Assembly (NCBI GenBank): GCA_963720465.1
Contig: OY970393.1
Location: 1,824,001 to 1,888,000 of the forward strand
Length of the DNA: 64,000 bases
Direction of reading: 5' to 3'
Source of the DNA: Methanobacteriota archaeon
Lineage (GTDB): Archaea > Halobacteriota > Bog-38 > Methanoflorentales > Methanoflorentaceae
Notes under the pieces: model-generated
What the model was told of the DNA's origin: nothing
What the model saw: only the letters and a program-made list of their open reading frames with translations
Database searches by the model: none
Translations under genes and position numbers: made by a program
Part shown: positions 1 to 64,000 of the stretch, in pieces
Position numbering within the stretch: position 1 is the first letter of the stretch
How the letters are laid out: the number at the start of each line of letters is the position of its first letter

Positions 1-260
1 ACGAGCCGACGACCGGCCTGCACTTTGATGACATCAAGAAACTGCTCGCGGTGCTCGGCCGGCTCACCGACGCGGGGAATTCGGTGCTCGTCATCGAACA
101 CAACCTCGACGTGATTAAGACAGCCGACTACATTATCGATCTGGGCCCCGAGGGGGGCGACGAAGGGGGGTATGTCGTCGCGCGGGGAACACCTGAGATG
201 ATCGCCCGATCGGGCACGTACACCGGCGAGTTTCTCAAACGAGTGTTGAACGGATACTAA
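1..260 (+). CDS. uvrA: Excinuclease ABC subunit A, 3' end (partial)
   Basis: [11 protein letters not shown]...[32 protein letters not shown] is the UvrA C-terminal ABC domain; directly upstream of uvrC. Confidence 0.97.
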
Positions 261-265
261 GAGCG

Positions 266-2062
266 ATGCCACCACCTGCAGTCACCGCGAGGCTTAACAA
301 CCTGCCCAGCAGTCCGGGAGTCTACCTAATGAAGGACGCCGGCGGAAAAATCATCTACATCGGCAAGGCCGTCTCACTGAAGAACCGAATCCGAACGTAT
401 TTTCACGCCACGCCAGCGGCGCCGCGAATGAGGGCGCTCGTCGAGCGGATCGACGACATCGAGTGGATCGTCACGAACACCGAAAAAGAGGCGCTTATCC
501 TTGAGTCGAACCTTGTGAAGCTTCATAAGCCGCGATACAACGTTCGGCTGACTGATGACGGCAGCTTCCCGTACATCCGAATCACCGACGACCCGTATCC
601 GAGCATCACCGTGACGCGCGTGGTGAGAAACGACGGATCGGCCTATTTCGGCCCGTACACGAGCGCACAGGCTACGCGTCAAAGCGTGAAGGCGCTGCGT
701 CGGGCGTTCCCATTGCGCAGTTGCAGCAGAGATCTGCGGCGCGTTCTGAGACCGTGCCTCAGCTATCAACTCAAGCTGTGCGCCGCTCCCTGTGCGGGCA
801 AAACGGATCCCGACGCGTATGCTCAACTTGTGACGGGCATACAGCGGTTTCTCGAAGGGCGACAAGACGACATTCTCACTGAGCTCAAGCGCGAGATGAA
901 CGGCGCGGCAATGGACATGGAGTTCGAGCGCGCAGCAACGTTGCGCGATCGCATAGCCGTTCTCGAAAGCGTGCGAGAGCAGCAGTACGTCGAGCCGCGT
1001 CGCGGCGACGAAGACGTCATCGCAATCGCCCGCGGAGGCCCACAGGCGTGCGCGCTCATACTCATGGTCCGTGAAGGGAGGGTCACGGGGCAACAATCGT
1101 ACACGCTCAGAGGGACCGAAGGCGCCGAGACGACTGAACTGATGACAGCGTTTGTCAAGCAACACTACTTGCACCTCGAAAGGCCCAACGTCCCGAAGGG
1201 CATTCTTCTCGAGCACGCGATCGAGGAAGCGGACGCCATCGAAAATCTCCTCACCGAGATCAGAGGAAGCCGCGTCCACGTGAGCGTTCCACGGGCCGGA
1301 CCGAAGGCGAAGCTCGTCGCGCTTGCGCACAAGAACGCTGAATCAATGCTTAAGAAGCCAACGGCGGCCGATTCGCTGTACGTTCTCAAAGACGCCCTTC
1401 GACTGCGCTCGTACCCTTACCGGATCGAAGCGTTCGACGTGTCAAACCTCGGCGGTGCCGAGGCGATGGGGTCGATGGCTGTATTCATCGACGGAACGCC
1501 AAAGGTTAGCGAGTATCGCTCGTACAAGATCAGAAGTGTCGCTGTGATTGACGATTATGCGATGCTCAAGGAGATTGTCGGCCGGCGATATCGAGAACGT
1601 GAGGGCAGCGCGGATCTCATCGTGATTGACGGAGGAAAGGGACAGGTGAGTGCGGTCAAGGATACTCTGACGATGCTCGGATTGAGGATCCCCCTCGTCG
1701 GCCTCGCAAAGCGCGAAGAGCTCGTTTACGTGCCTGGCCGGTCAGCGCCGGTCGCGGTGCCGCAGATCGCGCTCAACGTGCTAATGCGCGTTCGTGATGA
1801 GGCGCATAAAACGGCCATCAGGAGACATCGCAACTTCCGTTCGCGTAGGTTCTTGGAGAGCGCGCTGGATCAAATCCCCGGCGTCGGCAAACGGCGAAAA
1901 GTCGAGCTTCTCAAACGGTTTGGATCTGTGGCTCAGCTCAAAAAGGCGAGCGTGGAAGAGATCCAATCCGTGCCAGCCGTTGACAAGACGACCGCCTACA
2001 GCGTGTTCAGTTATTTTGACGAGCGGCAGAAGGTCCCCAGAATGCCCGCCCCAAGCACCTGA
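266..2062 (+). CDS. uvrC: Excinuclease ABC subunit C
   Basis: GIY-YIG N-terminus (PGVYLMKD...YIGKAVSLKNR), UVR domain (MEFERAATLRD), RIEAFDVSN, IDGGKGQ, C-terminal HhH (IPGVG). Confidence 0.98.
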   Translation: MPPPAVTARLNNLPSSPGVYLMKDAGGKIIYIGKAVSLKNRIRTYFHATPAAPRMRALVERIDDIEWIVTNTEKEALILESNLVKLHKPRYNVRLTDDGSFPYIRITDDPYPSITVTRVVRNDGSAYFGPYTSAQATRQSVKALRRAFPLRSCSRDLRRVLRPCLSYQLKLCAAPCAGKTDPDAYAQLVTGIQRFLEGRQDDILTELKREMNGAAMDMEFERAATLRDRIAVLESVREQQYVEPRRGDEDVIAIARGGPQACALILMVREGRVTGQQSYTLRGTEGAETTELMTAFVKQHYLHLERPNVPKGILLEHAIEEADAIENLLTEIRGSRVHVSVPRAGPKAKLVALAHKNAESMLKKPTAADSLYVLKDALRLRSYPYRIEAFDVSNLGGAEAMGSMAVFIDGTPKVSEYRSYKIRSVAVIDDYAMLKEIVGRRYREREGSADLIVIDGGKGQVSAVKDTLTMLGLRIPLVGLAKREELVYVPGRSAPVAVPQIALNVLMRVRDEAHKTAIRRHRNFRSRRFLESALDQIPGVGKRRKVELLKRFGSVAQLKKASVEEIQSVPAVDKTTAYSVFSYFDERQKVPRMPAPST

Positions 2063-2527
2063 CATGACGAACGCGTCAACGAGGAGACGTTATGGAAGCG
2101 TAGCGTCGCAGACTTGTTTTCGACCCCGTTACCACCCCTTATCACGGCGCAGAACGAAGCAATACGGTAATATTCGCGGTGTGATCTTTTATGCGAAGCC
2201 ATGACGTCTTAAGCGGAATCTGTGGGCGGCTAGAGCAACTAGAGCCCAAAGGGGTTCGCATGGCAGTACCAGTAGCGCCAGCAGATGTAAGGAGTCGCCG
2301 CGTCGTCTGTCTCGACGTTCCCTCGCAACGTTCTCTTTTGCGCGGTCGGGGGCACGTTTGCCAATCCCCGGAAGAGACTTAATTCGGGAGCGCTTTTGAA
2401 GTCATAATTCCGACAAGAAGCAGCAGAAGCGACGATTCGGCCCAAGTTCGGGTCTGCCGTCTTTGGGCTGCGAAGGACTGTAAGGGGACAACTCTTTGAT
2501 CTACATCATCTCAACCGGGGCACGCAG

Positions 2528-3541
2528 GTGAATGTTCTTCTCTTCATTGTCAGCTTCGCACTCATCTTCATCGGCAGCAGTCTCTTTACGAATGGCGTGG
2601 AATGGATCGGGCGCAAGTTCAATCTTTCTGAGGGCGTCGTAGGTTCGGTGTTGGCCGCTATAGGAACGGCGTTGCCCGAAACGATCATCCCCATTATTGC
2701 AATTTTTTTTGTCGCTGGAACGACTGGACAGGATATAGGCATTGGAGCGATCTTAGGCGCCCCGTTCATGCTGGGAACCCTCGCGCTGTTTATTACCGGC
2801 ATGGCCGTCCTCATTTTGAGACGCCGTCGGGCGATGGGAGCAAAAATCAACTTTGACAGCCAAGTAACGCGGCGTGATTTGAGCGTCTTTTTCCTCGTTT
2901 ATTTAGGTGCTGTAACCGTCGCTCTCATCGCACCTCAGCAGACGAAAGCGCTCATAGCGCCCCTCTTTGTGGCCATTTATGTCGTGTACGTATGGCGCGT
3001 ATTCAAGACCGGCAAGGGGTCGTCAGACGCACCGTTGCAGCCACTGACGCTTGACTCGTGGGCAGCGCGGCTAAAAAGCGTCACTGCGCGCCAGACCCCC
3101 TCGATGTGGCTCGTGCTCGGACAAACCGCGTTATCGCTAGTCCTCATCATAGCAGGCGCGCAGGTCTTTGTGAATCAGATTGTCAATCTCGCCGAGCAGC
3201 TCCACGCAAGTGCTACGCTGCTTGCGCTTGTTATCGCACCCATTGCAACAGAGTTGCCTGAGAAGCTCAATAGCGTGCTGTGGGTCAGCCAAGGCAAGGA
3301 TGCGCTCGCCTTGGGGAATATAACGGGGGCAATGGTTTTCCAGAGTTGTATTCCAGTGGCATTTGGCGTAGCGTTCACGTCGTGGGTGCTTGGGCCCATT
3401 GAGCTCCTAAGCGCTGTAATTGCTCTCACAGCGGGTCTTTGGGTCTGCGTGCTTGCGGCCAAAGCGAAGCTAACGGCACCAGCGCTCATCTTCAATGGGG
3501 TCCTTTACCTGCTGTTCCTGGCGGTCGTACTTCGCGGTTAG
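2528..3541 (+). CDS. Sodium:calcium (CaCA/YrbG-like) antiporter
   Basis: Alpha-repeat motifs GTALPE and ATELPE, GNITG; about 10 hydrophobic segments. Confidence 0.9.
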   Translation: MNVLLFIVSFALIFIGSSLFTNGVEWIGRKFNLSEGVVGSVLAAIGTALPETIIPIIAIFFVAGTTGQDIGIGAILGAPFMLGTLALFITGMAVLILRRRRAMGAKINFDSQVTRRDLSVFFLVYLGAVTVALIAPQQTKALIAPLFVAIYVVYVWRVFKTGKGSSDAPLQPLTLDSWAARLKSVTARQTPSMWLVLGQTALSLVLIIAGAQVFVNQIVNLAEQLHASATLLALVIAPIATELPEKLNSVLWVSQGKDALALGNITGAMVFQSCIPVAFGVAFTSWVLGPIELLSAVIALTAGLWVCVLAAKAKLTAPALIFNGVLYLLFLAVVLRG

Positions 3542-3670
3542 CAGTATTAGATCAAAAGTCTCGTCCAAGTTTTCCGACCTCCTCGATGATCTTTGGTCAG
3601 GCGGGGTGCTTGGCTCTTGCTGCTTCACGAACGTATGCGAACGTAATTAAATTCCGTCAAATCGTTCGCT

Positions 3671-3686
3671 AAAAAAAAAAAAAAAA
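3671..3686 (-). terminator. 16-nt A run (oligo-U on the minus strand), probable archaeal terminator
   Basis: Lies ~35 nt after the stop of the minus-strand LEA-2 gene, between convergent genes. Confidence 0.45.
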
Positions 3687-3720
3687 CGAAAAGACTAGTT
3701 CACCACGCCCGCAATCCAAT

Positions 3721-4214
3721 TCAAACGATCTTGCTGACTTGGCTGCTAATGTACGGGTATGCATCGAATGTCTGGCTGAAGGGAACGCTGACATCGATAA
3801 AGAGGGGATGCACGGTGACGACCCCGTTTACATTCATCGTCAAGCTTTTTGCCAAGAGAGCTTGCACTACGGTGCTGAGTGAGCGCCGAAGTAAACAGTT
3901 GATTGTATTGGAATGTCGACGCTCCCGCGCACCGGGACTTGGATTCCGTCTGACGAGCCGGTGCTCAAGACCTGGTTGCTGGAGGTCAATACGAGGTTGT
4001 ACGTAATGGATTTGATGTTAACGTCTACGACATTCGGGTTATACAGCGTTATCACAAACGTTAGCGTGAAGCCCGAACGTGACACGTTGTCGATCGAGGG
4101 TACCGACACCCCCTGCACTTGAGGGGCCTGGAGCGTCAATACAAAAGCGGCCCCGGCGATAGCAATAACGATGATGACGACGGCTATTACGGCGGCGATA
4201 GTCCTTCTCCGCAT
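3721..4214 (-). pseudogene. LEA type 2 (WHy) family membrane-anchored protein, frameshifted
   Basis: N-terminal TM, ITLYNPN motif; after ~3880 the protein continues in another frame (VVQALLAKSLTMNVNGVVTVHPLFIDVSVPFSQTF...) to TGA at 3721. Confidence 0.75.
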
Positions 4215-4504
4215 AGCTAAAAAATAGCCCTTTTGACCATATAGGAACCGAAATGATTGATCAGGCCTGTTTCAGAGCTAAGAAGCACGTTGGGGCCACG
4301 CGTGCACCTGAAATGCGCCACGGCCGAAGTTTAGTCTATCTGTAAGGAACACCAATATACTTCCTGGCTGCCTTCGCTTGACGAAGGGAAAAGCATAATA
4401 TCACTCTCCTGCTTATATGTTCGACATGGTGCACTCCTTCTGTTCAGTGCTAACCGAGTGCGCGCAAACCACAGCGTAATGTTCGAAATGCGAGGCGAGC
4501 ACGA

Positions 4505-4855
4505 ATGCAATACGAGCACGTCACTAGGCACGAGTGGGAGCGAACCGCCCTTTACTTTGCCGTCGGGATGCTACTAATTGTAACAGGCGCAATTTTTCTC
4601 TTTGCTATCAACCGTATTATAGGAGCAATCCTCTGGTTTGCCCTCGTCGCCGTCGTGCTCGTGGCGCTGGTCAGCTGGCACACGAAAACGTACGCGTACC
4701 GCTGCAAACAGTGCGGAGAGGAATTCGAGATATCGGGTGTGACGAATTTCGTAAGTCCACAGGGCATAGGCAAGGATGGCGCGTGGAAGTTCCTGAGATG
4801 CCCGCGATGCAAGAAACTCGAACGCGCCGAGGTCATAAAGAAAGTCAAGCCGTGA
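4505..4855 (+). CDS. Two-TM membrane protein with C-terminal zinc ribbon
   Basis: Two hydrophobic helices, then YRCKQCGEEF...LRCPRC; GAGG upstream. Confidence 0.8.
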   Translation: MQYEHVTRHEWERTALYFAVGMLLIVTGAIFLFAINRIIGAILWFALVAVVLVALVSWHTKTYAYRCKQCGEEFEISGVTNFVSPQGIGKDGAWKFLRCPRCKKLERAEVIKKVKP

Positions 4856-5160
4856 CGTCCGCGCTGCGCATGCGTCGCTTCGCGCTCCAACAGACAATAT
4901 GCGGTTTTTATCGAAGCCATTCGCTGCTTTTGACCAGCAATGCGCGTTCTCAAGAGTCGCGAGAATCATCCGCAAAGCTGCAGCGTGCACTATGCGTCGA
5001 AGACTCGCCCCGCGACCCTCAAGGCTTTGGAAAAGAGAAAAAAGGGGATCGCATCAAGCCATTAAGACACCGGTGTGTGCGGCGCTTCGGTGTGCTGAGT
5101 GTGGTTTGGTTTCCTGCGCAACCGCGCTTATCGTCATAAAAGCAACCGAGTTGATCGTAA

Positions 5161-5949
5161 TTACAGTGTTGCCTCTACTTCCAGCCGCACCATTTGCACG
5201 TGGACGCGCCAGTTTTCATCTGCTGGGCGTCGCTCAATGTATCCACTGGCGATCTGTTCCACAAAATCCTCGCGCAAGGCTTCCGGAAGGCGCCCCGTGT
5301 AAGGGAGGAAGACGGTGCGCACCCAGCCCTTGAGTGCCTCTTTCCCATCGTGCACCATGTCCTTCGGGATAAGCTCAACACGTTCTGGTGAGAGGCCAAC
5401 GCGGTCAATAAACGCTCGATACTCTTCTACGCCGTAAAAGAACCAAGGATAGGTGAATCCCACAAAATAACCTTTCCAGCGTCTGTCAGTGGTAAGCTCG
5501 TTTGCGACATCTGAGATCAATGCGGCATTGCCGTCCCCCCCGAACTGCAGCAGCGTCCGCCCAGACGGCGTAAGCGCCCGTTTTATGCCGGCAAGCACAG
5601 CGAGGTGGTCACGTATCCAGTGAAGGCTTGCAAACGACACAACCAGGTCGAACTCGTGACGGTACGTCAGGCGCGTTGCATTTCCAAGGCGAAACTGCAG
5701 ATTGTGGAAAAACACCGGAGGGAACCGGCGGAGGGCGAATTCGATCATCGTTTCAGAGCTGTCAATGCCTAGCACCGATCCATCCGGAATGCGTGCCGCA
5801 AGCTCTGCGGTCACCTTCCCATCGCCACACCCGATGTCGAGCACCCGTTCATCACCTGTAAGGCTCAGGGCTCGAATTGCGTCACGCGCCCACTGCTGCT
5901 GGGACGAAGAATGTCGTTCATAGTCGGCAGCGTCCCATTGATACCTCAT
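5161..5949 (-). CDS. Class I SAM methyltransferase (Tam-like)
   Basis: WDAADY, VLDIGCGDG, FDLVVSFASLHW; paralog of 52051-52860. Confidence 0.92.
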   Translation of the reverse strand: MRYQWDAADYERHSSSQQQWARDAIRALSLTGDERVLDIGCGDGKVTAELAARIPDGSVLGIDSSETMIEFALRRFPPVFFHNLQFRLGNATRLTYRHEFDLVVSFASLHWIRDHLAVLAGIKRALTPSGRTLLQFGGDGNAALISDVANELTTDRRWKGYFVGFTYPWFFYGVEEYRAFIDRVGLSPERVELIPKDMVHDGKEALKGWVRTVFLPYTGRLPEALREDFVEQIASGYIERRPADENWRVHVQMVRLEVEATL

Positions 5950-6192
5950 GTTTTCAATCTCCGGTCTCCGTTTATTTCTTTAGTTGTTTGCGTTCTGTTT
6001 CCCTCGTTTTAAGAAGGATTACCAGCGAAGCGAGCTCTGCAATTAGATTCGCTGCTCAGATTTCGCGACGACCTGTGCGGCAGAGCTACTCTCTTGGAGT
6101 GCTGGCATAGATTCGACGAACGCATTGAACTGGTCGGTCCCATTTTTTGAGCGAGGTAGCCGTCTGGTGTCGACAAGCACGATTTGGATCAG

Positions 6193-7212
6193 TTAGGCCT
6201 CCAACACGACTCGATAATGTGCGGCGTTGCTGCGCACGCGTTCCACCGCGCTGTTTACGTCTGCGCAAGAGAAGATCTCTGTTTTTGCAGCAATGCCATG
6301 ACGGGCTGCAAACGCAAGCATCTCTTGCGTCACAGCTCTCCCGCCTGTTACGCTCCCGCCGATCGATTTTTGGCCGGCAACGAGAAGCGCAGTGGGGGTC
6401 GCCACCCCACCTTCTTCCTCGTTGGAAGACAGTCGACTGACGATCGTCAACTTGCCATTGGGCCGCAGCGCCTCTACATAAGCGGCCCACGGAAGGGGTG
6501 CAGTGGCCGTTGCTAATATGAAATCGAGTGTTCGCACAGTCCGTCGCATTTGCGCCGGGTCGCGGCTTATTACAAAGTGATCGGCGCCAAATGCGGCTGC
6601 GTCGCCCTCTTTTTCAGGGTCCGTCGAGAACGCAGTCACTTCGCAGCCCATAGCGTGGGCGAATTGCAGGGCCAGGTGCCCGAGTCCGCCGATCCCAACG
6701 ACGCCGACGTGATGATGTGGTCGTACGCCGTAGCGCCTCATCGGCGCGTACACCGTAACGCCTGCGCACAGGAGCGGTGCTGCGCCTGCCGAATCGAGCG
6801 ACTCCGGGATGGAGAAGGTAAAGCGGCTATCAGTGCGAACGAAATTGGCGAATCCACCGTGCCGCCGCACACACGTGAGCACTTTGCTCTGGCACAGGTT
6901 CTCGTAGCCGTTCAGACACCACTCACAGCGCAAGCAGCTGCCTGATTGCCACCCGACGCCGACTCGCTCACCAATTTTGAGTTGCTCAACGGCCGATCCA
7001 GCGGCGGCCACAGTGCCCACGATTTCGTGTCCTGGCACGAGGGGGTAATGCGAGATATTCCAGTCGTTATCAATGAGGTGAACATCGCTGTGGCAGATGC
7101 CACAGTGGCTCACTTTGATGTCGACGTCGTACGGGCCCCGGTTATGAAGCTCATAATCAAAAGGCTGCAGCGCAGCCTTTGGCGCTCGCGCAGCAACTGC
7201 GTGGATTCGCAT
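6193..7212 (-). CDS. Zn-dependent NAD(P) alcohol dehydrogenase (Ahr/cinnamyl ADH-like)
   Basis: CGICHSD, GHEIVG, structural Zn CLRCEWC...C, GIGGLGH. Confidence 0.95.
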   Translation of the reverse strand: MRIHAVAARAPKAALQPFDYELHNRGPYDVDIKVSHCGICHSDVHLIDNDWNISHYPLVPGHEIVGTVAAAGSAVEQLKIGERVGVGWQSGSCLRCEWCLNGYENLCQSKVLTCVRRHGGFANFVRTDSRFTFSIPESLDSAGAAPLLCAGVTVYAPMRRYGVRPHHHVGVVGIGGLGHLALQFAHAMGCEVTAFSTDPEKEGDAAAFGADHFVISRDPAQMRRTVRTLDFILATATAPLPWAAYVEALRPNGKLTIVSRLSSNEEEGGVATPTALLVAGQKSIGGSVTGGRAVTQEMLAFAARHGIAAKTEIFSCADVNSAVERVRSNAAHYRVVLEA

Positions 7213-7395
7213 GGTTTGTTACAGTCGGTGTATGCCGTCCACCGCATTTTAGTTTTTGGTTACCGCAAGCAGCTGGTGCATCTGGATGGCTTTTCAGAGC
7301 AGCGCGCATTCCCTCGAGCTGTTCAAGCTGCGCTAAAGTGTTATATATCAAAAAGCATAGCTTCAGATATATTGTAAAAGGAAGAGGTCTCTATC

Positions 7396-7908
7396 GTGCC
7401 GAGACGAATATGGAAACAATGGGCCCAAGATCAGTTTCTGGGCGTCGCGCAATTTGGGCCCCTGAGGATGGAGCGCGGCAACATCAAGTTTTTTGTACTC
7501 ATGACACTACGCGACCAACCGCTCCACGGATATGGCATTATTAAGGCTATTGAGGATGTGAGCGGCCACGCCCCAAGCGCAGGCGTGATCTATCCAACTT
7601 TGCAGATGCTTGAGGACCAAGGTTGCGTCGCTATGAACGAGGAGGAGAACAAGAAGATCTACGTCATAACCGATGCTGGTAGACGCTTCCTGGACGAGCA
7701 TCGCGACACGGTTGAGCGGCTGAGTACGCGCGCCGCTCAGCCAAGATGGAGCTGGCTTCCCGGAGTCGGGCGCCGTATCGGGGAAATTTCCCGCACGATC
7801 TTTTCCAACTATTCGTACCTTGATGACGAGAAGATACAGCAGATCGAGCACATTCTTGATGAGGCAAGAAGACAGATCGGCGAAGTGATTTTTGCGAGAA
7901 AGCGTTAA
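7396..7908 (+). CDS. PadR-family transcriptional regulator (start uncertain, possibly 7468)
   Basis: HGYGIIKAIE...PSAGVIYPTLQMLED...YVITDAG. Confidence 0.9.
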   Translation: MPRRIWKQWAQDQFLGVAQFGPLRMERGNIKFFVLMTLRDQPLHGYGIIKAIEDVSGHAPSAGVIYPTLQMLEDQGCVAMNEEENKKIYVITDAGRRFLDEHRDTVERLSTRAAQPRWSWLPGVGRRIGEISRTIFSNYSYLDDEKIQQIEHILDEARRQIGEVIFARKR

Positions 7909-8040
7909 GACGGCGCGGTTTTTTTCTTCCAAAAGAACTCGGCCGGCTGCGTCGAGCGCGCCGCGATAAGGTTTTTTGCGCGAAAAAGCAGCCAGCTAAA
8001 CCCCTTTGTCCACACGTCAGTTTCGCGAGGGACGACGAGT

Positions 8041-9329
8041 TTGAAAGAGTCGAGTGATGCGGCAGTGCTCGAAACGGAAGCTGCGGTCTCCGCCTCAGCG
8101 GGCATCCCTCCTCGGAAGCTTCTCAGGTCGCAGACGGTCAAGGCGCTGCACTACCGCAGCTTTGCCCTCCTTTGGATCGGCATGATCCTGTCGAACGTCG
8201 GCACGTGAGTGCAGGTCATTGCGCAGTCCCTGCTCGTCCTGCAGCTCACGAATAACTCTGGGCTCGCGCTGGGCCTGATTTCATTTGTCCAGGCGGCCCC
8301 ATTCCTAGTGTTTTCCCTCGTGGGCGGGAGCACGGCCGACAGGGTGGACAAGCGGCGACTTCTGCTTGTTACACAAAGCCTACAAATCGTCTATGCTTTA
8401 CGCTGGGCGCCCTCACGATCACCGGGTTAGTCCAGTTCTGGCAAATCGCCATGCTTGCCATGCTGGCGGGGATCACGCTCAGCTTTGATCAACCGACTCG
8501 ATTTGCGCTTATTCCGGGGCTCGTGCCCAAGGAAGATCTCCCCAACGCTATAGCCCTAAACGCGATTGTGTTCAACGGCGCCGCTATCGTGGGACCGGCG
8601 CTAGGCGGCGCCCTGGTGATAGTCATTGGCTATGCGGGCGACTTTTTCCTGAACGGGTTGAGTTACGTCGCTGTCCTCATCGCAATCCTGCTCATGAGCT
8701 TTCCCAAGGTGGCCGGTACGAGCACGAGCTCGCTGCTCCGTGACATACGCAGGGGTCTCGGCTACGTACTACACGAGCCACTTTTGGCACAGCTGCTCGC
8801 CAATTATGGTTCCCTAATGTTCTTCGCTGCTGTCTATACCGTGCTGCTCGCGCTCGTCGGCGTGGCGGTCCTCGGAACCAGTCCTGGGCAGCTTGGCGTG
8901 CTGTACACCGCGATAGGGATCGGCACCGTCGTGGGTTCTCTTGGCGTCGCATCTCTCGGCGACTTTGCGCACAAAGGCCGGCTCTTGACGGTGTCCTCGC
9001 TTTTGATGTCATCTTCTGTGATCATTTTTTCGCTCCTGCACCTCTACTGGGTCTCGTTTGCATTGCTGGTGGTTATAGGTGTCTCGCAAACCGTCTCGTC
9101 GGCCCTCTCAATCACGCTTCTCCAGCTCAACGCTCCCAGGAACATGATCGGATTCGTTATGAGCATAAATACGCTCATCGTCATGGGAATCAGACCCCTT
9201 GGAGCGTTTCCGTTCGGAGCATTGGCTGACGTCATCGGGACATCCTCTGCACTTGCCGCAGGTGCTCTTGTAGCGGCTGCGATTAGCATTTACCTTTTTG
9301 CCTCAAATAGCAGGCTGCGCTCTGCGTGA
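8041..9329 (+). pseudogene. MFS transporter (MFS_3/EntS-like), disrupted
   Basis: ALHYRSFALLWIGMILSNVGT*VQ has in-frame TGA at 8206 at the usual Trp; frameshift near 8400; ADRVDKRRLL motif A; rest intact to 9329. Confidence 0.85.
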
Positions 9330-9992
9330 TGGCATATCTTTTTTGGAAATGCGTGCTTGAAAAAGAGCGATATGACGTCTTGGCCCGAAAGCGTGCTTCA
9401 CAGCGGATGAAGCGAAATTACACGTTGCCGGCAACCCTCAAGCGACTATCAAAGAGTTTTTTTTGCGCTGCCGGAATCGCCAGCCCGAGTCTTACTAAGG
9501 TAAGGGCAAGTCATACCCACGGCACACCACAGGTTAGCCTGGTTTTTCCACTCAATAGTTGCAGCTGTTTCCGGTGCAATTTGTATTCGCCAGCGTACTC
9601 GAGCAATCTATCTGCGGACGCTGATGACGCAAATAACAGATTCCTCTCGCTGTCAATTTGGCTGATAGTGAGCATGGCGCTTTTTGATTAGGCGGAGCCC
9701 ATAGTGTGCTTCTTTTCGTGACACTTGTGGTACTACCAGAAAAATACAGTAGCAGCGAAGCTAGAAACTACTTAAAGAGGCGCATAAGCGTGCGACAAAT
9801 ATCGGTTCCAATGGAGCATCGCGAGCTACAAATTCTTTAGCAGATACGCGTATGGCGGTGCTCGTTGCGAAAAAGAAGGTCTTGCTTACATAAAATACCT
9901 TCATTTCGAGTCCAGATTTTAAAAAAAGGCGCAAAATGCGAGCGAAAACGTTAAATACGATCGTGTAGAGCTTAATTATGCCGTGATTAATA

Positions 9993-10060
9993 GGAGCCGG
10001 ACCCGCGATCTGGCCTGCCTCGAAAACCGTCTTCTCTTACGGCTACCGGGCCCGTGCTCC
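9993..10060. ncRNA. Candidate structured RNA/hairpin element, copy A
   Basis: GGAGC/GCTCC closing stem, CGGACCCG/CGGGCCCG and TGGCC/GGCTA stems; loop similar to copy B; BRE-TATA-like GCGAAAACGTTAAATA at 9942-9957 and T-rich tract downstream on +. Confidence 0.5.
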
Positions 10061-10437
10061 ATTCTCGGTTTTGTTCTGTAGTTTGTTAGGATTTTTTCCG
10101 GTGCTGGCAGTACAGCGAGTGTCCCTTTCTGGCTTTAGGTTCTTGCAGATATAACGTCGACCCCTCATACCTCACCGCTTATGTTTATTTTTTTGATGCT
10201 GTCCACGTGAGGCGCGGTTGCCGTGGCCTTGATGGAACTTGCGGGTAAAAAATCGGACTCAAGCACTGCTTCTTCAGACTTCGTCTTCCAATCACGATAA
10301 ATATTGACGCTGGCTCAATCTCTTTCGTTGATTTCGGCGAAAAATAGCCTTAAGGCGACAACAAAGCGCCGCAAATCTAAATCAATAAGTAGCGTTACTC
10401 ATTAATTGTTAACGATAGACAAAAAGGAGGTGACAAA

Positions 10438-10743
10438 ATGGGAGACGTGAAAACGATCACAAGGATTCCGGTTGGGCCAGTCGCGTTGATGGGTGCTGTT
10501 ATTAGCGCCATTCTGGGACTCATTGAAGGAATAATTTATGCGATCGGCCTCGCAGCTTTTGCTGCGTCGTTGCCTAGCTCGCTTTCTAGCTATGTTAGCT
10601 TTGGAGCGGCTGGCGCACTAGGTGTCATTATCGGCAGCATTATCGGCGGCTTCATTGGCGGGTACATCATAACAGCAATTATAGCACTGATTTACAACGC
10701 GCTGGCGCCTAGAATTGGTGGCGTTAAGCTTGAACTTGAGTAA
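10438..10743 (+). CDS. Small two-TM membrane protein (DUF3566-like)
   Basis: AGGAGGTGA RBS; C-terminal YNALAPRIGGVKLELE. Confidence 0.85.
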   Translation: MGDVKTITRIPVGPVALMGAVISAILGLIEGIIYAIGLAAFAASLPSSLSSYVSFGAAGALGVIIGSIIGGFIGGYIITAIIALIYNALAPRIGGVKLELE

Positions 10744-10992
10744 TGGGGAAGCATATTCAATCGCCTAAGTCGCAGAGTTCTAACGGTGAAACGCAAGCAC
10801 AAAGCGTTGGCCGTTACTTTTTTTGTTTTTTATAAAAACTAGCATGCTTGTCGAGCATAAGAGTGAGGCCCAACTCCGAATGCAGGGCGAGGCGAAAGCG
10901 CATCAACGTGCGATGGCTAAGATCCCTTAGACAGGCTCAAAGTGAATCCTGCGTTAGCTGAGCAAAGAAGCAACGCACGAACTGGACTATAC

Positions 10993-11034
10993 GTATGAAA
11001 GAAAAAAAGAATTGTATGAAAGAAAAAAAGAATT
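10993..11034 (+). repeat. 21-bp tandem duplication of a gene start
   Basis: GTATGAAAGAAAAAAAGAATT x2, giving two in-frame ATGs. Confidence 0.9.
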
Positions 11035-11585
11035 TCGAAAATGCGGCAAGCACCGTGTTTGCCCCGCAACTCGTCGGCCTAGTGACGACCATTGATCGTG
11101 CCAACCGGCCAAACGTGGCGACCTTCGCTTGGATAATGAGCACCTCGCACGATCCGGAGCTCGTAGCAGTAAGTGTTTCAAGAAAACGCTACACGTATGA
11201 GTGCTTAACCGATGAATTCGTCATTAATTTGCCGACGAGGGAGTTGCTCGAACAGGTGTGGGCCGTTGGGACCCGGTCAGGAAGGAACGTGGACAAGTTT
11301 CAGGCGACGGAGTTGACGCCCATACCCGCTGTCGCGGTCAAACCGCCTAGGATTGCCGAGTGCCCGACCCACGTAGAATGTCGCATCGTTGACAGAGTAG
11401 ACACGGGAGACCACACCATCTTTATCGGCGAAGTCGTGGCAAAATCAGGCGACCCTGATGCAATGAAGGACGGTGCTCTCAACGAGCGCATTGAGCCTCT
11501 GTTCCATCTTGGGGGGAAGAAATTCCTGTGCGGTCGCGAACGACTTGACGTCGACAGGCTTCGCGGGGGCAAACGCAGCGTTTGA
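10995..11585 (+). CDS. Flavin reductase family (flavoredoxin-like) protein
   Basis: PNVATFAW, EFVINLP, GTRSGRNVDKF, PPRIAECP, GDHTIFIGEV. Confidence 0.93.
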   Translation: MKEKKNCMKEKKNFENAASTVFAPQLVGLVTTIDRANRPNVATFAWIMSTSHDPELVAVSVSRKRYTYECLTDEFVINLPTRELLEQVWAVGTRSGRNVDKFQATELTPIPAVAVKPPRIAECPTHVECRIVDRVDTGDHTIFIGEVVAKSGDPDAMKDGALNERIEPLFHLGGKKFLCGRERLDVDRLRGGKRSV

Positions 11586-11786
11586 AATCCCGCGCAATCT
11601 ACTTCTGGCAGAGGAGTTTGGGCGTTGATCGCTTGAGCAGAGTGCAGAGCGTCTCGTTTTAGGTGGCAACATTCGTTCCTAATGAATACCTGGCTCAAAA
11701 AAATTGTCAGTTCAAGTTCAAAATCAGAAAAAGGTTTCAAAATTAAGGAAGCCGTTTGTATGTCCCAAACGGCGCTGCTTGATACT

Positions 11787-11853
11787 GGAGCTTAAGGCCC
11801 GCCGCTCGCCCTACCTCGAATCGTCTCTTATTACGCGCGGCGGACCCCGCTCC
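11787..11853. ncRNA. Candidate structured RNA/hairpin element, copy B
   Basis: GGAGC/GCTCC ends, CCGCCGC/GCGGCGG stem, loop CTACCTCGAATCGTCTCTTATTAC similar to copy A. Confidence 0.5.
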
Positions 11854-12002
11854 GTGCTGACCGCAGCAGCTTTGCGGTTTGCGATAATCTGCTGTTTACA
11901 GTGTAGGCGAGACCGCTTTAAGCCCCTTACGGTTTTGTCGCGCGGGCGCTGCGCATCGGCTGTTCTTTGTTAAGTTGGGCTTTGAAGCAGTCATCGCCGA
12001 GC

Positions 12003-12062
12003 TGTGACACGAACGCGGTGTCACGCGTTTACACGCAATTCTTGCCTCACGCGGCCTTATAG
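12003..12062 (+). promoter_or_regulatory. Operator array (2 units) plus TATA-like box of the Cys-microprotein cassette
   Basis: GTGACAC-N7-GTGTCAC palindrome, 26-bp period, CTCACGCGGCCTTAT as at 24116 and 54770. Confidence 0.7.
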
Positions 12063-12089
12063 CGTTTTTGTGCGCAGGCTAGATCAGAG

Positions 12090-13100
12090 GTGAACGTTAT
12101 AGCGACAAATGTAGCAAGCACACAAACGGGCGGACTGCTGTACGCGGGTGTCGCCTCGGCGCTGCGGATAAACAGGCGAATTGAAAACGACGAGATTCCA
12201 CTCTTTATGCAACGGTGCGTCATCGACGCAATGCGCTGGGAAGTCGGCGGAACGCAGTACGAACAGTGGCGCGCTGAAAACGGCAACGGGAAAGATCCAG
12301 CCGTTAAATGGCGTGACGAGGTGGTTACGCCCTACCTCCAGCAGCGATTTGATGGGCTAGAACTGCGAGGCGATGGCCATCTTTGTGGTATCCGACACGA
12401 TAACGATGAGGAGATTGACGAGCGTTTCTACGACACGCAACAGCTTCGAGGCTCCATGCTCGCAAAGTGCCCGGGACAACGATGGCTGTTTGCTCTCGGG
12501 TGCTGCCGAAGATACAGACCGCAGTAGAGTTCGCGTCTTTTTCGAAGGTCGCGAGAGGCTGACGGTGTTCCGCGTGCACCAGCAAGGGCGTGTGCTACTG
12601 CGTCCATTTACGCGTCCGCGTACTCGATGTCCGGAAAGGCGTCTTCGAATTCGAGCCTCCTGTCCGTAAGCTTGTTGTACACGATTACCGCCTCTTGTGG
12701 GGTTAGTGGCGTCAGTTCCGGGTCGCGCTCATCGTCGTCGCCAAAGAACGGCACTGTTTTTTCGTATTTGAAATAGCACCCGCTAGGCGTCCGGAACAGG
12801 TCGACGTTCTTGAGGCCAGTTTTCAGCGTTTCAATGCAGAACTGGTGCTCGTTCCGCGCAAGAAGGATACCTGTATCGGTGTCGCACACCACGCCGCCAA
12901 ACGCTTGTTTCATAGACATACCGTTTGGATGACCTCACAGTTAAACTTTGTATGTGCGCGCGGAAAGTAAAATAGCCTCACGCGAAAAAAGCGATGGCTG
13001 CGCGAACACGACGAACGATCTGAAGTGCAACAAGTGCGCAAAGCGCGTCGCGGATGCGGTTAACGGCGCGCTTCTGCCGCGACATAGCAGCTTCAACTAA
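12090..13100 (+). pseudogene. Split, degenerate copy of the Cys-rich microprotein gene
   Basis: 5' half at 12090-12144 (VNVIATNVAST..., ATG changed to ATA); 3' half at 12996-13100 (GCANTTNDLKCNKCAKRVADAVNGALLPRHSSFN*); ~850 bp of unrelated DNA between. Confidence 0.75.
12608..12919 (-). CDS. Small acidic hypothetical protein, phage/plasmid-like
   Basis: MKQAFGGVVCDTDT...LFRTPSGCYF...PLTPQEA pattern recalls small mobile-element proteins; GAGG upstream. Confidence 0.7.
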   Translation of the reverse strand: MSMKQAFGGVVCDTDTGILLARNEHQFCIETLKTGLKNVDLFRTPSGCYFKYEKTVPFFGDDDERDPELTPLTPQEAVIVYNKLTDRRLEFEDAFPDIEYADA

Positions 13101-13620
13101 AATGCGTTCCAAACCGGGCGATAATTATGTCCTTCGCGGGTGCTACCGATAGTGTGGCCGATACGTTCCCCTTGAAATAGCATGAAGTGCCTTCAGCATG
13201 GTTTGCGATCAATTACCCCGACCTTTTCAACTGTCTTTTGCACTTGCACGGGGTAGTTTATACGCAGCGGGTTTAAGGGGGCCCTATAGTGCGCTTCTTT
13301 TCTAAATTACGTGGCCTTAAAACTCCGCTAAATCGTGCCACTTGTCCGATCGTCCCGGGTTTAAACGAACCGCGTCGTACGCTTTTTTTGCACCTTAGAT
13401 CGTCTTAGATCACCGCTACGGATGACCTTTTGCCTGCTCGTCCTGCGAGTGTGGCTGAACAAAGCCTTCCGCGTGGTAGAGGATGTGGTGAGGCAGACCC
13501 CACCACGCCATGGATTAGCCAATTCTACTATGGAGGCGGATCGCGAAAACCGTTTGCTACCTTATATTAAAAAAGGGAATGTTTGACACGTGGGGCTTGA
13601 GGGCCCGTTTAGCACGCGCT

Positions 13621-13824
13621 TCATTCCGTGTGTTCTTCGGCTTCCAGCATTTCCATCAAAGGCTTCTTAAGAATGAGGACGCGCCTTCCGACTCGTAGGG
13701 CCGGCAACTCGCCGGACTGCACCATCCGATATGCGGTCGTTCGACTAATGCCTATAAGGCGTGCGGCGTGCTCAACGGACAACGTCAGTGCTTCATCTTT
13801 ATCGTGTTCTTTAGTCATGGTCAC
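13621..13824 (-). CDS. Excisionase-type helix-turn-helix protein (HTH_17)
   Basis: LSVEHAARLIGISRTTAYRMVQSGELPALRVGRRVLI; GAGGGTG RBS. Confidence 0.9.
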   Translation of the reverse strand: MTMTKEHDKDEALTLSVEHAARLIGISRTTAYRMVQSGELPALRVGRRVLILKKPLMEMLEAEEHTE

Positions 13825-14183
13825 ACCCTCAAGAACGAAAAGGCGCTGAGCTACATATATATGTCGTCCATATGTCGTCCCCCCGGCGCGCTCAACAAGA
13901 TCTGCGTCTTGGCAGAGGCGCGTGGTGATGTCAGCATGCGTCCAGCGTTGCGGGGAGACTCACGTGCTACTACCAGTAACGTGCTGCCACTATTGTTCTG
14001 CCACGTCTTTCAGACCGACGAGCATAAGGGAGAGCAATAAACGTTACGCGTTTTACGCTCGCGTGTTAGCAGACGCAATTCACACGGCTTAGGAAGTGCG
14101 TTATACGTTTCAGGATGTGCTGAGCGCGCACCTTTTGAGCACACACGAGCGGCACCAGCACCCGCACCAAGTGCGTACTAATA

Positions 14184-14990
14184 TCAATGCACGTCCCTAA
14201 ACAGGAGGGTGCTGATGATGGTCATCAGAATGAAGAATCCAACAACGACGCCGAAGTCGAGCGTGAGAGGGTACGCGTGCAGTCCTGTAAAGGCGTACCG
14301 CAATGCGTCAACGGCATACGTGAGCGGATTGATATCTACCAGCGCTTTCATCCAGCCGGGCAGCGAAGTGACGGGGAAAAGCGCGCCGCTCAGGAAAGAG
14401 AGCGGCAAGGCCAAGAAGACCACCACCACCTGAAAACCCTCGATGCTCTCGACCTGGGACGCGAAGCTCATCCCCAGCTCGCTAAAACCCATGGTGATGA
14501 AGAACATAGTCACCACGACGAGGGCGAACGCAGCGGGAAGTCCCAGAGGGCCTGATAGTCTTACTCCGAGAAATGCTGCAACGACAACGACGACAATTCC
14601 CTGGATCATTGCCGTAGTCGTTCCTCCAAGCGCCTTGCCGAGGAGTATCGAGGATCGTGCGACCGGAGCAACGAGGATCTCTTTGAGAAAGCCGAACTGC
14701 TTGTCGAACATGAAGCTCATCCCTGAGGACGAGGTAAGACTGTTAAGAATTGCCATAAAGCCGAGGAGCCCCGGGACCAGGAAGTCGAGGTAATTCGTCG
14801 TGCCTGTCGACCCGGCGAATTGCAGTGATGAGCCGAGTGATGCGCTGAATCCTACTCCGAATATGATGAGCCACGCCATCGGTTGAACGAACGAGATAAC
14901 GACTCGCGACCGGGCTCTGACGTACCGGGTCATCTCTCTGAGCCAAATCGAATAGACGTCAGTTAGGAAGCTCGTTATTGCGTTTGGCAT
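14184..14990 (-). CDS. ABC-2 type exporter permease (DrrB-like)
   Basis: FLVPGL, GFLKEILVAPV, SGALFP, NPLTYAVDALR. Confidence 0.93.
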   Translation of the reverse strand: MPNAITSFLTDVYSIWLREMTRYVRARSRVVISFVQPMAWLIIFGVGFSASLGSSLQFAGSTGTTNYLDFLVPGLLGFMAILNSLTSSSGMSFMFDKQFGFLKEILVAPVARSSILLGKALGGTTTAMIQGIVVVVVAAFLGVRLSGPLGLPAAFALVVVTMFFITMGFSELGMSFASQVESIEGFQVVVVFLALPLSFLSGALFPVTSLPGWMKALVDINPLTYAVDALRYAFTGLHAYPLTLDFGVVVGFFILMTIISTLLFRDVH

Positions 14991-14992
14991 CG

Positions 14993-15092
14993 CTAACGTC
15001 TCCCCGGCCCACGGAACGCAGCGAACCCGCTCGAGGCCCTCGGCGCCCGAATCTTCCGTCCGGTGTTAACGATTGTCTTCATTCACTGTCAC
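14993..15092 (-). pseudogene. Deletion scar of the cognate ABC ATPase gene
   Basis: RBS plus a GTG stub joined to TGRKIR...* (compare HTGRRIR at the end of the 60432 ATPase), ending 2 nt before the permease ATG. Confidence 0.55.
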
Positions 15093-15249
15093 GTCCCTTA
15101 GTTGCAGTTTGAGAATTGCCGTGCGTTTAAGTTCAGCAGCCGGATTATCGAAAGCAGCAGGCGAGTTGGTTCTTCTCTTGTCCATAAATCGGTCACCGAT
15201 ATATATGTCAGAGATATATATTTAAATATCTTTCTGTATAGTGCTCCTC

Positions 15250-15594
15250 ATGGCGGAAAAGCTGTATGCGTTCTTTGTGCTATACGTTCTAAACGAGCAG
15301 GGGGAACTCAGCGGATATAGGATCGCCAAGATCATCACCGAGATAACCGAGGGTTACTTTTCCCCGACACCAGGAAACATCTACCCCGTGCTGGGGAGCC
15401 TAGAGCAAAGTGGATTCGTAAAAGCAAAAAAGTCCAAGGCCGCCGGTACAGAGCCAGGAGGCCGCAGAAGGAAAATCCTCATTGAAATTACACCTGCTGG
15501 GAAGGCGGCCCTTTTCGATTTTGCGAAACGCAACAAAGAAAGGTTTGAAAAAATCACCTTTTTTTTCGACAAGGTAATAGGAGGCGCTTCATAA
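15250..15594 (+). CDS. PadR-family transcriptional regulator
   Basis: SGYRIAK...PTPGNIYPVLGSLEQSG...ITPAG; TTTAAATA TATA box at 15221; ATATATGT-N3-AGATATAT inverted repeat just upstream. Confidence 0.9.
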   Translation: MAEKLYAFFVLYVLNEQGELSGYRIAKIITEITEGYFSPTPGNIYPVLGSLEQSGFVKAKKSKAAGTEPGGRRRKILIEITPAGKAALFDFAKRNKERFEKITFFFDKVIGGAS

Positions 15595-15736
15595 CTATCT
15601 GACCGCGCGCAGAGAGGGGGTTTAAACGCTTCTAGCTCATTAATTCTTTTTTCGTTTCTGCCGCTTTTTTGTCGATTATTGGGCTGGACTCTGAATCTTG
15701 TTGACGGAGCGCGTCACCCTTGATCTGCAGTCTTCG

Positions 15737-16070
15737 TCATTTGGCGGTGTCTCGTAACTCCTTATTTAGGGAGAGGCCTACTACCGTTCTGATGCCGACG
15801 ATGAATGCGAGAATAACAGCCTGATCCAACGTAGGACTGAGGATCGTCCTTACGAGATCATTCGCGACAAAAAGCTCCAACTAGAACGATTTTCGAGGTG
15901 TAGTCCACTCGGATGGCGGTGTAGTTAGGCGGGTGTCGGCGAAGGGCAGGCCTCACGAGCTCCACTACGACGCGCGCACTTGCGTAGAAGATGATGACGG
16001 CGCCTACGACCTCGAATAAGGTGACAATCCAGCTGACGACAGTTACCCAGTTGCTAATATCCTCGAACAT
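15737..16070 (-). pseudogene. DUF1622 membrane protein, frameshifted
   Basis: After ~15880 the alternative frame reads LELFVANDLVRTILSPT...IVGIRT...LNKEL*, matching the DUF1622 C-terminus. Confidence 0.8.
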
Positions 16071-16272
16071 GTGACGAAGAACACTTGGGCTTTTTATCGG
16101 CAATGCGTGGTAATAACATTTCCTTTCGCGAATCCGACTTTTGTCGTTTCGTCATTTCAAGCACCCTTTCGAGATCTGATGGACGGCGGTTAAAGCCCGC
16201 TAGCGTTCTCGCTTCGAAAGACTCACGTGCGACAGGCAACAGCCGTAACGCAACACGGCGCACGCGATACCA

Positions 16273-16476
16273 CTATCGTCTTTGCTGCCTCGTGAGCTCA
16301 CTTTGGCTGCCTTCAAAACGCGGGACCTCTGCTGGTTGAAAATATACTAGCGGTCGATCAGCCGTTCGATCTGCCTTCCGCTTGTCTAAGTCATCCACAT
16401 AGGCCTTGAGCTTCTCACAACACGTCTCTAGTTCTTTCACGCGTCTTTCTAAGGTGGCTATCCGTTCGTCGCTCAT
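16273..16476 (-). CDS. Small coiled-coil hypothetical protein
   Basis: MSDERIATLERRVKELE heptads; GGGGTGCAGGT upstream. Confidence 0.6.
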   Translation of the reverse strand: MSDERIATLERRVKELETCCEKLKAYVDDLDKRKADRTADRPLVYFQPAEVPRFEGSQSELTRQQRR

Positions 16477-16653
16477 ACCTGCACCCCTATTAGAGTCATA
16501 GAAAGTATCATCATGTGACCTGCCGTATCACGCATATGTGAGGTTGCCAACCACAAAAAGCGTTCCTGTCTAATGGTGGCCAAATGAGAGAGCCTCAAAA
16601 ACCGAAACTGGTGGGCACGATAGTTTATATCGAGCGGGCATCTCTACTCGCGT

Positions 16654-16830
16654 ATGGGCACACTAGCAGACCTCGCGCTCATAGCACTCGTCTTGGTGAT
16701 CGCGCTTCTCGCTATCATCATCATCATCATCCACTTGATCCCGCTGTTGATCGTGGTCGCGTTCCTCCTCCTTGTGGTGTGGCTTCTTTTTTTCCGACGC
16801 CGTCCACCGCGAGCTGTCGCGGCAGCATAA
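16654..16830 (+). CDS. 58-aa two-TM microprotein, family copy 1 (not in ORF track)
   Basis: MGTLADLALIALVLVIALLAIIIIIIHLIPLLIVVAFLLLVVWLLFFRRRPPRAVAAA; TTTATAT ~25 nt upstream; homologous to 21487-21669. Confidence 0.85.
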   Translation: MGTLADLALIALVLVIALLAIIIIIIHLIPLLIVVAFLLLVVWLLFFRRRPPRAVAAA

Positions 16831-17168
16831 ATAATCTCATCAGGAACGAAGAGACAGAAGGTATTCATTGTTCGTCCTTCCGCTTTCCTACGGGCTATTA
16901 ACTGGTCTATTTGTTTTTCTTCGGTGTCCTTAAAATGATTAAGGCTCTGCAGTGGAATGAGTCGTATCAGGATCAGCCAACTGCTAACTGTTGATAACTT
17001 ATCTCGTCTTCCATCAGCGTCTAGCAGATTTGCGTAATAGATTGCACAAACAGCAAAAATGGAATTATTGGTTATCTCAACGCATCTGCAAGGCCTTGCG
17101 AGGTCCTATATATAGGGCTGGGACTTGTGTTTTACCGTGCTACTCGATGCCGTAAACTCTAACTAGAT

Positions 17169-17654
17169 CTAAAGTCCGTCTAAATCGAGTTTACGCTTCT
17201 TAAATTCCCTTTTAGTAAAAAGTAATCTGTACTCTTTGATGTTAATGGCGCCAGAGATACGCCCTACCACGCCGAGGCACTCGTCTTTTGAATGACCGTG
17301 GATCATTGTGTAGACGTTGTACGTCCATTCAGGGTAGCTCATTCGTTCATACCCGTGACTTACCTCCGTTAGATCCCGTATTACCGCTTCAAATTCATCA
17401 ATTCGCTCTTCGGGAATTTTCCATGCAACGAGGACGTTTGACGAGTACCCTACCTGATCATGCCTCACTACCGCGCCATACCGCCTAATGACGCCATCAG
17501 CAATTAATAAGCGTATGACCTCTAACAGCTCATTTTCTGTCGTTCCGAGCTCCTGCGCAAGTGCGAGGAACGGCCTACTCTTAATTGCTAAACCGCGGTG
17601 CAGACCGCGTATTATTCGGTTGTCTGCTGCTTCGTAAGTGCTCTTTTCGTGCAC
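17169..17654 (-). CDS. ahbB: Siroheme decarboxylase beta subunit
   Basis: RPFLALAQELG, IRRYGAVVRH, VSHGYER, WTYNVYTMIHG, EFKK. Confidence 0.9.
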   Translation of the reverse strand: MHEKSTYEAADNRIIRGLHRGLAIKSRPFLALAQELGTTENELLEVIRLLIADGVIRRYGAVVRHDQVGYSSNVLVAWKIPEERIDEFEAVIRDLTEVSHGYERMSYPEWTYNVYTMIHGHSKDECLGVVGRISGAINIKEYRLLFTKREFKKRKLDLDGL

Positions 17655-17658
17655 GTTC

Positions 17659-18114
17659 TTATATCGTGAAATTCGTTTTTAGCTTGAGAACTCGCTTGAC
17701 TGGGACGACAAGCGAACCCAGGGGGTGTATTTTTCCTTTTACTTCTTGAAGCGTCGAGGCAAGCCCTTCGTCTGATGCCGCAGCGAGGGTAAACCAGATG
17801 TTGTATTCGCCTTCCCGCTCATAATTGTGCGTCACCCCCGCATACGAGTTGATGATTTGAGCAGCCATATCGACTGCATTTTCCGGAACTCGTAAGGCAA
17901 CAAGCGTGCTTACGAGCCCGATCATTTTTGAATTGAAGATTGGGCCGATCTCCCGTATCACCCCATCGGCCTTTAGCTTTCGAATTCTGGCAAGGATTTC
18001 GTCTTCAGGAATGTCGAGCGTCTTCGCCAGCTCTTTAAATGGTTCTTTTGTTAGCGGGAACTGGTCCTGCAGCAAGTTTATCAGTAGTGAGTCAATCGCA
18101 TCGAAGGTTCTCAT
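17659..18114 (-). CDS. ahbA: Siroheme decarboxylase alpha subunit
   Basis: LQDQFPLTKEPF, IREIGPIFNS, STLVA, VTHNYER, YNIWFT; ATGA overlap with the upstream gene. Confidence 0.92.
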   Translation of the reverse strand: MRTFDAIDSLLINLLQDQFPLTKEPFKELAKTLDIPEDEILARIRKLKADGVIREIGPIFNSKMIGLVSTLVALRVPENAVDMAAQIINSYAGVTHNYEREGEYNIWFTLAAASDEGLASTLQEVKGKIHPLGSLVVPVKRVLKLKTNFTI

Positions 18115-19094
18115 TGCCACGCGCCACCACAATACGGGTCGTCACCAAGGTAATTACCGCTCATTGCTAGTGCCCGTGCCCGGCAGCCCCTGCATGTGTC
18201 TGAATAACGGCACGTTTTGCACGCCCCCGTAAATGCTGCAGGTTCGCGCAGCGACGCTAAAATGGGGGACGTCTCCCATATCTCGCTCAAGTTCGTCTGT
18301 CGTACGTCTCCTACCGGTACCGGAAAATACCCGCAGGGTTGGACCGTCCCGCTGCTCGTAACGAAGACGTAACTCAAACCCGCAAGGCATCCTTTACGTC
18401 GCTCTTTTAGCCGGTACTGCGGGGCGCACGTTGGTCGTATGGGGAGAGTCCCATTCCTGTCATATTCATCAAGCCATTTGAGTGTCTCATAATAGTCAGA
18501 CGTTGAGACGAGATCGGTCACACGGCCTCTGCCCGTAGGCACAAGGGCAAAGACGTGCCACGCCGCTGCGCCGGATTCACGCACTATGTCATAGATCCGA
18601 GGGAGCGACGCCACGTTAGCGTTGGTGACAGTCGTATTGATCTGAACCGCAATCCCCGCCTCTTTCAATGCTTTAGCCCCGTTAAGTGCATCGTGATACG
18701 CCCCGCTCACACCTCGTAACGAATCGTGCGACTGAGCATCTGCACCGTCAATGCTAATTGAGGCTATAGTGAGTCCCGCGTCTCTCAGCATTCTAGCCCT
18801 CTTTTCGTTGACTAACGTCCCGTTTGTTGCAAGCGCGGCTCTCACGCCAGAAGTCGCAGCGTGCTCGATCACGATGTCAATATCCTTTCGTAAGAGCGGT
18901 TCGCCGCCAGTGAGGATGAGAAGAGGGTGAAACGTTGAAAGTTCGTCGACAAACGTGCACGCTTCATCAGTGGTGAGCTCTCTCTCTCCATTTCGTTTGC
19001 TTCTTCCCGTTCCGCCTGCATCTGCCTTGCAGTGGCCACACGCAAGGTTACATTCTCGTGCGACTTCCCACGCCACGACGGCGGGCATCTTCAC
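18111..19094 (-). CDS. ahbD: Radical SAM heme b synthase
   Basis: AWEVARECNLACGHC, LTGGEPL, VPTGRG, PTCAPQY, GCLAG, SPASM Cys cluster; operon context. Confidence 0.85.
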   Translation of the reverse strand: MKMPAVVAWEVARECNLACGHCKADAGGTGRSKRNGERELTTDEACTFVDELSTFHPLLILTGGEPLLRKDIDIVIEHAATSGVRAALATNGTLVNEKRARMLRDAGLTIASISIDGADAQSHDSLRGVSGAYHDALNGAKALKEAGIAVQINTTVTNANVASLPRIYDIVRESGAAAWHVFALVPTGRGRVTDLVSTSDYYETLKWLDEYDRNGTLPIRPTCAPQYRLKERRKGCLAGLSYVFVTSSGTVQPCGYFPVPVGDVRQTNLSEIWETSPILASLREPAAFTGACKTCRYSDTCRGCRARALAMSGNYLGDDPYCGGAWQ

Positions 19095-20230
19095 GTGCTG
19101 CCACCTCGTATCATCTCATCGCTCAGGTAGCAGCTTGGATCCGCTCCCCAAAGGTCGCCCATTCTGGATGCTCGCACCCTGCAGCCACCGCATATCTCTA
19201 CATACCTACACGTGCTGCAACGCCCCCTAAGGTGCGATTTTTTGTCACGTAACATCGAGAGGAGTTCATTCTGGCTGTTCCATATGGTGCTCAAGCTGCT
19301 CTGTCGTACGTTGCCCACTGCGCCCTCCCAGAACTGGCAGGGCCGCACGTTTCCATTTGGATCGATGTTGACGATCTTCTGTCCTGCAGAGCAGCCCCCG
19401 TGTGCTGCAAGGAGGGATATCACAGCGCTCTTATCGGCACTTTCGATCGAATTTAGTATATAGATGCCATCTGCGTGATTGTCGGTGGTGAGTACCTCGA
19501 TTCCGTGGTCTGCAAGCGTTTTCGTTCGTTGAATGAGGTAGTCCATCATCTCAACTCGCTTCTCGTTGGTGATATCCATCTCGGCACTTGCCCTCCCTGC
19601 GTACACGAGATGATACAAGCAAAAGCGGGGGATCTGGTGCCTAATAAGAAGATCGGTAACTGCAGGCAGGTCGGGGGCGTTGTGCCGGTTGACCGTGAAC
19701 CGTATGCCCGTTTTTATGCCCGCATCTTTCGCGTTTTTCAGTCCTTCAAGTGCTTTCCTAAACGCTCCTCTCTCATTTCTAAACCTGTCGTGCGTCGCTT
19801 CCACCCCGTCAATGCTCACGCCGACATACGAAACGCCCGCTTCTGCGATCCTTCGAGCGTAATCTTGTGTGATAAGGGTTCCATTGGTAGAGAGGCCAAC
19901 TCTCAGTCCTTTCGAGACAGCATATGCGCAGAGCTCAACGGTATCACGTCTTATGAGCGGCTCGCCCCCGGAAAAAAGCATGACAGGGGGGTGCAAGGTC
20001 GCGGCATCATCTATGAGCCTGAGTGCTTCATCCGTGTTCAGCTCATCGGCAGCAGCTGCATTAGCCGCATCAATATAGCAGTGCGAGCACGCGAGGTTGC
20101 ACTTTTTTGTAACGCTCCATACGATGACCGGTCCGTGGTTCCCAGCATAATGGAGCTGTCGACTTGCTTCGATTGGACGTGACGAGTCTACACTAGCGGT
20201 TCTGAGTAACAGGTTCGTGCATCCTATCAT
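19091..20230 (-). CDS. ahbC: Radical SAM Fe-coproporphyrin synthase
   Basis: MIGCTNLL, CNLACSHCY, FSGGEP, YVGVSIDG, YHLVYAGR, DNHADG, PCQFW, CGGCRVR. Confidence 0.92.
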   Translation of the reverse strand: MIGCTNLLLRTASVDSSRPIEASRQLHYAGNHGPVIVWSVTKKCNLACSHCYIDAANAAAADELNTDEALRLIDDAATLHPPVMLFSGGEPLIRRDTVELCAYAVSKGLRVGLSTNGTLITQDYARRIAEAGVSYVGVSIDGVEATHDRFRNERGAFRKALEGLKNAKDAGIKTGIRFTVNRHNAPDLPAVTDLLIRHQIPRFCLYHLVYAGRASAEMDITNEKRVEMMDYLIQRTKTLADHGIEVLTTDNHADGIYILNSIESADKSAVISLLAAHGGCSAGQKIVNIDPNGNVRPCQFWEGAVGNVRQSSLSTIWNSQNELLSMLRDKKSHLRGRCSTCRYVEICGGCRVRASRMGDLWGADPSCYLSDEMIRGGST

Positions 20231-20422
20231 CTACTATAACCGTACAGACCCTGCGCTCGTATTAATAGTTTAGTAGACGAGGCGTTGAATTGATTCAGGT
20301 TCACTGACTAGCAGATTCTGACCTTGCCTGATGAGGTTTCTTAACGGCACGTTCCTATTATCGAATGCTAGTATGACGAAAAACTAATAGATCAAGCTGC
20401 ACAGACGTTCTTCAAGATCAAC

Positions 20423-21229
20423 ATGGCAAAGGAGAGACTCACGCTAGCCGAATCCACGACTTTCGTTGGTAAGAAAGTCGTAGTCACCGGTGCTGCTTCC
20501 GGCATAGGAAAAGCAATCGCTCTACGATTCGCCGAAGCTGGAGCATCTGTGTCACTTCTAGACGTTAACCCGGAAGGACTTTCTAAAACGGTTGGCTGTT
20601 TAGAAACCGCCCGCTGCCAGCATTCTACCTATGAAATTGACCTGGCTGACAAGAAGAGAATCGATCAGTTTTGGGCTAGTCTCGACGCCGAAAGCCCGCC
20701 CGATATTCTCGTAAACAACGCCGGCGTTTATCCTATGGAGGGCTACTTGGACGTCGACGAGGAATTCCTAGAAAAAGTGTTTAACGTAAATATGAACTCC
20801 GCTTTCTGGATGTGTCAGAACTTCATTCGGTTGAGAAAGGAAAGGGGGGGCATCATCGTCAACGTCTCTTCCATTGAGGCAGTTCTGCCGTTCAAAAAGG
20901 ACATGGTGCACTATGGCATGAGTAAGGCAGGCGTAATCGCACTCACGAGATCGCTCGCTCGAGACTACGGAAAAAGCGGCTTTCGGGTCAATGTCGTTCT
21001 TCCGGGCGCCATAAGAACGTCAGGGACGAGGTCATTAGTGAAAGATGCCATTCTCAACGTAAAGCTAGATCTCGTCAAGAGCGGATATGATTTTCAGCAA
21101 AGGCTTGCTGTTGGACGATGGGGTGAACCTGATGAGGTAGCAAAAGTCGTTCTCTTTCTTTCCAGTGACTTGGCAAGCTATGTTCAAGGCGCAATCGTCC
21201 CCGTTGACGGGGGCTTCCTTTCTTCCTAG
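20423..21229 (+). CDS. Short-chain dehydrogenase/reductase
   Basis: TGAASGIG, NNAG, YGMSK, VDGG. Confidence 0.95.
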   Translation: MAKERLTLAESTTFVGKKVVVTGAASGIGKAIALRFAEAGASVSLLDVNPEGLSKTVGCLETARCQHSTYEIDLADKKRIDQFWASLDAESPPDILVNNAGVYPMEGYLDVDEEFLEKVFNVNMNSAFWMCQNFIRLRKERGGIIVNVSSIEAVLPFKKDMVHYGMSKAGVIALTRSLARDYGKSGFRVNVVLPGAIRTSGTRSLVKDAILNVKLDLVKSGYDFQQRLAVGRWGEPDEVAKVVLFLSSDLASYVQGAIVPVDGGFLSS

Positions 21230-21486
21230 GAGCACGCTCTAAAATCGGAGAGCACGACTGATACGAACATCAACGGCAAGCTAGTGCCAAACATCAAAGA
21301 ACACAAGTCTCATCAGGGGGACGAGATAGAACTGCTGCGTCTGCCGTTCGTAAATTCCCAAACCGCATCGCATACAGAGCTGGAATACTTTGAGAACGTA
21401 GGCAGGACGAGAAAACGCTCCAGAGCAGCTCGCGCGTACCTATAAGAGTACCGCCCAAAGTTAATTTGTAGAGCAGATTCTTCCGC

Positions 21487-21669
21487 TTAAGACGACTGAG
21501 AGGGCGCGACCGCGCTTCGCGGACCGTTTCGAAAAAACAGAAACCAAATCAGAACGAGCACCAGTGCCGCGAGTATTAACCACGGAAGCAAGCGGAGGAA
21601 TATGATGAATGCTACAAGAAGGATTGCCACAACAAGTGCGAGCACGATAAGATCTGATAGAGCGCCCAT
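21487..21669 (-). CDS. 60-aa two-TM microprotein, family copy 2
   Basis: MGALSDLIVLALVVAILLVAFIIFLRLLPWLILAALVLVLIWFLFFRNGPRSAVAPSQSS. Confidence 0.85.
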   Translation of the reverse strand: MGALSDLIVLALVVAILLVAFIIFLRLLPWLILAALVLVLIWFLFFRNGPRSAVAPSQSS

Positions 21670-22136
21670 CACAGAATAGAAGCGACCCCTCGATACATAG
21701 CTGTTTGTCACACATTTTTTCACTTCTCATCGTCGTTTCGAATGCATACCGGCGATGTTCCACACCGCGATGACGAAACGATCTCTTTGAGGCGCTCGAA
21801 TGCTTCCTGCCCGATTCTCAAGATGTTTCCCAGGTTTTCGCTGCGCTGGCCATCCTCGCGTCCGTGTCTGCTGCGGTTTCAGCGGTGCAAAAGCTCCCAA
21901 CGGCTGAAAACACCTTGATCGATTCGTAGAGCATCGCAGCTGTGTTTCGAAACTCGTCTCTCGTCACGCCTGCTGTTTATTGAGGAATCGCGCGTATATG
22001 TAGCGAAAACATGCCCCACACGTACCAGCGATTTTGATGAGGACGTGCAGGTTGAACAGGTTCACCCAGAGCGTCCGGTCGTCGTCGGCGTAGGCCGGTG
22101 ATTATTCAAAAAAGAGTGGCGGCTGCGCACAAGGTT

Positions 22137-22736
22137 TCAGAGAACGTATGGAATAAGCCGCTTCGTTCTCTTCGCGTACGCCACGTATTCATCGCCAAGC
22201 TTCGATGTTAAAACCCTTTCCTCCACGTGAATCCGGTAGCCGAAAGCCATCCCGAAAAAAGCTATGAGCACGAGCACGGCCCCCCACGACTGCAGCACAA
22301 ACCCCAGCCCGACCATGGTGAGGAGCGACCCGGTATACGCGGGATGGCGGACTAATCGATACGGCCCGCGGTCAACCACCGCCTGACCTTCTTGAACGCC
22401 GACCGTCCGCGAGAAATAACGCCCCAGCACGGCAATTGACCACTGTCGAAGCACAATACCCGCGATCATCAGGCCGATCCCGAGATAGAAAGCCCAGCTT
22501 GGCAACGATGCAATACCAGAAGAGGCAAAGAGGAAGGCTATCACAAGGGACACAAACATGCTCAGTGCTATCAGTGGGCGCGAACTCTTGTCTTCGTATC
22601 TGATCGGGGCGCCGCGGCGACGCGAGTGTGGGATAATGCCCCCAACTACGAGCTCGCTCAACAGCCACACCGCGTAAACGACAAAGAATATTGAAGCTGC
22701 AGTCGTCGTTGGGAATAGCTCTGCTAAATAGACCAT
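22137..22736 (-). CDS. Isoprenylcysteine carboxyl methyltransferase family protein
   Basis: LGRYFS, GPYRLVRHPAYTG, RIHVEE, RLIPY. Confidence 0.93.
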   Translation of the reverse strand: MVYLAELFPTTTAASIFFVVYAVWLLSELVVGGIIPHSRRRGAPIRYEDKSSRPLIALSMFVSLVIAFLFASSGIASLPSWAFYLGIGLMIAGIVLRQWSIAVLGRYFSRTVGVQEGQAVVDRGPYRLVRHPAYTGSLLTMVGLGFVLQSWGAVLVLIAFFGMAFGYRIHVEERVLTSKLGDEYVAYAKRTKRLIPYVL

Positions 22737-22902
22737 CTTATCTCTGCTGGGCTGTCTTATTCTCCTTCAATATCCACTTATCGCCATATCCAGTTGCTTG
22801 TCCGCTCCTCCGCAACGTCAGCACGTTCGTCAAGTCTATTCGCTATCATGAGCGAAGTCCGTTACGGGGTCTCCGTTTCGGCTGAAGAAACAAAGCGCGA
22901 AT

Positions 22903-23069
22903 CTAATAAGCAACCGGTCTTCGAGGATTTCGGAAAAACAAGACCCACACTACAAGTGCACCAGCGCGACAAGCATAAACAACCGAAGCAAGTGGGTGAT
23001 TACAATGATCGCTAGGAGCAAGATACTAGGGATCAGTACTATGACGAGAAGATCTGATAGTATGCCTAT
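22903..23069 (-). pseudogene. Two-TM microprotein family copy 3, decayed
   Basis: (ATA)GILSDLLVIVLIPSILLLAIIVITHLL... frameshift ...LVVWVLFFRNPRRPVAY*. Confidence 0.75.
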
Positions 23070-23217
23070 TACGTAATAGAAACTGCCGTCAGGAGTGATA
23101 ACTATTTGTTATCGCCGGTTAGTACGCGCACCGCCACGCCGTCTTGCCACCGATCGTAATTGACACCCTCCGTCCCGCGAGGGCGCATCGCAGCCAGAAT
23201 ACCAAGTCATATGGAAC

Positions 23218-23994
23218 TCAGCCAAACCTGCGAACGAGTGGAAGAAAAATCCATTCCCATTTAGGAGCGACGTATCTCCGCTTTGGTCGCCGGGATTCGA
23301 CCGCCTTAACAACTTGTTTTGCAATGCTACCCGTGTCTTGTACCTCGCGCTTTATCAGTCGCTCTCCCCCTTCGCGGACGTATCCCATGCGATCTTTATA
23401 GAGCCCATTTACGTCCATCCACTCGTATTTTTTCGCTAGGTTTTTCTGATTGAAGCCTGTGTTATACCCTCCGGGGTTGATGAGAATCACTTTGATGCCA
23501 AATGGTTTCAGTTCGGTTCGCAAAGAGGACGCGACACTTTCGAGGGCAGATTTTGTCATGGCATATGGTGCGTAAAATGGCATGGGAATAAGGCCTGCCA
23601 TTGAGCCCATGAATACAATGCGTCCTCCACCCTTTGCGATCATCTGAGGCAATGCTTTCTGCGTCAGTCGCAGCGCTGAAAACACGTTTGTCTCAAACAC
23701 GGCGCTTATTCGTTGAGGGTCTATTTCGGCCAACGGGCCGGAATCGCCGATAGCGGCGTTGTTGATTAAGACATCGATATCCCACTCATCGACCTTGTAG
23801 ATGTCGTTTACTGCAGTGACGTCGAGTTTTTCTACCACAAAGTTCTCGCCGAACGACGTCAAAACAGTTCGCAATTCATCGACTGAGTCCTCCTTGTGAA
23901 CGGTTGCATAGACCCTATGTCCTCTCTTGAGCAGCCTGCACGCCACATCGAGCCCTATGCCCCCTCTGCACCCGGTTATAAGAATACTTGCCAT
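23218..23994 (-). CDS. Short-chain dehydrogenase/reductase
   Basis: ILITGCRGGIG, NNAA, YAMTK, INPG; start set at MASIL. Confidence 0.93.
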   Translation of the reverse strand: MASILITGCRGGIGLDVACRLLKRGHRVYATVHKEDSVDELRTVLTSFGENFVVEKLDVTAVNDIYKVDEWDIDVLINNAAIGDSGPLAEIDPQRISAVFETNVFSALRLTQKALPQMIAKGGGRIVFMGSMAGLIPMPFYAPYAMTKSALESVASSLRTELKPFGIKVILINPGGYNTGFNQKNLAKKYEWMDVNGLYKDRMGYVREGGERLIKREVQDTGSIAKQVVKAVESRRPKRRYVAPKWEWIFLPLVRRFG

Positions 23995-24115
23995 AATCTG
24001 CCTAACCTCTCGTTTCGGTGGTATTTGAGTAGCTTGTCTTAAGGATACTGACCCGCGGAGCGCAGCGCACAAGGTTGCGGGCATCGCGTACACTCCCCGG
24101 CTTGTGCACGCAGGT

Positions 24116-24202
24116 GTGACACAAACGTGCTGTCACGCTTTCCCATACAAACGTGCTGTCACGCTTTCCCACACAATCCCTGTCTCACGCGGCCTTATGA
24201 AA
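24116..24202 (+). promoter_or_regulatory. Operator array (3 x 26 bp) plus TATA-like box of the Cys-microprotein cassette
   Basis: ACAAACGTGCTGTCACGCTTTCCCAY x2 plus a degenerate third unit; GTGACA-N9-TGTCAC palindrome; CCTTATGAAA. Confidence 0.75.
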
Positions 24203-24236
24203 CTACTCTGAGCAGGGTAGCTTGGAGATGAACCTT

Positions 24237-24395
24237 ATGGCAACGAACGTAACGAGCATAAAAAACGGCGCCTGTCTGTATGGCCTTCGCTTCGGCTGCG
24301 TGAACACGACCAACGATCCGAACTGCAACAAGTGTGCAGAGCGCCTCGCCAACGCCGTGAACAGCGTGCTTCGACCGACGCACGGAAGAGCTTGA
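24237..24395 (+). CDS. 52-aa Cys-rich microprotein (not in ORF track)
   Basis: MATNVTSIKNGACLYGLRFGCVNTTNDPNCNKCAERLANAVNSVLRPTHGRA; GGAGATGA RBS; paralog at 54891 with many synonymous differences. Confidence 0.85.
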   Translation: MATNVTSIKNGACLYGLRFGCVNTTNDPNCNKCAERLANAVNSVLRPTHGRA

Positions 24396-24826
24396 GCGAA
24401 TAATGAGTTCCCAAAACGTTCATTTCACGGTGAATATGGCCACAGCAACGAGTCATATGAGGCGCGGGGCACGCGTGACTACCTAGTTTTTGCGGCGTCA
24501 TTGGCGTATTGGCTTGCCCTGCGCCAGCAGCGGAGGCAGGCACCGCTCATCATGCCACTCGTGGTGGGTGTTGGCCGGGGCGTTGGTCTTCGCGGTCGCG
24601 TTGTGTCGAGGCACCCAAGCCCGTTCCACGCGCAGAATGTGACAGGCTGGTTGGTGACCCATTTGCTGCTGGCGATAACCCACTACCTAGGAGATCTCGC
24701 GAGGGGGCTGTCCAGCCTAGGGGGATCCGACTTCCTGTAGGTTCTCACTTTTTTTGGCCCCAATCAAAGGGCCACCTTCTTAGGCGTCGCATTTTATATA
24801 AGTCGTCAATTTGACGCTGTAACGCC

Positions 24827-25207
24827 TCAGACTCGCCCCAAAGACGTTAAGTTCCCAAAGAAGAGGTTTCCTATGCTAACGCCGAGCAGCGCTAATGCAA
24901 CTGCAACCACGATGACGATGATGACGATGACTACAAGCGCGATAACTTCAGCGATTGCGAGAACGAATCCAAACCGTATGCCAAATTCGATGAGTCTCCC
25001 AATGCCAAGGTGCATCAACTCATCGAGTGCGTTACGGGGTGGCTCGGGCAGCTCGGCGCTTGGCCCGTAGTGCGCGATGTCTTGCTGCTGAGGTTCAGGC
25101 ATTGGCGCATTCTGTGGTAGTGGTTCGCCACATCGTCTGCAAAATTCAGCGTTTGCGTCGTTAATGGTCATGCATTTTTCACACATCGTGCGGTCTGCTT
25201 CTTCCAT
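24827..25207 (-). CDS. Zinc-ribbon membrane protein
   Basis: CEKC...FCRRCG N-terminus, Pro/Gln linker, hydrophobic C-terminus. Confidence 0.8.
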   Translation of the reverse strand: MEEADRTMCEKCMTINDANAEFCRRCGEPLPQNAPMPEPQQQDIAHYGPSAELPEPPRNALDELMHLGIGRLIEFGIRFGFVLAIAEVIALVVIVIIVIVVAVALALLGVSIGNLFFGNLTSLGRV

Positions 25208-25236
25208 GTTTCCAGATCCTGTGGATTATTTTCGGC

Positions 25237-25983
25237 TTAACGGTTTTCTTTTTCGGACCGAATATCCGAGACCAAAAATCGACCCTGGGCGGGTAATCGC
25301 AACGTCAGCAATTCGACTTGCTTCTGCAGGGTCTCCTTATCGGCTTTCAATTCGAGCGAGTGGCCCTTCTCAACTTGTAGTGCCGCTTCGAGGCTTGCTT
25401 TGTCCTTTTCCAGGAGTTCAACGCGGTGCTGCAGGTCAATCACACCCGTTTGGTGCGAGGCTTCTGATTCCCGCCGCTGTTCCATCAAAGCGCGGTTGCG
25501 CTCTCCAGATTCTTTCAGATTAGCATCGAGCTTCTGCGTAACACTTTCAAGTTCTTCGAGCGAGTTCTCCAGCTGTTGGATACTCGCAGAACGGTCTGCC
25601 TTAAGCTGTCGCATTTGCTTCTCACAGTCGGCGCGGATTTGCTGTATCTCAGCATCATGCTCAGTGATAAGTTTCTCAATCTTTTTCTCGTGTTCAGCGC
25701 GCACGCGTTGTACTATATTTGCGCTTTCCGCACGCTGATTTTGGACTTGTTTTTCGTATTCCGCGCGTTGCAGCTGCAACGCCTCCTCAGAATTGGTTTG
25801 CAGTGCTTCCATTTCACGTCCGTAATCGGCCAATGTTTTTTTCTCTGCGTAGCGCTCTTGGACTATCTGAGCCAAGAATGCCGAGAGCGATTTACTCTCA
25901 GTTGCGGCCTGCTCTTTGAGAAGCGACGCCAAGTCGGACGACAATGCAACCGAATAACGAATCTTTCCGCTTTTTTGCGCCAT
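25237..25983 (-). CDS. Ribbon-helix-helix (CopG-like) plus long coiled-coil protein; C-terminus probably frameshifted
   Basis: IRYSVALSSDLASLLKEQAATESKSLSAFLAQIV RHH pattern; long heptad region; GAGGGGAG RBS. Confidence 0.8.
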   Translation of the reverse strand: MAQKSGKIRYSVALSSDLASLLKEQAATESKSLSAFLAQIVQERYAEKKTLADYGREMEALQTNSEEALQLQRAEYEKQVQNQRAESANIVQRVRAEHEKKIEKLITEHDAEIQQIRADCEKQMRQLKADRSASIQQLENSLEELESVTQKLDANLKESGERNRALMEQRRESEASHQTGVIDLQHRVELLEKDKASLEAALQVEKGHSLELKADKETLQKQVELLTLRLPAQGRFLVSDIRSEKENR

Positions 25984-26022
25984 GTACTCCCCTCGTTTGC
26001 TCTTTCAATCTGATGTAAAGTA

Positions 26023-26184
26023 GCTGCAAGTGACTTAAATTGCAGCACAAACACTCTACAGAGCTGCATGCTTGCAGCATTATTATCAATTCCCGAAGTG
26101 ATATAAACGATGTGCGGCGAGGTGCTGCAGATATCCGCTGGAAGTGCCAAAAAATGACTAAAAAGTTGCAGCGCTAGTGCTGCA
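26023..26184. repeat. Seven TGCAGC/GCTGCA hexamers upstream of the RHH gene
   Basis: Sites start at 26023, 26041, 26063, 26073, 26124, 26167, 26179; TTTATAT on the minus strand at 26101-26107. Confidence 0.65.
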
Positions 26185-26817
26185 GTTCGTGTGGTTACTC
26201 AGAGATGTCGAAGTTCAAAAAAGAACGACGTAGTGAGCTCTAAGGGTCGAAATTAGTATGTCTGTTGTGCGCTGTCCCTCAAGAACTAGGAGAATATAGG
26301 AAAAAAAGGGATAGTTTGTATAAATGGGCGAACAAATCGCAAAAATGTGCACTTCCAGAGGCGAGCAAAAATGGGTGAACGCGTCACGTCGAGAAATCAA
26401 AAAGTGATAAGCCATTTGATTGACCGGTTGGGCAGCAGAATAGGAGGCCGAAAGAAAAGAAAGAAAAGGATAATTTCTATAGAGTAGGCCACACATCCCA
26501 AGAAAAAAATTAACGTTTCCTCTTGTGCGCACGATGCCATCTTGCTAACTGGACGCTCTAGTAATAATCAATCGGCTGGGTTTGTCAAAGCACTCGTGTA
26601 GCTGCTCCTGTCGAATGTTTCTTTATCAACAAATGTTCTTGATTATTTACGAAACGATGTTTCGGCCTTATTTTTCAGGTCATCTACCGGCCGCCTTTGA
26701 TGCACTCATCGTTAAGGGTCTTCCTAGCAGAGCAAAGAATCGAGCTCGAATAAGAATCTTTATGCTGCGGCTTGTTTCATACCCAATACAAATTCCGCAA
26801 TGCGGGGGGGGATCTAA

Positions 26818-27387
26818 GTGAGCAGTGAACCGAGTCGCTTGCAGGTATTTTTCACGGTGCTGTTGGGATATGGCGTGGCACGCCCTTACAAGCGCTACGT
26901 AGAGAGCTTCGGTCTGACAGGCAATGAGGTGGTGCTGGATTATGGATCTGGCTCGGGTCGCATATCACGACACATTGCCGAACGCCTGTTGCCAGGTAAG
27001 GGCCACTTGACGTGCGTCGATGTTTCTAAAGTATGGATGGAGACCATACAAAAAAGGCTGAAAAAGTACCCCAATGTGGACTATCAGCTTGGTGACATTG
27101 CTGCACTTGACATAGCTGATAACGCCTATGACATTGTTGTCGTGCACTTCGTGTTGCACCACGTAGAGATGGACCAGCGGCAAGAAAAAGTGGAGATATT
27201 GGTGCGAAAGTTGAAGCCGCGCGGCAGACTGTTTATTCGCGAGCCGACTCGAGCGGAGCATGGCGCACCGACAGCTGAAATCCGCGCCCTGATGTCTGCG
27301 GCAGGGCTCCACGAGCGCGAGAGCCGAATGACCAGATCGTTGATGGGCGAAGTCTTTGAAGGAGTGTTCGACAAGGCCTCGGTGTAA
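26818..27387 (+). CDS. Class I SAM methyltransferase
   Basis: VLDYGSGSG, YDIVVVHFVLHH, LKPRG. Confidence 0.9.
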   Translation: MSSEPSRLQVFFTVLLGYGVARPYKRYVESFGLTGNEVVLDYGSGSGRISRHIAERLLPGKGHLTCVDVSKVWMETIQKRLKKYPNVDYQLGDIAALDIADNAYDIVVVHFVLHHVEMDQRQEKVEILVRKLKPRGRLFIREPTRAEHGAPTAEIRALMSAAGLHERESRMTRSLMGEVFEGVFDKASV

Positions 27388-27820
27388 CGTATCCTTCCGC
27401 CCTTAGTGATTTAGCGTCGTTTCCAAGAAACAATCTGTTTCCATTACACGACAAAAGCTAGCCGCAGCGAAACGACAACGCTCAAGCTATATTACCGTCT
27501 TTCACTGGTCCAACTTATTTTTTTGATAACGGTGCAAAAAAGAGAGCTATGTGGGCTGTGGATTACTCAGTAGCGAAGGTTATGCAGAAATAGCCGCCGG
27601 AGAGTTGCCCTTCACAGATAGCAAGATCGTGGTAGCTTAGGCTTCATGCAACTGCTCGCGGATATCCCGTAAAGTGGAGCGGGGAAAAAGAAGGCAGAGT
27701 ACTGATGACCACGCGTGTGACGGTTTCGAACCTTGAGCGAACTCACAAGGAGTACGCGTCTCCAGACTTTGGGTCGGCACTCGGTCCATGTCTGCTCGCT
27801 TTGACTAATTTCACGACTTA

Positions 27821-29947
<2,127 letters not shown>

Positions 29948-30063
29948 AGGTACCTCAGAAGTAGGCTAGTGTCGCGACGAAATAAAGCGCCACTGACGAT
30001 GCGTAACCCTCTGGGAGTACGCACGCTATGCAGCGTGCTCGCTGAAATACCGGAACGCCGATC

Positions 30064-30465
30064 TTAAGCGATCTTGTTTCCCGCGTTGGGTCCAGGGGCG
30101 ACGTCAAACACGTCGGTGACCTTCATGACGATGCAGCCTTTTGCCGGCAAGTTGGCGTTCATCGCCTTTATGACCTGCTTTATCGTCTCGTAGTCGGGGC
30201 CGTCAGTCACGTAGTTGCCCGTGCCCTTCACCTGATAGCCCTCCCTTCCGATCCACGACGTGACGGCTACGTTGCAGTTCGCTTTCTTCGCATTTTCAGC
30301 CGTCTTTTTGAAGAAGTTGTCGCCGATAAGGATCGTTTCGGGATCGCGCACGACGATCGACGCTACGGGAACCGCGTTAGGTACGCCCGCATCGCTTACC
30401 GTCGTTACCACGACGGCATTCATCGCTCTGATATTCTCTATTACTTTTTCTGGCATTGCGACCAT
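30064..30465 (-). CDS. Pyridoxamine 5'-phosphate oxidase-like FMN-binding protein
   Basis: GVPNAVP, DNFFKKT, GYQVKG, PGPNAG; AAGGAGG RBS. Confidence 0.9.
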   Translation of the reverse strand: MVAMPEKVIENIRAMNAVVVTTVSDAGVPNAVPVASIVVRDPETILIGDNFFKKTAENAKKANCNVAVTSWIGREGYQVKGTGNYVTDGPDYETIKQVIKAMNANLPAKGCIVMKVTDVFDVAPGPNAGNKIA

Positions 30466-30518
30466 TCGACATGCCTCCTTTACCTACTCATGAAAGGGTC
30501 AACGATATACCCCTTTTC

Positions 30519-30644
30519 CTTGCAACGGGGCCCGCGCCAGGGGGGGTGTTTATGTTGTGTCACATAACAGTGCGACGAGCTGAACAGCAGACCACACCTT
30601 TTTTTGGGGCGGGGGCTTTGAACTGCCAGGGCCCTGTACGCAAG
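30519..30644 (+). ncRNA. Candidate ~126-nt multibranched RNA structure
   Basis: Nested CTTGC/GCAAG, GGGGCCC/GGGCCCT, CCAGGGGGGGTGT/ACACCTTTTTTTGG (G-U rich) and TTATGT/ACATAA. Confidence 0.4.
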
Positions 30645-30745
30645 CCGCTTTGAAAGTAAAAGATCGTAACGCGTACCGCGCTGAAATACTACAAAAAGGT
30701 AGTTTTATTTGCTTGACTGCTCACGTTTAAGACATACGGCAAGGT

Positions 30746-31306
30746 ATGAAGCGAATTGCGTTTGGGTTAATCGTCTTATTATTAACTGCTACGGTGCTTA
30801 CCGCGGCGTTGATCACAAACTTTTCTAATCCTTTTGCCTCGTCAAAGTCCGATTACAGTGCCAATTTTGCAAAAAGCATTGGGAGTACAGGGTGGACTCC
30901 AATAAATCCAATATCACAGACAGCTGACAATGTGTACTCGGGTTCGCATAGAGCAAGCAGCGGAAATAGCAGCGAAAATAGAAGCTTTAATCTCACGGTG
31001 ACGATCGAGATCGCACAGTCCGCAGCTGTGGCACAAGAACGGTATGGACAGTTAGTGTTCCAAAAACAGAGTGACGGGTATACAAGAGGGAATAGCCAAC
31101 TTGGTAACTCGACCATATTTGGCGATACAAGCGCCTCGTGGTTTGGGTATACAACAAACAGCCCCGTAAGTGCAACGACGAATGCAACGACGAATGCATC
31201 GAGTAGTGTATCGACGTATACTCTTTTGTACGCCTACGATAAAGAGATTAATAACTGGGTTGTAGTAACTGAGACCGCAGATACGATCGGTCAAAACCTC
31301 AGCTGA
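30746..31306 (+). CDS. Secreted Ser/Thr/Asn-rich protein
   Basis: Signal peptide MKRIAFGLIVLLL...; several NxS/T sequons. Confidence 0.8.
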   Translation: MKRIAFGLIVLLLTATVLTAALITNFSNPFASSKSDYSANFAKSIGSTGWTPINPISQTADNVYSGSHRASSGNSSENRSFNLTVTIEIAQSAAVAQERYGQLVFQKQSDGYTRGNSQLGNSTIFGDTSASWFGYTTNSPVSATTNATTNASSSVSTYTLLYAYDKEINNWVVVTETADTIGQNLS

Positions 31307-31710
31307 TCTTTGTTCCGTCTTTGTCCGGCCCCCCTTTTTTTTGGTGAACTAGCAGCAAGAAATATGCTACATCAAGCGCGAAACCGGGGTAATCTTGACA
31401 CTGCGATAAAATAATGCTTATAGGGGGGTCTGTTGCTCGAAATTAGCCATGCGCTGTCGATTGCGGAACCCGTTTTGTCGCGTCGCTTGGTATCTTAACG
31501 TCAAACGTGTTGAGCCGAGCTTAATATGGTTAGCGTTTACGATTGGAAGTCAAGCAGCCGTTGTGATTTTTGTTTTTCGGGCCATCGGACGATAAAAGAT
31601 GGGCCGCAGCTAAAACGACAAGACTTAAGCTATAACGCCGCCGTTTGCTTGTTTGATTCATTCTTTCGTCAAGGGGGGGAGAGCGTTAAAAAAGGAGTGT
31701 TGATAGGGAA

Positions 31711-31851
31711 ATGCAACCAGACGAAATAGAAGAAATAGACCACTTAAAGCGCATTGCAGACGCATCTGAAAATCTCGTAAAAATTGGTTGGGTCATATCT
31801 GTCTTGTTTATTGCACTGCTGGTGATACTACTGTCGTTGATATTTCTGTAG
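31711..31851 (+). CDS. 46-aa single-TM microprotein (not in ORF track)
   Basis: MQPDEIEEIDHLKRIADASENLVKIGWVISVLFIALLVILLSLIFL; AAGGAG upstream. Confidence 0.6.
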   Translation: MQPDEIEEIDHLKRIADASENLVKIGWVISVLFIALLVILLSLIFL

Positions 31852-32171
31852 GAACGATACGAGCGTACTAACACCGCATACTCCATTATGCGAGTTGAAC
31901 CTTTGGAACCTTTGAACTATAGGAACTGCGGTGTTCCTGCCGCAGAAGATAGCGGTCAAATAATAAAACTCCAATAAAGGAAGCAGCGCAGCGGCGAAGA
32001 GAAAAAAGAAGGGCGATCAAACGTACGTCTGATGTTCGGAGGTATTTATTCATTTTTTGACCACTTGAACACCACTACAGGTTCTACGGTCACATTTCAA
32101 CCGAAGCCTTTATACTTTCTTCCGACGCGTTCTCAGGCGTCTAGTGTCTGCGAACATTGCAACAAGCAATC

Positions 32172-33413
32172 ATGCGCTCATACAAAACCGTCTCATTTTC
32201 TGTAGTCATCCTTCTTGTTACCGTCTTGTTTGCAGGCGTTGTAACTGTTCCTGCAGCAGCGCAGTACGATGCTATGCAATATCGGTATAACGCTGCGCAC
32301 ACCGGTGATTACAGCCCTGTGGCGGGGAGCAACATGTCGAATGGTCAGCTGACGTGGAGCTTCACGACGGGAAGCGTCGTGCTCTCCTCCCCTGCCGTCG
32401 CCAACGGCGTCGTCTACGTGGGGAGCCAGGACAACAACGTCTACGCCCTCAACGCTACTACCGGGGCGAACGTGTGGACTTTCGCGACAGGGAGCGAGAT
32501 GTACTCTTCCCCCGCCGTCGCCAACGGCGTCGTCTACGTGGCCAGCGAGGACAACAACGTCTACGCCCTCAACGCTACCACCGGGGCGAAGCTTTGGAAC
32601 TACACGACCGGAAACGCCGTGCTCTCCTCTCCAGCCGTCGCCAACGGCGTCGTCTACATCGGGAGCGATGACAACAACACCTACGCCCTCAACGCGAATA
32701 ACGGCACCAAGCTCTGGAACTACACGACCGGAAACGCCGTGCTCTCCTCTCCAGCCGTCGCCAACGGCGTCGTCTACGTGGGAAGCGAGGACAACAACAC
32801 CTACGCCCTCAACGCGAATAACGGCACCAAGCTCTGGAACTACACGACCGGAAACGCCGTCCTCTCCTCTCCTGCGGTCGCCAACGGCGTCGTCTACGTG
32901 GGGAGCCAGGACAACAACACCTACGCCCTCCACGCTACCACCGGGGCGAAGCTCTGGAACTACACGACCGGAGGTGGGGTTTATTCATCCCCCGCCGTCG
33001 CCAACGGTACGGTCTACGTGGGGAGCGAGGACAACAACGTCTACGCCCTGAACGCCACCAGCGGGGCCAAGCTCTGGAACGACACGACAGGGAGCGAGGT
33101 GTTCTCTTCCCCCGCCGTCGCCAACGGTACGGTCTACGTGGGGAGCGATGACAGCAACGTTTACGCCCTCAACGCCACCACCGGCAAGGTGACGTGGAGC
33201 TTCACGACCGGTGATGAGGTGTCCTCCTCTCCCGCCGTCGTAAACGGCACGGTCTACGTGGGGAGCTTTGACAGCTACGTCTACGCCATCGGCAACGCGG
33301 CCGCGGCCACAAGTCAGCGTGTGACGTCCGGCTTTGAGGTCACGCTCGTTTTTGTCGGACTCGTTTTTGTCGGACTCGTAATCGCCGCTTACGTAGTAAG
33401 GAGGAAGCGCTAA
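32172..33413 (+). CDS. PQQ/BamB-like beta-propeller surface protein with PGF-CTERM-like anchor (SGF variant)
   Basis: Signal peptide; eight 40-aa SSPAVANGVVYVGS...YALNA repeats; TSGFE-TM-RRKR. Confidence 0.93.
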   Translation: MRSYKTVSFSVVILLVTVLFAGVVTVPAAAQYDAMQYRYNAAHTGDYSPVAGSNMSNGQLTWSFTTGSVVLSSPAVANGVVYVGSQDNNVYALNATTGANVWTFATGSEMYSSPAVANGVVYVASEDNNVYALNATTGAKLWNYTTGNAVLSSPAVANGVVYIGSDDNNTYALNANNGTKLWNYTTGNAVLSSPAVANGVVYVGSEDNNTYALNANNGTKLWNYTTGNAVLSSPAVANGVVYVGSQDNNTYALHATTGAKLWNYTTGGGVYSSPAVANGTVYVGSEDNNVYALNATSGAKLWNDTTGSEVFSSPAVANGTVYVGSDDSNVYALNATTGKVTWSFTTGDEVSSSPAVVNGTVYVGSFDSYVYAIGNAAAATSQRVTSGFEVTLVFVGLVFVGLVIAAYVVRRKR

Positions 33414-33710
33414 CCCCCTCCGCCTGCTTTTTCTTTACGCGCAGGTGGCGGGCTGAAACGCCCGTGTACCGATAATGAGTGGGCCACGTCTGTGGGTTAA
33501 CAAGGAGTTATCAAGCGCTGTCGGAGCTGGTGGTGCCCGAATCAGAGCCGCCTGAGCCTACCGCGACTAAGACCGTTCCGGGTAGCAGGAGCACGACAAG
33601 TCGCCCAGTATTGCAAAGACACGAAATCACTTATTTGCACCGAAGCCTTTATCATATCTTCTGACACGTTCTCAGGCGTCTGGTGTCTAGGAACATTGCA
33701 CGAGGCAATC

Positions 33711-34943
33711 ATGAGCGTCTACAAAATCGCCTCATTTTCTTTAGCAATCTTCCTCATTGCTGTCTTATTTGCAGGCGTCGTAACTGTTCCTGCAGCAGCA
33801 CAGTCCGGTTCTACCCAGTTCCATTACAACGCCCAGCACACCGGTGATTACAGCCCTGTAGCGGGGAACAACGCGTCGAGTGGCAAGCTCACGTGGAGCT
33901 TCACGACAGGAGCCGCCGTCCTCTCCTCCCCCGCCGTCGTCAACGGCGTCGTCTACGTGGGAAGCGATGACAACAACCTCTACGCTCTGAACGCCACCAC
34001 AGGGGCGAAAGTGTGGGGCTACACGACAGGAGATCAGGTTTATTCATCCCCCGCCGTCGCCAACGGCACGGTCTACGTGGGCAGCGATGACAACAACGTC
34101 TACGCCATAAATGCCACGACCGGCACTAAGCTCTGGAACTACACGACCGGAAACGCCGTCCTCTCCTCTCCTGCGGTCGCCAACGGCACGGTCTACGTGG
34201 GGAGCGATGACAACAACGTCTACGCCCTCAACGCCACCACAGGGGCGAACACGTGGAGCTTCACGACCAGTGCTGCCGTCCTCTCCTCTCCTGCGGTCGC
34301 CAACGGCGTCGTCTACGTGGGAAGCGAGGACAACAACACCTACGCCCTCAACGCGAATAACGGCACCAAGCTTTGGAACTACACGACCGGAAACGCCGTC
34401 CTCTCCTCTCCTGCGGTCGCCAACGGCGTCGTCTACGTGGGGAGCCAGGACAACAACACCTACGCCCTCAACGCTACCACCGGGGCGAAGCTGTGGAACT
34501 ACACGACCGGAGGTGGGGTTTATTCATCCCCCGCTGTCGCCAACGGCACGGTTTACGTGGGCAGCGATGACAACAACGTCTACGCCCTGAACGCCACCAG
34601 CGGGGCCAAGCTCTGGAACGACACGACAGGGAGCGAGGTGTTCTCTTCCCCCGCCGTCGCCAACGGTACGGTCTACGTGGGGAGCGATGACAGCAACGTC
34701 TACGCCCTCAACGCCACCACCGGCAAGGTGACGTGGAGCTTCACGACCGGAAACGAGGTGCTCTCCTCTCCCGCCGTCGCCAACGGCACGGTGTATGTGG
34801 GGAGCTATGACGACAACGTCTACGCCGCCGGCACAGCTGCGGCCACGGGTACGACGCCCGGCTTCGAGGTCGGACTCGTTTTTGTCGGACTCGTTTTTGT
34901 CGGACTCGTAATCGCCGCTTACGTAGTAAGGAGGAAGCGCTAA
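33711..34943 (+). CDS. PQQ/BamB-like beta-propeller surface protein with PGF-CTERM
   Basis: Tandem paralog with eight repeats; TPGFE-TM-RRKR. Confidence 0.93.
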   Translation: MSVYKIASFSLAIFLIAVLFAGVVTVPAAAQSGSTQFHYNAQHTGDYSPVAGNNASSGKLTWSFTTGAAVLSSPAVVNGVVYVGSDDNNLYALNATTGAKVWGYTTGDQVYSSPAVANGTVYVGSDDNNVYAINATTGTKLWNYTTGNAVLSSPAVANGTVYVGSDDNNVYALNATTGANTWSFTTSAAVLSSPAVANGVVYVGSEDNNTYALNANNGTKLWNYTTGNAVLSSPAVANGVVYVGSQDNNTYALNATTGAKLWNYTTGGGVYSSPAVANGTVYVGSDDNNVYALNATSGAKLWNDTTGSEVFSSPAVANGTVYVGSDDSNVYALNATTGKVTWSFTTGNEVLSSPAVANGTVYVGSYDDNVYAAGTAAATGTTPGFEVGLVFVGLVFVGLVIAAYVVRRKR

Positions 34944-35198
34944 GCACTCTTCTCCTTCTTTGCGCGCATGTGGCATATGCTGAAACGCCCGTATACCGAT
35001 ATGAGTAGGCGATGTCTGTGGGTCAACAAGGAGTTATTTAATGCGCTGGACCGTGTGTTCGCCACCACCGTGGCCCATGACGTGCTGACCGAAGGACAAG
35101 CGCCGGCATTGAAGGGTTCAAGCAGCGCCCGTAATCGTATGATCTTGTGGGGGGAGCCATTTTGCAGATGATGTGTGTTATCGAAGAAGGTTAAGGAA

Positions 35199-35729
35199 AT
35201 GGCGCAAGTAGTGAATGGTATTAACGTTGATCGGATAAGGGACACGGTCCGCTCGATCAGGCGCGACCCGGCCAAATCCAAGGAAATTTGGAAGGCGACA
35301 ACGACGTGGAAAGAGGGTAGCTACGTGCAGACACGGATTCGGGAGTTCACTATGGAAGGGGACGAGCCGGATAAGCTTCTCGGGGCTGGCCGCGCACCGA
35401 ACGCCGTCGAAGCGCTGCTGCACGCACTCGGAACGTGCCTTACCACCAGCGTCGTTCATCACGCCGCTGCCAAAGGGATCACTATTGACGCGTTGGATCT
35501 TGACCTGGTGGGGGAGCTTGATATGCGTGGCTACCTTGGGTTGTCGGGCGATGTCCGTCCAGGCTACCAGAACGTTACCGTCTGCTGTCGCATTTCTGCT
35601 GACGCGCCGCCTGACGCCCTAAAAGAGCTTTGGGAGCACGCTCAGTGCATATCGCCGGTTCTGGACACTGTTCGCAATCCCGTCGCTGTCTCGCTCACGC
35701 TTGACGGAAACTGGTCGGCGATGCACTAA
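35199..35729 (+). CDS. OsmC family protein
   Basis: VNGINV, DEPDKLLG, PNAVEALLHALGTC, GELDMRGYLG, SPVLD. Confidence 0.92.
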   Translation: MAQVVNGINVDRIRDTVRSIRRDPAKSKEIWKATTTWKEGSYVQTRIREFTMEGDEPDKLLGAGRAPNAVEALLHALGTCLTTSVVHHAAAKGITIDALDLDLVGELDMRGYLGLSGDVRPGYQNVTVCCRISADAPPDALKELWEHAQCISPVLDTVRNPVAVSLTLDGNWSAMH

Positions 35730-35776
35730 GTCCTGAGCGCTTCGTTGCGCTGGTAGAAGAAAGGAGTACAGACGGA

Positions 35777-36481
35777 TCACGATGAGTCGAGCAACTGTAC
35801 CAAATTGGCGACGTTGTGTTCTTGTGTGACAAATAGCGGCGGTATGCTTCGTTGAATGAATCCGGTGATTCCGAGTAGCTCTTCCATCTCAGATGACAGC
35901 GCGTACGTCGGCCGCGCGCTTGTGTCGGGTTTCTTCTGGCTAATCAGCCGGGCGTGGTGCAACAGTCTGCTGTTTTTGCTGCCCACGACGATCACAAGAT
36001 TCTCGAAGGCGTATCCGCGCTTAATGTGAGCATTGGAAGGATACCGCTGACGATACGCGGCACGTTCAGACGCTGACAACCAGTTGAAATCGATCACGTG
36101 CTCGATCGTGAAATAGCCGATGAAGTACAGCGCTTCGGGATACTCAGCGTTGTCGTGGTTAAACGGTTTTAGTCCGGCGTAAAAAACGAGCAGATCCCCT
36201 TCACTCAACTCAAGGAGATATCGACGTTTTGCCGTGGCGTCACCGTAGGTGCACGTTGCGAACTCAGGGTCATCGTGTATGGGCACGTGCCTGAGCGCTG
36301 GTGGCACATAGGTCGACAGCGGTTTTCCCTTCCTGCCGATTCGTTCGCCGTACGTGGTGGCCGTGCACGATCGATATGTCTCAGGAATGGGAACGAATTC
36401 GAACGATCCATCATCAAAAATTGGACCATAGGTCCCGCCGCTTCCCTTGTCGATGCCGACGCGCAGCAATAATGCTTTCAT
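35777..36481 (-). CDS. Nmad3-like (nucleotide modification associated domain 3) protein, copy 1
   Basis: LRVGID, GPIFDDGSFEFVPIPE, HDDPEF, TYGD, GDLLVFYAGL, IGYF, NAH. Confidence 0.75.
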   Translation of the reverse strand: MKALLLRVGIDKGSGGTYGPIFDDGSFEFVPIPETYRSCTATTYGERIGRKGKPLSTYVPPALRHVPIHDDPEFATCTYGDATAKRRYLLELSEGDLLVFYAGLKPFNHDNAEYPEALYFIGYFTIEHVIDFNWLSASERAAYRQRYPSNAHIKRGYAFENLVIVVGSKNSRLLHHARLISQKKPDTSARPTYALSSEMEELLGITGFIQRSIPPLFVTQEHNVANLVQLLDSS

Positions 36482-37275
36482 TGTTGTGGGTCCCACAAGT
36501 TCAGGTTCGAAGCATATAATAGCAAGCTGCTGGGCCAGTTGCCTCTGCTTGTATTCCTTGTGTATTCACGACGTCACGCGGGGTCTGCGTAAGGTCTCTC
36601 CAGATCGCCCACCCTTATTCTGTGCACTCGTATTCTTTTGAAACGCATTCTTTCGAGATCGACCCTTTCAATCTCCGAGCGCCAGCGCGAAGGCGCTGCA
36701 AGTTTGTCGATCGTAACCGACTTCATGTTCCGATGTTGCACCATGTTACCATTACTCATGCATTCGATAAAGAGAACTATTTAAACGACCTATTTAAACT
36801 CGACTCCCGGCAAACTCCAAATCGGGCTCCGTTCAGTTTTTTTATAAGGGTGAGAGCAGTTGTTGGTTCTGGTGGTTTGAGGTCACGGAACGCGATGCAT
36901 CTGAAGGCGACACACTGGACCTTCGTTTGGATTTAACCCAAACACAAATGATGTGAATCTACTGTCTGACGCTGTTCGATTGCGTGCTTGTTGGTCACCG
37001 GAAAAAGAAGCATTGCCTTCGATCTTCTTCAGTTGGTTTACCCCGAAAAAAAGTCAGTTGTCATCCATCTGTAGGTCTGTCCGGTTGCAACGTCTATTGG
37101 AACCGTGCACCTTAGGAAACCCAGAGGTAAAGGAGCCTTAGTAGATAGTTTAAAGTGTGATATTCAGATAACCCTTTGTTGTAGCTTCGCTCGCGCATCG
37201 CTCTAAATTGAGGCCGGCCTGGGCCCGGATCGACGAGTAGATACGTTTAAGCCGCGTTGACCACTTTCCACGTAC

Positions 37276-37545
37276 GTGAGTTTGCTAAGAGGGCACGAGA
37301 TTAGAACGAGTATAAAGATCGTGGTAGGTATAGTGATCGTATTTGCGCTTCTGTTAGTATTTATTCCGGCTTTCGGAGGTCATCCCCGCTCAGCGCCCTT
37401 TAACACGTCAACAAACAACTCAACTGCTAATACGACGGGGGCCTTCGCGAATTACACGAACTACACCATGCGGCATGTCGCGCACGGCGCATCTCTCCAA
37501 GGCATCATAAGGCGTTTAATATACGAAATCAGGTCAAGCGTATAG
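37276..37545 (+). CDS. Small membrane-anchored hypothetical protein
   Basis: One TM followed by an N/T-rich segment with sequons; TTTAAG upstream. Confidence 0.6.
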   Translation: MSLLRGHEIRTSIKIVVGIVIVFALLLVFIPAFGGHPRSAPFNTSTNNSTANTTGAFANYTNYTMRHVAHGASLQGIIRRLIYEIRSSV

Positions 37546-37837
37546 CATAAAGTGGTATTCTGGGTCCGGGATCCCGAGGGCGGAAGAATTCCATTATGCC
37601 GGGCCCAAGGACTTCTCTGAAATACATCGCTCGCATGATTTCGCCGTCATTGTTCCGAGCATGAGCGAAGGGCTGTGCTGTCTGGAATAGGCGGGAGATC
37701 ACGCCAGTAAACAGGGCCCAAAGATCCGTTTAGGTGCAACTAGACAAAAACCGACAATCGGGCTGCATCTGTTGACGCTTTTAATAAGCCCTTTAAAATA
37801 GAGAAGAAAAATAATGGTTCATGATTAATTGGTGACT

Positions 37838-38471
37838 ATGGATCTAGAAAAAGCAACGTCTTACATTGACGCACTATACGAAAAAAGGGGGTTCAGCAAA
37901 AAAGGATACATTGAGGCTACGGCGTTACAGGAATTCGGAACCGTAGTGGATGATGACGTGTCGAGGATGCTTTATCTCTTAACTCGACTCACGCACGCAC
38001 GAAGGATTTTAGAAATTGGAACGAGTATAGGATATTCAACAGTATCACTAGCTAATGCTGTGAAAGGATCTGACGGCAAAATTCTCACGATTGAGTACGA
38101 GCAACACGTTGCACAGCAAGCGATGAAGAATTTTGAACGTGCTGGCGTTGCGCGGAATATTGAAGTGAAAATTGGTGATGCACGCGAAATAGTTCCCCGA
38201 ATTCGAGAACACTTTGATTTAATATTTCAAGATGTTGGTGATAAAGGGCTGTACCCTTTGTTATTTGACGATTGCGTTCGTCTTTTAAGACCTGGCGGAC
38301 TCCTTTTGGCAGAAGACACACTGTTTCCTGTTATGGGGCTGGAAAGCAGGGGGACTCGTTCCGTTGCGCCGATACAAAAGTTTAATGAAATGGTTGCCGA
38401 TAGCTCCTTTTTAGAGAGATACGATTCTGCCAATAGGCGATGGATTAACCGTAGCTGTAAAGATGGGCTAG
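37838..38471 (+). pseudogene. O-methyltransferase (YrrM/CCoAOMT-like), frameshift near the 3' end
   Basis: LEIGTSIGYST, FDLIFQD, LRPGG; the expected end TILPIGDGLTVAVK* is in another frame after GAGAGA at ~38415. Confidence 0.85.
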
Positions 38472-38742
38472 CGAGTGTTTTTTTATACAATACTGGTCCA
38501 CACAAAACTGTCCTTCTAAGAATCGCAGGTGGCCTTCCTTTTCATTCTAATATTCTAACGTTATGCGCCAGATAAAATCGACAAAATACCATTATCATTG
38601 CTCGCTGGTAGGGCAACCCTCAATACTGTTTTTTACCGATACCACATCGAGGCTCACGACTCTCCCGTAACCGCCGCCTGGTTACGAGATCGCGCGCTTC
38701 GAGCTGTAAACGAAATACTGAACGAAGTCTGAAGAACACAAA

Positions 38743-40212
38743 ATGACACTTGAGGAGAACACTCATTCCGGCATCAGCTACGAGTGGATTGCGCTTTCCG
38801 TAACGACCATTGGCGTGTTGATGGCGTCGATCGATGGGTCCGCTGTGATCATCGCGCTGCCCACGATCTTAGCGGACCTGCAGGCGAGTTTTATCACCAT
38901 GATGTGGGTACTCTTGGGGTACCTGCTTATCGTTGCGGCAATCGTACCCGTGGTGGGCAGGCTCGCGGACATACTTGGACGTAAGAACCTCTACAACATC
39001 GGCTTTGTCATCTTCACCGTCGGGTCGCTGCTGTGCGGGCTGTCGCTCCCGCAGTTCCACGGCGTTGACTTGTTGGTGTACCGCATGATACAGGGCGTCG
39101 GCGGCGCACTGCTCATGACTAATAGCGTCGTGATTGTCACCGACGCCTTTCGCAAGGGGAACATCGGTTTCGCCCTCGGAGTAAACGGGGTTGCGTTTTC
39201 TGCGGGGTTCCTCCTCGGCCCGCTCGTCGGCGGCGTGCTCACGACAATTTCGTGGCGGCTCGTGTTTCTCGTGAACGTGCCCATTGGCATTTTCGGCACG
39301 ATTTATGGGGTGTACAAGCTCAGAGAACCGGTTGTTCCGCTTGCGGATCAGATTTTTGATTGGGGCGGAGCCATTACGTTCACGACGGGACTGACAGCAC
39401 TCCTGCTCGCAGTGTCGCTCTATGCGTTTCCTATCACTGGCGTGTGGGTCGTGTACGTCATGGGCATGGTTACCGTGGTGTCGTTCGCCGCGTTCATCTT
39501 CGTCGAAGGACGGGTCCGCCAGCCGATCCTTAACATTCACCTCCTCTCGAACCGCGTCTTTACGTACGCCACCGCGGCGAGTGGACTCAGTGGCTTGGCT
39601 CGCGGTGCCGTGCTCTTCGTCCTCATCTTCTTCTTTCAGGGGCCCTATGGACTTGACCCCCTCACAACAGGCGTTCTCATGACGCCTTTCGGCGCCGCGC
39701 TGCTGGTTACTGCGCCGATTTCGGGACGTCTCTCTGACCGCTATGGGGCGCGGTACCTTGCCACCGGTGGACTCCTTATCGACGCCGGGGCGCTCATCGG
39801 GATGGCCACTATCGTGAGCACGACGCCGTACTGGGAGTTGGCCGTCTTAATGGCGCTCATCGGGGCTGGATCGGGCATCTTCTGGTCGCCAAATACGAAC
39901 GCGGCGATGAGCGCCGTGCAGCCGAACGAGCGTGGCGCGGCGTCCGGTATCCGGACGATGGTCCAGAATACCGGTCAGATGCTCGCTATTGCGATCGCAT
40001 TCCCCCTCGTCCTTAGCACACTTCCCGTAGCGGTCTTGTACCACGTCTTTCTGTACGGCGGGGGGTTGAGCAGCGATCCGCTGGTCTTGGCCGCCTTTGA
40101 GCTCGGCATGCACCAGGCATTTCTCGTGTCAGCGGCCATCTCTGCGTTGGCCGCGATCATCTCGTTTATGCGGCCGAAACACGCACCGGACGGCGCTACG
40201 GCGGCTAAGTGA
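38743..40212 (+). CDS. MFS drug:H+ antiporter (EmrB/QacA, 14 TM)
   Basis: IDGSAVIIALPTI, GRLADILGRK, WRLVFLVNVPIG, GRLSDRYG. Confidence 0.95.
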   Translation: MTLEENTHSGISYEWIALSVTTIGVLMASIDGSAVIIALPTILADLQASFITMMWVLLGYLLIVAAIVPVVGRLADILGRKNLYNIGFVIFTVGSLLCGLSLPQFHGVDLLVYRMIQGVGGALLMTNSVVIVTDAFRKGNIGFALGVNGVAFSAGFLLGPLVGGVLTTISWRLVFLVNVPIGIFGTIYGVYKLREPVVPLADQIFDWGGAITFTTGLTALLLAVSLYAFPITGVWVVYVMGMVTVVSFAAFIFVEGRVRQPILNIHLLSNRVFTYATAASGLSGLARGAVLFVLIFFFQGPYGLDPLTTGVLMTPFGAALLVTAPISGRLSDRYGARYLATGGLLIDAGALIGMATIVSTTPYWELAVLMALIGAGSGIFWSPNTNAAMSAVQPNERGAASGIRTMVQNTGQMLAIAIAFPLVLSTLPVAVLYHVFLYGGGLSSDPLVLAAFELGMHQAFLVSAAISALAAIISFMRPKHAPDGATAAK

Positions 40213-40219
40213 TATAAAA

Positions 40220-40690
40220 GACTCCAAACGAGAGATAGTGATGGAGATAACTGAAACGATCAGAGGCCACATCAGAATTAACGTCGAGACGAATCCAATC
40301 TATGAAACGTTGAGTCATAGGCTCGACTGCATATGAAGACAAAGGAGACAGCAAAGCTGCTTGAAAGGCTGGAGAGCCTCGTTAAGGTGATCGTTGAGAT
40401 GCGAGCGGGCGCAAGAGTTGAGCATCTCGAAGGAGGAGTATGCTCTCTTAAATGTCGTCAAGAAGTACTTGAGCAACAGAAGTGATAGTGACCTCACCGC
40501 ATTCGTCAAGGAGCTGGATCGAAAGATCAAGACGATGTTCTTCCTCTGACTGGTGGCGAAAGGTAAAGATGTCAACGGGGGTAGAGCAAACGCTGTTTGA
40601 CACGTGCTTCCAGAAGTTTGCAGGCGACCTTGATACGAAACAGCTTACGTCGTTGCCGAAGAATTGATGATTTTCATCATCCGTAGGTGA
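40220..40690 (+). pseudogene. Decayed gene 3' fragment, possibly type I restriction subunit HsdR C-terminus
   Basis: Fragmented helical frames (NPIYETLSHRL; SKEEYALLNVVKKYL; DWWRK; VEQTLFD) directly upstream of a YgjP/M48 gene, a common hsdR neighbour. Confidence 0.4.
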
Positions 40691-41403
40691 GTAATGTGGG
40701 GACAGTAATGGTAGGGGCTATAGAGGTTCCGTACCACGTGAAAGTTGGCAAGAGCTCCAAGTACATTCACCTCAGGTTTACGCAGGATCTTCAGCTGGAA
40801 GTCGTTATTCCACCAGATGCTCGAGTAGATGCAAAGAGCGTTCTGAAGAAGAAGCAAGCATGGATCGAACGAAAATACGGCGAATTATCGAGCAGACGGT
40901 GTGTTTTTGATGCCGGTTCTGTCATGCATAAGGGACGGTATCTTGCGATCAGTACAGTCTCATCCAGCAAAGAGGCAGATGAGATCGAGATAAAGAACGA
41001 TCAAATCATCATACGCGTGAACGGAACGAAGGAGCCGCTGTTATTGTTGAAAGAATGGATGAGCAAAGCAACCTTCGAGCTTCTGACGAGCAGATTACCC
41101 GTTTACGCAACGCGGTTTGGCCTCAGCTTAGGGAACGTGTCCGTCAAAAATACAAAGCGATGGGGCTACTGCACGAAGGACGGTCTTTTAGTTTTCACGT
41201 GGCAATTGATCGCGCTACCAGACAAGCTGGCGGAATATGTCATGATTCATGAGTTAACCCACCTATTCGAATTTAACCACTCGAAGAGGTTCTGGGCTAA
41301 ACTGGCATCCGTGTGTCCAGATTTTAAGGGGCAGCACCGTGCCCTTAGCAATATCTGTACGACTAAGTCCGCAGATTTGAATGCGTATGAATTGCTCAAC
41401 TAG
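40687..41403 (+). CDS. YgjP/DUF45 (M48/SprT-like) metallohydrolase
   Basis: KRWGYC, YVMIHELTHL, NHSKRFW. Confidence 0.92.
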   Translation: MSNVGTVMVGAIEVPYHVKVGKSSKYIHLRFTQDLQLEVVIPPDARVDAKSVLKKKQAWIERKYGELSSRRCVFDAGSVMHKGRYLAISTVSSSKEADEIEIKNDQIIIRVNGTKEPLLLLKEWMSKATFELLTSRLPVYATRFGLSLGNVSVKNTKRWGYCTKDGLLVFTWQLIALPDKLAEYVMIHELTHLFEFNHSKRFWAKLASVCPDFKGQHRALSNICTTKSADLNAYELLN

Positions 41404-41409
41404 ACTGCT

Positions 41410-41660
41410 AAAATGGCGTCTTATCGAAAATTCCTTGATATCCTGGTCGTTGAGCTGCAGATACACCGGCGTAACGTTCAAACTCGAATGCCCGAGCACC
41501 TGCCGCAGTCGCCTGATATCTCAGCCGTTTCGCGCACAGTGGATCGCATATGAGTGTCGAAAGGTGTGTGGGTTGGCGTCTTTAGGATGACCGAACTGTA
41601 GCGCTTGACGACATTGCCACCTGCCGTTGTTTGACAGCAAAGATAGTCTGATCATCGCGC
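41410..41660 (-). pseudogene. Tyrosine recombinase/integrase C-terminal remnant
   Basis: NPHTFRHSYAIHCARNG*DIRRLRQVLGHSSLNVTPVY with HxxR, H and catalytic Y; TGA at 41521; upstream frameshifts. Confidence 0.88.
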
Positions 41661-42059
41661 ACTAGTGAGCCGCTGCAAGAACCTGATCGACCTGCCCTCT
41701 CGAGGTAGTCGGTATACTCTTCACGCGCAGTGCCGAAAAGGCAACGGTAGCTGTCTTGAACGTGATCCATCGCAGCATGGCAGTGTGAAAAAATCAGTCG
41801 ACGGAGCGGCAATGTATCATCCGCCTGCGGCTAAAAAAAAGGGAGTCAGACGACAATCGAAGAGCAATATGCACGTATACCGTGCAATCTACGTATTGCT
41901 TCGCTCGAACATCACGCATCCGGTTTCAACAGAGATATCGGTACGCCTCCCGACTAGACGAGCACTTCTTTAAAAGCTTTTCGTCAGCATCCTCGTCCCT
42001 GCACTGCTGACCGTCAAAATTGCGTCTTCTACATGAGTGTTCTTCTTTTTGAGCGCGAT

Positions 42060-42653
42060 TTACGGTATCCACTTAAATATGACGTCCGCATCGCGTGGCG
42101 GCGGTGTCTCGATATCTTTCACCGGATAGCCGAAAATGAGCGGCACCATCAAACGGTACCCTTCCGGCACGTCCAGCTCTGTCAGCGTGTTCTGATCAGA
42201 ACCCAGAGGCATACCTAATCCTATCCAACAGCTGCCGATGCCAAGTGACCTGGCGGCGATCAGCATGTTCTCGGCTGCAGCCGCGCAGTCGTACTCATGC
42301 GAAGTATACGCGTGCGGCATTGCGAACATGAGTATGAGCACTGGAGCATTGTAGAATATGTTAAATTCCGGCATTTTCAGCGCTTTCATAACGTTCTCCG
42401 GCCGCTTAATCTCGGGGCCAGAACTCGTGCCCATGTCTAGCCACAATTTTTTCGCTCGCTCGGATAGCCTGTCTATCATCTCCCTGTTCTTGATGACCAC
42501 GAACCGCCGCGGTTGGTCTCTGGTGGGATACGGTGAAAACGGCGCATACGTGCCCGCTTTGATCAGTTCTCTGATAAGGTCGTCGGGCACCTCATTCGGC
42601 TTGTAATCCCTCACAGACCTCCTTAGATAGATGTTCTCAAAAACGGTGTTCAT
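42060..42653 (-). CDS. Nitroreductase family protein
   Basis: RRSVRDY, AP, FYNAP, AAENMLIAARSLGIGSCWIG. Confidence 0.95.
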   Translation of the reverse strand: MNTVFENIYLRRSVRDYKPNEVPDDLIRELIKAGTYAPFSPYPTRDQPRRFVVIKNREMIDRLSERAKKLWLDMGTSSGPEIKRPENVMKALKMPEFNIFYNAPVLILMFAMPHAYTSHEYDCAAAAENMLIAARSLGIGSCWIGLGMPLGSDQNTLTELDVPEGYRLMVPLIFGYPVKDIETPPPRDADVIFKWIP

Positions 42654-42984
42654 AATATTCGTCCGCCGCCTCCATAGGTGCCACAACAATTAAGCTTTTG
42701 TTACTCTGGACTCGTGTCGGCGGTGCGCGGCATCACAAACAAAAGCTTCTTTCGTTTATCCGAGCTTTTTCTTTTAAGTGGACCTGATCGACTGAGGCTG
42801 ACCCGCCAAGATTTTGGCGGCTGCGTTTGGGTCAAGTTTAACGCAGCTAAACCCCGTCGTCTCACATGTTCCAACGCTTCAACAAGCTGAGATCAGTAGG
42901 CGTGGTTACTCACGCATAGGCCTTGGAAATGCACGCAGTCAGCGGAGCTATGGTGGTAAGAACCCGGTCTGCAAACAGCTCATG

Positions 42985-43350
42985 TTACTTCGCGGACGGT
43001 TCGGGCTCCATGACGCTAAAAACGTTCCCTTCTGTGTCCTTGCAGAGGGCGAGATACCCCTGGCCCGGAACCGCCTGCTTTGGAATCATAACGTTTCCGC
43101 CTGCGTCCACGATCTTTTTCGTGAAGTCATCGACAGATGCGACGCTGATGGTGTTCACTGTCACTTGCCCAGGCCTGCGCGGCGCTATCACACCGTTGAT
43201 TCCCGGTTCTTCATCGGGTCCTGTGACAACTAGCCAGTAATCCTTGGGTCCCTCCCTCTTTGTGATGGTCCAGCCAAACACCTTCTCGTAAAACGCTATC
43301 GCCCGCTTAATGTCATCGCCAGGCAGCTCAAAAAACACTACTCGTGGCAT
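42985..43350 (-). CDS. VOC/glyoxalase family protein
   Basis: RVVFFE, FYEKVFGW, GINGVI, DTEGNVF; AAGGAG RBS. Confidence 0.93.
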   Translation of the reverse strand: MPRVVFFELPGDDIKRAIAFYEKVFGWTITKREGPKDYWLVVTGPDEEPGINGVIAPRRPGQVTVNTISVASVDDFTKKIVDAGGNVMIPKQAVPGQGYLALCKDTEGNVFSVMEPEPSAK

Positions 43351-43794
43351 TTTACACTCCTTGAAGTTAATTTTGCGAGTCTTTGTGACGCCCATACGTA
43401 TACGATTTGGCCGAGAACCGCGCACCAGAAGCGCACGAGTGCCGCGTTAAGGGCGGCATCGGTCACGGGAGAAGGAGGAACGGCTCCGACTACTGGTGAG
43501 GCGTTTCGTTTTTCTTTTTCTCTCTGTGCTCTAAACGCGATACGCGCTCGGTGAACGCGTTCTTACGCAGCTTTATGACAACGTTTTGAGCCATTGCGCC
43601 TCCGTTTTGCCGTTTGAGTGGTGACATAAGATGAACCAAGACTTGTGCATTGTTTCTGATTATAGGGATCGCGGCTCGACATTGACCGCCGCCGTCGTGC
43701 AGCACGGACCATGGTGGCGGCACCCACGGCAACGCACATTTTTGGAGTTAGGGTTTTACGTGGTGAGCTCTAAAAAATAACCAATCCGACGGTT

Positions 43795-44016
43795 GTGACT
43801 ATGAACGAACAAGAGTATTGTACAAACTGTGGGTCGGCCAATCCGACCGGAGCCACGGTGTGTGCAAACTGCGGTACGACGTTAAAGCCCAAGCGGCCGT
43901 GGTTCGGACCCAAGCGGGTTGGCTACGGGATCAGTCCCAAGACCTGGCAAGGGTGGCTCATCGTCGCCGTCTTCGTTGCCGTCGTGACCGGGATCGCCCT
44001 CTGGCTTGGCCGCTGA
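43795..44016 (+). CDS. Zinc-ribbon small membrane protein
   Basis: CTNCG...CANCG, WFGPKRVGYGISPKTWQGW, C-terminal TM. Confidence 0.85.
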   Translation: MTMNEQEYCTNCGSANPTGATVCANCGTTLKPKRPWFGPKRVGYGISPKTWQGWLIVAVFVAVVTGIALWLGR

Positions 44017-44061
44017 TGGTCCGCAGCGAGGAGATTGATAGTTTGTTCGGCGCGAGCTAAG

Positions 44062-44169
44062 CGCGAGTTAAGATGAACGCGGCTTGACAAATGGCACGTC
44101 TAGAAATGGCATCAGATAGTCTTTACGCCGAAAACCAGAAACAAGCCGCCGTAAAGTGGCTAAAAAAGC
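44062..44169 (+). repeat. Dispersed ~105-bp repeat, copy 1
   Basis: Matches the reverse complement of 56649-56754; core CCGAAAACCAGAAACAMGCCGCCGTAAAGTGGCTAAAAA. Confidence 0.8.
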
Positions 44170-44357
44170 ACATAGTAGGGGTTTGCATAGTTGTTGAAGC
44201 AGCACTCATTATGTTGTTGTTCAACCCCGCTTTGCGGGTAAACCCCGCTTCTCTGTGGTGGGGTATTTTTGTAATTCTTACTGCTTGGGCAATGGTGTTT
44301 GTTTTTGTTATCGGCGTCTTTCTGTTTCTTCAAAAAAGGAATCAGCAAGCTCAATGA
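44091..44357 (+). CDS. Small two-TM protein whose 5' part is the dispersed repeat
   Basis: Two hydrophobic helices and a basic tail; start doubtful. Confidence 0.5.
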   Translation: MARLEMASDSLYAENQKQAAVKWLKKHIVGVCIVVEAALIMLLFNPALRVNPASLWWGIFVILTAWAMVFVFVIGVFLFLQKRNQQAQ

Positions 44358-44878
44358 CTACGAAGCACATAAGAGGCGCCAAGTTCTGACCGATGCCGTC
44401 TTCAAAACGTCGTGCACGCGGTGCGACGTCGGGATCACAATGGGGTAATGATCGGCCGACCCTGGTATGTGCAAGATCGGCCATGCAGATTAAATCGATA
44501 TGGCCGCCTTTGGCGAGTAAGCACAAATGAGCACGCAAAACCCCAATCATCGCCTTGACACGCTTTGGTTTGACGTATCACGTGCGTGCCGCTCTTACTA
44601 CGGGTTTGGCTTCGTTCTAGCACAGCTTCAAGAAAAAGCTGGTCGCGCAGCACTCCGAAAGAAGAATCCGCGAAGCACAACGAGGCAGCAGTTAAGCGGC
44701 TGTAACGACGGCGGTGGAAAAAAGAAAGGCGAGCAAACCGACGTTAGATCGTTCGAATGTAGCCATTTTTTGACCATTTAGACATCGCTGCATCGTTTTT
44801 GCGGTCACGTGGGACCGAAGCATTTTTATGTCCCTTTAACGCGTCTTACCTAAAGGAAGGTTTTTACCGAGGCAACCT

Positions 44879-46351
44879 ATGCGCGCATATAAAATCGTCC
44901 CTATTTCTATAGCAGTTCTTCTCGTTACCGTGCTATTTGCGGGTGTCATCACCGTGAGTGTGGCTTCGACTCCCCTGACCCCATCCTCCGGACTCTCCCT
45001 CTCGGCCAGCACCACCGCCCCCACCGTCAAGCAGTCCGTCACCTTCACCGCCACTCTCAAGAGCGGCTCAACGGACCTGTCGTCCAAGTCCGTCACCATC
45101 TACCACTACCTCAACGGCGTCCGCTACAACGACGCCGCCAAGGCCACCAACGCCAATGGCCAGATCACCCTCACCACGAGCTTTGGCTCCGCCGGTAAGC
45201 GCACCTACTACGCCACCTTTGCCGGTGACAGCTCCTATCAAGCATCGACAAGCAGCGTCGTCACCGTCAACGTGAAGGCCGATCCCGAGCCACAACCGAG
45301 CGTTACACTCACGGCGTCCACCACCGCCCCCACCGTCAAGCAGTCCGTCACCTTCACCGCCACTCTCAAGAGCGGCTCAACGGACCTGTCGTCCAAGTCC
45401 GTCACCATCTACCACTACCTCAACGGCGTCCGCTACAACGACGCCGCCAAGGCCACCAACGCCAATGGCCAGATCACCCTCACCACGAGCTTTGGCTCCG
45501 CCGGTAAGCGCACCTACTACGCCACCTTTGCCGGTGACAGCTCCTATCAAGCATCGACAAGCAGCGTCGTCACCGTCAACGTGAAGGCCCAGAACACGGT
45601 CGACCCCCCAACCAGCACTCAAACTATCTATTACGTTCCCCAGGCGGGATCAACGTGGGTCAACCAAGGGACGGCAGGCGCCAGCTATAACGCGTACTGC
45701 AGCAATCCTGCCTCATTTCAGACCCAGTCAAATGGCTACCCCTATTGGGGTGACGACACGAGCAGTGATTTTGTCTGCATCCCGGCGGGCAGCGCAACCA
45801 ACAACCAGAACGTCGTTTCGTGGGAGATAGGGTTTCATTTCTCCGGAGTAGTGGCTGGCCAGCGCTACCAGAAAATTTGGGATAAAGCGTATGGCGGGTT
45901 CTTCATTGAAATTGACACCAATTACGGCCCTAATGCGAGTTACCTGACCCTCTACCGCGCCACGACCGGCGGCAGTGGCGCGCGGTGGTACATACCCACT
46001 ACTACGCCACTCCGCGCAGGCCACAATTACTACATTCAAATTTCGTGGAACACGAGCGCGGGCCCGGGACACGAACCGTATCCGACGATCTGGATCGGTG
46101 AGGACGGAAAAGCCCCGGTGCTTCAAACGAGCTGGGACGAGAGCGGCGGTGCTCTTGCCGGAACCGGATCGTGGTACAACGACGCAGTAGGGTCTGCGAA
46201 CCTGGGAAATACGGCGTCAGACGGTGGCCACGACACGTCGTCGAAGATTGCCCCGCTCAACGGCGGCATCTTTGTGTATCGGCAATTCAATTCAATCATT
46301 AATTTCAGCAATGGCGGAAACTGGAACACCGATAAACTGCGCTGGGCCTAG
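44879..46351 (+). CDS. Secreted protein with two identical Ig-like (Big) domains and a ConA/LamG-like C-terminal domain
   Basis: Signal peptide; SVTFTATL...TNANG...YYATFAGDSSYQAS x2; aromatic beta-rich C-terminus. Confidence 0.8.
   Translation: MRAYKIVPISIAVLLVTVLFAGVITVSVASTPLTPSSGLSLSASTTAPTVKQSVTFTATLKSGSTDLSSKSVTIYHYLNGVRYNDAAKATNANGQITLTTSFGSAGKRTYYATFAGDSSYQASTSSVVTVNVKADPEPQPSVTLTASTTAPTVKQSVTFTATLKSGSTDLSSKSVTIYHYLNGVRYNDAAKATNANGQITLTTSFGSAGKRTYYATFAGDSSYQASTSSVVTVNVKAQNTVDPPTSTQTIYYVPQAGSTWVNQGTAGASYNAYCSNPASFQTQSNGYPYWGDDTSSDFVCIPAGSATNNQNVVSWEIGFHFSGVVAGQRYQKIWDKAYGGFFIEIDTNYGPNASYLTLYRATTGGSGARWYIPTTTPLRAGHNYYIQISWNTSAGPGHEPYPTIWIGEDGKAPVLQTSWDESGGALAGTGSWYNDAVGSANLGNTASDGGHDTSSKIAPLNGGIFVYRQFNSIINFSNGGNWNTDKLRWA
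45011..45589 (+). repeat. 270-bp intragenic direct repeat (period 309)
   Basis: 45011-45280 appears identical to 45320-45589. Confidence 0.92.
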
Positions 46352-46684
46352 GGCGGTCACAGAGACCCAAGATGGCTGCGTGAGGCCGCTCCGAAGCCAG
46401 TTCGATTATTAGATCGCTTCCGCGATCCGATCACTTGTACTAGCCTGCTCAGAAAAACGTCTCCCGCAAGATCTTTTCTGCTGACAACAAATATGAAGCT
46501 CTACATAGGGATATCGCCTGTTCGCAGTTGTAGAGGCTGCGCTTGCGATGATGGATAAATGAGTGTATTTTTAGGGCGTGCTAGCGAAGCCAGAAACTAG
46601 AAGAAAAAAGTACAGAAAATGGAGCAGACAGACCCTTCCGACGCCGTGTTCTATTTTCAGGTACGAATGAGCAATAATAGCGCT

Positions 46685-47065
46685 TTACCGTGCTTTAATA
46701 ATTTGTTCCCGTAGTGCATTTTCGAACAGATCAAGGTCTTTTCGCATTCTTTCCAGCGCGGCCATAACATCGTCCACGCCGCGTAAGTTGACTCCTTTGT
46801 GCCGCTCTATTTGCGTCGCAACTTCTTCGACTTCGTTATAGAAATCCGCAAAAACCCTTTTTGCGTCGCTTGCAAGTTTCATCGCTTCATTTGGTTTTTC
46901 GTTATCGAAAAGCCGTTTGGAGGTCTGTATCATTGACACGACTTCGTTCTCTACTCTAGGCCAGCGCTTTTTCAGCACATCAAAGCGAGTTAGCCAATAG
47001 TTTCCAACTTCATCTGTGTGTCTCCAAATCATTCTAGTTCTCCGTTGTTCTTGCGTCAAATACAA
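46685..47065 (-). CDS. Helical hypothetical protein
   Basis: 126-aa charged amphipathic ORF directly downstream of the HD gene. Confidence 0.6.
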   Translation of the reverse strand: MYLTQEQRRTRMIWRHTDEVGNYWLTRFDVLKKRWPRVENEVVSMIQTSKRLFDNEKPNEAMKLASDAKRVFADFYNEVEEVATQIERHKGVNLRGVDDVMAALERMRKDLDLFENALREQIIKAR

Positions 47066-47092
47066 GAGAAAAAATGGCGAATGCGCTCCGAT

Positions 47093-48283
47093 TTAGTGAA
47101 ATCCCTCGTACACGTCGTCGAAGTTGATGCCAGCAATCGTCTTTTTGCGATAGAGCAGTTTCTTCTCTCGAACGGCGGTCTGCAATTGTGCGTTCGAAAT
47201 GCCGTTTTGCAGCGCCAGGTACGCTTCCATAAACGCCGCGAGGTCATCAGCTGCTTTGACCAGTTCTCCGTCGACCGGGTTGTAGCGGTCACGGTTGTAC
47301 GACGCGGTTATCTCATCAGAGGTTGTGTGGCATACCTGCCCGTCAATCGTCACCTTTGAGACAAACTCGTCTTCAGTAAACATCCGCATCTCGGGCTGCC
47401 ACGCCTTTGGGATGAGCCCTGGAGCGTAAATTCTGCGCTCCATCTCTTCCCTCTCAAAGTTCTTCACGAAGCGGTCCAGGCCCGTGGCCGCCCTCTTGAC
47501 GGGGCTGATGATGTCCTTGGTGAGGACTTCGGGCAGGTCGTGGAACAGCCCGGTGAAGTAGTTGTTCGCACGGCGTTTGAGACACGCGTCGATCTCGAGT
47601 GAGAACAGGTACGAGAGAATCGCCACTATGAGCGTGTGGCCGAGCACTGAGGTCCGTGGGACTCGGTAGAGTTGCCCCCATCGCACTTGAAATCGCAGGC
47701 GCCCGCACAAATCGACAAAGCTCCGATAGGTCGGGAAAAGGGCGAGGTGGCGCAGTCCTTCGACGTCAGCCAGCGCCTCCTGGCGCCTTTGCAATCCGCG
47801 ACGGATCTCCGCAATCTCGTAATCGCTCGTGTTTTCACGTTCTATGATGTCAAACTCCCACTTGGTCGCGTAGAAGTGGGCCGCCTCGAGCACCTTTCTG
47901 CTGACGGTGTCTGGTGGGCGGAAAAGGTACTCTTCAAACCGTTTGTCGAGACCGTTTAGATCAGAAATAAGTGGTGTAAAGCGCGCGTAGACCTCGCTCT
48001 TCAGCTCGTTGTACGTTTCGTCGTTTGCCTTGATCCTCTCGAAGATCTGTGGTTTCAAGTCGGTAAGGGTGAGGCGCTCGAAGTACTCAAACACGCCGCC
48101 CTCAATGACCTCGATCCAGCTGAAGCCGCCCTGATGTTCAGCAAACTTGCCAAGCACGTAGGCGATGGTCATCTTGTGTGCCTGCTTGTCCAGCTCGGTC
48201 AGGGGAATAGGGCACAGCTTGTCGTTCCAGCGGCGCATTTCAGCCGCTTGAAAAAGCTCAATGAGGAGGTCTTTTCCTATCAT
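47093..48283 (-). CDS. Tandem HD-domain phosphohydrolase (YfbR-like)
   Basis: MRRWND, ELDKQAHK, LRFQVRW, SVLGH, GLFHDLPE, DIISPVK, ADDLAAF. Confidence 0.9.
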   Translation of the reverse strand: MIGKDLLIELFQAAEMRRWNDKLCPIPLTELDKQAHKMTIAYVLGKFAEHQGGFSWIEVIEGGVFEYFERLTLTDLKPQIFERIKANDETYNELKSEVYARFTPLISDLNGLDKRFEEYLFRPPDTVSRKVLEAAHFYATKWEFDIIERENTSDYEIAEIRRGLQRRQEALADVEGLRHLALFPTYRSFVDLCGRLRFQVRWGQLYRVPRTSVLGHTLIVAILSYLFSLEIDACLKRRANNYFTGLFHDLPEVLTKDIISPVKRAATGLDRFVKNFEREEMERRIYAPGLIPKAWQPEMRMFTEDEFVSKVTIDGQVCHTTSDEITASYNRDRYNPVDGELVKAADDLAAFMEAYLALQNGISNAQLQTAVREKKLLYRKKTIAGINFDDVYEGFH

Positions 48284-48412
48284 ATTGGTTGTTTCAAATT
48301 GGTGACAAAGAGCTGTTGATCTGCTTCCATAGCTCGGAAGCATTTAGATACATCGCTAAGGAACTTTGATGGGAACAATAATCTAACGCTTCCATAAAAA
48401 AGGTGTCCCCCT

Positions 48413-48481
48413 CAATCCCTGACGGACATTCCAGGCGTAGGCAAGTCCACTGCCAGCGATTTACTTCTTATAGCAGATTAA
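48413..48481 (+). pseudogene. Helix-hairpin-helix gene fragment
   Basis: QSLTDIPGVGKSTASDL HhH motif, then stop. Confidence 0.5.
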
Positions 48482-48645
48482 GCGGGCATTCTCTGATTAG
48501 CCAGATACACGCGCTAAACCTAGTTTGTTTACACTCATAACAAATGATATCATCGATAGGCGGAATTGATTTTCAAGGCTCTTCGAAGGCTATTATATCG
48601 TTTTTCATAACTTCTGATCTTTAGAGTTAGATCTCATCTGTGACA

Positions 48646-49887
48646 CTACTGGCTCTCTAAAAACTGTTTAGACTCTAGCGCTTCCCTGGCTTTGGCATAC
48701 CTATATTCCGCCTTCTCTTGGTCTTTCTCGACACCCAGCCCGCGCTCATACATTGCCCCTAAGTTGTTCATAGCATGGGGTTCCCGGGCCTCAGCCCCCT
48801 TTTTGTACCAATAAATAGCCTGTTCATAATCCTGCTCGACGGCAAGCCCCTTTTCAAAGAACCAACCGATGTTTACATAGGCGAGGGTGTCACCTCTTTC
48901 TGCTGCCTGTATATACCAGTACAAAGCCTTTTGGTGGTCGACCTCTACTCCTAGTCCTTTGCCGTACACGACACCCAGGTTCAACATACTGAGAGAATCG
49001 TTGCCGGCTGCTGCCATTTCATAGAAACATCTAGCTGCATCGTAGTTTTGCTCAAAATGAAATCCATTCTGAAAGTACAGTCCCATGTAAAAGTATCCTT
49101 TTATCTCTCCTGAAATAGCCAGCTCTTCATAGATCTCGGCAGCCATTCTGTAATTTTTCCTGACGCCATGTCCGTAGTGATACCGGTTGCCAAGATTCAA
49201 TTTGGCCTTGAGATCTCCCAGTTTGGCAGCTTGCGTGTACCATTTCACTGCGCCTTTATCGTCCGGATTGTGTTCGTCATCCGATCCATATCCCTCGCAT
49301 ATGTTGCCAAGGTTGGTCATGGCTCGCGTGTTACCACATTCCGCTGCTTTTTCGAACCACTCGACTGCAGCTTTTAAATTACGATTGACTCCCAGACCAT
49401 TCAGATAAAGCCAGCCGATGTTGTTCATAGCCGTACTGTTACCCTCGGCGCTAGCTAACGTATAAAGTTCCATCGCCTTACTATAATCCTGGTCAAAACC
49501 ATGCCCCTTTTCAAGTCTATAACCGAGTTCTAGCAAAGCTTCGCCAGGTTTTGATTCTTGTTGCTCTTTTTTTGCCGGACCTCTACCTTCTTTCTTTTCA
49601 ACACCTCCTAATTTGCCTTCCATTACAAATGCTCGAAGCTCTTCCACACCACCTTTACGGTGGCACCATCCGCAACCGAAAGAGTTCGTTGCAGCGTTGA
49701 TGAAGAAGACATGATTCCCAGTTTTGCCGTGGATCTTCCCTGGGCACCTAGCGAACCAATAGCTGGGACCTTCACCAGTAGGTTCTGGGGAAAGCCCTAG
49801 CTCACGTGCAACCTTGATAATTTCTGTCTCAGCCTCTCGTGCCTTCTGCTTATTTTCGTCCAACTCCTTCTCGATTTTTCGTACCAT
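48646..49887 (-). CDS. Sel1-like repeat protein with N-terminal CHC2-like zinc finger (probably 5'-truncated)
   Basis: About 8 Sel1 repeats (AMNNIGWLYLNGLGV...); CP...H...FGCGWCHRKG; frame stays open upstream to ~50064 with no start codon. Confidence 0.85.
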   Translation of the reverse strand: MVRKIEKELDENKQKAREAETEIIKVARELGLSPEPTGEGPSYWFARCPGKIHGKTGNHVFFINAATNSFGCGWCHRKGGVEELRAFVMEGKLGGVEKKEGRGPAKKEQQESKPGEALLELGYRLEKGHGFDQDYSKAMELYTLASAEGNSTAMNNIGWLYLNGLGVNRNLKAAVEWFEKAAECGNTRAMTNLGNICEGYGSDDEHNPDDKGAVKWYTQAAKLGDLKAKLNLGNRYHYGHGVRKNYRMAAEIYEELAISGEIKGYFYMGLYFQNGFHFEQNYDAARCFYEMAAAGNDSLSMLNLGVVYGKGLGVEVDHQKALYWYIQAAERGDTLAYVNIGWFFEKGLAVEQDYEQAIYWYKKGAEAREPHAMNNLGAMYERGLGVEKDQEKAEYRYAKAREALESKQFLESQ

Positions 49888-50024
49888 ACTTGTGAAAGAT
49901 GACTCATCAACGATGCCCGCGACAAGAAATGCTTCAGGCCACTCAAAACCATGCCGGGCGCGGACGAATAGCTCTATGAGTTTTAAACAAGCAGTGAGCT
50001 CTTCACCTTTCCTTGTACTAGCGA

Positions 50025-50126
50025 TACGCGTATGAAAATGGAGCAGAGAAAATATTCGCCATTGCTAAGGAAAAAGAGTACACCATCGTAAGTATGAAAA
50101 ACGAATGGAACGAGATTTTCAGATGA
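50025..50126 (+). pseudogene. HAD-like hydrolase C-terminal fragment
   Basis: YAYENGAEKIFAIAKEKEYTIVSMKNEWNEIFR* matches the YAY...SMKxDW..IF ending of a HAD family. Confidence 0.6.
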
Positions 50127-50223
50127 AAGACAAACCGGAACTAACTGCTATCGATATATTGCTCGCTGATAGCGGTCAAAAGAGTAGTAGAAATCAACAA
50201 AAGAATGGTAACCTCGTTGTTCT

Positions 50224-50928
50224 TTATAGCCTCGTCGATGCAAGTAGAGCCATCAAATTGCGGACGTTTTGCTGTTCGACGACAAATCGCGGCGGAATAC
50301 TGCGTTGAATGAACCCCGATATCCCGAGCACTTCTTCCATTTCAGGAGAAAGCGCGTGCATTGGTCGCCCTCTCCTATCTGGTTTCTTTTGGCTGATCAG
50401 TATCGCTTTTTCTAACAGCCTGCTGTCCCCGGCACCGGCTACCACGACGAGATCGCGTAAGGAATTTCGGCGCTTCACGTGTGCGTTGTTACTGTACCGC
50501 TGAAGGCTTTCTGCGAGCTCAGCTTCTGATAACTTGTTAAACTCCGTGACGTTGTCCACGTCGAAATATCCGATGATGTACAGAGCTTCGTCGTATTTGG
50601 CAGTCGCAAATGGCCGCAGTCCGGCGTAGAATACGAGCAGATCTCCTTGAACGAGCTTCAGCAGGGAATAGCGCTTCAGTGTCGGATCGCCGTACGTGCA
50701 GGTGAGAAACTCGGGGTCTTCGTGCATCGGCGCGTTCTTGATGCTCGACGGAACGTAGGCTGAAAGGCGCTTCCCCCTTCTCCCAATTCTGTCGTTATAC
50801 GTCGCGGCTCCCGGCGCGGGAAAGCTCTCGGGAATTGGGACGAACTCGAACGATCCATCGTCAAATATGGGACTGAGCGTCCCTCCGCACCCCTTATCGA
50901 TACCTACGCGCAACAATAGTGCCTTCAT
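50224..50928 (-). CDS. Nmad3-like protein, copy 2
   Basis: Same motifs and same 234-aa length from MKALLL as copy 1. Confidence 0.75.
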   Translation of the reverse strand: MKALLLRVGIDKGCGGTLSPIFDDGSFEFVPIPESFPAPGAATYNDRIGRRGKRLSAYVPSSIKNAPMHEDPEFLTCTYGDPTLKRYSLLKLVQGDLLVFYAGLRPFATAKYDEALYIIGYFDVDNVTEFNKLSEAELAESLQRYSNNAHVKRRNSLRDLVVVAGAGDSRLLEKAILISQKKPDRRGRPMHALSPEMEEVLGISGFIQRSIPPRFVVEQQNVRNLMALLASTRL

Positions 50929-51103
50929 TGCAGCCATACAGGTGAGGCGTACTTCAATAAGTCTTGCCCTGGGTGGCTTTCTGAAAACCGCGGTTGCTAG
51001 CTGAAACGTGTGCCCCAGTGCAAACAAGTCGACCATCAAAAAGAAACAGTAATGAGGAGCAATGTCGTGCAACTATTCAGCGTTAAAACTAGGAGATTCA
51101 GAA

Positions 51104-51319
51104 ATGAGCAACCAACAACCAGAGCCGAGGAGGATATACGAGTCTATCGCCGTGCCGTTCGTGTGGCTCGTTTTCCTAGCGCTATGGCTATTCTATTATG
51201 CAAGCAGCTTCAGCATTCTGCAAAACATAGGTGTCGTTCTGATATCGTTCGCCGTTGCGGGGGTATTAGAGGTCCTCGTGTGGGTTCCGTGGGCCATGCA
51301 CCACGCGGACCAGCGTTAG
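51104..51319 (+). CDS. Small two-TM protein
   Basis: AGGAGA RBS; WLVFLALWLFYYA..FSILQNIG. Confidence 0.8.
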   Translation: MSNQQPEPRRIYESIAVPFVWLVFLALWLFYYASSFSILQNIGVVLISFAVAGVLEVLVWVPWAMHHADQR

Positions 51320-51433
51320 TACTCGCGCGAAGAACTGACGAAGGCAGCGCGAACAGGGCTCTGTCGCACTAGTGCACCAATGACCGCGGCATTGTTCGCC
51401 GCCAGCGAAACAATAAGAGGAGGGCGTGAAGCG

Positions 51434-51976
51434 GTGAGATGCATTGCTTTGTTGCGCGGAATCAACGTCAGCGGTCGAAAAACCGCAACTATGACGGATG
51501 TAAAAAGAGTTTTTGAATCGCTGAGTTTTGAAAATGTGAGAACGTACGCTCAGAGTGGCAACGTCATTTTCGAGTGCAGGTGTGCTGAAAAGGCAAAAAT
51601 TGCCGCGTGCGTGGAAGAAAAGTTACGCGAAACCTTTGGGTTTTCGACAGACGTACTCATCAGGACGCAGCCTGAACTCGAGACTATCATCGATAATAAT
51701 CCGCTTATCAATAGCGCAGGTGTAAGGCCGGACAAGCTGTATGTCACCTTTTTGTCAGATGCGCCAGACGAAACGGTCGCGTCAACCCTCGACATAAAAC
51801 TCGACCAAGGTGAGATGTTCGTAATTGTTGGCAAGGAAGTGTATCTCTATTGCCCGAATGGGTATGCCAGGACAAAGCTGAACAACGCTATGTTCGAAAC
51901 GAAGCTGAAAACGGCAGCAACAACGAGGAACTGGAAAACGATAAACAAATTGCTCGTCATTTCAAAATTAAGTTAG
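51434..51976 (+). CDS. DUF1697 family protein
   Basis: IALLRGINVSG, VRTYAQSGNV, TTRNWKTI. Confidence 0.95.
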   Translation: MRCIALLRGINVSGRKTATMTDVKRVFESLSFENVRTYAQSGNVIFECRCAEKAKIAACVEEKLRETFGFSTDVLIRTQPELETIIDNNPLINSAGVRPDKLYVTFLSDAPDETVASTLDIKLDQGEMFVIVGKEVYLYCPNGYARTKLNNAMFETKLKTAATTRNWKTINKLLVISKLS

Positions 51977-52050
51977 TGAGGCAACCTGGGCAATCAAGTT
52001 GGGAATTGCGCGGATCCTGTGACGCGGCGTTGGTATCGAGTTCCCAAAGG

Positions 52051-52860
52051 TTACGCGGCCCCGGCCGTTGCCTCGATTTCGAGCATGTACACGCGAATGC
52101 GTATCTGCCCGCTTCGATCTGCGGGTGACAGCTCGATGCAGCGCTGTACGACCTCGTTAAGAAAGGCGTCGCGCTTCTGCGCAGGAATCTGGTCGGTGTA
52201 TCGATGCCACGTCGATCGTGCGTATCCCTTGAGCGCGTCGGCATCCCGGTGCATTACTTCTTCGTTGACGAACTTGAAGCGCCGCAGCAGGAAGCCGGCA
52301 TCCGTAAGCAGTTGTTCGCACTCGTCTGCACTATACGTTCTACGCTGCTCGAATCCATCAAAATACGTTCTCCACGTCGGACGGTCCATAACCTCTTTTC
52401 GCGCTAGGTGCAGCGGCGACCTGATCTGTGCTGTGGCGTGTCGTTTTGCCACGATCTGAGCCGCAAAGCGCCCACCAGGCGTGAGGCTTTGCTTGATGCC
52501 GCGCAGCGCAATCGGCAGGTCTTTGATCCAGTGGAGCGACGCAAACGCGACGACGACGTCAAACTCGTTGCGGAACGTGAGCTTCGTTACGTCTCCACAA
52601 CGAAATGACAGGTTCGGATGCGCCGACGGGGGAAACATCATCCGGGCGAATCCGATCATGTCGGGGGAGGCATCAATGCCGAGCACAGAGCCATGCGGCA
52701 CGCGTGTGGCAAGCTCGGCTGTCACCTTTCCGTCGCCACAGCCGACGTCCAAGATGCGCTCGTTACCGTAGAGCCGAAGCCTTTCGAGTAATCCAAGTGC
52801 GAGGGCGTACTGTGGGTAGGAGTGCTCGTAATAGTCGACGGGGTCCCATGTCTCCGTCAT
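52051..52860 (-). CDS. Class I SAM methyltransferase (Tam-like)
   Basis: ILDVGCGDG, FDVVVAFASLHW; paralog of 5161-5949. Confidence 0.92.
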   Translation of the reverse strand: MTETWDPVDYYEHSYPQYALALGLLERLRLYGNERILDVGCGDGKVTAELATRVPHGSVLGIDASPDMIGFARMMFPPSAHPNLSFRCGDVTKLTFRNEFDVVVAFASLHWIKDLPIALRGIKQSLTPGGRFAAQIVAKRHATAQIRSPLHLARKEVMDRPTWRTYFDGFEQRRTYSADECEQLLTDAGFLLRRFKFVNEEVMHRDADALKGYARSTWHRYTDQIPAQKRDAFLNEVVQRCIELSPADRSGQIRIRVYMLEIEATAGAA

Positions 52861-52934
52861 CTGATGTGCCTCTCGACATAATAGGTCGTGTCGTCTCTTG
52901 ATTGTAACTGCGTCATAGTGATAGGTGGCACAAC

Positions 52935-53106
52935 AGTGTATCGCTATTGCCCGAATGGGTATGCTAGGATGACGCTCAACAACGCGAAGTTCGAAACGAA
53001 GCTGAAAACGGCAGCAACAACGAGGAATTGGAAAACGATAAACAAATTGCTCGTCATTTCCAAATTAAGTTAGTGAGGCAACCTGGGCAATCAAGTTGGG
53101 AATTGC
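52935..53106 (+). repeat. Direct repeat of the DUF1697 3' end and 3' flank (51838-52009)
   Basis: About 170 bp near-identical: YCPNGYAR...KLLVISKLS* plus TGAGGCAACCTGGGCAATCAAGTTGGGAATTGC. Confidence 0.92.
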
Positions 53107-53171
53107 AAGGATTCGTCACACAGCGACGAGCATCGCAAATGAGAACGGACTGCCTTTAGCAACAGCGTGCT

Positions 53172-53645
53172 CTACGCACTCAAAAGACCCTTCGCAAACA
53201 CACGGGCGTTCTCCAGATCCTTTTCGTCCGGATGTCCTTTGTTCTTGCCGCCAATAAACGCGAGCGCCCCTTTCCAGTCTCTGTTTAATCGCAGCGCGCC
53301 CGCGAACTCGCCAAAGCAGGTGAACTCGCCGACGATGTGACACCCTTTCTCAGTAAGCTTCTCCTTGATCTGCTTGTGGTTGACCTCTCGAACGTTGCCG
53401 CAGGTCGAAAAAACGAATACGTTCTTGTCCATCACAGGCATGGTTTCGATCAGTTCGAACAGTGTCTTGTGGTGCTTTAACCCGTAGATGCCCGAGCCAA
53501 AGCCGATGAGGTCGTATCCTGTGAGCGCTTCCGGCCGCACGTCTTCGACCTTTGTGAGCTGTGCGTTCATAGCCTCCGCCATGGCCTTTGCCACCTTCTC
53601 GGTGTTCATGCGATGGTAGGACTTGTAAACGATAAGGGTGTTCAC
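53172..53645 (-). CDS. Flavodoxin family protein
   Basis: YKSYHRMNTEKVAKAM, YDLIGFGSGIY, KGHPD. Confidence 0.92.
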   Translation of the reverse strand: MNTLIVYKSYHRMNTEKVAKAMAEAMNAQLTKVEDVRPEALTGYDLIGFGSGIYGLKHHKTLFELIETMPVMDKNVFVFSTCGNVREVNHKQIKEKLTEKGCHIVGEFTCFGEFAGALRLNRDWKGALAFIGGKNKGHPDEKDLENARVFAKGLLSA

Positions 53646-54078
53646 GATTCCTCGTGTTGTTAGTACGGTTGTTATGACGATTGTCGCATATATAAAGCCG
53701 ATTATGACAACTATTTGTTACTCTCCTTTCGCGCTGGTCCTGAACTTTTGCAAAAAAAGGCACGTATGGAACAAAACTGGCCTTCGACATCACGCCAAGG
53801 AGGAAGTTAACGCCGTTTGTTTTGCCGGGCTGCGCACCAGCCAGCGCATCAGGCTTCCAAGGGGGTCAGTCCGCACTCGAGGTAAAATGAGATATGAACG
53901 CATCGATCGGGCACAGTGCCTCTACTCCCACGACTAACGTGTCAACGGAACATGTGAACGTCGGCCCATTCAGCGTCATCCGCTCTGTTTCAGCGTCGCA
54001 TTTTGACCCCGAAACAAGCCCCCCATCAGGGCGCTGGTCCGACGACTTGACGTACTTTTCCGTTACGTCGCGTTCATC

Positions 54079-54537
54079 CTAACTCGCGCGGAGCAGGCTA
54101 TTAATTTGAGCTGTAATCCCCGTGGTATTCGTGGCGTCGATCCAATGCCCGACTTCACGGCCGTTGTTTAGCAGGATCAGCGTCGGGACCGACGGCACCT
54201 TGTACTGATCGGCCAGCGGGCTCGCATAGTTCACGATCGACTGCACGGGGACCTTCCCTGCATACTTCTTTTGAAGCTGGGTCACGTGTGGCTCCAGCGC
54301 TTGGCAATAGGGACAATTCGTCTCATAGAAGAACAGCACCTTCAAGTGTGCCGGCACACGCGTTGCTGACGCTGAAGTCGTAGTATTTGCTGTCTTTGCT
54401 TTCATTGATGCTGTACTCGATGCTGCTTGTGATGCACTGCTTGCCGTTTGGTTGCTATTAGTTGATGATGTGCAACCCGCTATTGATAACGAGGCAACCA
54501 TCACGAGCACTATGATGGCTAACAACTTTTTTATCAT
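54079..54537 (-). CDS. Thioredoxin-like lipoprotein
   Basis: Lipobox SIAGC, S/T linker, CPYC, SVPT. Confidence 0.9.
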   Translation of the reverse strand: MIKKLLAIIVLVMVASLSIAGCTSSTNSNQTASSASQAASSTASMKAKTANTTTSASATRVPAHLKVLFFYETNCPYCQALEPHVTQLQKKYAGKVPVQSIVNYASPLADQYKVPSVPTLILLNNGREVGHWIDATNTTGITAQINSLLRAS

Positions 54538-54570
54538 ATGCGTCGCCCAAAAAGGCGGCGAGATAGTATA

Positions 54571-54606
54571 AGTGTTGCTGTTAGCTGGAGTGTTGCTGTT
54601 AGCTGG
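54571..54606. repeat. 18-bp tandem duplication
   Basis: AGTGTTGCTGTTAGCTGG x2, next to a TTATA box on the minus strand. Confidence 0.85.
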
Positions 54607-54769
54607 GCCCCATCTTGTATCGTTTGATGGCTCGAAGAACAGGGGAGTTATCAAAACTGCTTCGCGGCGATTAAGGAATTGGGTATTTTCGAGCTTAGCA
54701 GGTCACACGCTGCCGTTAATGACGTAGGATACTATTGGTCACTTCCCGCGAACGCGGACGCCGTTAGGT

Positions 54770-54856
54770 GTGACACAAAGATGCTGTCACGCTTTCCCAC
54801 ACAAAGATGCTGTCACGAGTTCCAACGCAATCTATGTCTCACGCGGCCTTATGAAA
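54770..54856 (+). promoter_or_regulatory. Operator array (3 x 26 bp) plus TATA-like box of the Cys-microprotein cassette
   Basis: ACAAAGATGCTGTCACG x2 at 26-bp period, degenerate third unit, CTCACGCGGCCTTATGAAA. Confidence 0.75.
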
Positions 54857-54890
54857 CCATTCCGTGTAGTCCTGATCGGAGATGAACGTG

Positions 54891-55046
54891 ATGGCTACGA
54901 ATGCAACAACCATAAAAAACGGAGCCTGCTGGTATGGCCTCCACTTCGGCTCCTTGAACACCACAAACGATCCGAACTGCACCAAGTGCGCAGAGCGCCT
55001 CGGCCACGCCGTGAACAGCGTGCTTCGCCCCCCGCAGCGCGGTTAA
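54891..55046 (+). CDS. 51-aa Cys-rich microprotein (not in ORF track)
   Basis: MATNATTIKNGACWYGLHFGSLNTTNDPNCTKCAERLGHAVNSVLRPPQRG; GGAGATGA RBS. Confidence 0.85.
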   Translation: MATNATTIKNGACWYGLHFGSLNTTNDPNCTKCAERLGHAVNSVLRPPQRG

Positions 55047-55527
55047 CTGAGTGGTTTATCGCACCAGCCGAGAAATAACGGGTGATACCTCATAGGTTTG
55101 GTACCACTTAATTTCCAAACTGGTCGCTGAGGTTATGGGGCACAAGGCCTTTATGCTTTCAGCACGACGCTGTGCGCAACGCGATCGCCGAGACGCTATT
55201 TCTATCCAAATGAGGATTACGCTGAGCAGGTAGGGCTGAAGTGCTGAATCTCGTCGATCTATAACAGAATCGTGCGTACAAACGCCGCTCCGTAGGCGAT
55301 CGGTGTGTGGTTCGTCTGACCGCTTTTATCTAGACTACCACCTACCAACCGATTGTCCGCAACGTCCTAAGAGGGGCGCGACGTAGAGCAGCTTAATCAC
55401 GCTGCCCAAAACGATAGCTGCGAAGTAACCATCACCTTCAAAAGTGCGCGATGAGCTCCCAAGATAGTGCCATCAATGAGTGACGCTGCAACGCGAATAG
55501 CGACACTATGACAAGGCATTCTAGCGC

Positions 55528-55929
55528 CTAGTGTGGATGCGGCGCTTGCGTCAAAATGAGGATGCCCCCCAGTAGGAAGAGTACGAAGGTAAGAACGCCA
55601 AAAAGTGATATCAGAACCCCGAGCGGAATGAGGATGGCTCCTGCTACGAACTCTACAAAGCTAAGAGTGCTTAAAAGGCCGATCGATATCAGAGCTCCGA
55701 GCGCTCCGATAATCATAAGCGTTGCGCCTATGATTTTCCGGTTTTCGAGCACGCCGCCGGCGACTCCGACTAGTGAGAAGATGAGTGCTGCCCCTGCTGC
55801 GTTGGAGTAAGGCTGTAACCCCCCCATTGCGTTAAACGCCTCGGGCATGCCTCCGAGCTGAACGACGAGTATGACGGCTAGGATACCGGCGATTCCTCCG
55901 ATTATCCCAAGCCAAAATGCGTTGCCCAT
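55528..55929 (-). CDS. Gly-rich multi-TM membrane protein (DUF4064-like)
   Basis: FWLGIIGGIAG; four to five hydrophobic segments. Confidence 0.75.
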   Translation of the reverse strand: MGNAFWLGIIGGIAGILAVILVVQLGGMPEAFNAMGGLQPYSNAAGAALIFSLVGVAGGVLENRKIIGATLMIIGALGALISIGLLSTLSFVEFVAGAILIPLGVLISLFGVLTFVLFLLGGILILTQAPHPH

Positions 55930-56048
55930 ATATGCATCTCTCAAGATTTGGCTGTAACTCTATGCCGCCCTAGTGCACCTGTTATTCCTTTCGTCTAGTA
56001 CAATCGGTGTCGATGTGGTTTGGCACTCTGGGAGTCCAATCACAAAGG

Positions 56049-56615
56049 TCAGATCACGAGTATTCTTAGTGTTTCTGCCCCCACAATGTTATCGGCTTGT
56101 TCTATCCTGTGAACGCGATACAATGAGATGTTCAACAGACTTCCTTCGGTCCACACGTATTCTTTGTAAATCTGCGGTGCATGACCTGTTACATTTTGAT
56201 AGACCGCTGCATCTTGGGGATTGGTGCTGACCAGGGTGTACGCTGTTAAGTTCAAAGTGTCGACGTAATTTGTCGCGTCTTGTGTGGTCGGAAATACAAT
56301 GAAGGTCCGGTCCAGAGTCACGGTCTCGGTCCGGTTTGTTTGTCTTATGACCGCTGTCCATACTACGTGCGCGGACGTGCTGTTACTCCATACGAGCTCC
56401 CACGCCGTGATGCGCTGGCTGCTGTTCGAGTATTGTTCAGTCTTGTACGCTGTAATGTATTTTTCCAACAAGGCGTTGTGCTGTGTCGTTGCATTTGTGG
56501 CACTTGATGTGGCGCTTGGTGCTTGGGTGGTGTTGTTTGTGCTAGTAGTGCAACCTGCTATTGATAATGAGGCAATCACAATAAGCAGGATAAGAGCTAG
56601 CAACTTTTTTGTCAT
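56049..56615 (-). CDS. Lipoprotein of unknown function
   Basis: MTKKLLALILLIVIASLSIAGC lipobox; TTTATA box upstream. Confidence 0.88.
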   Translation of the reverse strand: MTKKLLALILLIVIASLSIAGCTTSTNNTTQAPSATSSATNATTQHNALLEKYITAYKTEQYSNSSQRITAWELVWSNSTSAHVVWTAVIRQTNRTETVTLDRTFIVFPTTQDATNYVDTLNLTAYTLVSTNPQDAAVYQNVTGHAPQIYKEYVWTEGSLLNISLYRVHRIEQADNIVGAETLRILVI

Positions 56616-56648
56616 ACCGCGATAATGAATGCTGCTTACGTATAAAGC

Positions 56649-56754
56649 TGCTTTTTAGCCACTTTACGGCGGCGTGTTTCTGGTTTTCGGGAGCATAAGG
56701 AACTGATGCCGTCTCTAGACAAGCTTTCGTCAAGCCGCGTGAAGCTTGCTCGCG
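56649..56754 (-). repeat. Dispersed ~105-bp repeat, copy 2
   Basis: Inverted relative to 44062-44169; abuts the lipoprotein TATA box. Confidence 0.8.
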
Positions 56755-56840
56755 GCGGAGGCTTTTGATTTGAGCTAAATATATTTTGTACCTTACATCG
56801 ACCTCAATAGCTTCTCAAGACGAGTTCTTTTGCTGAGGTT

Positions 56841-57737
56841 TTATATCCGCGTATTATCGTATCTAACCTTCCAATACCCGAGCACAACGAGCGCCTTAAG
56901 CGCGTAGTAGGCGTTCTCGAGGCTCGAAATGCCTGAATCGACAGCCCGCCGAAACCCGCCGTTGGCGTTCTGGAGCTGGCCGATGAACCGGGCGATCTCC
57001 TGTCGGTAGCGGGGGCTCTCGTTCACCGCCTGCATAATGGAGAGCCCCCGGTGGATCTCGTCGAGGTAGTTGGGCGTATTCATGGGCGTTTGCGAGAATC
57101 CTCCGGTCTTCCACTCGCATCGCCGTATCCATTGTGAGACGCCCGCAAGGCAGTCTGCTGGGGAGAAGGAGAGCGCCTGTACCGCATTGTACGTCGAATA
57201 GATCGACGCGTGGTCAACACCGAATCCTCCCTCGGGACGCCGGTATTGACGTACCGCCGCGACGACCTCAGTCTTGACCGCTGGCGAGGGTTCTTTGCGT
57301 CGGAGGGCGAGGATCGCAACGGCCCTGCCCAGAGATTCAAGGAACGAGTTACTGAGCTGGTAGTACGGCTGAGATACGATACTGAGCGTACCCCTCAACT
57401 GGCTGTGCAGAAAGTCGTCCGAATCGAAGAGCGGCGGCACGCCCAAAAGATCGAGCACGCGAAGAACGTAATCGGCTGAGTAAATGCTCTGGAAGGAGCC
57501 ATCGCTGCCTTGGCGTTGTTGTAGGAAGTCTGCCGTCAGCTCAGGCTCCGGCACGGGTCGATTAAGCGCCGTGAGCGCGTACACTGCATAGAAGGTGTCG
57601 GCTGCGTTCGACTCGTTGAGGCGATAGAAGCAGTACCCGCCGTCATCGTTCCTCGTGCTTTCGACGTATCCGACGAGTTGACGCACGTCAAACCGTAACA
57701 GTTTCTCGTTCACTCCGGTCAATAGTAGTGCCTTCAT
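56841..57737 (-). CDS. Prenyltransferase/squalene oxidase repeat protein
   Basis: RNDDGGY, QGSDGSF, PEGGFG, QNANGGF repeats; DTFYAV. Confidence 0.88.
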   Translation of the reverse strand: MKALLLTGVNEKLLRFDVRQLVGYVESTRNDDGGYCFYRLNESNAADTFYAVYALTALNRPVPEPELTADFLQQRQGSDGSFQSIYSADYVLRVLDLLGVPPLFDSDDFLHSQLRGTLSIVSQPYYQLSNSFLESLGRAVAILALRRKEPSPAVKTEVVAAVRQYRRPEGGFGVDHASIYSTYNAVQALSFSPADCLAGVSQWIRRCEWKTGGFSQTPMNTPNYLDEIHRGLSIMQAVNESPRYRQEIARFIGQLQNANGGFRRAVDSGISSLENAYYALKALVVLGYWKVRYDNTRI

Positions 57738-58107
57738 CCTTGGCAAGTGCACCCGGTGGACGATGGCCGACGTGACGCGACTAAAATTGCGAGTAAAATA
57801 GCGATACCCACGAGCAATGGGGTTGCATCAGGATACACGGTGGCTCCCTCCGTTGGCTTGCGAATTTCGTAGGAGTCATCAGCCTTATGCGGTTACGGTG
57901 AACTCCATCACCCGTGCATGGCACATACGTATGTTCTTACATAACTATTGCGGCTGTGCACGCCTCCCGTCCTCAAAAGAAGCGGTGGGGGTCCACGAAT
58001 ACTGATCGACATTGCTTCCGGCAGCCATTGTGCTCACATCGTTCACAAACTGAAGGCGCTATCGCGATCTCTGCCACGTTCTTGAATGTTTGGCTACTAC
58101 CGGTCGG

Positions 58108-58587
58108 TCACCCGATGCTGCGACGCTGGAAACCGACTAGTCCGCCGATGGTGAGCACCAACGCTACGAGGGTGAGCGAAACTAGCGGCATTAGGGATAC
58201 TCCACTGACGAGAACCGTCGGCACGTGGTTGAATGGCGAGATGTTCAGTATCGACTGGCTCACCTGCAACGTCTCTCCGATCAGCTCGACTAGTATGAAC
58301 GCTCCCAGCGCCCCCCAGCTCACAAACGACAGCCGAGGTACGAGACCGTACAGGGCCATTGTGATTCCTACCACCACCAAGACGGGAGGCAGGTACGCGA
58401 GCGCGGCGACCAGCACACGGGGCAGTTCGTAGCCTACGTTGCCGGTGCTCAGCCCGTAGGTCAGCCCGGCCGGGAGGCCGAAGGCCGTGAGCACGACCGC
58501 CGAGCCGATGACCACGAGGGCTCGGGTTTTCCCGTAATACTTGGTCAGATTCTCAATTTCGATCACCGACAAAGGATTCGCCTCCAA
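58108..58587 (-). pseudogene. In-frame chimera of an ABC ATPase N-terminus and an ABC-2 permease C-terminus
   Basis: VIEIENLTKYYGKTRA joined to LAYLPP...ISPFNHVP...GFQRR. Confidence 0.8.
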
Positions 58588-59139
58588 CCATTTTATTCGT
58601 CCCGTTCATTTGTAGGCTGCTTAAAGTCTGAGACTTTCATCTCATAACTCAGCACAAACTACAATGCTTAATTTTCTTTCGTACTTCGATATCAACGAAA
58701 TCGAAACAAGTGGTACCAGCTTTTCCCTCTCTTTTTGCTCGTGACTTTAACAGCTAGAATGGCACGGCGTCATAGATTTTGGCAAGTCGCTCTCCTTGAA
58801 TTGCAGTAAGGTCCAATGTCCGAACAACATCTGAACCCGACGAATGTCAGTGTTGTGCCGCGCCAAGTTGACAGCAAAGAAGTGTGGAGGCGATGCCGTT
58901 CGTAACCTCTGTTCGAATGCTCGAAATTATTCGCTTTCTGCTTCGACTTAGACTGACTAGGCGTCGCTTTGGGCCACGTGCAGTGTGTCAGGAAGTGCAA
59001 AGTCGATACCGGTAAAGGGAGCAACGCTCCTCGTTGTCGCAGCACCACTCGCTGGAGTAATTGTCAAGAGGCGCGGTGCAAAGCTGCCCATCTTCATAGC
59101 GACTGCACTCCTTGCGGCAAGCGCCTACTGCCTCTATGC

Positions 59140-59350
59140 GTTCCAGTGACGCGGCCGCAAATCATCTTCGGGGTGCTGATCGCGGGTGTGGGTGTAGCAC
59201 TCGATTTGGTGATGATGGTCGACATCATTATACAACTGTCGAACAATCACAAACGGGAACTGCGACCGGGATACTGACCATTCAGAACCGTTGGCAGTGC
59301 TGTCGGCCCCATTATTACGGGCGTCGACCTCACCCAGTACGTTCACCGCT
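59140..59350 (+). pseudogene. MFS transporter internal fragment
   Basis: IFGVLIAGVGVAL...GTATGILT/FRTVGSAVGPII across frameshifts. Confidence 0.45.
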
Positions 59351-59352
59351 AA

Positions 59353-60216
59353 TCATTCAGACACCCCGGAGCCCTGTGATAGGCCCGCCCCTCCCGAATG
59401 CAACAGCATTCGGTGTGCTTCTTCTATCTCTATTTTTGTATTCAATACGAATGCTTTATTTGTTGATGTTATAGCACTAAGAGAGTCGCTTTTTAAGGGG
59501 GGTATCGTTAAAAGTTCAGAATCATCAACCACCAGCGAAAAAAGGTTGCCAAAGTCTAGCATATCCATCATATTGGCTCTGGAACGTTTATGCAACTCTG
59601 TTTCGTGGTGCTCTAAAGATTCCATGATCTGGCTTTTTTCAATGATCTGGATTTTCACATTACTTTTTTTATATAAGGGTTCTAATCTTTTTTTTGTGTC
59701 TTGATCAGCTGCAATTAGTACTAAGTATATTTTAATATTCTTTTTTGCGGCCTTTTCTATGTAATCTAGGTATTTTCCTGATGTTTGGCAGTATACACTC
59801 TCCCGAGCATTATTTAGCATGTCTTTGATTTTAAATTCAAAGCTTTTAGCGCCGAAAATAAACCATAAAGGAGAAGAGTGTTCGGTGATTATCTCCTGCT
59901 TTTTAAGGGTCTGGAATTCTTTTAAAGCTTCTTTCTTGGCGTCCTGATGTTTTTTTATTATTAGTTCTAGCGCAACTCTTGGCTCTATCGCCTGATAGGT
60001 AGCCGGTCTCGGACTTGTTAACACGATCAAACCAGTTTCTTCAAGCATCCTCAAGCCATCGTATACCCTCGGTTTAGATACATCCAGAAATTCTAGCAGG
60101 TCTCTTACTTCTGCGCTTTGCAATACTACCAGCGCTGCGTATATTTTCGCCTCTGACTCGAGCAACCCAAGCTCTGTTAAAGATGTGAGCAGTTGACTGG
60201 GTAATCGTCTCATCAT
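59353..60216 (-). CDS. TrmB-family transcriptional regulator
   Basis: LGLLESEAKIYAAL, VSKPRVYDGLRMLEETGL, RPATYQAIEP; AT-rich. Confidence 0.92.
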   Translation of the reverse strand: MMRRLPSQLLTSLTELGLLESEAKIYAALVVLQSAEVRDLLEFLDVSKPRVYDGLRMLEETGLIVLTSPRPATYQAIEPRVALELIIKKHQDAKKEALKEFQTLKKQEIITEHSSPLWFIFGAKSFEFKIKDMLNNARESVYCQTSGKYLDYIEKAAKKNIKIYLVLIAADQDTKKRLEPLYKKSNVKIQIIEKSQIMESLEHHETELHKRSRANMMDMLDFGNLFSLVVDDSELLTIPPLKSDSLSAITSTNKAFVLNTKIEIEEAHRMLLHSGGAGLSQGSGVSE

Positions 60217-60232
60217 TGTCCCTCTTAATTAT

Positions 60233-60318
60233 AAGTTGTCAAATTATTATTTACTTAGCCGTTATTTATATATACCTCTTACACCCCATATCAATCGTTG
60301 TTAAATTTTTGACAACTT
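60233..60318. promoter_or_regulatory. Probable TrmB operator sites around a divergent TATA region
   Basis: AAGTTGTCAAA (60233) and TTTGACAACTT (60308) are inverted; palindrome GTTGTTAAATTTTTGACAAC at 60297-60316; TTTATATATA between. Confidence 0.65.
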
Positions 60319-60431
60319 CAATAGCAAAATGATTGCAGGCAAAGATAGCATGGAAACTAAAAATCTTTGCTTATATTCGGCCGACCTGCTCCGTGCACGG
60401 CCACGAGAGTAAAAACTGACTGAGGTTTATA

Positions 60432-61427
60432 ATGTCCGATATCATTAGCGTCGAAAACCTTGTCAAGGTGTATCCTGGAGGTACACGGGCTGTCGATGGG
60501 ATCTCGTTCAGTGTGAGCGAAGGCGAGTTCTTTGGGTTCCTCGGCCCGAATGGTGCGGGAAAGAGCACGACGATCCAGGTTCTCACGACACTGCTGAAGA
60601 AAACCTCCGGCTCTGCGACCGTTGCTGGCTACGATGTTGAAACGGATGCACGGGAGATACGCAAAGTTATCGGCGTCCAACGCCAGGAGACCATTCTGGA
60701 CGGGGACCTGACGGGCCGCGAGAACCTCACCCTTCAAGGGCACCTTCAGCGGTTGCACGGTGATGCTCTCAAAAAACGCGTGGACGAACTGCTCACACTC
60801 GTCGAGCTCTCGGACGTCGCTGACAAGAGGGCGGCACACTACTCCGGAGGGATGAAAAAGCGGCTCGACCTCGCATCTACCCTTGTTCACAAACCACGCG
60901 TGCTCTTTCTAGACGAGCCGACCTCGGGGCTCGATCCCCAATCGCGCGCAGCTATATGGGAGCACCTCGAGACGCTCAACAGAGAGGGGGGTGTAACGGT
61001 TTTTTTGACAACCCAGCAGATGGAAGAAGCCGACAGGCTCTGTCAACGGCTCTCAATAATCGATCACGGAGAGATTATTGTAGGTGGCTCGCCCGTAGAA
61101 CTCAAACATCAACTCGGCGGTGACACCATCACGCTGTCACTGGCCGACGCGGACTCAGACGGCGTAAGAGATAGATCAAAGCGGATTGTTAGCGGCATTC
61201 AAGGTGTTACCAAAGTCCTCGATATCGAAACGGGACTGGCGGCATACGCCAAGAACGCGGGCGCTCTCGTTCCCGATATCGTACGACTATTTGACGAGAA
61301 CGGGATTCGCTTGACGTCAATCAACGTCGCATCTGCCTCGCTGGATGACGTCTTTTTGCAGCACACAGGAAGACGGATACGATCAGAAGAACTGTCGAAA
61401 GGAGATACGTGGAAAGGACACGTGTGA
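60432..61427 (+). CDS. ABC-2 exporter ATP-binding protein (DrrA-like)
   Basis: GPNGAGKST, YSGGMKKRL, LDEPTSGLDP, SLDDVF. Confidence 0.96.
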   Translation: MSDIISVENLVKVYPGGTRAVDGISFSVSEGEFFGFLGPNGAGKSTTIQVLTTLLKKTSGSATVAGYDVETDAREIRKVIGVQRQETILDGDLTGRENLTLQGHLQRLHGDALKKRVDELLTLVELSDVADKRAAHYSGGMKKRLDLASTLVHKPRVLFLDEPTSGLDPQSRAAIWEHLETLNREGGVTVFLTTQQMEEADRLCQRLSIIDHGEIIVGGSPVELKHQLGGDTITLSLADADSDGVRDRSKRIVSGIQGVTKVLDIETGLAAYAKNAGALVPDIVRLFDENGIRLTSINVASASLDDVFLQHTGRRIRSEELSKGDTWKGHV

Positions 61428-61438
61428 GGTGATAGAAG

Positions 61439-62209
61439 ATGTATGACGCTCTCCTTGACGTGTGGCACCTCTACATCAGGGCCTTAAAAAAGACTATACG
61501 GACTCCGATCCTCATCTTCAGCGCGCTCGCCCTACCAGTGCTGTTTCTGATTCTCTTCTCGCAAATTTTTACGCAGTTTGGAAACCTCCCAGGATTCCCT
61601 GCCGGCGGCTATGTCCAATTCGTAGTGGCTGGCATCATTATTATGAACCCCTTGTTTGATTCAGGGGGCGCAGGGGAGTCCGTGGTTGACGACATCAATT
61701 CGGGATTTGTTTCAAAGATGCTCGTGACGCCCGTGAACAGGGCCGCCATTCTGTTCGGTCGGTTACTGCATGATATGACCATGGTGCTTTTCCCGGTTGC
61801 TATAACGCTGGTGCTCGCGTACGCGCTTGGTGCAACGGTCATAACAGGGGCCCCAGGAATTCTGCTGATTCTTCTCACCGCCGCTTTCTTTGCGTTGGCT
61901 ATGTCAGGGCTGACGATGGCAATCGGGGTGAGAACAAAAAGTTCGCAAGCAGTCGCAAGTTTAGATCTTGTGGTGACGTTCCCTCTTGCGTTTGTGAGCA
62001 CAGCGTTCGTTCCATACCAGTTCCTTCCGGGCTGGGCGCAGGCCTTTTCGAATATCAACCCGTTTAGTTACGTGGTCGACGCGGTCAGGGTACTGATGTC
62101 CACAGGATTTGTTTGGAGTACCATTCTGGCCGCGTATGCAGTTATAGCGGTGTTCGCGGTAGTGACGGTAGGGGCCACATTATTTCAATTCAGGAGTGTA
62201 GTGAAGTAG
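61439..62209 (+). CDS. ABC-2 exporter permease
   Basis: Six TM, KMLVTPV, NPFSYVVDAVR. Confidence 0.93.
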   Translation: MYDALLDVWHLYIRALKKTIRTPILIFSALALPVLFLILFSQIFTQFGNLPGFPAGGYVQFVVAGIIIMNPLFDSGGAGESVVDDINSGFVSKMLVTPVNRAAILFGRLLHDMTMVLFPVAITLVLAYALGATVITGAPGILLILLTAAFFALAMSGLTMAIGVRTKSSQAVASLDLVVTFPLAFVSTAFVPYQFLPGWAQAFSNINPFSYVVDAVRVLMSTGFVWSTILAAYAVIAVFAVVTVGATLFQFRSVVK

Positions 62210-62303
62210 GCGATTGCAACGCCTCGACGCGAACGGGATCTTCAAAACCAGATAGCCTGCCGCTTTAGGTACCGTCACACGAAGCGCATTAGGAGCCTCG
62301 AAC

Positions 62304-63152
62304 GTGCACACGCTAGAACTGCACAACATAAACTCGGGATACAGCAAGAAAACCGTCTTGCACGACGTAAGTCTCGCGATACAAGAGCCGTCGATATACG
62401 TAGTATTAGGTCCAAACGGCGCAGGGAAGACGACGCTGTTTCGGACCATCGCCGGCATTTTAGAGCTATATTCGGGCGAAGTCGTGTTTGACGGTGAAAA
62501 CGTCACCTCATCGCGTGACATCAGAAAGCGGATGAACTACCTCTCCCACTACAACGCGATCCCGGAGGAGATGACGGTGTACAACGCTCTCACGTTTTAT
62601 GCGAACACGCAGGGAGGAAGCGCTGACGAGGTTCTCGCGCTACTACACCTACAGGAACTTCGGGATAAAAAAATCTCTGATCTCTCGCAGGGACAGAAGA
62701 AAAGAGTCTCAGTTGCGAAGGTGTTCCTAAGGGAGCGAGACCTCTACTTAATGGACGAGCCCACATCAAACCTGGACCCGGGGTACTCGAAGGAGATCAG
62801 AGACATCCTCCTGAAACTGAGCAAGGACAAGATTGTACTGTACTCTACGCATAACCTCTACGAGGCGAATGACATCGGCACGAACCTCATCTTGATCAAG
62901 AATGGGACCATTGCGCTAGCTGAAAAGATCGCAAACATCAAACTGAGGGAATATAGGGTTGGGATTAGGACGTCGACTGACATTTCAAAAATTGTCGATG
63001 CGAAGAAGGGAGAGCAGGGCTACTACGTCATGAGCGTTTCGAGCCCCGAAGAGGCAGGACAAGTCCTGAAGACGCTAATCGAACACGGGGTACTGGTGAC
63101 GGAAATGCGGCAGCTCGAAAACCCGTTGCAAGAGCTGTTCGAAACGGCGTAA
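62304..63152 (+). CDS. ABC transporter ATP-binding protein
   Basis: GPNGAGKTT, LSQGQKKR, MDEPTSNLD. Confidence 0.95.
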   Translation: MHTLELHNINSGYSKKTVLHDVSLAIQEPSIYVVLGPNGAGKTTLFRTIAGILELYSGEVVFDGENVTSSRDIRKRMNYLSHYNAIPEEMTVYNALTFYANTQGGSADEVLALLHLQELRDKKISDLSQGQKKRVSVAKVFLRERDLYLMDEPTSNLDPGYSKEIRDILLKLSKDKIVLYSTHNLYEANDIGTNLILIKNGTIALAEKIANIKLREYRVGIRTSTDISKIVDAKKGEQGYYVMSVSSPEEAGQVLKTLIEHGVLVTEMRQLENPLQELFETA

Positions 63153-63163
63153 TCGGAGAACCC

Positions 63164-63895
63164 GTGAAGAACAACGTTGTGCGCCAGCTGAGGCGCAAAC
63201 CTGCAATAATCACCGTTAAGAGAGGACTCGCTCTGAGCAAATCGTACGTCGTGTTCGCGATATTCTTTACGTCGGTGGCTATCCTCACGGCAAATTTTGG
63301 CAACGCATTCCTGAGAGGCGTACCTGGGAATAGCGGCATCTACGTCGGGACGTCACTCTCGCTTCTCTCCGTCCCGCTGACCGCAATTGCCGCTGTGATG
63401 CTTACGACGTCCGTCATTTTGCTCTACGTCTACGACAAGAATAACGGCGTGCTCGAGTATTTCCTCTCGCTCGGGATGAATCAAGAAGACATCTACAAGC
63501 GCTACCTGAAAGCGGGTGTCATTCTTGTCTTACTCCTTATGGCGGGAGTGGCCGTTGCAAACGTTGCGGTAGGATTGGCTCTGAGAGGAGGAGTTACGCT
63601 CCCTCTCGTGGCTACGGGCGTTGCCACCGCATTAGCCCTCTCCATCGTCTCTTTCGATACGATGGCAATGATGACGTTCAGCTCATTGCAGAAGCAGAGG
63701 GCAGGAGCAAATCAACCATTAGGCCTCGCCTTGGGGGGGTTGCTGGTGTTGCCCGCGTACTTAACTGCGTTCATTTTGCCTGGTATTGTAGCAGTCGCCG
63801 TAGATCTTGCCGAAGCCGTCATCATTGCCGCTCTGTCGATCGCGCTGTTGCTTCTTTCAAGCAGACTCATCAGCAGGGAGAAGCTCCTTCCATAG
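63164..63895 (+). CDS. ABC transporter permease
   Basis: Six TM, YDKNNGVLEYFLSLG; directly follows the ATPase. Confidence 0.85.
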   Translation: MKNNVVRQLRRKPAIITVKRGLALSKSYVVFAIFFTSVAILTANFGNAFLRGVPGNSGIYVGTSLSLLSVPLTAIAAVMLTTSVILLYVYDKNNGVLEYFLSLGMNQEDIYKRYLKAGVILVLLLMAGVAVANVAVGLALRGGVTLPLVATGVATALALSIVSFDTMAMMTFSSLQKQRAGANQPLGLALGGLLVLPAYLTAFILPGIVAVAVDLAEAVIIAALSIALLLLSSRLISREKLLP

Positions 63896-64000
63896 CAACT
63901 CGCGCGTGCAAGACCAATTAGTACAGATTTTCAGTAAGAAAGTAAGAACTTCGGCTTGCAGTTAATCGTCGCTAGCCTCAAGGATCCGAAACGATTTCTC

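Follow-up and report, generated by a model that had tools for sequence, protein, structure and literature searches.

The two hairpins A and B in the 64,000-nt stretch of DNA analyzed here (the window) belong, on balance, to a family of six paralogous genes for small noncoding RNAs (ncRNAs) that is confined to one genus of peat methanogens. We consider it likely that the family consists of functional small RNA (sRNA) genes read from the plus strand, and its members are probably trans-acting sibling sRNAs. To our knowledge, very little has been reported on regulatory RNAs in methanogens that have not been cultured; a literature search found no paper on small RNAs of the presumed genus and, among the papers listed, none on archaeal sibling sRNAs with an anti-Shine–Dalgarno context. 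The six genes can be quantified as a defined set in peat-methanogen metatranscriptomes, RNA biologists gain in them an archaeal case of sibling sRNAs, and the covariance model would be suitable for deposition as a new family.

The hairpins lie where they had been placed by the initial annotation, at 9993–10060 (copy A, 68 nt) and 11787–11853 (copy B, 67 nt), and both are closed by GGAGC/GCTCC. The inner stems differ in sequence yet pair in both copies (CGGACCCG/CGGGCCCG, with one A·C mismatch, in A; CCGCCGC/GCGGCGG in B), and the conserved loops have G(G/C)CCT(G/A)CCTCGAA...CGTCT in common. The true unit exceeds the 68-nt hairpin, being flanked by an outer helix, P0, which joins the predicted 5′ end to the predicted 3′ end and brings the length to 85 to 90 nt per copy. 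Judged by covariance-model matches and folds, copy A is thus an 88-nt small RNA at 9981–10068 and copy B an 84-nt small RNA at 11778–11861, both on the plus strand and with predicted ends. Copy A is matched by the model (CM R1) at 9979–10072 with 50.1 bits (E = 1.4e-11). Its plus-strand fold consists of P0 (9981–9991 with 10061–10068), P1 (GGAGC/GCTCC, 9993–9997 with 10056–10060), P2 (9998–10005 with 10047–10054), and an apical region (10006–10046); alignment columns place its loop motif, GGCCTGCCTCGAA, at 10012–10024. Copy B is matched at 11776–11865 with 63.9 bits (E = 1.3e-15), and folds on the plus strand into P0 (11778–11786 with 11854–11861), P1 (GGAGC/GCTCC, 11787–11791 with 11849–11853), P2 (11796–11805 with 11837–11846), and a loop (11806–11836) that carries the motif GCCCTACCTCGAA at 11808–11820, as placed by sequence and alignment columns.

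The flanks of copy A had also been described correctly, with a BRE/TATA-like box, CGAAAAC-G-TTAAATA, on the 5′ side (9943–9957, plus strand; putative promoter) and TTTT on the 3′ side (10069–10072), directly after P0. Since oligo-T serves archaeal RNA polymerase as a terminator, this tract probably terminates transcription of copy A; most of the 13 A-type sequences have TTTT or TTTTT after the hairpin. In copy B, a promoter-like box, GAAAAAGG-TTTCAAAATTAA (11727–11746, plus strand), agrees less well with the TATA form found at the other copies; its GAAAAAGGTTTCAAAAT part is conserved in the B-type alignment (eight genomes). Directly 3′ of copy B, the sequence and a 96-nt plus-strand fold show a terminator-like short hairpin, CCGCA...TGCGG, followed by TTT (11861–11880), and the hairpin is kept in 8/8 B-type sequences.

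The host genome (2.31 Mb, in which mcrA was found) contains exactly six matches to the covariance model, with E values from 1.7e-23 to 2.2e-10 and no further match up to E = 1 anywhere in the 2.31 Mb. Because these six strong matches stand alone in the whole genome, the hairpins are far beyond chance. The initial annotation had suggested a search for homologues with such a model. A scan of 24 genomes, 18 of the genus and six of its sister genus, recovered 71 copies in 17 of the 18 genomes of the genus, namely our own and 16 of the 17 others; the sole genome lacking a match (G016) is 61% complete. The same model matched none of the six sister-genus genomes and none of 128 genomes from 24 other families of the phylum. 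The copies sort into six orthologous groups (types A–F) at conserved positions, which indicates that they are not mobile. In our genome the copies lie at 1766, 1807, 1834, 1836, 1911, and 7 kb, and in the closed genome G011 at 694, 734, 760, 762, 828, and 1206 kb, in the same order and with similar spacing. The tandem arrangement of A and B, 1.0 to 1.8 kb apart, is retained in eight genomes.

Support for a structured RNA came from an alignment (A6) of 71 rows, 69 of them distinct, and the earlier proposal of a new ncRNA family, its loop conserved and its stems covarying, gains from it and from the Rfam searches reported below. Over 1614 cells of this alignment, which was fitted to the plus-strand model and consists of closely related sequences, 82.1% pair, compared with 34.7 to 44.1% when the partners are slid. 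Changes on both sides occur in 16 of 25 pairs, and cells with such changes number 113, against 45.5 ± 6.7 after shuffling (0 of 500 shuffles reach 113). Individual series can be followed within orthologous groups: P1 of the B type passes from GGAGC/GCUCC via GGAGU/GCUCC to GGAGU/ACUCC, P1 of the A type from GGAGC/GCUCC via GGAGC/GUUCC to GGAAC/GUUCC, and P0 of the D type changes from CAGCA/UGUUG to CAGCG/CGUUG. The stems thus covary across the family, as had been claimed for A and B; between these two copies themselves, the difference is mainly one of helix register and extension. Conservation amounts to 0.91 to 0.98 from −75 to +75 in the A, C, and D types (at least 0.91 over this interval in the 13 A-type orthologues) and falls to 0.34 to 0.6 past +100, and this collapse just 3′ of the hairpin supports the extent proposed for the gene.

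The Rfam comparison that had been recommended at the outset assigned the hairpins to no known family. At gathering score, Rfam 15 has no match at the hairpins, and its only match in the 64-kb window is a fluoride riboswitch at 57863–57921. Between 9800 and 12100, two chance matches appear at E ≤ 10, neither on the hairpins, and the C, D, E, and F loci at E ≤ 1 give only mir-378, with 22.7 bits against a cut-off of 80 bits. Other RNA classes were considered and set aside. No tRNA or tmRNA occurs in the window. In H/ACA guide RNAs, a hairpin that has an internal pocket and a K-turn is followed by an ACA box, and C/D guide RNAs are marked by a C box (RUGAUGA) and a D box (CUGA). When the 71-row alignment was inspected by eye, neither an internal pocket nor a conserved GA tandem was seen; the sequence flanking P1 on its 3′ side is GUG, AUG, AUU, GCG, or ACC, and CUGA is confined to some B-type rows.

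A BRE/TATA box occurs about 24 nt 5′ of the hairpin in all six types. The A, C, D, and E types all keep the form CGAAA(T/A)CGTTAAATA, and the F type has GGAAGA..GTTAAATA. These boxes, which by their sequence would be the promoters of the copies, resemble the boxes 5′ of tRNA genes in this genome, such as GAAATTAGTTAAATAG before tRNA-Leu. Farther upstream, a conserved noncoding module of about 480 nt was delimited with an nhmmer profile built from the sequences preceding the A-, C-, and D-type copies; in copy A it lies at 9444–9926 of the window (1833444–1833926, plus strand). The module is made up of short invariant boxes, at least 90% conserved across 35 sequences, and variable spacers; the boxes are TTCCACTCAA, TTTCC..TGCAA, CAGTCG..AGCTAGAAACTA.TTA, TTCCAATGGAG (9806–9816), and ACCTTCATTTCGAGTCCAGATTTTAAAA. 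Copies A, C, and D have all of it, E has a part, and B and F have none; the F-type loci have only the promoter and the RNA in common. RNAalifold gave no consensus RNA structure for the module on either strand (−245 to −20 and −540 to −50), and a second RNA within it was rejected on these grounds, although a second promoter-like box, AGAAACTATTTAAA, is present. Between −560 and +120, no open reading frame (ORF) is conserved among orthologues or paralogues on either strand. The apparent peptides MKVF... (minus strand) and ...EARNYLKRR... (plus strand) are by-products of conserved DNA boxes and not coding, because the start is lost or stops are gained in the D and E types. Most simply, the module would be regulatory DNA for transcription of the A, C, and D copies, and it poses a separate, testable puzzle about transcription control in archaea.

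The strand had been called ambiguous, with the remark that copy B pairs better on the minus strand. The remark is correct, and it extends to copy A: the fold z scores of A and B are −4.1 and −4.4 on the minus strand (range −3.0 to −4.4) and −1.9 and −1.8 on the plus strand (range −1.1 to −1.9), which makes the plus-strand folds of the two window copies thermodynamically unremarkable. The folds of A and B taken alone therefore favor minus, and the promoter and comparative data favor plus. Across the family, the plus strand is the more stable one in 46 of 71 sequences. In the modeled pairs of the alignment, which was fitted to the plus strand, G·U occupies 291 cells and A·C 95 (about 3:1); by helix, the ratio is 181:43 in P0, 104:38 in P2/3, and an equal 15:16 in P1. 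We favor the plus strand as the functional one because of the promoter box, which is on this strand in all six types, the 3:1 excess of G·U over A·C, and the stepwise series from G–C via G·U to A–U.

Several readings compete with that of plus-strand sRNA genes at the level of what kind of element this is and which strand it uses. A functional minus-strand transcript, or transcripts of both strands, with the purine-rich loop UUCGAGGUAGG as a Shine–Dalgarno-like decoy, would account for the z scores of A and B, for the greater stability of the minus strand in 25 of 71 sequences (including 8/8 of the B type and 8/11 of the E type), for the 95 A·C cells, and for a recurrent C·A or A·C mismatch in hand-paired P2, which becomes G·U on the minus strand. 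We nevertheless regard it as improbable: the minus side has no conserved promoter-like box and is bordered by the least conserved flank, P0 forms only on the plus strand, with 181 G·U against 43 A·C cells, and the G–C to A–U series pass through plus-strand wobbles. The model scores the minus strand at 20 to 22 bits and the plus strand at 94 to 102 bits at the same loci, a difference that arises by construction. Even less probable is that the palindrome and upstream boxes are protein-binding sites in DNA and the RNA incidental. An upstream module of invariant boxes and variable spacers without RNA structure would suit such an element, as would imperfect palindromes, which are identical when read on either strand. 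The box TTCCAGTGGAG (E type) or TTCCAATGGAG (A and C types) also has 10 to 11 nt of the archaeal origin recognition box (ORB) consensus, published as CTTCCAGTGGAAACGAAAGGGGT (PMC4153887, PMC4164010). The two sequences have TTCCA(G/A)TGGA in common; the family box, however, lacks the GAAA and GGGGT parts (the latter the G-string), is single per copy, degenerate in D, and absent from B and F. A DNA palindrome would not be expected to have the threefold excess of G·U over A·C; in all six types the hairpin lies exactly one promoter-to-start distance past a BRE/TATA box, and B and F retain promoter and hairpin without the upstream module. A replication origin formed by an ORB cluster was likewise rejected: the genome contains no complete ORB motif, GC skew is uninformative and places no origin at the copies, and the two orc1/cdc6 genes (at 1,594,734 and 1,925,039; 1.595 and 1.925 Mb) adjoin no copy, the nearest being 14 kb off.

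The initial annotation had itself raised two further readings, a hairpin-type mobile repeat and an antitoxin or antisense RNA. Taken as a relic or active MITE- or PATE-like repeat and as a type I antitoxin or antisense RNA, these together now appear the least credible of all. In their favor, there are several dispersed copies, five of the six within 145 kb, and a hydrophobic 101-aa ORF lies 370 nt 3′ of copy A. Mobility sits poorly with a total of only six copies, whose position and order are conserved across the genus (as seen in G011 and in the A–B tandem), with paralogues that are old and divergent while orthologues are 78 to 92% identical, and with the lack of any match in viral contigs. 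A type I toxin–antitoxin pair finds no support, as neither strand has a conserved ORF within or next to the copies (−560 to +120) and the neighboring genes differ from copy to copy. PadR-family genes were seen 0.5 to 3 kb from A/B, C, and E, and not from D or F; the remaining neighbors are unrelated, so this proximity was counted as no evidence, and a theme in the gene neighborhood was discarded.

As plus-strand sRNA genes, the copies would work as follows. Each gene would be its own transcription unit on the plus strand, with a BRE/TATA promoter followed about 24 nt later by the start of an 85- to 90-nt RNA, which a nearby T tract would end. The RNA is predicted to form one long imperfect hairpin in which P0 pairs the first with the last 8 to 10 nt, P1 (GGAGC/GCUCC) and the G+C-rich P2 follow, and a pyrimidine-rich apical loop of 25 to 40 nt caps the whole. 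This loop would be the working part: the RNAs may act in trans, the loop pairing with purine-rich, GAGGU-type mRNA segments such as ribosome-binding sites (RBSs), with the shared motif as the seed and the paralogue-specific half adding selectivity. The loop sequences are consistent with such a division. The 5′ half, G(G/C)CCUACCUC(G/A)AA, is identical in all six paralogues and largely single-stranded, and in alignments A4 and A6 the columns C-T-.-C-C-T-C-.-A-A vary little or not at all. The 3′ half is paralogue-specific, and in five of the six groups the orthologues conserve it. The mean unpaired probability of the motif is 0.66 to 0.87 in the five types measured (0.66 for GGCCTGCCTCGAA of the A type and 0.81 for GCCCTACCTCGAA of the B type).

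Complementarity of the loop to a GAGG RBS had been suggested from A and B. The part of this suggestion that concerns the loop held, as the invariant CCUACCUC motif is mostly unpaired, resembles the 3′ end of 16S rRNA (GGAUCACCUCCU), with which it shares ACCUC, and can pair with GAGGU(A/G)GG; the anti-Shine–Dalgarno sequence of the genome is CACCUCCU. As for targets, crude scans yielded no convincing one. When the six loops were run with RNAduplex against −40 to +20 of 5841 roughly called ORF starts, the output was too noisy for targets to be named. Complements of the 12-nt motif occur at 81 sites outside the copies, 15 of which precede a possible start codon (an uncontrolled count), and none is convincing; the best two RBS-like sites, at 1,232,228 and 1,233,807, precede a doubtful start and a doubtful ORF. 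GAGGT is found 2 to 14 nt 5′ of the chosen start in only 202 of 1940 ORFs of at least 150 aa. Masking of RBSs by the loop is put forward tentatively, as a plausible mode of action.

A less likely possibility is that the RNAs bind a protein, as scaffold, decoy, or sponge, rather than pairing with mRNA, the loop and P1/P2 forming the recognition site; one candidate partner would be a factor that recognizes the ACCUC-bearing 3′ end of 16S rRNA. Near-invariant stem pairs (G–C in 68/69 sequences at two P1/P2 pairs and C–G in 66/69 at another) point in this direction, as do a loop motif that is invariant across six paralogues and resembles the 16S 3′ end rather than complementing it, and target scans that turned up no specific mRNA. 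A rod with paired ends and a large pyrimidine-rich loop also recalls the Y RNAs, which are about 90 to 100 nt long, have paired ends and a large pyrimidine-rich loop, and occur as several paralogues per genome. The present RNAs pair their 5′ and 3′ ends into a long stem around such a loop and, in distinction from Y RNAs, lack a tRNA-like domain; a Y RNA/Ro60 system was dismissed, as TROVE is absent from the genome (control genomes were positive) and no Y RNA match was found in Rfam. TROVE/Ro60 was the one candidate partner family tested. The orthologue-conserved, paralogue-specific 3′ half of the loop suits target selectivity better than one common protein site. We think it unlikely, though worth stating, that the six RNAs mimic the 16S rRNA 3′ end and, by displaying the anti-Shine–Dalgarno ACCUC core, tune translation initiation globally. 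They would then compete with ribosomes for Shine–Dalgarno-led mRNAs or titrate a factor binding to the 3′ end of 16S rRNA, with their output set by the unusually long, box-and-spacer control region of about 480 nt. If true, such mimicry would add a new level to the control of translation in a methanogen that matters for methane release from peat.

Among known sRNAs, the preferred reading, in which plus-strand sibling sRNAs act in trans, finds its closest parallels in two groups. LhrC and Qrr are bacterial sibling sRNA families, in which paralogues, some in tandem, have a common seed. Neisseria sibling sRNAs are described as paralogous sRNA genes of one genome with a common seed (PMC5362039). 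The present family resembles all of these in having paralogues that share a seed and differ elsewhere, and in the A–B tandem; it differs in being archaeal, with BRE/TATA promoters, and its hairpins match no bacterial sRNA family of Rfam up to E = 10. In Methanosarcina mazei, sRNA154 (by its loop 2) and sRNA41 have been proposed to mask the RBSs of target mRNAs through a loop (PMC5867862). These too are small intergenic RNAs of a methanogen, and the present family likewise exposes a C/U-rich ACCUC loop. The latter is distinguished by six paralogues, a single long hairpin with paired termini, confinement to one genus, and, in three copies, the ~480-nt upstream module. This comparison is one of descriptions, not of sequences.

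Finally, the loci were compared with four RNA libraries (X1–X4), which are peat metatranscriptomes used as assembled contigs that carry no strand or end information; the shares of sampled words in the sequencing runs were at most 0.17. DNA carry-over in the libraries is possible. The stretch 10206–10607 lacks contig cover in all four runs, which is uninformative, and an adapter-flanked 109-nt fragment at 9713–9821 (X3, depth 3.6) was too weak to count as evidence that the upstream module is transcribed. Contigs of X1, X2, and X4 span 11483–12029 and with it copy B. A 1.5-kb X1 contig (record 4) extends from the upstream gene through this copy, so its cover may be read-through. One X4 contig ends in adapter sequence at 11884, 3′ of copy B, and copy A is covered by an X4 contig (record 18) spanning 9989–10104.

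The two hairpins described in the initial annotation are borne out by direct reading of the sequence. Copy A (9993–10060, 68 nt) and copy B (11787–11853, 67 nt) are imperfect palindromes closed by GGAGC/GCTCC. Each has a G+C-rich inner stem, and the loops are alike (GGCCTGCCTCGAA...CGTCT and GCCCTACCTCGAA.CGTCT). The box CGAAAAC-G-TTAAATA (9943–9957) lies 5′ of copy A, and TTTT (10069–10072) lies 3′ of it. The annotation's remark that the strand is ambiguous was justified, because both hairpins, when folded alone, reach lower free energies on the minus strand (−32.4 and −35.9 kcal/mol for A and B; z −4.1 and −4.4) than on the plus strand (−25.6 and −25.0 kcal/mol; z −1.9 and −1.8). The Rfam check proposed there gave no match at either hairpin. 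Two chance matches were seen at E ≤ 10 over 9800–12100, both off the hairpins, and the sole match at gathering scores in the whole window was a fluoride riboswitch (crcB motif) at 57863–57921 on the minus strand (57.7 bits versus a 34-bit cut-off). ARAGORN found no tRNA in the window.

The window corresponds to G000:C1:1824001-1888000 of the source genome, a single contig of 2.31 Mb that encodes McrA, and the organism is therefore a methanogen or methane-metabolising archaeon. Additional copies of the hairpin were detected by motif scans, BLAST, and nhmmer. A covariance model of the family, R1 (93 positions, 25 pairs), gave exactly six matches in the 2.31-Mb genome, with E values from 1.7e-23 to 2.2e-10 and none other up to E = 1: copies C (genome position 1,765,829), D (1,806,934), A (1,833,979), and B (1,835,776) on the + strand, and copies E (1,910,748) and F (7,223) on the − strand. 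Five of the six copies lie inside 145 kb (1,766–1,911 kb of 2.31 Mb), and inside 134 kb in G011, the other closed genome of the genus.

Hairpins A–F are a real, new, and genus-restricted family of probable archaeal sRNAs. By BLAST, the copy C unit had matches in 17 of 41 related genomes, that is, its own and 16 of the 17 others of the genus, with no match in six sister-genus genomes or in 17 genomes of other families. The search for homologs with a covariance model, as the annotation had suggested, yielded 71 matches, distributed over 17 of the 24 family genomes, which are also the entire class in the genome set; G016, the only genus member without one, has a completeness of 61%. Within a phylum sample, 9 of 141 genomes matched, all nine from the genus of copies A–F; none of 4 sister-genus genomes and none of 128 genomes from 24 other families did. 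The exact loop pattern had no match in a viral contig collection.

Six orthologous groups account for all 71 copies (A 13, B 8, C 10, D 14, E 11, and F 15, counts that include one row manually reassigned from group F to group E). In G011, the copies are found at 694, 734, 760, 762, 828, and 1206 kb, in the same order as in the source genome and with nearly the same spacing, and the A–B pair lies 1.0–1.8 kb apart on the same strand in eight genomes. Copy C orthologs are 78–92% identical over 310 nt; paralogs are approximately 70–73% identical or cannot be aligned by BLAST. The mobile repeat put forward as an alternative in the annotation is not borne out by these orthologous groups and the order and spacing shared with G011. 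The hairpin family consists of old genes fixed in place.

Covariation was counted in A6, a covariance-model alignment of 71 sequences (69 distinct rows). Standard pairs occupy 82.1% of 1614 cells, compared with 34.7–44.1% after the 3′ partners have been shifted by one to three columns. Covariation of the stems is seen in the family as a whole, with changes on both sides in 16 of 25 pairs; cells with such changes numbered 113, versus 45.5 ± 6.7 upon shuffling, a count reached in none of 500 shuffles, and the covariation score was 0.267, versus at most 0.136 in the shifted versions. Stepwise series occur in the GGAGC/GCTCC helix P1 (C-G, U·G, U-A in type B; G-C, G·U, A-U in type A), and the outer helix P0 of type D changes from A-U to G-C. 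Among the modelled paired cells of A6, in which sequences that are kin are fitted to a + strand model, G·U outnumbers A·C by 291 to 95 (P0, 181:43; the inner helix P2/3, 104:38; P1, 15:16). Of the 71 sequences, 46 fold more stably as the + strand (C 9/10, D 12/14, F 14/15, A 8/13, E 3/11, B 0/8); minus-strand folding is better in type B, most type E sequences, and window copies A and B. Taken together, the promoter, pair series, G·U excess, and fold stability favor + as the functional strand.

A BRE/TATA-like box is present in all six types, on the window's + strand. It reads CGAAA(T/A)CGTTAAATA in types A, C, D, and E and GGAAGA..GTTAAATA in type F and is weaker in type B (GAAAAAGGTTTCAAAAT); similar boxes lie 30–45 nt 5′ of the tRNA genes of the source genome. 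P0, which the annotation had missed, begins approximately 24 nt past the box (in type C, GUCGAUGC pairs with GUGUUGAC) and encloses the 68-nt hairpin, so that the two ends of the predicted RNA pair with each other. With the model start taken as zero, conservation among orthologs is 0.91–0.98 between −75 and +75 and drops to 0.34–0.6 past about +100 in types A, C, and D. T tracts lie 0–20 nt 3′ of the hairpins, as TTTT immediately 3′ in type A and as a small hairpin plus TTT in type B. Box position, P0, conservation limits, and T tracts therefore delimit a unit of a promoter and an 85–90-nt RNA, with predicted extents in the window of 9981–10068 (A) and 11778–11861 (B).

Eighteen peat/wetland metatranscriptome runs match this stretch in no more than 0.17 of the sampled words, and four (X1–X4) were placed on it as assembled contigs, which carry no strand, ends, or levels. 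Copy A is covered by X4 record 18 (9989–10104, depth 7) and copy B by X1, X2, and X4 contigs across 11483–12029 (depths 11–63). One X4 contig terminates in adapter sequence at 11884, right after the terminator-like hairpin of copy B, and a 1.5-kb X1 contig extends from the flavin reductase gene 5′ of B through B itself. This cover shows that the copies are present in RNA libraries and is not proof of a discrete transcript. The greatest contig depth of the 4-kb region is at 12117–13000 (X2, about 200; X4, up to 160), where ORFs 12090–12527 (+) and 12608–12919 (−) have no Pfam match.

A conserved non-coding stretch of approximately 480 nt lies 5′ of the promoter in copies A, C, and D (9444–9926 for copy A); copy E has only its proximal ~145 nt, and copies B and F have none of it. 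This module consists of short boxes, at least 90% conserved over 35 sequences, and variable spacers of constrained length. Neither strand gave a consensus RNA structure, no ORF is conserved, and we infer that the module is regulatory DNA. One box, TTCCA(A/G)TGGAG, is similar to the core of the origin recognition box of archaea given in PMC4153887 and PMC4164010; an origin function was rejected, as the rest of the motif is missing, the genome has no full origin recognition box, and its two orc1/cdc6 genes lie elsewhere. A 121-residue ORF at 9326–9691 (+), without a Pfam match, overlaps the module and is therefore probably not a gene.

In the apical loop, the 5′ half reads G(G/C)CCUACCUC(G/A)AA with little or no variation across the six types, and the 3′ half is paralog specific (e.g., CCGUCUUUUACU, CGCGCUCUUUUCG, and CCGUCUCGUUGUU), being conserved among orthologs in A–E and variable in F. 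Ensemble folding leaves the loop motif largely unpaired (means of 0.66–0.87 over the five measured types). ACCUC is common to the loop and the anti-SD of the source genome, whose 16S rRNA ends in GGAUCACCUCCU, and the loop could pair with GAGGU(A/G)GG. The best-supported reading is that the hairpins are sibling sRNAs acting via the exposed loop. A plausible mode of action, the masking of GAGGU-type ribosome-binding sites, would parallel the masking proposed for Methanosarcina mazei sRNA154 (loop 2) and sRNA41 (PMC5867862). This kind of sRNA is already known; what is new is the hairpin family together with its upstream module.

A crude scan without a control found complements of the 12-nt motif at 81 non-self positions in the genome, 15 of them before a possible start, and the two best sites are doubtful; GAGGT lies 2–14 nt before the chosen start in only 202 of 1940 long ORFs. 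The main rival, a protein-binding role for the RNAs, would agree with the invariant stem pairs and with a loop that resembles the 16S 3′ end rather than complementing it. TROVE/Ro60, the one candidate partner family tested, is absent from the genome. PadR-family genes lie within 0.5–3 kb of copies A/B (7396–7908 and 15241–15594, both +), E (L003:5914–6441, at the locus of that copy), and C (L001:6424–6657, truncated and recognized by eye), with none within this distance of D or F, and their proximity is possibly a coincidence.

A second, unrelated repeated non-coding element is found in the window at 12002–12132, ~24147–24270, and ~54811–54918 and at four or more further genome sites. Inverted GTGACAC/TGTCAC boxes and a conserved CTCACGCGGCCTTAT(G/A)AAAC are followed by the SD and start of small paralogous ORFs, and the element looks like the common promoter/operator of a regulon. 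The motif scan also revealed two identical 110-nt strings 309 nt apart (~45061–45170 and ~45370–45479), probably a tandem repeat within a coding region.

What the first reader, a model, noticed from the sequence alone, without database searches (positions are those of the whole stretch)
24116..24420. Dispersed cassette: 26-bp operator array, promoter and Cys-rich ~52-aa microprotein (3 copies in 64 kb)
Seen: the same module at 24116-24395, at 54770-55046 and split at 12003-13100, all on + and in unrelated neighbourhoods. The order is a GTGACA-N9-TGTCAC palindrome, 2-3 units of period 26 containing TCACG, CTCACGCGGCCTTAT (TATA-like), an RBS, then MATNxxxIKNGACxYGLxFG(C/S)xNTTNDPNCxKCAERLxxAVNSVLRP. 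The intact copies differ at many synonymous third positions (gca/gct, ggc/gga, tgt/tgc, ctt/ctc, cga/cgc), which supports selection on the protein. Cys spacing is C-x7-C-x8-C-x2-C, followed by an amphipathic helix. The peptide is below the ORF-track cutoff. Inference: an undescribed, tightly regulated multicopy Zn/Fe-S-binding microprotein system. It could be an autoregulator binding its own array, a regulon member, a RiPP-like precursor or a small mobile unit. This is the strongest novel-system candidate here.
Basis: partly seen in the sequence, partly recalled or inferred. Interest (0 to 1): 0.85.

Follow-up and report, generated by a model that had tools for sequence, protein, structure and literature searches.

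The report
Multicopy promoter-plus-cysteine-microprotein gene family
A group of uncultured peat archaea carries about ten copies per genome of a tiny four-cysteine protein gene, each behind the same elaborate control region, and some copies sit directly in front of TrmB-type regulator genes; the family is real and undescribed, but what it does is still unproven.

Summary
All three window copies exist. A and B are intact; C is split by an 847-bp insert. The genome holds 9 family members plus 2 promoter remnants.

Each intact copy has this order:
- a 25-bp palindrome, GTGTGACA-N9-TGTCACGC
- 1-2 further 26-bp-spaced units that keep only the right half-site
- a TATA-like CCTTATGA
- GGAG
- a ~50-aa ORF

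The peptide frame is under purifying selection (pN/pS 0.19; the antisense frame gives 2.66). The upstream DNA is more conserved than synonymous sites.

The protein has no Pfam, NCBIfam or PDB relative. It was found in 21 of 24 genomes of one archaeal class and in 0 of 277 other genomes sampled from the phylum.

New here: two paralogs in this genome, 5 of 36 related loci and one locus in the sister genus lie directly upstream of TrmB-family regulator genes, and that family is itself expanded (~11 paralogs). I read this as a lineage-specific regulon of putative zinc-binding microproteins, with a TrmB-like protein as the likeliest operator binder.

The ~340-bp unit also occupies different sites in close relatives, without transposon hallmarks. 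Metal binding, regulator identity and function remain untested.

The parts
24055..24113 (+). Upstream edge of cassette A: sequence shared with A-type copies at other loci (GGGCATCGC..CCCCGGC..GCACGC)
   Evidence: blastn of L007, L005 and L015 against the window: homology starts at 24055, 24075 and 24094. Homology of the SDR locus in relatives ends at 24047-24058.
24114..24138 (+). Operator unit 1 of copy A: full 25-bp palindrome GTGTGACA-CAAACGTGC-TGTCACGC
   Evidence: The 5'-most unit is a full palindrome in the 34 loci tabulated.
24140..24164 (+). Operator unit 2 of copy A: TTCCCATA-CAAACGTGC-TGTCACGC (right half-site only, same spacer as unit 1)
   Evidence: 26-bp period. Within-locus spacer identity is 7.27 of 9 against 6.08 of 9 between loci.
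24166..24190 (+). Core unit 3 of copy A: TTCCCACA-CAATCCCTG-TCTCACGC, abutting the TATA-like box (BRE position)
   Evidence: In paralog F the full palindrome occupies this position.
24193..24200 (+). TATA-like box CCTTATGA (inferred), about 40 nt before the start codon
   Evidence: Invariant or nearly so in 33 of the 35 upstream regions listed. CTTAAGA/CTTATAA in genus 2. The TATA of the TrmB paralog promoters sits at the same distance. Not mapped experimentally.
24224..24231 (+). Shine-Dalgarno-like GGAGATGA, 9 nt before the ATG
24237..24395 (+). Microprotein gene A, 52 aa, C13-x7-C21-x8-C30-x2-C33 followed by the AERL..AVN helix
   Evidence: AF2 helix at residues 30-45 at modest confidence.
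54768..54844 (+). Operator array of copy B: units start at 54768 (palindrome), 54794 and 54820 (core)
54847..54854 (+). TATA-like box of copy B
54891..55046 (+). Microprotein gene B, 51 aa; Cys2 replaced by Ser
   Evidence: 81% identity to A over 47 aa.
12002..12062 (+). Copy C operator (palindrome 12002-12026, core unit 12028-12052) and TATA-like box 12055-12062
   Evidence: nhmmer E 2.1e-17.
12099..12147 (+). 5' remnant of microprotein gene C (ATG has become ATA; fused in frame into a 145-aa ORF that starts at GTG 12090)
12148..12994 (.). 847-bp insert that splits copy C. It carries most of the 145-aa ORF (+) and a 103-aa ORF (-, 12608-12919)
   Evidence: the 145-aa ORF core has paralogs at genome 1641197 and 774641. 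No Pfam hits.
12995..13100 (+). 3' remnant of microprotein gene C (GCANTTNDLKCNKCAKRVADAVNGALLP...), with degenerate substitutions

Best explanation
This is a lineage-restricted paralogous family of ~50-aa cytoplasmic microproteins. They share a conserved Cys4 mini-domain (C-x-Y-G-x3-G-C-x7-8-C-x2-C-A-E-R-L-x3-V) followed by an amphipathic helix. Each gene is transcribed from the same composite archaeal promoter.

Proposed mechanism (inferred, not shown):
- A dimeric winged-helix regulator binds the distal 25-bp palindrome GYGTGACA-N9-TGTCACRC.
- It spreads or cooperates along 26-bp-spaced right half-sites. The last half-site (YCTCACGC) abuts the weak TATA-like box at the BRE position. This gates TBP/TFB access and switches all paralogs on or off together.
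- The best candidate regulator is the TrmB-family protein encoded directly behind paralogs D and F. That would make those operons autoregulated and the dispersed copies, including window copies A and B, members of the regulon.
- The microproteins most likely bind one Zn through the four Cys. They would act as small regulatory or adaptor proteins, possibly feeding back on the expanded TrmB-like set.

New copies arise because the ~340-bp promoter-plus-ORF unit is duplicated or lost as a block.

Shown here: the sequence anatomy, coding selection, conservation of the upstream DNA, phyletic range, linkage to TrmB genes, presence/absence at different loci, and presence in RNA libraries.

Inferred: metal binding, who binds the operator, the direction of regulation and the cellular role.
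For: Anatomy:
- Identical architecture in 34 tabulated loci: 15 have palindrome + repeat + core and 19 have palindrome + core, with a 26-bp period. Sequences are listed.
- The same layout with a diverged core occurs in the second genus.

The promoter is specific to this family:
- An nhmmer promoter profile hits 8 places in the genome at E<=1.4e-10. All are family members or their remnants.
- The two other exact palindromes in the genome lie inside ABC ATPase coding sequence.

Constraint:
- Peptide frame pN/pS 0.19, open in 21 of 21 sequences. Median dN/dS 0.20 over 452 pairs.
- The upstream 98 nt is less diverged than synonymous sites in 401 of 452 pairs.

TrmB link:
- The ORF after paralog D hits PF01978 at E 4.9e-13. 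The ORF after F hits it at 5.6e-28 with two HTH stretches.
- Stop and start are adjacent in D and overlap in L021.
- A peptide-to-TrmB order is seen in L021, L022, L025, L026 and L028, that is 5 of 36 loci, and in L058 of genus 2.
- L023 and L024 keep remnants of a TrmB start behind long-tailed peptides.
- The genome has ~11 TrmB-like paralogs, including an array at 303598-310346 behind paralog F.
- From passages of the review PMC4158304: TrmB-family proteins bind palindromes placed before BRE/TATA (activation) or at or after it (repression), and autoregulation has been proposed.

Other:
- P0069 fuses the ~45-aa leader ORF of the E/H-type loci to the Cys domain.
- Range: 21 of 24 genomes of the class and 0 of 277 others in the phylum sample.
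- Contigs from RNA libraries of 4 studies contain the gene at 90-99% identity.
Against: - Only 2 of 9 own paralogs and 5 of 36 related loci are next to a TrmB gene. Window copies A and B are not.
- In L025, L026 and L028 a separate promoter-like AACGTATATCT element or a 237-nt gap lies between the peptide and TrmB genes, so co-transcription is not assured.
- The other TrmB paralogs use a different promoter without the palindrome.
- Half-site centres are 15 bp apart, wider than the TrmB sites quoted in PMC4158304 (TACT-N3-AGTA, TATCAC-N5-GTGATA, TACT-N7-8-GAGTA).
- No structure supports a zinc site. AF2 pLDDT is 58.8 and 61.0 and Foldseek against the PDB gave 0 matches.
- Cys2 is Ser in copy B, and paralog I lacks Cys1 and Cys2.
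- The RNA-library contigs also cover the operator and the neighbouring genes. They therefore give no transcription start, and DNA carry-over is not excluded.
Confidence: 0.45

Rival explanations
1. The microprotein is its own regulator. The Cys4 knuckle plus basic helix would form a novel mini DNA-binding domain that binds the palindrome and half-site array as a dimer or oligomer, so each cassette is a self-contained autoregulatory unit.
For: - Promoter and ORF always travel together as one ~340-bp unit.
- The promoter is found nowhere else in the genome.
- Protein A has pI 9.2, and the full-length family median is pI 8.5.
- Small zinc-finger proteins that regulate transcription exist in archaea, for example Brz (abstract of PMC2253796).
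Against: - No recognisable DNA-binding fold or homologue.
- The conserved core alone is only mildly basic (median pI 7.9).
- An obvious winged-helix candidate, TrmB, is genetically linked.
- Nothing here tests DNA binding.
Confidence: 0.15
2. The peptides are precursors or products of an exported cysteine-rich peptide (RiPP-, bacteriocin- or signal-like) handled by ABC-2 type transporters, with the TrmB-like protein acting as its sensor or regulator.
For: - The peptides are Cys-rich, multicopy and have hypervariable C-terminal tails.
- An ABC ATPase paralog lies within 3 kb of 4 of 11 cassette sites (genome 5054, 1735021, 1009939 and the remnant at 374052). About 1 is expected from ~30 paralogs in 2.3 Mb. 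This is my rough count from the positions.
- An ABC-2 permease lies 1.1 kb from copy C.
Against: - There is no leader or signal sequence. The conserved core begins at residue 7-13 and conservation covers the whole domain.
- No maturation-enzyme family is shared by non-orthologous loci in the +-3 kb neighbour clustering. I did not run Pfam on every neighbour.
- Window copies A and B have no transporter beside them.
- The ABC family is large, so the enrichment is marginal.
Confidence: 0.1
3. The cassette is primarily a small non-autonomous mobile element, and the ORF conservation is secondary.
For: - The A-type copy lies beside the SDR gene in this genome and in L002/L039. In L003, L005, L010 and L015 it lies in a different locus, and that locus is empty in this genome (987211 to 987186).
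- The shared unit is compact and ends at the stop codon.
- Copy C and protein P0076 show rearrangement inside the gene.
Against: - I saw no terminal inverted repeats or target-site duplications at the junctions, only a GCGGAAG microhomology.
- The repeat finder reports no flanking inverted repeat.
- No transposase is nearby.
- The missing segment at the empty site varies between 747 and 1285 bp, which looks like deletion or segmental duplication rather than precise excision.
- There is strong purifying selection on the protein.
Confidence: 0.07
4. The conserved upstream region is a transcribed structured RNA leader (hairpins from the palindrome) rather than a DNA operator.
For: - The palindrome could form an 8-bp stem with a 9-nt loop.
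- Contigs from RNA libraries include the operator region.
Against: - Rfam at gathering thresholds finds nothing there.
- Half-sites are nearly invariant while the loop varies, and the few half-site changes (L015, L028, L032) are not compensatory.
- Inner units keep only one half-site, so they cannot pair.
- The array is followed by a TATA-like box and an SD at the spacing typical of other promoters in this genome.
Confidence: 0.05

Closest known systems
Small one-domain zinc-finger micro-proteins of haloarchaea (C(P)XCG proteins of Haloferax volcanii such as HVO_0758; Brz of Halobacterium salinarum)
   Same: They are archaeal proteins of 70 aa or less with four metal-ligand candidates and many paralogs per genome. 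Some act in transcription control: Brz regulates bop (abstract of PMC2253796; search listings and abstracts of PMC6562870, PMC10716476 and PMC11241148).
   Different: The motif here is C-x7-C-x8-C-x2-C with a single CxxC and no CPxCG. There is no sequence similarity to any Pfam or PDB entry. Here every paralog carries the same operator-promoter. The family is confined to one non-halophilic class. Zinc binding is untested.
TrmB-family regulons (TrmB/TrmBL1/Tgr of Thermococcales with the TGM TATCAC-N5-GTGATA; Halobacterium TrmB)
   Same: A winged-helix TrmB-domain regulator is linked to a palindromic inverted repeat placed before or at BRE/TATA of many dispersed promoters, and autoregulation is plausible (passages of PMC4158304; PF01978 hits). 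The half-site GTGACA/TGTCAC resembles the TGM half-site.
   Different: - The regulon would consist of microprotein genes, not sugar metabolism or transport genes.
- The spacer is 9 nt rather than 3-8.
- Extra half-sites repeat at a 26-bp period.
- The regulators score far below the NCBIfam TrmB and TrmBL1 equivalog cut-offs (24.8 bits against 650).
- Their C-terminal domain matches PLD-like chains only weakly (E 1.2e-6).
- Binding has not been shown.
Peptide-plus-receptor regulator pairs (RRNPP-type quorum-sensing cassettes of Firmicutes; recalled, not searched)
   Same: A very small ORF lies adjacent to a transcription-factor gene with an effector domain.
   Different: There is no signal or leader sequence. 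The peptide is a conserved folded-looking Cys4 domain. The regulator family is different, and the organism is an archaeon. This is a resemblance from memory only.

Membership tests
C(P)XCG small zinc-finger micro-proteins (Haloferax/Halobacterium type) | Length of 70 aa or less | tested here: met
   A is 52 aa and B is 51 aa. Many family members carry longer tails, up to ~90 aa.
C(P)XCG small zinc-finger micro-proteins (Haloferax/Halobacterium type) | Two C(P)XCG-like motifs | tested here: not met
   Alignment A4 shows one CxxC (C30, C33) plus isolated C13 and C21, and no CPxCG.
C(P)XCG small zinc-finger micro-proteins (Haloferax/Halobacterium type) | Stoichiometric zinc binding | not testable with these tools
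   AF2 models are low confidence.
TrmB family regulator (for the ORFs behind paralogs D and F, outside the window) | N-terminal TrmB winged-helix domain, PF01978 | tested here: met
   E 4.9e-13 for D and E 5.6e-28 with two stretches for F, both above the 25.6-bit cut-off. PDB profile hit to TrmB 3qph at E 8.9e-5 over residues 6-110.
TrmB family regulator (for the ORFs behind paralogs D and F, outside the window) | C-terminal sugar-binding effector domain of TrmB/TrmBL1 | tested here: inconclusive
   No second Pfam domain at E<=0.01. NCBIfam TrmB and TrmBL1 equivalogs score 19-25 bits against cut-offs of 600-650. There is a weak PLD-like match.
TrmB family regulator (for the ORFs behind paralogs D and F, outside the window) | Binds a palindromic site at its target promoters | not testable with these tools
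   The palindrome exists, but binding is inferred from gene linkage only.
RiPP precursor peptide | Leader or follower region plus an adjacent maturation enzyme | tested here: not met
   The conserved core starts 7-13 residues from the N-terminus. Clustering of ORFs within +-3 kb of 45 loci found no family shared by non-orthologous loci apart from ABC ATPase paralogs and TrmB. Not every neighbour was scanned with Pfam.
MITE/IS-like mobile element | Terminal inverted repeats, target-site duplication, transposase | tested here: not met
   Junctions read show none. There are no flanking inverted repeats. No transposase domain was found in the neighbours scanned.
Any Rfam RNA family over the cassette | Match at gathering score | tested here: not met
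   The only Rfam hit in the window is the fluoride riboswitch at 57863-57921.

The most novel reading that the evidence does not exclude
The Cys4 microproteins are a new class of metal- or redox-sensing partner subunits (or a new mini DNA-binding domain) that work with an expanded, non-sugar TrmB-like regulator family. Together they would form a circuit whose promoter-plus-microprotein modules duplicate as 340-bp units. Copy number and 26-bp operator repeats would then tune the response in uncultured peat archaea.
Probability: 0.15. Interest if true: 0.75.

Novelty: new variant of a known kind. Interest (0 to 1): 0.55.

Why it matters
Small proteins are routinely missed in annotation, and their regulation in archaea is barely known. 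This family offers a natural, repeated experiment: about ten copies per genome, across about twenty genomes, of one promoter architecture coupled to one microprotein.

- It has clear, testable DNA elements: a full palindrome, 26-bp half-site repeats, and a half-site at the BRE position.
- It has a genetically linked candidate regulator family.
- If the TrmB link holds, it would extend TrmB regulons beyond sugar metabolism.
- It would also give a handle on gene regulation in an abundant but uncultured peatland archaeal class.
- The presence/absence polymorphisms show how a minimal promoter-plus-gene unit spreads without transposon machinery.

Tried and rejected
- Complex prediction of the D-type TrmB-like protein (alignment A3) with the D-type peptide (A2) and Zn gave no verdict (score 0.00, mark 0.32). 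It counts neither for nor against binding.
- AlphaFold2 of the peptide with 21 and with 58 aligned sequences gave pLDDT 58.8 and 61.0. Foldseek of the second model against the PDB found 0 matches. I did not run the other structure libraries on so weak a model.
- The Protein Atlas search gave only unnamed clusters at 0.82, within the noise range the tool states.
- A PDB profile search of the peptide family gave nothing below E 0.31.
- Pfam and NCBIfam gave no hit for the peptides.
- The exact palindromes at genome 75704 and 1885120 were rejected as operators because they lie inside paralogous ABC ATPase coding sequences. The CACGCGG[CG]CTTA matches at genome 2032580 and 1770920 have no palindrome and no peptide gene and were left as chance or unknown.
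- The representative-library hits P0059 (2954 aa, 9 short stretches) and P0075 (a repeat protein) were set aside as not family-like. P0076 is a chimera that carries only the C-terminal half. From the HMM I built I dropped P0019-type over-extended ORFs only where noted, and P0032, P0042, P0051, P0059, P0075 and P0076.
- RNA evidence: contigs of 4 RNA libraries cover the gene, but they also cover the operator and the neighbours. Contig starts at 24174/24176 in two studies look like assembly-graph branch points at the conserved promoter, not transcript starts. I draw no transcription start, strand or expression level from them. Bins without cover (24700-24787) mean nothing.
- Synteny: I first assumed the copies sit at conserved positions across species. 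Searches showed that only the closest relatives share the window's contexts, so I dropped that claim.
- Supplementary files of papers were not consulted. They could hold small-protein lists that bear on prior description.
- Claims that the family is not in print rest only on the absence of family models and names and on searches. None of these targeted this sequence motif directly.
Full report
**What is there**

The window is part of a single-contig 2,313,764-bp genome with 51.7% G+C. The organism is an archaeon: the archaeal SSU model scores 1583 bits, and a TBP-like C-terminus is visible upstream of one paralog.

In copy A three 25-bp units start at 24114, 24140 and 24166, a 26-bp period.
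- Unit 1 is a perfect extended palindrome, GTGTGACA-CAAACGTGC-TGTCACGC.
- Unit 2 repeats the spacer and the right half-site, but its left half is TTCCCATA.
- Unit 3 (TTCCCACA-CAATCCCTG-TCTCACGC) is the 'core'. It ends two bases before a TATA-like CCTTATGA at 24193-24200.
- GGAG follows at 24224-24227, and then the ORF at 24237-24395 (52 aa).

Copy B has the same plan, with units at 54768, 54794 and 54820 and the ORF at 54891-55046 (51 aa).

Copy C has the palindrome at 12002-12026 and the core unit, but it is a wreck. ATG has become ATA at 12099. The gene is interrupted after about codon 16 by an 847-bp insert (12148-12994), and the 3' part (12995-13100) carries degenerate substitutions. The insert encodes most of a 145-aa ORF, whose core has paralogs at genome 1641197 and 774641, and a 103-aa ORF on the other strand. 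Neither ORF has a Pfam hit.

The 15-mer CTCACGCGGCCTTAT occurs 3 times in the window against 0.13 expected, and 0 of 100 shuffles reach 3. It occurs 4 times in the genome, all on the + strand.

**It is a gene, and the peptide frame is the coding frame**

I computed Nei-Gojobori statistics on 31 intact sequences (3 from this genome and 28 from related loci; the pseudogene L035 was left out).
- Median dN/dS is 0.20 over the 452 of 465 pairs with dS>0.1. A vs B gives 0.22.
- In a six-frame control on 21 ungapped sequences, the peptide frame is open in 21 of 21 and has pN/pS 0.19.
- The frame of the 102-aa antisense ORF (24235-24543) has pN/pS 2.66.
- The 98 nt upstream of the start codon are less diverged than synonymous sites in 401 of 452 pairs. 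The non-coding part is therefore constrained as well.

**Size and range of the family**

- An HMM built from 71 family sequences and searched against the six-frame translation of the genome finds 9 members with E from 6e-30 to 3.5e-8. The next hit has E 0.4.
- The members are A, B and C in the window and D (369535+), E (5066-), F (310476-), G (1735009+, 5'-truncated), H (300727-) and I (1009909+, lacking Cys1 and Cys2) elsewhere in the genome.
- A promoter profile adds a degenerate copy at 1574834-1574744 and a promoter-only remnant at 374052-373986.
- The word-index search found 32 proteins of 30-85 aa, all 'hypothetical' or unnamed.
- The exhaustive representative search found 50 clusters at E<=1e-3 among 1.84 billion proteins.
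- The species-genome scan returned 36 loci. All come from archaeal MAG records whose titles point to bogs, fens and peat experiments, and several loci come from the same MAG.
- In the held genomes, 21 of 24 genomes of the window's class have 2-11 matches. The class holds one family and two genera. The three genomes without a match are 59, 61 and 86% complete.
- In a phylum-wide sample of 301 genomes all 21 positives belong to that family, and 0 of 277 others have a match.
- Across 58 aligned members, Y15 and C30 are invariant. C13, G16, G20, C21, C33, A34, E35, R36, L37 and V41 are nearly so. C-terminal tails are free to vary.

**What the protein looks like**

- There is no Pfam, NCBIfam or PDB relative and no named Atlas cluster.
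- AlphaFold2 gives only pLDDT 59-61, with one confident-ish helix at residues 30-45 that starts at the CxxC. Foldseek finds nothing.
- There is no hydrophobic segment. Copy A has pI 9.2, and the conserved core has a median pI of 7.9.
- Four conserved Cys with the last pair at the N-terminus of a helix suggest a small Zn(Cys)4 site, but this is inference. Copy B has Ser for Cys2.

**The control region**

In 34 loci tabulated relative to the core motif, the 5'-most unit is always the full palindrome.
- 15 loci have an extra 26-bp unit and 19 do not. L028, with two mismatches in its distal unit, and L010, which contains Ns, are counted among the 19.
- The two upstream units of one locus share their 9-nt spacer more than units of different loci do (7.27 against 6.08 of 9; 0 of 10,000 permutations reach this). 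Relatedness among orthologues is not controlled for. This points to recurrent local 26-bp duplication or homogenisation.
- In paralog F the full palindrome itself abuts the TATA-like box. This shows that the 'core' CTCACGC is a right half-site at the BRE position.
- In the second genus the layout persists with a diverged core (GTCACTCAGGCTTAAGA). There, many loci carry a second, divergent paralog in tandem.
- Half-site changes are rare and not compensatory, and inner units keep one half-site only. Rfam finds no RNA family. The element therefore reads as DNA operator sites rather than RNA structure.

**The new lead: TrmB-family regulators**

- The ORF that starts one base after the stop codon of paralog D (291 aa) and the ORF that overlaps the end of paralog F (449 aa) both carry the TrmB winged-helix domain. 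PF01978 scores E 4.9e-13 for D and 5.6e-28 with two copies for F.
- The same peptide-to-TrmB order occurs in L021 (overlapping TAATG), L022, L025 and L026 (40-nt gap), L028 (237-nt gap) and L058 of genus 2.
- L023 and L024 retain only the first codons of such a gene behind a long-tailed peptide. This suggests that peptide-TrmB was the ancestral arrangement and that the solitary cassettes are derived from it.
- The genome has about 11 paralogs of this regulator. They include an array of TrmB-like and C-domain-only ORFs at 303598-310346 behind paralog F.
- Their C-terminal domain is only weakly PLD-like (E 1.2e-6). They score far below the curated TrmB and TrmBL1 equivalog thresholds, so they form a distinct subgroup.
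- Passages of the TrmB review PMC4158304 state that family members bind palindromic inverted repeats. They repress when the site is at or after BRE/TATA and activate when it is upstream, and autoregulation has been proposed.
- The architecture here has a distal palindrome plus a half-site touching the TATA-like box. It fits that logic, but it cannot tell activation from repression.
- Points against the link:
  - Most cassettes are not next to a TrmB gene.
  - The other TrmB paralogs have a different promoter (AACCTATATCT...).
  - The half-site spacing (9-nt spacer) is wider than the known TrmB sites.

**Is it mobile?**

- Window contexts are shared only with the closest relatives. Copy A, with its SDR and zinc-ribbon neighbours, is matched in L002 and L039. 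Copy B, with its thioredoxin neighbour, is matched in L020.
- In other species of the genus the SDR locus lacks the cassette, and homology stops at window 24047-24058.
- Conversely, L003, L005, L010 and L015 carry an A-type copy in another locus. Both flanks of that locus are present in this genome (990-985 kb), but the site is empty. Position 987211 joins 987186, and 747-1285 bp are missing depending on the comparison.
- The sequence shared between the two kinds of A-type loci is about 340 bp (window ~24055-24396) and ends at the stop codon.
- I saw no inverted termini or target duplications, only a short GCGGAAG microhomology at the left junction.
- The real start of the neighbouring SDR gene is the ATG at 23994 on the minus strand, not the GTG at 24093. 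The cassette therefore does not overlap it.
- I read this as block duplication and deletion of a minimal promoter-plus-gene unit, not as transposition.

**Expression**

Twenty-two RNA-library runs hold part of the 1.3-kb stretch. Contigs were laid from four of them, each from a different study. They contain the peptide gene at 90-99% identity, for example a 207-nt contig covering 24174-24380 and a 291-nt contig covering 24156-24406. They also cover the neighbouring genes and the operator. Contigs carry no strand or end information, and DNA carry-over cannot be excluded. This is compatible with expression but does not prove it.

**Verdict**

The interpretation 'undescribed multicopy regulated Cys-rich microprotein' is supported as far as sequence can go. 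Metal binding, the regulator and the function remain open.

My best explanation, at about 0.45, is a lineage-specific regulon of putative Zn-binding microproteins. It would be controlled through a palindrome-plus-half-site operator array, most likely by the genetically linked, expanded TrmB-like regulators.

The rivals are peptide autoregulation (0.15), an exported or modified peptide (0.10), a primarily mobile element (0.07) and an RNA leader (0.05).

It is a new variant of known kinds (archaeal zinc-finger micro-proteins; TrmB regulons). It is not a member of the C(P)XCG family, whose defining motif it lacks.

Noticed in passing
window 57863-57921 (-): Fluoride riboswitch (RF01734, 57.7 bits, E 2.1e-13), lying just upstream of the 303-aa ORF at 56841-57752 (-).
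   Followed up: no
window 32157-33413 and 33696-34943 (+): Two adjacent ~415-aa ORFs. Each is built of about 7-8 tandem 120-nt (40-aa) repeats at 60-89% identity. Their upstream regions are also 80% alike (families D1-D3 and D5).
   Followed up: no
window 44999-45589 (+): Two 282-nt copies, 99% identical and 309 nt apart, inside the 490-aa ORF at 44879-46351 (family D4). This looks like a very recent internal duplication.
   Followed up: no
window 32044-32079, 44757-44792, 60296-60331: A 36-nt motif (..ATTTTTTGACCA.TT..A.A.C) lies just upstream of three different ORFs, including both repeat-protein genes (family D11). It may be another shared promoter or operator.
   Followed up: no
window 61120-61140 (genome 1885120) and genome 75704: An exact GTGACA-N9-TGTCAC lies inside two paralogous ABC ATPase coding sequences (it encodes GGDTITLSL). 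It is not an operator.
   Followed up: yes
genome 303598-310473 (-), outside the window: An array follows microprotein paralog F: a double-HTH TrmB-like gene, then alternating C-domain-only and TrmB-like ORFs, one of them frameshifted. In total the genome has ~11 TrmB-like paralogs.
   Followed up: partly
genome 987237-987524, 742293-742583, 64236-64526, 1735315-1735602 and at least 11 more sites, outside the window: A second lineage-specific multicopy family of ~85-aa ORFs (..EVDELILEIADYKNDYADMAAEKL..RQQLRRIIKRIQV..), several with in-frame stops. One copy flanks the empty A-type site and one flanks paralog G.
   Followed up: partly
genome 5237-4926 (-) and 300957-300482 (-), outside the window: In paralogs E and H the shared promoter first drives a ~45-aa helical ORF (MAKKEVTEYERH.. 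and MANRELTKLESD..) and then the Cys peptide. Protein P0069 from a metagenome fuses the two.
   Followed up: partly
genome 374052-373986 (-), outside the window: A promoter-only remnant of the cassette, followed by a 12-codon stub, sits ~300 nt upstream of an ABC ATPase-like ORF (372752-373672) and a 251-aa ORF. ABC ATPase paralogs lie within 3 kb of 4 of 11 cassette sites (rough count).
   Followed up: partly
window 51821-52015 and 52918-53112: A 195-nt direct repeat at 90% identity, 1097 nt apart (family D8).
   Followed up: no
window 23994 (-): The short-chain dehydrogenase gene most likely starts at the ATG at 23994 (MASIL..), not at the GTG at 24093 given by the longest ORF. Homology with relatives ends at 24047-24058.
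   Followed up: yes
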